Shown here: piece by piece, positions 1 to 27,584 of the stretch | How positions within the stretch are numbered: position 1 is the first letter of the stretch | How the letters are laid out: each line of letters begins with the position of its first letter | Origin: Candidatus Heimdallarchaeota archaeon | Lineage (GTDB): Archaea; Asgardarchaeota; Heimdallarchaeia; Heimdallarchaeales; Kariarchaeaceae | Reading direction: 5' to 3' | DNA length: 27,584 nt | Assembly: GCA_015523565.1 (NCBI GenBank) | Contig: WAKA01000048.1 | Location: forward strand, 1 to 27,584 | Notes under the pieces: model-generated | Told to the model about the DNA's origin: nothing | Databases searched by the model: none | The model's input: the letters and a program-made list of their open reading frames with translations, nothing else | Position numbers and translations under genes: made by a program

Positions 1-203
1 GAAAAGAAAAATATGCAATAATAAAACTTGGAGGGTCTGCAAGAGACCTAACAAAGGGAAAAAGATTGATAGAAACTGAGATCATTGGTGAAACTGTCAG
101 CTTACATACATTCGAAAAGATAACACTGCCAAATCCGAGAATCTCTTTCGACAAATCATGGATATTCAGATATGACACATTTAAATTTTTGAAGAGCAAT
201 TAG
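1..203 (+). CDS. 3' end of a hypothetical protein (partial, runs off the window)
   Basis: Frame from nt 3 is open for 66 codons (KEKYAIIKLGGSARD...FKFLKSN) to TAG at 201-203, followed by a T-rich tract. Not in the ORF track because no start lies in the window. Confidence 0.65.
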   Translation, partial: KEKYAIIKLGGSARDLTKGKRLIETEIIGETVSLHTFEKITLPNPRISFDKSWIFRYDTFKFLKSN

Positions 204-245
204 ATCGGCGAAATGTATTTATTTTATTTTTATTTAAATTAAAAT

Positions 246-1583
246 ATGTGGAGAACTGCACCTCAGCATGTAGGAGGTGCGGTATTCTCCCGCGAACCCC
301 CATTTGTCCACATTTACGTTGTACTTCCGATTTTTGTTCCAAATCCAGTTTTCGATGGACTGGAATTTGGTGGAGAACAATTAAGTTTTAGGGAATGGTT
401 TCCATCTGCATTTGAAGTCTTAAAATCAAATGAGAAGTCATATAGTGCAAATTGTGGGGTGGAATTACCCTCATTCATTCCGAAAATTGCAGAAGTAAAT
501 AAAGAAATGGAAGATGTTTTTGTACAAATTGCAACAAGACCAAAACAGTATATTCTTGTATCTGAGTCTGGAATAGGGGCCTTTAAAATCAAAACTGCAT
601 TCAAGGGGTTTCATAATTTGGGAAAAGTCATCAAAATTTTGGAGAGTTTAAAAAAAGAAGTTCCAAGGCAGTTGAATGATTTATACCCCAATTATAGAAA
701 AGGAGAATGGCAGATATTAATGATGGTGAGTGATAAGCGTGATACGATAGGTGTTTTTGAACAGACTCTTCAGAACCGTTGGCATAGTGTCAAACTAGAG
801 GCGATAAATAACAAGACATGGATTTATTCAGGAAATGGTCTTTATGTTGTTGCAATGAAGGAAATGAAAAGCAAGAATTTTCAGAAGGTTCGTACACTAT
901 TGTTGAATGCATTTGTTCATGGAAAAGTCAGTTGCCTTGTGGCAAGGTATTTTGGTGTTATCCACAAACATATTTCAGATGAAGGGCAATGGCAGGTTTT
1001 CATGCATTGGCTCAATCCGTGGATAATTGGAGGATATATTGGCAGGAAAAGCCCATATTGGGGCATTTATTTGCAGACTATCAAGCAAATAATAGGACAT
1101 GGGAAATGTGATGAAGCCTTTAAAGGCAATGTAATAGGTTATATAAACACCCATCAATTGGATGAAAAGACAATTCTTATTGCAAGAGCCGCCTATACAA
1201 TTCCTTTTGACAAAAGAAGCAGATATATCCCTTTAATAGCAAGTCCATCAGATCAAAAAACCAGTGGCAACAAACCAATTTCAGAAAAAATCATATCCAT
1301 ACTTTATGAGCAAGCGAACCAATACGTCAAGGGTGAAGAGCTGACACCTTTTCTTACTGTAAGCAAAATATGTGTTAAATTAGGAGATAAAAAAAGGCGG
1401 AAGACAAGTGAAGTCAGAGAAAATCTGGATAATTTAACACATCTAGGCTACTTAAGGAAGAAAAAATATGTTGGTTCGGGAAGTAGGTCAAACAGTTACC
1501 AATATGCCCTTAAAACAATTGATGAGGATCAAAAACAATTAATAATTAAATATTTTGAGGATATTCTTGTTAAGGGGGAGTAG
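246..1583 (+). CDS. Hypothetical protein with probable C-terminal winged helix-turn-helix
   Basis: 445-aa ORF. The C-terminus (IISILYE...LTVSKICVKLG...SEVRENLDNLTHLGYLRKKKYVG...YQYAL) has wHTH spacing. The N-terminal ~350 aa are not recognised and the start is uncertain. Confidence 0.6.
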   Translation: MWRTAPQHVGGAVFSREPPFVHIYVVLPIFVPNPVFDGLEFGGEQLSFREWFPSAFEVLKSNEKSYSANCGVELPSFIPKIAEVNKEMEDVFVQIATRPKQYILVSESGIGAFKIKTAFKGFHNLGKVIKILESLKKEVPRQLNDLYPNYRKGEWQILMMVSDKRDTIGVFEQTLQNRWHSVKLEAINNKTWIYSGNGLYVVAMKEMKSKNFQKVRTLLLNAFVHGKVSCLVARYFGVIHKHISDEGQWQVFMHWLNPWIIGGYIGRKSPYWGIYLQTIKQIIGHGKCDEAFKGNVIGYINTHQLDEKTILIARAAYTIPFDKRSRYIPLIASPSDQKTSGNKPISEKIISILYEQANQYVKGEELTPFLTVSKICVKLGDKKRRKTSEVRENLDNLTHLGYLRKKKYVGSGSRSNSYQYALKTIDEDQKQLIIKYFEDILVKGE

Positions 1584-1707
1584 GAGGGCCATTATATGTG
1601 AGATCCTCATCGTCGTCTCCGCCACCCATGAAAATGGATACGGCGGCAATAGTCAAAGTTGCAATCCATGAAAGGATCAGGGTTGGAAATGCTAGAACTA
1701 TGTTCAT
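1570..1707 (-). CDS. Putative 45-aa single-pass membrane microprotein
   Basis: Hand translation: MNIVLAFPTLILSWIATLTIAAVSIFMGGGDDDEDLTYNGPPTPP*. It has ~25 hydrophobic residues followed by a Gly/acidic/Pro tail, and is below the ORF-track length cut-off. Confidence 0.6.
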   Translation of the reverse strand: MNIVLAFPTLILSWIATLTIAAVSIFMGGGDDDEDLTYNGPPTPP

Positions 1708-1908
1708 GCTAATTTATCTTATAGGTTGGAGCAAAGGCAGAGAATTTTGCCCATTGAGAATCATTGGTTGAATCTAATAAAATCAAAGAGATAAGGCTGA
1801 ATTTGTAGAAAAAGGCAGTGGCAAACCGTTCAAATGCATTTCAGGACACTATACATTTTCCAGCCTTAAATATTGAAATGTGAAAGTATCGGAGGAATTC
1901 TTATATAG

Positions 1909-3111
1909 GTGATGGATACGGAGATATTTGTGGAAATCATAAGGGGGTTCGAATACGTCCTCAAGCGGGAGAAAATATCCTCTACATACAAATATGCCTT
2001 ATTGACGTCAATAATGGACTACATTATAGAAAACCCCGCAGAGCTTCCAAAGAATGGCTTTCATTACATCCCCGTGCTGTATCTTGCTAAAAGGTTCCTT
2101 TACTATTATTTCCCCACAACTTTCCCAAATATCATAGAGCAAAGCGGTACAAGGCTTGCAATACAGAAGGAGATAACAAATAGGCTTGGCGACATATTTC
2201 CCAAACAGATGGAAAGCATCATAGGAATAAGGGATATGATAGAATCAGGGGAAGAGCTTCCAGAAAAGCTGGTCAGAACCTTGATCATGATAAGGTCAAC
2301 AATTCTCAAGCAACCACTCAGATACATAAAAGTGACAAGCAATGAGGAAAAGAATGTAATCCTTGGGAAGAGGACGAGGATCAGAGAGCAAAAGTTCACA
2401 ATATTTGGTCTTGAAAACACAAAGATTGAGAGACCATTTTCCTATGAGGAAGCACGATCGGATTCAAGATGGATTGGAAGCAGATACCAGCAGACATTTA
2501 ATGAAATGATTGCATCAGAGTATTGTTACATATCAATGGGAGCTTACACATTCCGTGAGCTGACAAAATACAGGTTCTTTCTTAGGGATGCCATTATCAA
2601 AAAATGGATAGAAGCAACGAGGAACTATCTGAAGAATGATACCCAACTGTATTCAAAGCTTAACAGGTTTATTGAAGGGTTTTCCGTCATTGACAGGAAC
2701 CCTGAAAGGAATTCTGCATTCATCACCAAATTCAGGATGACAATGTTCAGGCATTTCCAGCAAAAAATCAGATGCATTTACTGTGAGAAAGAACTGGAAC
2801 TTGAAAAAACTGAGATTGACCATGTGATCCCTTGGAGCAAGCTTCCAATCAACAAGTTTTGGAATCTTGCGCCGTCATGTAAAACATGCAACCTGACAAA
2901 ACATGACAAGATAGTTGAATTTGATCAAGATTTAAGAGTAAAAATCCAAAACCTGATTCAGAATTGGGTTGCCCTCTTCATAAGGGATGAAAGAATCAGG
3001 AGGGATTTTGCCTCGATGGAAGACAGTGAATTTCTTAAAAAGCATGATCCAGATATCATATCGAGAATATACACTGAAAGAATCCAAGAGATCATAGAAA
3101 CGCTATCATAG
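1909..3111 (+). CDS. HNH endonuclease (McrA-like C-terminal domain) with large N-terminal domain
   Basis: CIYC...EIDHVIPWSK...NKFWNLAPSCKTCNLTK is a zinc-binding HNH motif. The N-terminus carries STYKYALL...RFLYYYFP. The start could be the ATG at 1912. Confidence 0.88.
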   Translation: MMDTEIFVEIIRGFEYVLKREKISSTYKYALLTSIMDYIIENPAELPKNGFHYIPVLYLAKRFLYYYFPTTFPNIIEQSGTRLAIQKEITNRLGDIFPKQMESIIGIRDMIESGEELPEKLVRTLIMIRSTILKQPLRYIKVTSNEEKNVILGKRTRIREQKFTIFGLENTKIERPFSYEEARSDSRWIGSRYQQTFNEMIASEYCYISMGAYTFRELTKYRFFLRDAIIKKWIEATRNYLKNDTQLYSKLNRFIEGFSVIDRNPERNSAFITKFRMTMFRHFQQKIRCIYCEKELELEKTEIDHVIPWSKLPINKFWNLAPSCKTCNLTKHDKIVEFDQDLRVKIQNLIQNWVALFIRDERIRRDFASMEDSEFLKKHDPDIISRIYTERIQEIIETLS

Positions 3112-3215
3112 GATAGAATCGAAGTCTGTAATGCGATCGTGAAAAAACGCCAAATGACACTTGACCATACGAAAACACATTTAACCATGAAGTCAGAGAG
3201 AATAATTAGCAAGTT

Positions 3216-3287
3216 GCACAGGTGGCAGAGTGGTTCATGCAGCGGTCTGCAAAACCGCGGACGGGGGTTCAATTCCCTCCCTGTGCT
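3216..3287 (+). tRNA. tRNA-Cys (GCA), no intron, CCA not encoded
   Basis: Acceptor stem GCACAGG/CCTGTGC, D arm GCAG-AGTGGTTCA-TGC, anticodon arm GCGGT-CTGCAAA-ACCGC (GCA at 3249-3251), T arm GGGGG-TTCAATT-CCCTC. Discriminator is U, as expected for Cys. Confidence 0.97.
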
Positions 3288-3293
3288 TTTTTT
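3287..3293 (+). terminator. Oligo-T tract after tRNA-Cys (archaeal intrinsic terminator candidate)
   Basis: T7 run starting at the discriminator base. Confidence 0.5.
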
Positions 3294-3412
3294 GGAATTT
3301 TGGGAAAATATCGAAATGGGGAGATAAGTTTTTACCGTCCCCCAATATAAAAGATAATATATGACTTAATTGCTTTTAGCATTGCAAATATTAGATATAG
3401 AGGTAGATAACA

Positions 3413-3682
3413 ATGGAATTTTGTCCGAAATGTGATGCCTTATTGGTATTGGATGTAAAGAAAAGCAAGAACGGAAAACCCGTCTTCAAGTGTCGGGATT
3501 GTGATTACACATCGACAGATGAAAAAATAGTGAAAGAATACATAATAACTGAAGAAATTCCACATTCTGAAAAAGAGAAACTGGAAGTTATAGAGAGTAC
3601 GAACGACTTTGCCATCAGTGACGAGATACGTGAAGAGCTGACAGAGCAGTATCGTGAGTCATTAGAGGGGTTTGAATATTAG
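3413..3682 (+). CDS. TFS/RpoM (Rpb9/A12/C11 family) paralogue with N-terminal zinc ribbon and linker only
   Basis: MEFCPKCDALL...FKCRDCDY is the N-terminal ribbon and EYIITEEIPHSEKEKLEVIE is a TFS-like linker. There is no second CxxC..CxxC and no QTRxxDE motif. SD-like GAGGT lies upstream. Confidence 0.85.
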   Translation: MEFCPKCDALLVLDVKKSKNGKPVFKCRDCDYTSTDEKIVKEYIITEEIPHSEKEKLEVIESTNDFAISDEIREELTEQYRESLEGFEY

Positions 3683-3937
3683 ATATGAAAATATGACATA
3701 CCCCAGTTTAGAATTTGAACAGGCGAGGAATAATTGTATCATACCAATAGTATGTAGATGGGGAGATTAAATCAGAAACAAAAATAAAGAGTATCATTAG
3801 GAGGTTTTATGCAAGAGAATTCACCAATGGATTTTGGCACCAAAATAGAATTTCTTGGAATAAAGACCATTAGTCAATTCGTTGCATTAATTTTGTAAAT
3901 CTTTATCTTTTTATATTTTTAAAAAGAATAGTCCTTA

Positions 3938-4825
3938 ATGAGCATTTCAGATGATGATTTGGAACAAAAGCTTGAAATTCTTCTCCCTAGAGCTTTAAGG
4001 AATTTAGGGTACATCATCACACCGGAACAGCTCGCCACAAAGGAAGATTTTGAAGACCTAAAACAAAGAATGGATGAACGTTTTCTAAAGATTTTTGAGA
4101 GAATGGAAAAACATGACAATGAGATCAAAGAGATTAAGGGAGACATAAAGAAAATCTGGGAGGAAATAAAGGAAATTAAAGAAGAGAACAGGGACATTAA
4201 GAGCGACATAAAGAAAATCTGGGAGGAAATAAAGGAGATTAAAGAAGAGAACAGGGACATTAAGAGCGACATAAAGAAAATTTGGGAGGAAATAAAGGAG
4301 ATTAAAGAAGAGAACAGGGATATTAAGAGAGAATTAAACCGCCAGAACGATAGAATAAATAAGCTTATGTTAGTAATGAATAATGGTTTTGCCAGCATTG
4401 ACAATCAGTTTGCCAAATTTTCGATCAAATACGGAAAATTGCGTGAAGAAGAAGCGAGAAAATTACTTGATGAGGTACTGAAACACTTTGGGGTTCCCTC
4501 CTCCAAAGTTAGAAACATTCAAGTTATAGACCAAGAAGGAATTGTGTTTGCAAAGGGATATATCACAGATGTTGATGTTTATTTGGAAACTGATGAAGAA
4601 GTCTGGACCTTTGAGTTCAAGGCCAATTGCAACAGGTTTGATTTATTTGGGTTCCACAAGGTTTGCGAATTGCTTGAAAAGGGATATGGAAAAAAAGTGA
4701 CAAGGAAAATTCTTGCCTGTTTTGACATTTCTGATGAGGTAAAACGAGATGCCCAAACATTTGGCATCGAAATCTGGAAATCAAAAACCATGATACCAGG
4801 TCTTGTTTTATCAGATGACCTTTGA
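3938..4825 (+). CDS. Coiled-coil protein with C-terminal PD-(D/E)XK nuclease-like domain (DUF3782-like)
   Basis: Long heptad region followed by TDVDVY...WTFEFKAN and ...AQTFGIEIW, typical of archaeal coiled-coil/restriction-fold proteins. Confidence 0.75.
   Translation: MSISDDDLEQKLEILLPRALRNLGYIITPEQLATKEDFEDLKQRMDERFLKIFERMEKHDNEIKEIKGDIKKIWEEIKEIKEENRDIKSDIKKIWEEIKEIKEENRDIKSDIKKIWEEIKEIKEENRDIKRELNRQNDRINKLMLVMNNGFASIDNQFAKFSIKYGKLREEEARKLLDEVLKHFGVPSSKVRNIQVIDQEGIVFAKGYITDVDVYLETDEEVWTFEFKANCNRFDLFGFHKVCELLEKGYGKKVTRKILACFDISDEVKRDAQTFGIEIWKSKTMIPGLVLSDDL
4142..4330 (+). repeat. In-frame tandem repeat, 3 x 63 bp (21 aa = 3 heptads)
   Basis: Units start at 4142, 4205 and 4268 (GACATAAAGAAAATYTGGGAGGAAATAAAGGARATTAAAGAAGAGAACAGGGAYATTAAGAGM) and encode DIKKIWEEIKEIKEENRDIK[S/R]. 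Confidence 0.97.
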
Positions 4826-4913
4826 AGAAAGTGAGAAAATAGGAAATTGTTGTTGATAGTAAGATATTTTAGATACGATAAGTAAAAAAGACAGATGTTT
4901 CAAGATATAGCAG

Positions 4914-5897
4914 ATGGAAAAAAATCATGCAGTGGTAAGTGGAGCCACTGGATTAGTTGGATTTCATTTGTGTAATCGACTGCTGAGTGGAGGATGGAAG
5001 GTAACTGCCTTGGGGCGTGATTTGGCAATATTGTCAGAATTGGGGGAAAAGGGTGCTATAGTTGTACATTTGGACTTACGGAGTGATTTGTCAGAATGGC
5101 CTGAATTTGAATCAGGTGCATATTGGTTCCATTGTGCTGCGGCAGTTTCAGGAGCAAGTAATGAACTTTTATGGGAGGTCAATGTTGAAGGAACGAGAAA
5201 ACTGATTAAATGTGCATTGGCAAATGAAGCCAAGTATTTCGTGCATACATCGTCAATAGCAGTATATGATTTGGATACTGGTCGACCATTTCGGGAAGAT
5301 GATGAATTACGTCCTGCATCCGCATATGGTCGAAGCAAGTTGGAATCAGAGCATTTGGTGATAGAGGAATTGGAGGGAGTCATTCCCTTTTTGATATTTA
5401 GACCACCTTTCATTATTGGACCTCGTGACAGAAATTTTGGGTATGAAATATACCGTCGTTTAAAGCGAAGGAAATTACCCTTGGTTAGCCGAGAGGGTCG
5501 CATAGGGTTGATTGATGCAAGAGATCTGGTGACAGCATATATTGAGGCGGTTCGGATTGAATTGCAAGGGATTTACAATATTCAATCACATGCAGTTTAT
5601 TTTTCGGAATTTGTTCGAAAGGTGAGTGAAACAACAGGGGTTAAAATGCCGCGAATGCGACTTCCATATTCGTTGGCATATGCAACAGCATTGGGAGTTG
5701 AGACGATCAACAAGGTTATTGGTCGTAGTCCAGACAGAGGGTTATCACGGTACAGGCTTAAGACATTGACTGTTGATCGTATATTGGACACATCAAAATT
5801 GGAAACTGTTATGGCATTCCATCCCAGACCTTGGGAGAAGTCAGTGGAGGATTGGTGGCGGGAGGAGTTGGATAGCAAAGTACAAAAAGAATATTGA
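4914..5897 (+). CDS. Extended SDR, NAD-dependent epimerase/dehydratase (3-beta-HSD-like)
   Basis: SGATGLVG Rossmann motif, FHCAA, VNVEGT, HTSS, catalytic YGRSK, RPPFIIGP. Confidence 0.9.
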   Translation: MEKNHAVVSGATGLVGFHLCNRLLSGGWKVTALGRDLAILSELGEKGAIVVHLDLRSDLSEWPEFESGAYWFHCAAAVSGASNELLWEVNVEGTRKLIKCALANEAKYFVHTSSIAVYDLDTGRPFREDDELRPASAYGRSKLESEHLVIEELEGVIPFLIFRPPFIIGPRDRNFGYEIYRRLKRRKLPLVSREGRIGLIDARDLVTAYIEAVRIELQGIYNIQSHAVYFSEFVRKVSETTGVKMPRMRLPYSLAYATALGVETINKVIGRSPDRGLSRYRLKTLTVDRILDTSKLETVMAFHPRPWEKSVEDWWREELDSKVQKEY

Positions 5898-5937
5898 TCA
5901 TTCAGGGATAAAGATTTGGGATTTGGATTGTGTATTC

Positions 5938-7044
5938 ATGAACGAGCAAGAATATCTTATTACAGATGTAAAAGCGGCATGGCAAGGGGAGATAATAGAA
6001 TGCTCGTTGTTAGTTCAAGGAGATACAGTCAGGTTTGGAAAGGAAGTTCCATTGCAATCCCATCCGTCACAGTCGGAACGTGTTGTCATCAATGGAAATG
6101 GTTCATTGGTCATGCCAATGATAAAAGACCAGCTTTCATTTATAAGTCGAAATATTGTTGATGCAGATTTAAGAAGATTAAAACTGAAAATGCATATGGG
6201 AGGTGTGAAAACGGGGGTGCTATTGCTTGAAGAGGAGGTCACAAGGATAAAGTGGCTTGATGTTGCCCGTGCAATCCGTAGAACTATGGGATCAGGCTGG
6301 ACATTTGCAGGAAATGATGCGCATATAAGAAGATGGGCTCAAGTGGAACAAGAACTTCCAGACCTTTTGTCTTTGGATGCCGTTCAGGCATTGAAAATAC
6401 GAGGAGATAAACGGATTGCAGTTTGTGAGGGACAGGAGCATAGGCGTCAGTCCCATCGACATGCATTCACCCCATTTCTTTATTCGTTGGCAATGACTAA
6501 CTTGGTATTGGAGGAGCAAAAGCCAAATGAAACATTGCAGGAGACAATCAATCGAATGAACAATGAAATTGATGAGATTGAAGGGTTACAAATGGTTGAA
6601 AAGGTTGGTGCCCCATATTTGGGTGCAACATTTGCGCACAGTTATGCGATGACTGGATATTTTCTTCCTTCATTAGTTTTGGATAGTAAAAGTCGTTTAC
6701 AACCCAATTTAATTCCGAGACGATCATCTACAATGAGATATCACTTGTTGAAGAACATTTCAAGACAACGTCGGTTACGTATTTGTGTTGGCAACAATAA
6801 TGAAAGGGATCGAGAAATCAATTTGGGATATGAAGTGGGAGATCATGCCTTACCAATATTGATTGAGGCATTAAAGCCATTTGCATCGTGGATTAGAATT
6901 TCAGAGCTTCTTGGAGGTCATGATAATTCTTCTGATTTTGTGCTTTTGTCAAAAGGAAAAAAGCAGGATATCTTCGATGGGATGGAAATAAGGTTTCAGG
7001 TCGACTACGCATTTAGTGGAGGAAATATCTTATTTGAAAGGTAA
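5938..7044 (+). CDS. Degenerate cyclic amidohydrolase-fold protein (dihydropyrimidinase/dihydroorotase-like), probably inactive
   Basis: VINGNGSLVMPMIKD resembles IDAxGxxVxPGxID, GGVKT resembles GGVTT, and the C-terminal SDFVL...DIFDGMEIR..V.....GNILFE resembles ADLVI...N(I/P)FEGM. The HxH motif is absent. I chose the ATG at 5938 to avoid overlapping the SDR. Confidence 0.6.
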   Translation: MNEQEYLITDVKAAWQGEIIECSLLVQGDTVRFGKEVPLQSHPSQSERVVINGNGSLVMPMIKDQLSFISRNIVDADLRRLKLKMHMGGVKTGVLLLEEEVTRIKWLDVARAIRRTMGSGWTFAGNDAHIRRWAQVEQELPDLLSLDAVQALKIRGDKRIAVCEGQEHRRQSHRHAFTPFLYSLAMTNLVLEEQKPNETLQETINRMNNEIDEIEGLQMVEKVGAPYLGATFAHSYAMTGYFLPSLVLDSKSRLQPNLIPRRSSTMRYHLLKNISRQRRLRICVGNNNERDREINLGYEVGDHALPILIEALKPFASWIRISELLGGHDNSSDFVLLSKGKKQDIFDGMEIRFQVDYAFSGGNILFER

Positions 7045-7147
7045 ATTGTCACATTGGACATTGCCTTGCTTTTGCATAAAATCGGTTCAGTGCAGATCCT
7101 TACCAACTTTAGACGGCTTGATGAGACGACATTACCTTTTCATGGAA

Positions 7148-8614
7148 TTATTTTTGATTGAATTTATACTGAGACAATTTTGGGAGGATAAAAATTAATA
7201 TCAATACAACTAACATGAGTGGTGGAAATGGGGATTCTGAAACACTGCTTGACGAAGATTGAACAGACGTATCATTGGCAGTTGATTGATTTGCGGTAGT
7301 GGTTGAGAATGTATTATTTGAAATATTTGATGAGATGGAATTTTCACTTGTCGTGATGTTTGTTGTAGGGTTATCAGGGATAAATTGAACACCTAACTCA
7401 TAAGTTGTATTTTCGCTGTTGGTATTGATCTGAACATAATAGTTTCCTGCATCAATGTTTACATTATCTTTGAAAGAGTTGCCAAAGCCGCCAAATTCTA
7501 AAATATTTGAGCTTATAGCCACTGACCCTTGAAAAACATCTATTGTGACAAAGGGAGTAAGGTCTTCAGTAGAGATAATTGTAAGATTGAGATTAAGAAT
7601 TCCAGGTTCGGAAACACTGAATGAATAAGTATCTGTGAAATCAACCAAGTTCATTTCATTGATCCAGCCCAATCCAATGGTTCCTTGATATATCCCATTT
7701 GGTTGAATAGAGACATCCCCATCATTATTTGCATCGTCACCGCTTCCTGCATCGTTTTGTTTAGGAAGTGATTGTTCTGTAAAAGTCAATGTAAACTGAT
7801 AAGAAACATTTTTGCCGACAAGTTCAAAGATATCAAGAAGATATGTTCCTGCATCTCCGATTGGCGCATTGAAATTATTTTCCCCTTCTTTTCCATTCTT
7901 TGAGTATATCAAACTGTAATCAATGGACTCAATGTAGACCAGTGAAGAAGGGGTAGTTCCATTAAACACAATACTGACATGTAAATATCCTTCTGATGGA
8001 AGAGAAACTTGGAAAACATCATTGATATCCTCTTCTCCAAAAACATCAACGTGACCCAAACCAATAGTGCCATAATAAGTTGAATTTAATTGTACAGTGA
8101 CAGGGTTGTAAAATCCTGCATCCTCTCCACTTTCTGCATCATTTTGTGAATATTCTCCAAAGAACCATGAAACAGAAAAATTATAGGATACAAATTCACT
8201 GAAAGTGTCAATGTGAAAAAATGCAGTGCCATTTGAAATTATTGGTATGGTAAAATTGTTGGATAACATTTGCTCATTAAGAGAATCAGCACCAACAGAA
8301 TGACCATTCTGCTCTATTGCAAAATTAAGCCAGAAATATTCACTTGCATCAGTTACATTTATTGTTACAAAGAGGTAACCTTCCGTAATGTTGAATGCAA
8401 AATAATCATCATAATCTCCATTACCTTCAGCATTAGATAAAGTAGAGCCAACAATACCAGAATAAGTCTTGTTCAACTGTATTGGCAAAAGAGTATCAGA
8501 ATTATCTGGAGCATCAGCACCAGACCCTGCGTCATTCTGTGCGGCTTGTGCAGTAACATTACCAATTGAGAGTGATGAAAGGATTAGAAGCATTAACAGT
8601 ATATTTTTCACCAT
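7148..8614 (-). CDS. Secreted, membrane-anchored surface protein with three PPC-like beta-sandwich repeats
   Basis: Signal peptide MVKNILLMLLILSSLSIGNVTAQA (ATG at 8614). Three ~130-aa units each start QNDAxSGxDA and contain YxGxxG...DxxDx[YF]. These are followed by an S/T/N-rich stalk with many N-x-S/T sequons and an SPF-hydrophobic-basic C-terminus. Confidence 0.8.
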   Translation of the reverse strand: MVKNILLMLLILSSLSIGNVTAQAAQNDAGSGADAPDNSDTLLPIQLNKTYSGIVGSTLSNAEGNGDYDDYFAFNITEGYLFVTINVTDASEYFWLNFAIEQNGHSVGADSLNEQMLSNNFTIPIISNGTAFFHIDTFSEFVSYNFSVSWFFGEYSQNDAESGEDAGFYNPVTVQLNSTYYGTIGLGHVDVFGEEDINDVFQVSLPSEGYLHVSIVFNGTTPSSLVYIESIDYSLIYSKNGKEGENNFNAPIGDAGTYLLDIFELVGKNVSYQFTLTFTEQSLPKQNDAGSGDDANNDGDVSIQPNGIYQGTIGLGWINEMNLVDFTDTYSFSVSEPGILNLNLTIISTEDLTPFVTIDVFQGSVAISSNILEFGGFGNSFKDNVNIDAGNYYVQINTNSENTTYELGVQFIPDNPTTNITTSENSISSNISNNTFSTTTANQSTANDTSVQSSSSSVSESPFPPLMLVVLILIFILPKLSQYKFNQK

Positions 8615-8749
8615 ACTATTTACCACACGAACAAACAGATTATTTAAATGTTGAGATATTACACTACAGATTATTGAAAAAGACAAGATACGTGGATCAA
8701 TTCAGGAGAAATATTGTGTCAAATAATGCAAGAAAGAATTTTCATAGAA

Positions 8750-9223
8750 TTAATCAGGGATGTCAAAGTCGATATCCGTTTGGGCTTCTTCTTTCTGTTT
8801 AATATAATCTTCCCACAGTTGCCTTGAAACATAAATTGGTGCATCATTTATTACCGCAAGAAGGGTGGCATGGCTTGGAATCATTGAAAATGATATGGTT
8901 TGGGAAAATCCTTCAGGTTGAAGCCAAATAGTTGCCTGATAGACACCTGTTCCAGGTACAACTGAATCAATTTCAACTTTTTCTACAACCGCAAGCTGAC
9001 CGACGAGATCATGGATGCGAAGTCTGGAATCAGGTGATTCTTGTCCACTTTGATAGGCAGATATCGTGATGGCAATTTCCAATGGGATCATGCTCATAAT
9101 GAAATCACTGCCATTTCTCAGAATGAATCTAAGGAAGGGCAATGTCCGTTGGTTCATGATTTGGTCAGATTGAGCAAGTGTGAGAACTTGAATATCGTCG
9201 ACAAGTATGAAATCGTCGGTCAT
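8750..9223 (-). CDS. Bifunctional nuclease family (DUF151) protein, divergent
   Basis: RLRIHDL resembles RPxTHDL. Also VEKVEID, GVYQATIWL, and IPSHATLLAVINDAPIYV, which resembles RPSDAIALA...PIYV. Confidence 0.75.
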   Translation of the reverse strand: MTDDFILVDDIQVLTLAQSDQIMNQRTLPFLRFILRNGSDFIMSMIPLEIAITISAYQSGQESPDSRLRIHDLVGQLAVVEKVEIDSVVPGTGVYQATIWLQPEGFSQTISFSMIPSHATLLAVINDAPIYVSRQLWEDYIKQKEEAQTDIDFDIPD

Positions 9224-9306
9224 GTTATGTTATAAGATTCGGGAATTCATTGAAAAGGTTTCTCTTTTGAGTAAAATTTGCGGTTAAAGAAAAGAGCAAG
9301 AAATTC

Positions 9307-10200
9307 CTAGTTTTCAGACAGGAGATTTTGCATTACAGGAATAATTTCATCAGGAGTATCCGCAGCAATATAAGAGATTGCTTCAATCCCCAATGCGGGT
9401 TTGCCAAGGAAAATTGAGGGGGTGAGAATTTTGGATTTTTCAAGTTTTTTGGTGATTTGTCTGACGGGAGTCGTATCAAATGAAATATCAAAAATATTGG
9501 GAAATTTCATATTTGGAATTGTTTTTATTGAAATGATGGCTTTTATATTGGGATTGAATTTTTTCAGGAGGAGCAAAATTTTTGCGGAATGGGTTGATGC
9601 CCCAAATTCAGGTGAGGAGAAAATGAGTTTGTTTCGATGCCTCCTGATACGACCAGGGAAAGCGGCAATATCCAAAGGACTTTCAGCATTTTCCAAAGCA
9701 TAGGCAAACTGCATCCCTATTTCAGGAATGAGTTTTTCAATTTGGTTTATTTCACTTACCTTTTGAATTGACCGCGACAATGAAGTCAAAACATGATAGC
9801 GATCATGCTTGATCAATTCAATGGTTGTACTGGTACATGCAGTACATCCTATGTTTTTGAGTTCGGGTGCGATAGAATAATGCAATGTGCAGGTGGGACC
9901 ACTAATTCGGAGGATCTTGCATGTTTTGCAAATATTGGCGATAGCTTGGGCAGTTCCATCCTTTCCCTTGACAAGCAGAATTTCTGCAATGTCCTTGCCT
10001 ATTTGCTTAGATAGGGTATTGAAGATTGCGGTTTCATTTTTTTCTTGTTTCTTGAGTAGAGAACTGACCCTTCCTTGAGATATTTTCAGCAAGTCAGATA
10101 TTTCTGTTTGGGTCAGTCCCTTTTTGTGGAGATATTTTACAGCATAGAATCTGACTTTAGCAAGAAATGGTTCTGAAATGATTTCACATGGCAATTTCAT
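9307..10200 (-). CDS. thiR: ThiR-type thiamine-phosphate-responsive regulator (HTH + ThiN-like domain)
   Basis: MKLPCE...GLTQTEISDLLKISQGRVS HTH, a Cys/His linker (CKTC, CTLH, CTAC), and the ThiN motifs LIPEIGMQFAYA, AAFPGRI, PEFGASTH. Divergent from thiBPQ. Confidence 0.85.
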   Translation of the reverse strand: MKLPCEIISEPFLAKVRFYAVKYLHKKGLTQTEISDLLKISQGRVSSLLKKQEKNETAIFNTLSKQIGKDIAEILLVKGKDGTAQAIANICKTCKILRISGPTCTLHYSIAPELKNIGCTACTSTTIELIKHDRYHVLTSLSRSIQKVSEINQIEKLIPEIGMQFAYALENAESPLDIAAFPGRIRRHRNKLIFSSPEFGASTHSAKILLLLKKFNPNIKAIISIKTIPNMKFPNIFDISFDTTPVRQITKKLEKSKILTPSIFLGKPALGIEAISYIAADTPDEIIPVMQNLLSEN

Positions 10201-10221
10201 TGGGCATCAACAAAGGGATTG

Positions 10222-10253
10222 ATTATTATGGGGTAATATAACACTATAATAAT
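10222..10253. promoter_or_regulatory. Imperfect 32-bp palindrome, candidate ThiR operator in the divergent promoter
   Basis: ATTATTAT-GGGGTAATATAACACT-ATAATAAT has perfect 8-bp outer arms, and 13 of 16 positions pair. It is near the centre of the 83-bp thiR/thiB gap. Confidence 0.55.
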
Positions 10254-10283
10254 GTTCTTTATGGATTTTTCAAATGTTTCCAT

Positions 10284-11474
10284 ATGCATACAGCAAAATT
10301 AACGACAATGTTAGGGATTGCTTTGTTTCTCTTATCAATAGGTATGCCTGTACCACAGGCTCAGAATGACAAGTTGGTGATATATACCTATGATTCATTG
10401 CTAGCAGATCCAGGATATGATTTTGTTGGTAACTTTTCACAATTTGCAGGCATACCCAAGGAAAACATCAAAGTGGTAAAATTTGAGGATGCAGGAAGCA
10501 TTTTGACTCGTGCAATAGCAGAGAAAGATTCACCAGTTGCAGATGTATTGATAGGTATTGACAACGTCATGGTTCATCAAGCGCGTGCAGCGGGGATTTT
10601 AGAGGCATATAAGCCAAATGGTGCAGAAAATTTACGACAAGATCTTATTGAAAGTCTTGCATCAGACTACTTGTTGACCCCTTATGATTATGGGGTTTTC
10701 GCCGTTTGGTATGATGAAAGTCGTTTTTCAGGATTTGGGAATAATTTTTCCTTGGATGCCTTGCGTAATCCAGAGGTTGCGAGTAAATTGGTGGTGGAGA
10801 ATCCACAGATTTCGTCAGTCGGACTTGGATTTTTGCTTTGGTCAATTGCAGAATATGGGGCAACTGCCCTTGGGAATAGTTCAGATACTTGGCTTGACTT
10901 TTGGAGTGATTTGGCAAAAAATGATGCAAGATTGACGCCAAGTTGGGGAGATGCATTGGATTTGTTTTTTGATGCGAAAGCAAACCGGAGCATAATGATC
11001 TCATACACAACAAGTCCAGCATATGGGCAATGCAATTATGGAGAGGATACAACAAATGCGATAGTGTCTAAAAAGGAAGGGAAGTATACAGGATGGTTCC
11101 AAATTGAGGGACTTGGCATCACAAAAGGCTCATCCAACAAGGATCTTGCCAAAAAGTTTGTTGACTGGTTTATCAGTGATGAGTTACAATCCCAGATTTA
11201 TGGCAATCAATACATGTATCCTGCCTTGGAAACTGTAGAAACTCCACAATGCTATGTAGATTCAACAATCAGCAAGGACGACATTGTCCCATTGAATTCG
11301 AAGATCTCAGGAGAGTTAATTAACCAGACACTTGACACATGGTTGGCAGAATGGGAAGAGACATGGGCAAATGCAACCTCAAATGGAGTTCCAGGCTTTT
11401 CATTTTATTTGTCAATCTCGTCAATCATTGCAATCGTTCTTATTGCTAGAAGAAAAAAAGTGTTAAAGGCATAA
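10284..11474 (+). CDS. thiB: Thiamine ABC transporter substrate-binding protein with C-terminal PGF-type anchor
   Basis: LVIYTYDS, DAG, ADVLIGIDN, PYDYG, SSVGLGFLLW, SYTTSPAY, QIEG, NQYMYP. Has a signal peptide and a VPGF-TM-RRKK tail. Confidence 0.92.
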   Translation: MHTAKLTTMLGIALFLLSIGMPVPQAQNDKLVIYTYDSLLADPGYDFVGNFSQFAGIPKENIKVVKFEDAGSILTRAIAEKDSPVADVLIGIDNVMVHQARAAGILEAYKPNGAENLRQDLIESLASDYLLTPYDYGVFAVWYDESRFSGFGNNFSLDALRNPEVASKLVVENPQISSVGLGFLLWSIAEYGATALGNSSDTWLDFWSDLAKNDARLTPSWGDALDLFFDAKANRSIMISYTTSPAYGQCNYGEDTTNAIVSKKEGKYTGWFQIEGLGITKGSSNKDLAKKFVDWFISDELQSQIYGNQYMYPALETVETPQCYVDSTISKDDIVPLNSKISGELINQTLDTWLAEWEETWANATSNGVPGFSFYLSISSIIAIVLIARRKKVLKA

Positions 11475-11487
11475 ACTCGAACGTGAA

Positions 11488-13101
11488 ATGATTATGAAAT
11501 TAGGCGGGCAATTCTGGCTTTTTCCGCCACTGGTTTTTTTCTTGGCGTTTTATTATTTACCGTTGTTCATGGTGTTCGAAATAGCAATGAGTTCCATGTT
11601 TGCATGGCAGAAGGTTCTTGCATCATCCCTTTTCACAAGATTTTTTCTGTTTACAATATACCAAGCAATCATGACGACGATTTTTGCAGGGGTTATTGGA
11701 ACCGTTGCAGGATATGCATTGGCACATGGTAAACCCTATGGGAAACGTATCTTGTCACCAGCCCTGACAGTACCGTTTTTGTTGCCACCCATATCCATCT
11801 TAGTGGGGTTTGTTTTGTTTTTTGAGCCAGGAGGGATTTTGACATCATTGTTTGGCTTGAAATTTGAGGTATTTGGAAATCCATGGGCAATTATCCTTGC
11901 GCACACATTGTATAATATATCTGTTTTTGCAAAAATGACGGAAAGTGCATTCAAGACGGAACCTGGAGATCTTCACTTGATTGGAGAGATGCAAGGGGCA
12001 AATTTCTGGAGACGGTTAAAGACCATTACGTTACCCTATGTTTACCCAACAATTCTTGCGGCATCATTGATCACATTCCTTTATGCATTCAACAGTTTTG
12101 CCATTGTTTTGTTGATTGGCGAGGTAAAATATCAAACCTTGGAGGTGATGATTTACATTCGAACAAGGTTGAGACTGGATTTCATGTCAGGAGCAGTAAT
12201 TAGCATAATTCAATTGCTTATCAACATGATTGTGGTAGTGTTGTATCTAAGATATTCAAGGAAAGAAGGAGCTGAAACAGAAGGGGGTGAATATTATCAG
12301 CCAATTGCAACACGATCCATACGATTGGCATCAACAGCATTCATATTGTTTATCTTGATATTAACGTGGTTTCCGATCATATCAACCTTCATTAAGTTTT
12401 TCCAAAGTTATGAGCATGCGACAACAATACAAAGAAAGCAATTACTTTCAGGCACATTCGATTATCTTCTTGGCACAAGTCCTTTGAGAGTTATCATGAA
12501 TACCATTGGTTTTGCCATTTCAACAGGAATTATCGGGATTTCCATTGCAGTCATGATTGTTTTATTTTTGCAATCAAGTCATTCAGAATTGAACCAATAT
12601 CTCATTTCATTTTTCACAATTTTGCCGATGGCAACTTCAGGGATTACAATAAGCTTTGCCATTTTACTTCTTTTTGGATCAGATCGTAATTTCAGCAGTC
12701 TTGTCTGGATTTTCATATTGGCGGCCCACTTACTTGCGGCATTGCCATTTGTTATTCGGTCAGTGCTTACTTCATATGGTTATGTACCTGAAGAGATGTT
12801 GGGGGTCTCAGAAATGCTTGGAGCAGATGCCGTGCGTACATTTCGAAAGATTGTGTATCCATTCATAAAGAAATCATTGACAGTTGCATTCCTGTTTGCA
12901 TCAGCAATTTCTGTAGGAGAGTTTGGGGCAACATACTATCTATCAAGGGGGGAGTGGATAACAGTGTCTACAGCCATAGGGAAATTGTTCAATTCCAGAT
13001 ATACTATGTTGCCATTGTTTTTCGCGAGTTTGCTTTCACTATTGGCTCTTTCGCTGTTTATGATTATAGAGGGATTTGGGGAATTCGATCTAAAGGTGTG
13101 A
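11488..13101 (+). CDS. thiP: Thiamine ABC transporter permease (duplicated TM module)
   Basis: Polytopic membrane protein with ILAHTLYN, two EAA-like loops (QGANFWRRLKTITLP, LGADAVRTFRKIVYP) and SVGEFGAT. Lies between thiB and the ATPase. Confidence 0.88.
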   Translation: MIMKLGGQFWLFPPLVFFLAFYYLPLFMVFEIAMSSMFAWQKVLASSLFTRFFLFTIYQAIMTTIFAGVIGTVAGYALAHGKPYGKRILSPALTVPFLLPPISILVGFVLFFEPGGILTSLFGLKFEVFGNPWAIILAHTLYNISVFAKMTESAFKTEPGDLHLIGEMQGANFWRRLKTITLPYVYPTILAASLITFLYAFNSFAIVLLIGEVKYQTLEVMIYIRTRLRLDFMSGAVISIIQLLINMIVVVLYLRYSRKEGAETEGGEYYQPIATRSIRLASTAFILFILILTWFPIISTFIKFFQSYEHATTIQRKQLLSGTFDYLLGTSPLRVIMNTIGFAISTGIIGISIAVMIVLFLQSSHSELNQYLISFFTILPMATSGITISFAILLLFGSDRNFSSLVWIFILAAHLLAALPFVIRSVLTSYGYVPEEMLGVSEMLGADAVRTFRKIVYPFIKKSLTVAFLFASAISVGEFGATYYLSRGEWITVSTAIGKLFNSRYTMLPLFFASLLSLLALSLFMIIEGFGEFDLKV

Positions 13102-13105
13102 GATT

Positions 13106-14110
13106 ATGCTGGAAATAAGAGACCTTCATATTTCATTTGGCGACAAGCACGTAATAAGAGGTTTTAGTACATCCATACCAAATGGCAAGATTGGAGTTCT
13201 GCTTGGCAGATCGGGATCGGGAAAAAGTACAATTCTGAAAATGATAACAGGAATGCTGAATCCAGATTATGGTGAAATTCTTGTTGATGGAATAAACATA
13301 GTTGGTACGCCAATTAGCAAGAGAGGGTTGGGGTTTGTTCCCCAACATCAATTACTTTTTCCAGGATTGAATGTATTTGAGAATTTGGCATATGGATTGA
13401 AATCCCAGAAATGGGGGAGAGAAGAAATAAAGAGGAGAGTAAGTGAAATTGCGGAACTTGTCGGAGTCGACCATCTTTTACGACGGCATCCACGAAATCT
13501 TTCAGGAGGGGAAAGGCAACGTGTTGCACTAGGAAGGGCATTGGCCACCTATCCAAAGATTTTACTAATGGATGAGCCGTTCAGTTCCCTTGACGAGTCA
13601 GAAAGAAAAAAGCTGGCATTGGTCTTTAGGCAAATCCAGCAGGAATTGGGAATAACATCGGTACATGTAACCCATTCGTCTCAGGAAGCCGCACTGCTTT
13701 CCGATAAGATTGTTGTATTGGAAAATGGGGTTGTTGTTCAAGAAGGTAATTATCGGGAGGTTAGGAGATTCCCAAAATCAAAAACAGTGGCAAAACTGAT
13801 GGGCATTCCGAATATACTAGAAAATGAGAGCCAAGAAATAATTAAGGCATGGAAACTTGAACCAAAGGGAGAAGAGGAGAAATTCTTTCAAGTGAACCCA
13901 TGGGAATTGAAAAGGGGAAACATGGGTATTGAATGTAAGGTGATTGCAGTGACTGAGGGAATTGCTTTTCTCTATACAGATGGAAATTTCCTTTCAATGA
14001 TTGATGATTCTGGATTAAATGTTGGTCAGAAGATAAAGGTTGAAAGGCACCCTGAAAAAGAGGAAATTGGAAAAGTAAGTCAAATGCAGTCAAGGGTAGG
14101 CAAATTTTAA
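13106..14110 (+). CDS. thiQ: ABC transporter ATP-binding subunit (thiamine uptake by context)
   Basis: GRSGSGKS, LSGGERQR, LLMDEP, VTH. Confidence 0.88.
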   Translation: MLEIRDLHISFGDKHVIRGFSTSIPNGKIGVLLGRSGSGKSTILKMITGMLNPDYGEILVDGINIVGTPISKRGLGFVPQHQLLFPGLNVFENLAYGLKSQKWGREEIKRRVSEIAELVGVDHLLRRHPRNLSGGERQRVALGRALATYPKILLMDEPFSSLDESERKKLALVFRQIQQELGITSVHVTHSSQEAALLSDKIVVLENGVVVQEGNYREVRRFPKSKTVAKLMGIPNILENESQEIIKAWKLEPKGEEEKFFQVNPWELKRGNMGIECKVIAVTEGIAFLYTDGNFLSMIDDSGLNVGQKIKVERHPEKEEIGKVSQMQSRVGKF

Positions 14111-14137
14111 TAGCCAGAACATAAATGGGGACATGGC

Positions 14138-14881
14138 ATGGACATTCTAATTGTATCTCCTTTTGGAGGAATTGGCAGCACAATAACGTCATATTTTGTT
14201 TCCAATGGTCATAAGGTAATAGGAATTGGAGGAAGTCATTCAAAAGAAAGGAAAGAACAGTTTCAAATTTCGGATTTTGTTGAAACAGACTATTTTTCAA
14301 TAGAGAGCATGGACAATGCCTTTGCAAAAATAAGAGAGAAACACGAGAAGATAGATGCTTTTATTTTTCTTCCTGGCGGGAGTTTGTTTAGCAAGGCAAT
14401 AGGGGAAATCAAGATTCAAGATTTCAAGAGAGTAATTGAATTGAATTTAACTAGCGCCGTCGTATTGGGACAACATGCCTTTAATTGGATGAAAGGGACA
14501 GGAGGAGGAAACATGGTTTTTTATGGCTCAACGACGGGCCTGAAACCATCCAAAAAGAAAATGCCCTATGCAGTGTCCAAGGCGGGATTACATATGCTGT
14601 CAAAATCTTTTGCATTGGAGGGTGCCAGTTACAATATTCTCAGTAACGTAATTGCACCAGGATATGTAATGACAAAACGCCATATTGAAGAGCTCCATTC
14701 CAAAGCAAAAAAGTTAGGAAAAAGTTATGAGCAAATGTTAGAAAACCTGAAAAAGAAAAATCCACTTCAAGGATTACTTTATCCAGAGGATCTATGCGAA
14801 ATGACGGACAAATTGGTAAAAACAAGGAAGATAACAGGAGAAGTTATTTCAATAGATTTAGGACAAACTTCGTTGAATTAA
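14138..14881 (+). CDS. Classical SDR oxidoreductase with atypical N-terminal motif
   Basis: VSPFGGIG, catalytic YAVSK, NVIAPGYVMT, ITGEVISIDLG. Confidence 0.85.
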   Translation: MDILIVSPFGGIGSTITSYFVSNGHKVIGIGGSHSKERKEQFQISDFVETDYFSIESMDNAFAKIREKHEKIDAFIFLPGGSLFSKAIGEIKIQDFKRVIELNLTSAVVLGQHAFNWMKGTGGGNMVFYGSTTGLKPSKKKMPYAVSKAGLHMLSKSFALEGASYNILSNVIAPGYVMTKRHIEELHSKAKKLGKSYEQMLENLKKKNPLQGLLYPEDLCEMTDKLVKTRKITGEVISIDLGQTSLN

Positions 14882-14970
14882 AGAAGAATTGCATTATTTC
14901 CCAAATACATAAGTACATTTTGGAAAAAAAGACCCGAAATTAATATTACTTACAAAATTGAAGAACATTT

Positions 14971-15519
14971 ATGCTTCAATCCCGTCCAAAGTTTAATTTT
15001 AAGATTCTCCTGTTGGGAGACCCTGCAGTTGGAAAAACATCTTTAGTGACTAGATTTGTCCATGGGAAGTTTACGAAAGACTATTTAGTGACAGTCGGGA
15101 TGGAACCATATAGTCAACATGTAAAGATTGGGTCAACATCAATCACCTTGAATATATGGGATATTGCGGGTCAACAGGAATTTCAATCTCTCAGAACGTT
15201 ATTTTTTAAAGGGGCAAAGGCGACGGTATTGGTATTTGACTTGACACGGCGGGATACATTTGAGAACATCTATGATTGGCATCAGGAAAGTGATAAATCG
15301 GCAGGGAATCAATTTTTCCTATTGATAGGCAACAAGAACGATTTAAAAGACCAAAGAAAGGTCTATCGAAGGGAGGGAAATCAAATGGCAAGGGAATTGG
15401 ATAGGTGTATTGCCTATATCGAAACCTCAGCGTTGACGGGTCATCGGGTTGAAGAGGCATTTATCAAGCTTGGAACAAAGATCTTGGTATCAGAAGAGGA
15501 GAAATTAAGGCATATCTGA
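14971..15519 (+). CDS. Rab-like small GTPase (Ras superfamily, eukaryotic signature protein)
   Basis: G1 GDPAVGKT, G2 TVG, G3 WDIAGQ, G4 NKND, G5 ETSA. RabF-like motifs FQSLR, FFKGA, LVFDLT. No C-terminal Cys. Confidence 0.95.
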   Translation: MLQSRPKFNFKILLLGDPAVGKTSLVTRFVHGKFTKDYLVTVGMEPYSQHVKIGSTSITLNIWDIAGQQEFQSLRTLFFKGAKATVLVFDLTRRDTFENIYDWHQESDKSAGNQFFLLIGNKNDLKDQRKVYRREGNQMARELDRCIAYIETSALTGHRVEEAFIKLGTKILVSEEEKLRHI

Positions 15520-15933
15520 CCTGAGCATATCATCAAGTTCCTTTTTCAAGTCAACTTCAGAGAGTTTCACCCCGTAATCTTTAAGCAGGATTTGTTCAAA
15601 AAGGGAATAGTTTGGATCCATAAGGGATTTTGTCAATGGATCCTTTGGATCAAAAAACCTAGTGACTATATCAATGACAAGACTATGTGGGATTTCTGCA
15701 TCAACTGCCTTGGTGAATTCTCCTTTTTCATAAAAGGGAATGTCAATAATCCATTCAGTCATGGTTTTTCGGACAAACTGTATTGTTGCATCATTATTTT
15801 CATAAGTGAAACCCAAATAATTTTCTTTATTTGAAAGAGCAGTTTCTTGAGTGCGGATTAACTCAAGGGCTTCCTTTATGGTCAATGTCTCATGGTCTAT
15901 TTGGATTCCACGAGAATATCGATAGTATTGCAC
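15505..15933 (-). CDS. Hypothetical protein
   Basis: 142-aa ORF (GTG start) filling the gap, with globular alpha/beta composition. Confidence 0.7.
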   Translation of the reverse strand: MQYYRYSRGIQIDHETLTIKEALELIRTQETALSNKENYLGFTYENNDATIQFVRKTMTEWIIDIPFYEKGEFTKAVDAEIPHSLVIDIVTRFFDPKDPLTKSLMDPNYSLFEQILLKDYGVKLSEVDLKKELDDMLRSDMP

Positions 15934-15991
15934 TAATTTATTATAGATTTAAAAGTACATAAACTTACTTTAATAATTTCCGGAAATGAAA

Positions 15992-16786
15992 TTAAGCGGC
16001 AAATTTGGAGGGCATAGTATCTGATGAGATGAGTTTTCGACGGTTTTCGTATACATCCCTGCTTTCAAGCAAAATCCAAAGGTCGAATTTCTTTTCAAGG
16101 GTTGTGATAATCCGGTCAGCAAGAATTTGTAGTTCCATTTCAGATTCAGAGTACCGCGCAGAGGAAGTACTGATTTTGATGTTGTTTTCGGGTCCGAAGA
16201 TAAGCTTGGCAGTAATGCCTCCATTAATGGAGAGCCATTCCAATTCAATCATGTCCCCATAATCAGTTTTTGCAATAAATCGGAAATCACCAAACCATTT
16301 TCCAACAAATTCCTGACTTATTTGCCGGAGCTTTTCTTGGGTAAGGGATGCCATTTGGATTTTTCCAGAGAGGGTATGTGTATGAATTGAGGGAAGGAAT
16401 TTTTGGGTTCGTCCAAATCTGTCAACAAGTTTGTTTGAGAGGAGATATCCTTTTTCAGTTAACATATATCCCTCAGGAGTTTTTTTGAGTAGTTCTTTTT
16501 CAACAAGCCGGTTCAATGCCTTTGTCAATCTAGCTTGGTGTATGTCCACTTTTCTTTTGAGACCTTGGAAGCTGATTGTCAGCGATATGTTTTTTGTTGC
16601 CTTTTTCATGGTAGTTACTGCTCCAAAATAATCAAGGATTACATACTCCTCACTTGTCAGTTGTTCATCATCATAAAGCGTTTTAATAAGGGAAGTGTCA
16701 AAATCACTGGAGTCCAATGGTTTTATGACAGTGACAGATGCAAGTGGGTCAAATTCTACATATCCGGCTTGCTGTTTTGTTTGCAT
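15992..16786 (-). CDS. Winged-helix (MarR-like) domain protein with unknown C-terminal alpha/beta domain
   Basis: ISFQGLKRKVDIHQARLTKALNRLVEKELLKKTPEGYMLTEKG is a wHTH ending in the LTxxG wing. Confidence 0.78.
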   Translation of the reverse strand: MQTKQQAGYVEFDPLASVTVIKPLDSSDFDTSLIKTLYDDEQLTSEEYVILDYFGAVTTMKKATKNISLTISFQGLKRKVDIHQARLTKALNRLVEKELLKKTPEGYMLTEKGYLLSNKLVDRFGRTQKFLPSIHTHTLSGKIQMASLTQEKLRQISQEFVGKWFGDFRFIAKTDYGDMIELEWLSINGGITAKLIFGPENNIKISTSSARYSESEMELQILADRIITTLEKKFDLWILLESRDVYENRRKLISSDTMPSKFAA

Positions 16787-16995
16787 TTTGCATGACCTCT
16801 CTTACAAATCAAATTTGCCTTCGGAAATATTTAAAGATAGGGATTTAACTATCTTTTTTTAAAATAAAAGGAACAAAAGATGTCTTGATTTATGGACGGT
16901 TCCCTTTTCTGATTTATTGCAAGAAAAGGCTTATTTTTGGTGAAATAAGGACATGAGTTAAGGAAACGGTGTTTTCGTTGGAATTTGACATCGAA

Positions 16996-17871
16996 ATGAT
17001 TGGAAATACCATTGATGAGATAAACAAATTCATCAGATTGACAGCAAAGTGGGTTCAAGAATCGGAAAAAAGAAGGTTAAATGATGCAATCAACCGAATT
17101 CAAAAAAATTCATATTTTATTGACCATTGCTGGATTAAAAGGGGTGAAGAAATAGTTGGAGTCGTTAAAATAAAAGAGAATACATTTTATGGTCTAGGAC
17201 TGTCACCAAAATTAAGTGAAGACGAAATTATTCAAATTTTGGAAACAATAATCGATGATGTAGCGCTTTGGCGTCCTAAACAGATCAACGCAAGTGTCAA
17301 TGAAAAATATTACAAGTACTTGAAAGCAATGGGCTTTGTAAAGGAATTTTCAAGGGAACAGATGGAGACAAAAATAAGGGATGTAGTAGGAAAGAGGAAA
17401 ATTGAGGATTATGAACTGATAGATTTGGATTGGAGGTACAAAAAAAAATTTGTGGAAATGTTTTTGGATGCATATAAGGGCTCTATAGATGAAAAAATAG
17501 AAATGTTCACATCCAGTAATGCCAATTACATTATGCGAGTGATAAAGTCAGGGGAGTTTGGCAAGGTAATTGAACATCTGTCACCATTTGTGGTTCACAA
17601 AAATAATTTCATTGGAGGAGCCATTTGCACGTATTTTGAAGAAAGCTTGTTTGTTGCAATCATCGGAGTTAGGAGGGATTTTCAAGGGATGGGGATTGGA
17701 AGGGGATTGTTAACTGAAATAACAGACAGGGCAATAGACTACAAAGAGTTCGAGAAAATTTCCTTGTGGGTTACCACAGAAAACACGATGGCAAGAAAGT
17801 TGTATGTATCTATGGGATTTAAACCGCGGGTAAAAGTCATTTCAATGAAAAAGGAAATTTTCATGAGTTGA
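16996..17871 (+). CDS. GNAT-family N-acetyltransferase (tandem GNAT; C-terminal domain intact)
   Basis: IGVRRDFQGMGIGRGLL (motif A) and N..ARKLYVSMGF. The N-terminal half ends in YLKAMGF. The start may instead be the GTG at 16969. Confidence 0.88.
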   Translation: MIGNTIDEINKFIRLTAKWVQESEKRRLNDAINRIQKNSYFIDHCWIKRGEEIVGVVKIKENTFYGLGLSPKLSEDEIIQILETIIDDVALWRPKQINASVNEKYYKYLKAMGFVKEFSREQMETKIRDVVGKRKIEDYELIDLDWRYKKKFVEMFLDAYKGSIDEKIEMFTSSNANYIMRVIKSGEFGKVIEHLSPFVVHKNNFIGGAICTYFEESLFVAIIGVRRDFQGMGIGRGLLTEITDRAIDYKEFEKISLWVTTENTMARKLYVSMGFKPRVKVISMKKEIFMS

Positions 17872-19438
17872 GACGATATTTTTCTTTTCCTGCGATAAAA
17901 GTGGAAATGACATTTGCATTAAGTAACTTGTCGGGATTTGAGATGATGTCTGTATCAAGAACCGTTAAATCGGCATAATATCCAGGTTCAAGTAACCCAA
18001 GTTTATTTTCCTCTCCAACGGCAAATGCTCCCCCAAATGTATAGATACTTATGGCTTCCAAAATAGACAGTCTTTCATCATTGTTCCACCCATTTGGGAA
18101 CGCGTTAGTTTTTCGGAAGACGGCACAATGAATACCAACAAGTGGATTGGCTGTCTCAATTGGAGAGTCAGAGCCACCCGCACATACAATTTCTTGATCC
18201 AATAAGGTTTTCCAAGCATAAGACCAACGGATTCTGTCACCGACACGTGCATTTGCCCAATAGGAATCAGTCAAAATGAAGGCAGGCTGAATATTCGCAA
18301 TTGTTTTTGACTTTTTCATTAATTCAATTGCTTTAGGGGAAAGAACTTGACAATGAGTCAGCACCTGCCTTTCAAGACCAAGCTTATTGTATGCAGAGAG
18401 AACCTGTTCCGCGGCCCGATCACCAATGGCATGTGTTTCGACTATAAATCCACTCATATGTATTTTTTTCACCATTTCAATAAGTTCTTCGGATGAATGG
18501 ATGAGGATACCTTTTCCTTCAGCATCTTTTGCAGACCTGTCGGAATAGGGATCATTTAAAGCGGCTGTTGATGCACCAAGAGATCCGTCTGCGAATAATT
18601 TGACTCTTTTTGCCTTTAACAAGCCAATTTCCTCATTGGCATTTGGACTGTCTTCCTGATCCAGTTCTCTAAAAGGGATTGTTAGAAACACACGTATTGG
18701 AAGATCATTATTTTCAGCGATTTTTTTGTAGATTTTCCATGCTTTGGGGTCATTTGTATGAACAGAAGTCAAACCAAAAGCAGAGCAGATTTCCAACCCT
18801 TTTTTGAAAATCAATTCACGAATATCATCAGGCATTTTTTCAATATATGGGGTAATTATTCTTAATGCATCCTCCCTCAATATCCCTGTCGGCACACCAT
18901 CTTGACGGTCAATCAGACCGCCAGGAGGATTCGGGGTATCCAGATCAATGCCAATAGTTGAAAGAGCCAGAGAATTAAGAACAGCGATGTGGTGACAAGC
19001 ACGAAAGAGTACAACTGGCCTATCAGGGACAACAGAATCCAAATCGTGTTTTGATGGATAAATAGGGTCATCGAATTGATCTTGATCCCAACCAAATCCA
19101 ACAATCCATTGATGTTCTGGATGAGCATCTGCATATTGCTTCAATTTGACCTTAAGTTCATCGAGAGATTTGATTCCTTGAAGATTCAGTCTAAATGCAG
19201 TTCTACCAAGGGAATATACATGAATATGGGAATCATGCAATCCAGGGATTACAAAGGCTCCCTTAAGGTCAACTTTTTGTTTGTTTTCTGGTGGTGCACC
19301 ATTCCCCGCATTTACAATTATCCCATTTTCATTTGTCTCCAACCAATCATAAAATGTTTTTCCAGACCAGATTCTTGCGTTGTGGAATACAGTCACAGTT
19401 TCTAGAGTAAAAGGGGGTACAAATGTATTATTGTTCAA
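17861..19438 (-). CDS. Metal-dependent amidohydrolase (Amidohydro_3, YtcJ-like)
   Basis: PGLHDSHIH, GFGWD, KLFADGSLG, HAIGDRA, HCQ, GSDSP, ADLTVLD. Confidence 0.93.
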   Translation of the reverse strand: MNNNTFVPPFTLETVTVFHNARIWSGKTFYDWLETNENGIIVNAGNGAPPENKQKVDLKGAFVIPGLHDSHIHVYSLGRTAFRLNLQGIKSLDELKVKLKQYADAHPEHQWIVGFGWDQDQFDDPIYPSKHDLDSVVPDRPVVLFRACHHIAVLNSLALSTIGIDLDTPNPPGGLIDRQDGVPTGILREDALRIITPYIEKMPDDIRELIFKKGLEICSAFGLTSVHTNDPKAWKIYKKIAENNDLPIRVFLTIPFRELDQEDSPNANEEIGLLKAKRVKLFADGSLGASTAALNDPYSDRSAKDAEGKGILIHSSEELIEMVKKIHMSGFIVETHAIGDRAAEQVLSAYNKLGLERQVLTHCQVLSPKAIELMKKSKTIANIQPAFILTDSYWANARVGDRIRWSYAWKTLLDQEIVCAGGSDSPIETANPLVGIHCAVFRKTNAFPNGWNNDERLSILEAISIYTFGGAFAVGEENKLGLLEPGYYADLTVLDTDIISNPDKLLNANVISTFIAGKEKYRLNS

Positions 19439-19496
19439 GAAATAGAAAATTACACTTCACGTATCTTTTTATTTAGGACAATTGTAGCATGAATAA

Positions 19497-20831
19497 ATGT
19501 TTATAGCATCAAATGTGGACGATGCCTGTTTGGTTTTTCTTTTTTCAAAAGTCAATGCAAATGCCATTTCTGCACTTCTGGCAAGTCTAGATATCCATCC
19601 GATATTAAACAGGCTAACTGTTTTTCTTCCACCATATAAATCCGATCCAAAGGAAATACGCGATGAAGTCAAAAATTACAAGAAAATTATTTTTGCGGCA
19701 AGTGTATTCTCCTCACAGCTGGATGCCTATATTGATGCCATTAAGAAATTCAAGGATGAATTCAAGGACAGGGAAACAATAGCAATTGCAGGTGGTCCAC
19801 ATCCAATGGGAGACCCCTTATCCCTATTGATCAATGGTTTTGATGCAGTTTGTTTGGGAGAAGGGGAAATAACATTTCCTGAATTCATATTATGGTTCTT
19901 GCAAGATAATGAAAACCTTGACCAAGTACCAGGAATTGCATATTTAGATACAAATATGAATCTTGTCAAGACAAAAAAACCGCCGAGAATTGATTTGGAT
20001 CGATACCCTCCTTTTTCGGTTCGGCATGGTCTTTACCGACCAATTGAAATAACAAGGGGCTGTGCGTGGAAATGTAGATTTTGCCAGATTCGATCGAAGG
20101 GGAATAACCCTGTAAGGCATAGATCACCAGACATAGTCAGGAAATATGCAAAGATTATAGACGAGAGATTTCGACAAAAAGGAACAGATATCAGGTTTAT
20201 TTCACCAAATGCGCTTTCATATGGCTCTCCTGATGGGAAAACCTTGAGGCTAGATAAAGTGAAAGAAATGCTTGTCAAAGTCAGGGAAGTGATTGGAGAG
20301 AGTGGAAAAATCTTTTTTGGATCATTCCCATCAGAGGTTAGACCAGAAACCATCACAGGGGAAAGTGTTAAACTGCTGAAAGAATATTCAAACAGTAGAA
20401 GGATAATTGTTGGAGGACAATCAGGGTCAAAAAAAGTTTTGGAGATGGCGGCAAGAGGACATACACCAGAAGATACAATCAGAGCAGTCAAGCTCTTGAT
20501 ACAGAATGGCTTTGATGTTGATGTAGACATTATCTTTGGTCTTCCTGGAGAAGAGGAAGAGGATATTGAACAGACAATTGATCACATGAAAGAATTGATT
20601 GGATTAGGGGCAACAATCCATTCACATACATTCATGCCGTTGGTTGGAACCCCCTTTGCATCCGCTCCAGCAGGAAAAGTTGACAGGAAATATCAAGACA
20701 TCATAGCAAAGCTACAAGGTAAGAAACTGTTGAAAGGGCAACATGCAAGGCAGGAAATGCTTGCAGAAAGAATGGCAGAAACAAGGAAAATGATAAAAGA
20801 GTTCAGGAAGAAGCTTGCCAACCGTAACTGA
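19497..20831 (+). CDS. B12-binding domain / radical SAM protein (archaeal TIGR04013-like)
   Basis: AGGPHP...GEGE cobalamin-binding-type domain, IEITRGCAWKCRFC (CX3CX2C), FGSFPSEVRPE, HTFMPL.GTP. Confidence 0.9.
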   Translation: MFIASNVDDACLVFLFSKVNANAISALLASLDIHPILNRLTVFLPPYKSDPKEIRDEVKNYKKIIFAASVFSSQLDAYIDAIKKFKDEFKDRETIAIAGGPHPMGDPLSLLINGFDAVCLGEGEITFPEFILWFLQDNENLDQVPGIAYLDTNMNLVKTKKPPRIDLDRYPPFSVRHGLYRPIEITRGCAWKCRFCQIRSKGNNPVRHRSPDIVRKYAKIIDERFRQKGTDIRFISPNALSYGSPDGKTLRLDKVKEMLVKVREVIGESGKIFFGSFPSEVRPETITGESVKLLKEYSNSRRIIVGGQSGSKKVLEMAARGHTPEDTIRAVKLLIQNGFDVDVDIIFGLPGEEEEDIEQTIDHMKELIGLGATIHSHTFMPLVGTPFASAPAGKVDRKYQDIIAKLQGKKLLKGQHARQEMLAERMAETRKMIKEFRKKLANRN

Positions 20832-21204
20832 CGTTTTTCACTGTTGAAATTTGTGTCTGATCTGCATATTTCTTGATTTTAGATTCTACCTTATCAATTG
20901 CTTCCACAATCTTTTGGCGGATCAACATATCCTCTTCATCTTCCAAGGCCCTGAAAAGGTAATCAATTGATCGTTCATCAACAAAGGTTGTTATGAGATC
21001 AAGCGCGGCGAGTTTTACATATTTATTTTGGTCTTGTAACGCCTTAAAAGCCGTTGTGGTTAACCTATTGTTTGCCCTGCATCTTGTATATAAGTCAACT
21101 ATTTTCATTTTTGGCAACCTATCTGTCTTTTGGTACGATCCAATTATATCTTCAGCGGGTTTGAATAGATTTTCTTGGAATTTTGCTAGATCAAACACAA
21201 ACAT
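20803..21204 (-). CDS. Small HEAT-repeat protein
   Basis: ALQDQNKYVKLAALDLI and RALEDEEDMLIRQKIVEAI are PBS-lyase HEAT-like repeats. Confidence 0.75.
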   Translation of the reverse strand: MFVFDLAKFQENLFKPAEDIIGSYQKTDRLPKMKIVDLYTRCRANNRLTTTAFKALQDQNKYVKLAALDLITTFVDERSIDYLFRALEDEEDMLIRQKIVEAIDKVESKIKKYADQTQISTVKNVSYGWQASS

Positions 21205-21251
21205 ACCGTTTAACTTGATGAATAAATAATGGAAGAATACTAGGATAATAT

Positions 21252-22886
21252 TTATTGTGTGGCATTTGTTGGGTGTGGTAGTGGAATTGAAACAGACAGC
21301 TTTTGGAGTGAAGGCGGGGTTTTATCAAGATTTAACAGATAACTTGATTTCAATTGCACGTCATGAGAATTGCTTGTAAGGATGATCTGTAGTTTCGAAA
21401 CTGTAGAAAGTACTGAAAGGTTTGTCAATATCTTCCTTTGGGTTTTTTTGTCTAGTTGGCTTAATCCTCCATCGATAATGAGTATATCTGGGTCTGTCAT
21501 TAATGCTCGAGCTAAAGCCAAACGCTGCCTTTGGCCACCCGATATTTTAGTCGCAGAGGACCCGACATCTGTAAACAGCCCTTTTTCAAATGACATAACC
21601 TCATCGAAGATACAGACCGATTTCAGGGTTTTGGTGATCTTTTCAGCCAAATGGGAAGGAACCATGTCAGTTGGATCCAAAAGCAAATTTTCCGCAATTG
21701 TTGCTTTTAGGAGAGATGGTTCCTGTGATACATATGCAATTTTTTTGGTGTATGAACGGAAAGTACCTTTTTGCGGGATAAGACCAATTATTCCTTTTAC
21801 AAATCTTGTTTTTCCAGTGCTGTTTGCCCCAGAAACAATCAAATTTTCATCAGGATTGAGGACTATCTCAGGAGTTAATTTTGAAGGGTTTATTTGGATA
21901 GGGGAAATATAAAGAGGAGCATTTGGGTCATACTTGAAGTCAACAAGTTCATCTATTGAATTGGAGAATGAATGGAGCCTATCTATGGAAACTTGTGCAC
22001 GAACTTTCCAAGCGAGATATTCATTCAATATGGAGGCAAACCTATTGAACCATTTCAACATATAAAGGAAATAAGACAAATCACCTATTGAAAAAGTTCC
22101 AGATTGGATGTCATTTGATGCAAGTAGAATAAGGATACCCAAACTTAACCCTAACAAAGAATTGGAAATGAGTTTGATTAGAGTGGTTACAGCGGCTTCT
22201 TTTACAGCGGAATGTTTACGAGCTCGGTTTAATGAAACAAATTTCGTCAAAGTGTTTGGAAGATAAGAGGCAGGAATTTTCTCATAATTCCTTCCAACAT
22301 CCCCTAAAAATTCAGTAACTTGTCCAGAGATTTGTCTTTGGGATACCCTGTATCGTATTAGTTTCCTTTGTATTTGCTTGACGGTAAATGAACCAAGGAC
22401 AAATGGGATTACGATAAAAAATGTCAGTTTTTGGCTAATGGAAACCATTACGGCAAAAGCCGCGATTGCAAAGATAGAAAAGGCCAGAAGTGTTGAATGA
22501 AGGTTCACAAACCAACTGATTTCATCCACGTCGCCCCTGAGACGGGAAACCAACTCCCCAGATGATTTTGTTAAAGAATATTTCTTGGAGAAAGACTCCT
22601 GCAACATATTAAGACGCAAATCCCTTTGCAGACGAAGTCCAAAATGAGACTGAAAAAATGCAGAAACGGTGTCCAAACCTGCTCGAAGCAGGAAAGTAGA
22701 AAGGATAAGTCCTACTTTGACGTAGGGATTAAGATCAAGACTGGATTTACCAACCAATGTATCATAAAGATCCTTGATTAGAAATGCAGTGATGAATGGG
22801 GTGCTATAATAGATCAATTGGACAACAGTTGCCAGGATAAAATAGAGTTTATGTGAAAGGATAAGTCTATAATAAGAGATTTTCAT
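21252..22886 (-). CDS. ABC exporter half-transporter (TMD+NBD), degenerate subunit
   Basis: Six-TM domain, GANSTGKT, YVSQEP, ISGGQRQR. Walker B is ILIIDG (no Glu) and the switch is LTSN (no His). Confidence 0.88.
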   Translation of the reverse strand: MKISYYRLILSHKLYFILATVVQLIYYSTPFITAFLIKDLYDTLVGKSSLDLNPYVKVGLILSTFLLRAGLDTVSAFFQSHFGLRLQRDLRLNMLQESFSKKYSLTKSSGELVSRLRGDVDEISWFVNLHSTLLAFSIFAIAAFAVMVSISQKLTFFIVIPFVLGSFTVKQIQRKLIRYRVSQRQISGQVTEFLGDVGRNYEKIPASYLPNTLTKFVSLNRARKHSAVKEAAVTTLIKLISNSLLGLSLGILILLASNDIQSGTFSIGDLSYFLYMLKWFNRFASILNEYLAWKVRAQVSIDRLHSFSNSIDELVDFKYDPNAPLYISPIQINPSKLTPEIVLNPDENLIVSGANSTGKTRFVKGIIGLIPQKGTFRSYTKKIAYVSQEPSLLKATIAENLLLDPTDMVPSHLAEKITKTLKSVCIFDEVMSFEKGLFTDVGSSATKISGGQRQRLALARALMTDPDILIIDGGLSQLDKKTQRKILTNLSVLSTVSKLQIILTSNSHDVQLKSSYLLNLDKTPPSLQKLSVSIPLPHPTNATQ

Positions 22887-24583
22887 GCTTCAACCTCCAT
22901 TTGAAAATTTGGAAGCCCATTGTTTCCGCCATTTATCTTATCGAGATCCAGCATATTGTCCAATTTTGCTATGACCTCAGGTTGATGTGTAACAACAATC
23001 ACTAGGCGTTTTTTCTTGATTTTGTCCAGAATTGAAACAACATTTTGTGTAAATGACATATCAACGGACGATGTTGCCTCATCGAATACCAAGATTTTTG
23101 CATTGGAATATAAAGCTCTAACAACTTCGATCATCTGCTTTTGACCACTAGATAGTTTTAGTGAAGAGATAGGAATATCCATATTAAAATTGATTTTTTC
23201 CAAAAAATCAACCATACCGATCATTTCCATGATTCCAATAAGTTTTGCAATATCCGGATTTTCCTCATAGAATGTGAGGTTTTCAAGAAGTGTTCCAGAA
23301 AAGAGAGACCCAGACTGGGAAATCATGAAAATGTTTTGATGGTATTCTTCATAATCAATTTCCTTGATATTGATGCCATTTATGAGGATTCCACCTTCAT
23401 ATTCGACATATTTTCTTTGCAACAATCTAAGAAGTGTTGTTTTTCCACTGCCAGTTGATCCAACCAAACCGTTGAGCTTTCCTTGGAAAAATGAACCAGA
23501 GATTGATTTCAACACAGGAATCTCAGTATTTGGATAAGTAAAAGAGAGGTTTTCAAATGTTATTTCAAGTGGGGGATTGGGAAAAGGAGCACCGCCAGAG
23601 ATTATTTTGTTAGAGTAGTCTAGAATTTCCCTCAACCTAGTTATTGATCCGTCTGCTTTTTGAAGTGAATCGAATTGTCTGATTATTTCAAATGTGGGGG
23701 GAAAAATCATTGTTGCATAATAGCTTATCACAAAGATGTCACCAATTGAAATGATTTTTGCTTCAAACAATGGGACACCCACAATGAAAGGAAGAACTGA
23801 ACCAAATCCGATGAATAGACTGATTAGGATATTGAAGATGCGAGAAGCCATGAGAGTTGACAATGCAGTCTTGTACTTTTTCTTTTCATAGGGTGCAATT
23901 TTTTTAAGGGGATAGGAAGTCGCATTAAGGCCAAGAATGTCTTCACGCGCATTAATCAAATCCTCATATGTTCCGAGCAATAGCCCCGTTGCCTGCCTTT
24001 CCTTAAGGAAATACCCCATTATTCGTTTCCTGCTGAAATTACTGATAACAAATGTTCCAAAAACAAGAAAGGCAAATGCAAATGAAACTATCCAATGAAT
24101 TGAAGAAACAATGATTACAATAAAAAGAATGATCAAAGAATTGGCGGCAACATATGAGACAAATTTTGCAAAGAATTGTGCAAGAACGGAGGCATCACCG
24201 TCAATACGTTCAATCAATTGACCTGGAGTCTCGTCTGCAAGCAACTCCATATTTGCAAGGAATACGGTTTTCAAGGCATCTTCACGAACCCTATTTGATG
24301 CATTCCATCCAATAACTTCAGCGATGATAGACATGAGCAAACCTGCAATTACATTCAGAAAGACGAATAATAGAAAGAAAAGAACGAGTTGATTTGTCGT
24401 CAATCCAAGAGGATTTTTGACTTGCTGCAAAACTGTATCGATATAAAGTCCCAATAATTGAGGGGAGACCACTTGAAATATGGAAGTGGTCAATACAAGA
24501 AATAACAACGCAACAAGTTTACCAAAGTTGTCGTGTAGGTAGGTTCTCATTAAGGACCAATATGGTATCAAGCCTAGCTTCAT
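22883..24583 (-). CDS. ABC exporter half-transporter (TMD+NBD), catalytic subunit
   Basis: Six-TM domain, GSTGSGKT, LSSGQ, ILVFDEATS, VTH. Overlaps its partner by 4 bp (ATGA). Confidence 0.9.
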   Translation of the reverse strand: MKLGLIPYWSLMRTYLHDNFGKLVALLFLVLTTSIFQVVSPQLLGLYIDTVLQQVKNPLGLTTNQLVLFFLLFVFLNVIAGLLMSIIAEVIGWNASNRVREDALKTVFLANMELLADETPGQLIERIDGDASVLAQFFAKFVSYVAANSLIILFIVIIVSSIHWIVSFAFAFLVFGTFVISNFSRKRIMGYFLKERQATGLLLGTYEDLINAREDILGLNATSYPLKKIAPYEKKKYKTALSTLMASRIFNILISLFIGFGSVLPFIVGVPLFEAKIISIGDIFVISYYATMIFPPTFEIIRQFDSLQKADGSITRLREILDYSNKIISGGAPFPNPPLEITFENLSFTYPNTEIPVLKSISGSFFQGKLNGLVGSTGSGKTTLLRLLQRKYVEYEGGILINGINIKEIDYEEYHQNIFMISQSGSLFSGTLLENLTFYEENPDIAKLIGIMEMIGMVDFLEKINFNMDIPISSLKLSSGQKQMIEVVRALYSNAKILVFDEATSSVDMSFTQNVVSILDKIKKKRLVIVVTHQPEVIAKLDNMLDLDKINGGNNGLPNFQMEVEA

Positions 24584-24707
24584 GAAAACATGTTTTGATT
24601 TTGTTAATAAAGCACCGATATTTTACCAAAATGCATTGCCCAATGAAGAAGATGTTTAAATTGTATGACCTAAAAAGCCTATGGAATCTAGTTTTAGTTA
24701 TTGCAAA

Positions 24708-27221
24708 ATGAGCATTAACTCACCAAACTACGCAACGGCTGATGCAAAACCCCAATGGATCCCAGAGCATACCGTTGAGCCATTGCACATTAAATTTGAA
24801 TTAACAATTTTTCCTGAGGAAGAAAGGCTTGAAGGGAAAGTGACACATCATTTCAAATTTTTGGAGGATTTCACATCACCACTGAAATTGAATGCCCAAA
24901 GCCTAATAATCCACAAAGTTACAGAGAATGGAAAGGAACTGGAATTCTCAAACACAGGAGAGCATTTGGAAATTGATGTCAATGCAAAAAAGGGGGATGA
25001 AAAACAAATTGTCATTTCATACGAGGCTATCAAACCTAGAGCAGGCATTTATTTTGTGAATCCAGATAATGCATATCCAAATATTAGCCAACAAGTATGG
25101 ACTCAAGGACAGGATGAAGACACTCAATTCTATGCACCAGTCTTGGACAACCCGATCTGGAAATCCACAACAGAAGTGATTGGAAAAATCCCGAAAAATT
25201 GGACAAGTCTTTCCAATGGGGATTTGATTTCAGATAAAACAGAAGGAAATTGGCGGATAATGCATTGGAAATTTAATTTCAAGCATTCAGTGTATTTAGT
25301 CACCTTTGCGGCGGGAGACCTGTTCATGCATGAAGAAGAGGCAGATGGTATCAAAATTAGGTGGTACGCCCAGAAGGGAAGAGAAAAGGAAGCCGAAAAT
25401 GCCTATAGGGAAACTGGAAAGATATTGAAATTTTTTTCAGAATATACTAAATTCCCCTATCCTTATGGAAGCTATTCCCAATGGTCTGCATCAAGATTTA
25501 TTTTCGGGGGAATGGAAAACACCAGTGCCACGACCCAAACAGATTTGACGTTAAGAGATAACAGGGCAACTTTGGATTCAACATCGTCAGACCTTGTTGC
25601 ACATGAGGCCGCCCATCAATGGTTTGGCGATTGGATTACAGCAAAATCCTGGAGCCATGCATGGTTGCATGAATCTTTTGCCACCTATTTCAACGCCCTT
25701 TATGTTGAGCATTCCCTTGGCAAGGAAGAGTTTGCATATCGCATGCTTCAAAATGCAGAAGCGTATTTCAATGAAAACAAGAGATTATACAAACGTCCCA
25801 TTGTGACAAACATCTATGCAGAACCTATTGACATTTTTGATGCCCATCTATACCCAGGAGGTAGTTGGAGAGTTCACATGCTTCGGAGGATTTTAGGAGA
25901 GGAAAACTTTCGGGAAGGATTGAGATTATATCTTGAAAGACATGGTCAGAGCCATGTGGAAACAATAGACCTTGCAAGAGCATTCGAAGAAGTATCAGGA
26001 AAACCACTTGACTGGTTTTTTGACCAATGGCTTTTCAAAGCAGGTTTTCCAATTTTTGAAATTACCTATAATTGGGATGAAAAGTCAAAGATGGCAAAAT
26101 TGAATATTGTTCAAAGCCAGAAAGTGGATAAAAAAACAAATGATGTAGTAGAAGTTTTCCGTGTACCTACGTCAGTACAATTTGCATTGAATGGCAAAAA
26201 AATTGAGTTTCCAATAGAAATTAATGGAAAAGAGCAGACATTCTTTTTCACTTTGCCAGAAAAACCAAAATATGTCCGATTTGATCCAAAAGGGGATGTC
26301 CTCTGTAAAGTCAAATTCAAGAAAAGTCAAGAGATGCTTATCTCTCAGTTACAAAATGATGAAGAAATTATTGGACAGATAAGAGCGATTGAAGAATTGG
26401 CAAAGAAACCAAATCCAGAAGTTTTAAAGGCATTGGAAGAAAAACTTAGTCAAGACAGCACCTTTTGGGGAGTTAAAGAGCGCATTGCCAAAGCGCTAGG
26501 CAACATTGCTAATGAGGAAGCTAAACAAATTTTGTTGAGGAGATTGCAAGAGAAACATCCAAAAGCAAGAAGGGCAATAGTAGCCTCCCTTTCGGCATTC
26601 ACAGAAGATAAAGAGGTTGGAGACGCCTTGGTTGACGCAATAGAAAAAGGAGATGAATCATACTTTGTTGAGGCAGAACTATTGCGATCACTTGGATATA
26701 TTAGGGACACTAGGGCTTTGGAAATGATACCAAAAGGGATGAAAAAGGAGACATACAATGATATTGCCATAATCAAGGGACTTCAAGGCCTTGCAGAGCT
26801 TAAAACCGAACAGGTATTTGACATTGTGGCAGAATATGCAAAATATGGGATGCCAGAGTTGGGTAGGAATGAAGCAGTCAGACTTCTTGGAAAGTTGGGT
26901 CATGTATTGCCTTCGCGAACAGATAAAGCGTTGGATCTTTTGAAGAAATATTCAAAGGACAAATTGTTTAGAGTGAAACTTGCCTGCATAACTGCCTTGC
27001 AAGAACTTGGAGACCCAAGGGGACTACAAATCCTTGAGGATTTGAAACTCAAAGAGGCAGATGGCAGAATCAGAAAAATGGCATATTTCGCCAAAAACAA
27101 AATCAACAAATCGTTGAAAAAACCTGAAGAACTTAAAGTCATACAGGATAAAATTGAAGAATTGACAAAAGAAAATATTAAGCTTAGGGAAAGATTAGAC
27201 AAAATTGAAAATAGTAGTTAA
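24708..27221 (+). CDS. pepN: M1 family zinc aminopeptidase with C-terminal HEAT repeats and coiled coil
   Basis: GGMEN and HEAAH-x18-E (HEAAHQWFGDWITAKSWSHAWLHE), C-terminal HEAT repeats, terminal heptads. The alternative start is 24681. Confidence 0.93.
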   Translation: MSINSPNYATADAKPQWIPEHTVEPLHIKFELTIFPEEERLEGKVTHHFKFLEDFTSPLKLNAQSLIIHKVTENGKELEFSNTGEHLEIDVNAKKGDEKQIVISYEAIKPRAGIYFVNPDNAYPNISQQVWTQGQDEDTQFYAPVLDNPIWKSTTEVIGKIPKNWTSLSNGDLISDKTEGNWRIMHWKFNFKHSVYLVTFAAGDLFMHEEEADGIKIRWYAQKGREKEAENAYRETGKILKFFSEYTKFPYPYGSYSQWSASRFIFGGMENTSATTQTDLTLRDNRATLDSTSSDLVAHEAAHQWFGDWITAKSWSHAWLHESFATYFNALYVEHSLGKEEFAYRMLQNAEAYFNENKRLYKRPIVTNIYAEPIDIFDAHLYPGGSWRVHMLRRILGEENFREGLRLYLERHGQSHVETIDLARAFEEVSGKPLDWFFDQWLFKAGFPIFEITYNWDEKSKMAKLNIVQSQKVDKKTNDVVEVFRVPTSVQFALNGKKIEFPIEINGKEQTFFFTLPEKPKYVRFDPKGDVLCKVKFKKSQEMLISQLQNDEEIIGQIRAIEELAKKPNPEVLKALEEKLSQDSTFWGVKERIAKALGNIANEEAKQILLRRLQEKHPKARRAIVASLSAFTEDKEVGDALVDAIEKGDESYFVEAELLRSLGYIRDTRALEMIPKGMKKETYNDIAIIKGLQGLAELKTEQVFDIVAEYAKYGMPELGRNEAVRLLGKLGHVLPSRTDKALDLLKKYSKDKLFRVKLACITALQELGDPRGLQILEDLKLKEADGRIRKMAYFAKNKINKSLKKPEELKVIQDKIEELTKENIKLRERLDKIENSS

Positions 27222-27228
27222 TCCTTAA

Positions 27229-27282
27229 CAGGATCAGAAAGGAGGTTAGCAAAGGGAGCCATCAGGCATCATTCTGATCCTG
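27229..27282. other. Stem-loop between convergent genes (terminator or structured RNA)
   Basis: Perfect 11-bp inverted repeat CAGGATCAGAA (27229-27239) / TTCTGATCCTG (27272-27282). Confidence 0.6.
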
Positions 27283-27301
27283 CAACATCACGAGGTGACC
27301 C

Positions 27302-27421
27302 TTATGCATTATGTTTCTTTCGGGTTACAAGGCCTTTATATTGTTTGAATTGAGTTTTATTTTTCTTGAGCATGTCAAGTTCCACATTGGCGAGAGCGAG
27401 GTATAAATTCACATAGTCCAT
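27302..27421 (-). CDS. Putative 39-aa basic microprotein
   Basis: MDYVNLYLALANVELDMLKKNKTQFKQYKGLVTRKKHNA*. It is preceded by the archaeal SD-like GGAAGTGA and an AT-rich promoter-like region. Confidence 0.55.
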   Translation of the reverse strand: MDYVNLYLALANVELDMLKKNKTQFKQYKGLVTRKKHNA

Positions 27422-27584
27422 ATTATCACTTCCTAATACAACATACCCCAGACAAATATAAAAATATTCTCATAAATTGAGAAACATAACTCAAAAAATA
27501 AAATAATAGTTTTACAGATATTGTAAAAAAAACCACATATTTTTAGATTTTTACATAATTCCCTATTTCTAAGCATGTATATGC

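Follow-up and report, generated by a model that had tools for sequence, protein, structure and literature searches.

TFS2 (sso0605) was described by Fouqueau et al. in 2017 as a factor 'conserved in all Crenarchaeota', and the published description matches the architecture that we call here a half-TFS (PMC5715097). The supplementary table of that paper gives two TFS factors each for Lokiarchaeum, a Thorarchaeote and Heimdallarchaeote AB_125, while a further paralogue, TFS4, is confined to the Sulfolobales (PMC5715097). Mutants of tfs2 were unobtainable in S. islandicus (PMC6249222), and the TFS2 protein Saci_1587 is up after heat shock (PMC10653856). For TFS4, the cryo-EM structure of the complex with RNA polymerase (RNAP; 7OQY) places the N-terminal ribbon between the upper jaw of the enzyme and its lobe, has the linker give the jaw two beta-strands, and shows the C-terminal ribbon bound to the negatively charged funnel rim helices of the Sulfolobus enzyme (PMC8448823).

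Here we report that an 89-aa gene of a Kariarchaeaceae genome (Candidatus Heimdallarchaeota archaeon) corresponds, on sequence comparison, to archaeal TFS2 and is its Asgard (Heimdall-group) orthologue, a half-TFS of a kind known since 2017. It lies in a window of 27,584 nt, the whole stretch of contig WAKA01000048.1 that was analysed, with the following features:

3216-3287: tRNA-Cys.
3343..3363, + strand: A/T-rich promoter-like block CAATATAAAAG.TAATATATG, a candidate TATA box/BRE, its core invariant in five genus members.
3400..3404, + strand: Shine-Dalgarno-like GAGGT, 8 nt 5' of the ATG, in a block, GAGGTAGA, that is invariant in 5/5 genus members.
3413..3682, + strand: TFS2-type coding sequence of 89 aa (P0001), stop codon TAG included; orthologues of 85-90 aa in 40/41 genomes of the order.
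3413..3520, + strand: N-terminal zinc ribbon (PF02150), residues 1-36, with ligands C4, C7, C27 and C30.
3521..3598, + strand: TFS-type linker, residues 37-62, with Y43, H51 and E58 invariant; it aligns with the linkers of TFS_arch, 7oqy_Y and Rpb9.
3599..3679, + strand: acidic C-terminal tail, residues 63-89, containing an AlphaFold2-predicted helix and aligning with the crenarchaeal TFS2 tail.
3620-3673, + strand: amphipathic helix predicted by AlphaFold2, residues 70-87.

The length between the block at 3343-3363 and the start codon differs among the five genus members, and we infer a promoter role for the block.

The first 60 or so residues of the protein belong to the TFS family. Pfam Zn_ribbon_RPB9 (PF02150) matches residues 1-33 at 32 bits (gathering cut-off 25.2), NCBIfam TFS_arch (TIGR01384) is matched only at model positions 1-54 of 101, corresponding to ribbon and linker, and the TFS4 model NF047723 only at positions 1-46 of 90, with 23 bits against a cut-off of 120. 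The four zinc-ligand cysteines are invariant or nearly so in family alignments, Y43, H51 and E58 of the linker are conserved on a par with them in the order-level alignment, and the linker motif Y..I...I.H is common to half-TFS, TFS4 and Rpb9. The C-terminal TFIIS-type ribbon (PF01096) finds no match in the 89-aa protein, which has no cysteine beyond residue 30, and the 255-nt spacer on the 3' side of the gene holds no CxxC...CxxC remnant in any frame. An earlier sequence-only reading of this DNA had described a TFS/RpoM paralogue in which N-ribbon and linker are retained and an acidic helix stands in for the catalytic ribbon, with no C-ribbon remnant downstream; the open reading frame at 3413-3682, whose translation gives precisely the 89 residues quoted there, and the spacer, which lacks even a CxxC pair in any frame, are in agreement with both statements.

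The predicted fold is consistent with these matches. AlphaFold2, run on a 45-sequence alignment, predicted a ribbon that leads through an extended linker into a helix spanning residues 70-87 (pLDDT of the blocks 83-93, mean pLDDT 78.5), and an earlier model from six sequences had the identical layout. When the model was compared with the PDB by Foldseek, the top matches were nearly all chain I of Pol II, III, IV and V (Rpb9, C11), together with TFS4, and the ribbon superposed on the Rpb9/C11 chains with an rmsd of 1.3 A over 34-35 residues. Given the small size and the flexibility of the model, nothing in this comparison reached E <= 0.001. At the level of sequence, the best PDB match of the family profile is TFS4 (7oqy_Y, E 2.5e-10), over ribbon and linker.

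In place of the second ribbon the protein ends in the tail STNDFAISDEIREELTEQYRESLEGFEY. Nine of the 27 residues from 63 to 89 are Asp or Glu and two are Lys or Arg. On a helix wheel, I72, L76, Y80, L84 and F87 form a single hydrophobic stripe with the acidic face opposite, and the tail would therefore be an amphipathic docking helix rather than a featureless acidic extension. In the order-level alignment E78 and E82 do not vary, and the tails encoded at 20 loci of other Asgard families conform to the pattern ...E(E/D)R.E....L(E/D)(F/Y)(F/Y)..., the ...FEY terminus being limited to the protein's own family and a few neighbours. A tail-only HMM of 28 positions, searched against about 22,000 open reading frames, returned family members only and no decoys. 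Iterated, it converged within the Heimdall-like group (32 matches) and did not reach the crenarchaeal tails at E <= 1e-3; the next-ranked matches (E 0.002-0.2) were to half-TFS tails, those of Desulfurococcaceae among them, a ranking that is suggestive of kinship between Asgard and crenarchaeal tails. Several known C-terminal signals were considered by sequence inspection, namely the HbYX proteasome motif, the MIM1/MIM2 ESCRT motifs, the PIP box, the alpha-tubulin-like EEY and the CIA-targeting tripeptide [LIM]-[DES]-[WF], and all of them misfit the conserved positions.

The 89-aa gene is confirmed as a real gene under strong purifying selection. Five relatives, 87-89 aa long and 54-84% identical, came from a word-indexed search, and a six-frame search of related genomes of the order detected a match at full length (about 85-90 aa) in 40 of 41; nearly every one of the 41 also holds a second match, of about 116 aa and over ribbon and linker only, that of the canonical TFS. 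Conservation is well above what chance would give: synonymous changes have reached saturation among the five genus members (pS 0.78-1.09), against a pN of 0.06-0.24, for a pN/pS of about 0.1-0.25, with the tail (pN 0.18, pS 0.94) under constraint equal to that of the linker. The canonical TFS of the same genome lies on another contig (G000:C219:54729-55070), aligns with the model over its full 101 positions and has the QTRSADE motif; it is the separate full-length TFS for which the sequence-only reading had asked.

Beyond the order, a HMMER search of 1.84 billion representatives recovered about 60 clusters, 80-100 aa in length, that share this layout and rank above ordinary TFS, and a protein-atlas look-up placed the nearest clusters among archaeal 'hypothetical proteins' of 84-95 aa with PF02150, from Promethearchaeota and Thermoproteota. 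An even sample of the Asgard phylum (201 genomes, 27 family codes) gave a match in 197 genomes, and at least 125 of the 201, from 19 families, have a full-length half-TFS among the matches listed, full-length meaning a short frame that covers at least 80 of the 88 profile positions. Full-length members were also found in 27 of 71 genomes sampled evenly from the phylum to which a Thermoproteales genome belongs (Thermoproteota), and further members are present in Hadarchaeales. Homologues of the same architecture across Asgard genomes, which the earlier reading had called for, are thus plentiful. The findings that would have spoken against it, namely homologues that all have a C-ribbon, an indel, or a tail that is not conserved, did not appear, given the intact gene in 40/41 genomes of the order and the tail's pN of 0.18.

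Several comparisons bear on the identification as TFS2. A profile of 45 members retrieves Aeropyrum pernix APE_1007a and proteins of Thermofilum, Fervidicoccaceae and Nezhaarchaeales, as well as those of Odinarchaeum, Njordarchaeum and Sigynarchaeota. A scan of species genomes with the crenarchaeal alignment brought up members from Saccharolobus sp., Sulfolobaceae RB850M and Sulfolobales HS-7, and one from a 'Candidatus Heimdallarchaeota' MAG that is nearly identical to the proteins of the order to which the Kariarchaeaceae genome belongs. By hhalign, the order-level alignment matches crenarchaeal half-TFS proteins with a probability of 99.5% (E 1e-22) across 83 columns that take in the tail, and matches the three Sulfolobales proteins just named on their own with 98.9% (E 1.8e-17) over residues 1-82; in the latter alignment ISDEIREELTEQYRE of the 89-aa protein pairs with LSEELEHEREEYYKE. 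Homology to Sulfolobales TFS2 extends over nearly the whole protein; the tail by itself, short and biased in composition, is only weakly detectable. For the ribbon and linker columns (165 rows, 130 half-TFS and 35 TFS; 60 columns), a free quick maximum-likelihood tree was largely unresolved, with 11 label changes, and a tree constrained to hold the 130 half-TFS together against the 35 TFS scored 52.7 lnL units above it (p-AU 0.845). A single origin of half-TFS is the best-scoring arrangement and compatible with the data.

In light of these matches, the earlier interpretation stands in part: the paralogue architecture is as it was described, and the proposal of a 'new class of RNAP modulator' finds no support, the same architecture having been published as TFS2 (PMC5715097) and the hhalign probability against Sulfolobales TFS2 being 98.9%. 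The protein has the four-Cys ribbon, the TFS linker, the predicted Glu-rich helix in place of the C-ribbon and a TFS1 alongside, as do the TFS2 proteins of Sulfolobales and other Crenarchaeota (Sso0605, Saci_1587, M164_1524), which likewise lack the C-ribbon, are about 90-100 aa long and share their genomes with TFS1. Identity between the two groups is about 30-40%. The Heimdall-group tail is the shorter, stopping directly after the helix at ...EGFEY, whereas crenarchaeal tails read ...EEYYE.(.)LE... and continue into a poly-acidic extension.

The other relatives differ in what follows the linker. TFS1 (TIGR01384) is homologous in ribbon and linker, and its RNAP docking site is presumably shared, but the TFIIS-type C-ribbon with its cleavage-stimulating acidic Asp-Glu hairpin (RSADE) is absent from the 89-aa protein. 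TFS4 is likewise a non-cleaving TFS paralogue; it keeps a shortened C-ribbon whose basic Lys hairpin sits on the acidic funnel, where the 89-aa protein has an acidic helix, and it is virus-induced and found in Sulfolobales only, whereas half-TFS is near-universal among Asgard archaea and in many TACK genomes. The N-ribbon fold and linker motif of half-TFS are also those of eukaryotic Rpb9, A12.2 and C11 (RPC10), and like Rpb9 the half-TFS would presumably be a non-cleaving occupant of the jaw-lobe site, but all three have another zinc ribbon as well and belong to their polymerases as stable subunits, whereas half-TFS has the first ribbon and linker only.

Based on these observations, we suggest that the 89-aa protein is an Asgard TFS2 orthologue that docks at the RNAP jaw-lobe as a constitutive, non-catalytic accessory factor, a reading to which we would assign a probability of roughly 0.6. 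By analogy with TFS4, and by extension with TFS1, Rpb9, A12.2 and C11, the ribbon would bind between upper jaw and lobe and the linker would add beta-strands to the jaw; contact with RNAP is something that we infer from homology over about 60 residues. A protein docked there and having no catalytic hairpin would occupy the TFS1 site and would not stimulate transcript cleavage. Its helix would be tethered near the funnel entrance, and the conserved hydrophobic face (L76, Y/F80, L/I84, F87) may bind a further surface, most likely on RNAP, for example the funnel rim helices. The rim is itself acidic, so an acidic helix placed there is disfavoured unless the hydrophobic face and the two Arg make the contact, and entry of the helix into the secondary channel, as first envisaged, is somewhat disfavoured by the same negative charge. 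In published structures of RNAP purified from Sulfolobus, TFS2 is not known as a subunit, and any association with RNAP would therefore not be stoichiometric. Under the reading proposed here, TFS2 would be Rpb9-like rather than a stress-induced inhibitor.

The surroundings of the gene differ between this contig and its relatives. Upstream of the tRNA-Cys, at 246-3111 (+), lie a 445-aa open reading frame without a Pfam match and a gene whose 400-aa product ends in an HNH endonuclease domain, both missing from the syntenic locus of the relatives examined. Downstream, at 3938-4825 (+), a 295-aa coiled-coil protein that matches DUF3782 and, weakly and at its C-terminal end, PD-(D/E)XK (PDDEXK_10) contains three near-identical tandem repeats, IKKIWEEIKEIKEENRDIK..., and is followed on the 3' side by the gene of an NAD-dependent epimerase. 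In relatives, the half-TFS gene stands between the gene of an LRR protein and the same epimerase gene, the nuclease genes are absent, and the next gene begins 54 nt past the half-TFS stop codon in close relatives; with so short a spacer there, the 295-aa gene here is an insertion. We also considered a 'defence islet' around the tRNA-Cys that would include the half-TFS, and rejected it, as relatives keep the gene without the nucleases. The nuclease genes are thus best seen as insertions around a resident core gene and not as a functional unit with it.

Two further sets of observations concern other loci. In a sister family of the Heimdall group (f2; loci L023-L034, L095) a THUMP/ThiI-like gene comes next after the half-TFS, with AMMECR1, NFACT (RqcH-like) and zf-AN1/M50 peptidase genes within about 3.5 kb, a synteny seen among close relatives only. 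On contig C4 of the Kariarchaeaceae genome, outside the window, at about 1-3100 (+), the gene of RNA polymerase A'' holds an intein-like insert of about 450 aa that starts right past ...GEPGTQMSL and ends ...THN|T, and the N-terminal extension of this A'' protein consists of tandem KTYITQEQLDSLMEEI-type repeats running off the contig start.

The first alternative to a constitutive accessory factor is a dedicated inhibitor or anti-TFS resembling TFS4, which would block TFS1 or inactivate RNAP under stress or virus attack, its helix possibly plugging the NTP-entry funnel or pore. Such a protein would be expected to have the docking ribbon and linker of TFS4 and to lack the catalytic hairpin, as half-TFS does, and the HNH nuclease and PD-(D/E)XK coiled-coil genes that adjoin the half-TFS gene here could be taken to point the same way, had they not been missing at the relatives' syntenic locus, where their absence marks them as insertions and not partners. 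The heat-shock rise of Saci_1587 (PMC10653856) speaks for this alternative too and makes a stress-linked role of TFS2 possible. However, half-TFS has a near-universal distribution and conserved synteny in Asgard and TACK genomes, whereas TFS4 occurs in Sulfolobales only (PMC5715097); attempts to delete tfs2 in S. islandicus gave no mutants (PMC6249222); and the negatively charged funnel rim binds a C-ribbon that is basic in TFS4 (PMC8448823), where the half-TFS tail is acidic. The acidity of the rim, the near-universal presence of the gene in the core genome and the failure to delete tfs2 together favour a constitutive accessory role, and we consider a TFS4-like, virus-induced inhibitor, which the sequence-only reading had raised, a poor fit and unlikely.

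An adaptor is the second alternative: ribbon and linker would sit on RNAP while the helix recruits ABCE1, the ribosome, or a chromatin or repair factor, coupling transcription to another process. The conserved hydrophobic docking face and the flexible linker between helix and ribbon are what such an adaptor would need, and ABCE1 is suggested by gene order in other archaea. In several Thermoproteota orders a half-TFS gene lies 15-200 nt upstream of the gene of ABCE1/RLI (Fer4_RLI and two ABC domains) on the same strand, as in Desulfurococcaceae, Thermoproteales, a Thermoprotei MAG and Methanosuratincola; at the paired loci L049, L052, L055, L057, L060, L064, L072, L097 and L129 the half-TFS stands at about 4000-4300. 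The pair was found in 12 of the 27 half-TFS-bearing genomes of the even sample of 71 Thermoproteota, and could point to a partner outside transcription. Against this, it is absent from two Sulfolobales genomes, from Aeropyrum, and from the Kariarchaeaceae locus and its order, and it occurs at 1/20 other Asgard loci. Archaeal housekeeping genes, moreover, often cluster without physical interaction. A co-fold of the 89-aa protein with the genome's own ABCE1 (P0215) scored 0.00, with the mark at 0.32, and counts neither way; a literature search found no paper on tfs2-ABCE1 pairing. On balance, we hold an adaptor to be improbable.

A broader proposal, to which we give little credence, is that half-TFS is an ancient RNAP accessory predating the TACK-Asgard split and near-universal on both sides of it, its helix linking RNAP to translation and ribosome recycling, for which the recurrent tfs2-ABCE1 pair of Thermoproteota would be a hint, or else the archaeal forerunner of a permanently bound, non-catalytic subunit like Rpb9. 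Less probable again is that the protein is no RNAP factor, its ribbon having been re-used for the ribosome, ABCE1 or nucleic acid and its resemblance to TFS being ancestral only. The ABCE1 gene pairing would agree with this, and our literature search found neither a functional characterisation of TFS2 nor a report of its binding to RNAP, Sulfolobus included; however, linker residues that touch the jaw in TFS4 and Rpb9 are conserved like the zinc ligands, which would be hard to explain if the RNAP site had been abandoned. Finally, a truncated pseudogene or assembly artefact of canonical TFS would account for the missing C-ribbon and for nothing else, and is virtually ruled out by identical length and tail in dozens of independent assemblies, purifying selection that reaches the tail, and a downstream spacer free of ribbon remnants.

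At this locus, then, the half-TFS is an ordinary core gene, and the interest rests with the TFS2 family. The hydrophobic face of the helix and the tfs2-ABCE1 gene pair offer concrete experimental handles in Sulfolobus. Conserved throughout the Crenarchaeota, resistant to deletion in S. islandicus and found in most of the sampled Asgard genomes, half-TFS was probably part of the transcription machinery that the archaeal ancestor of eukaryotes inherited.
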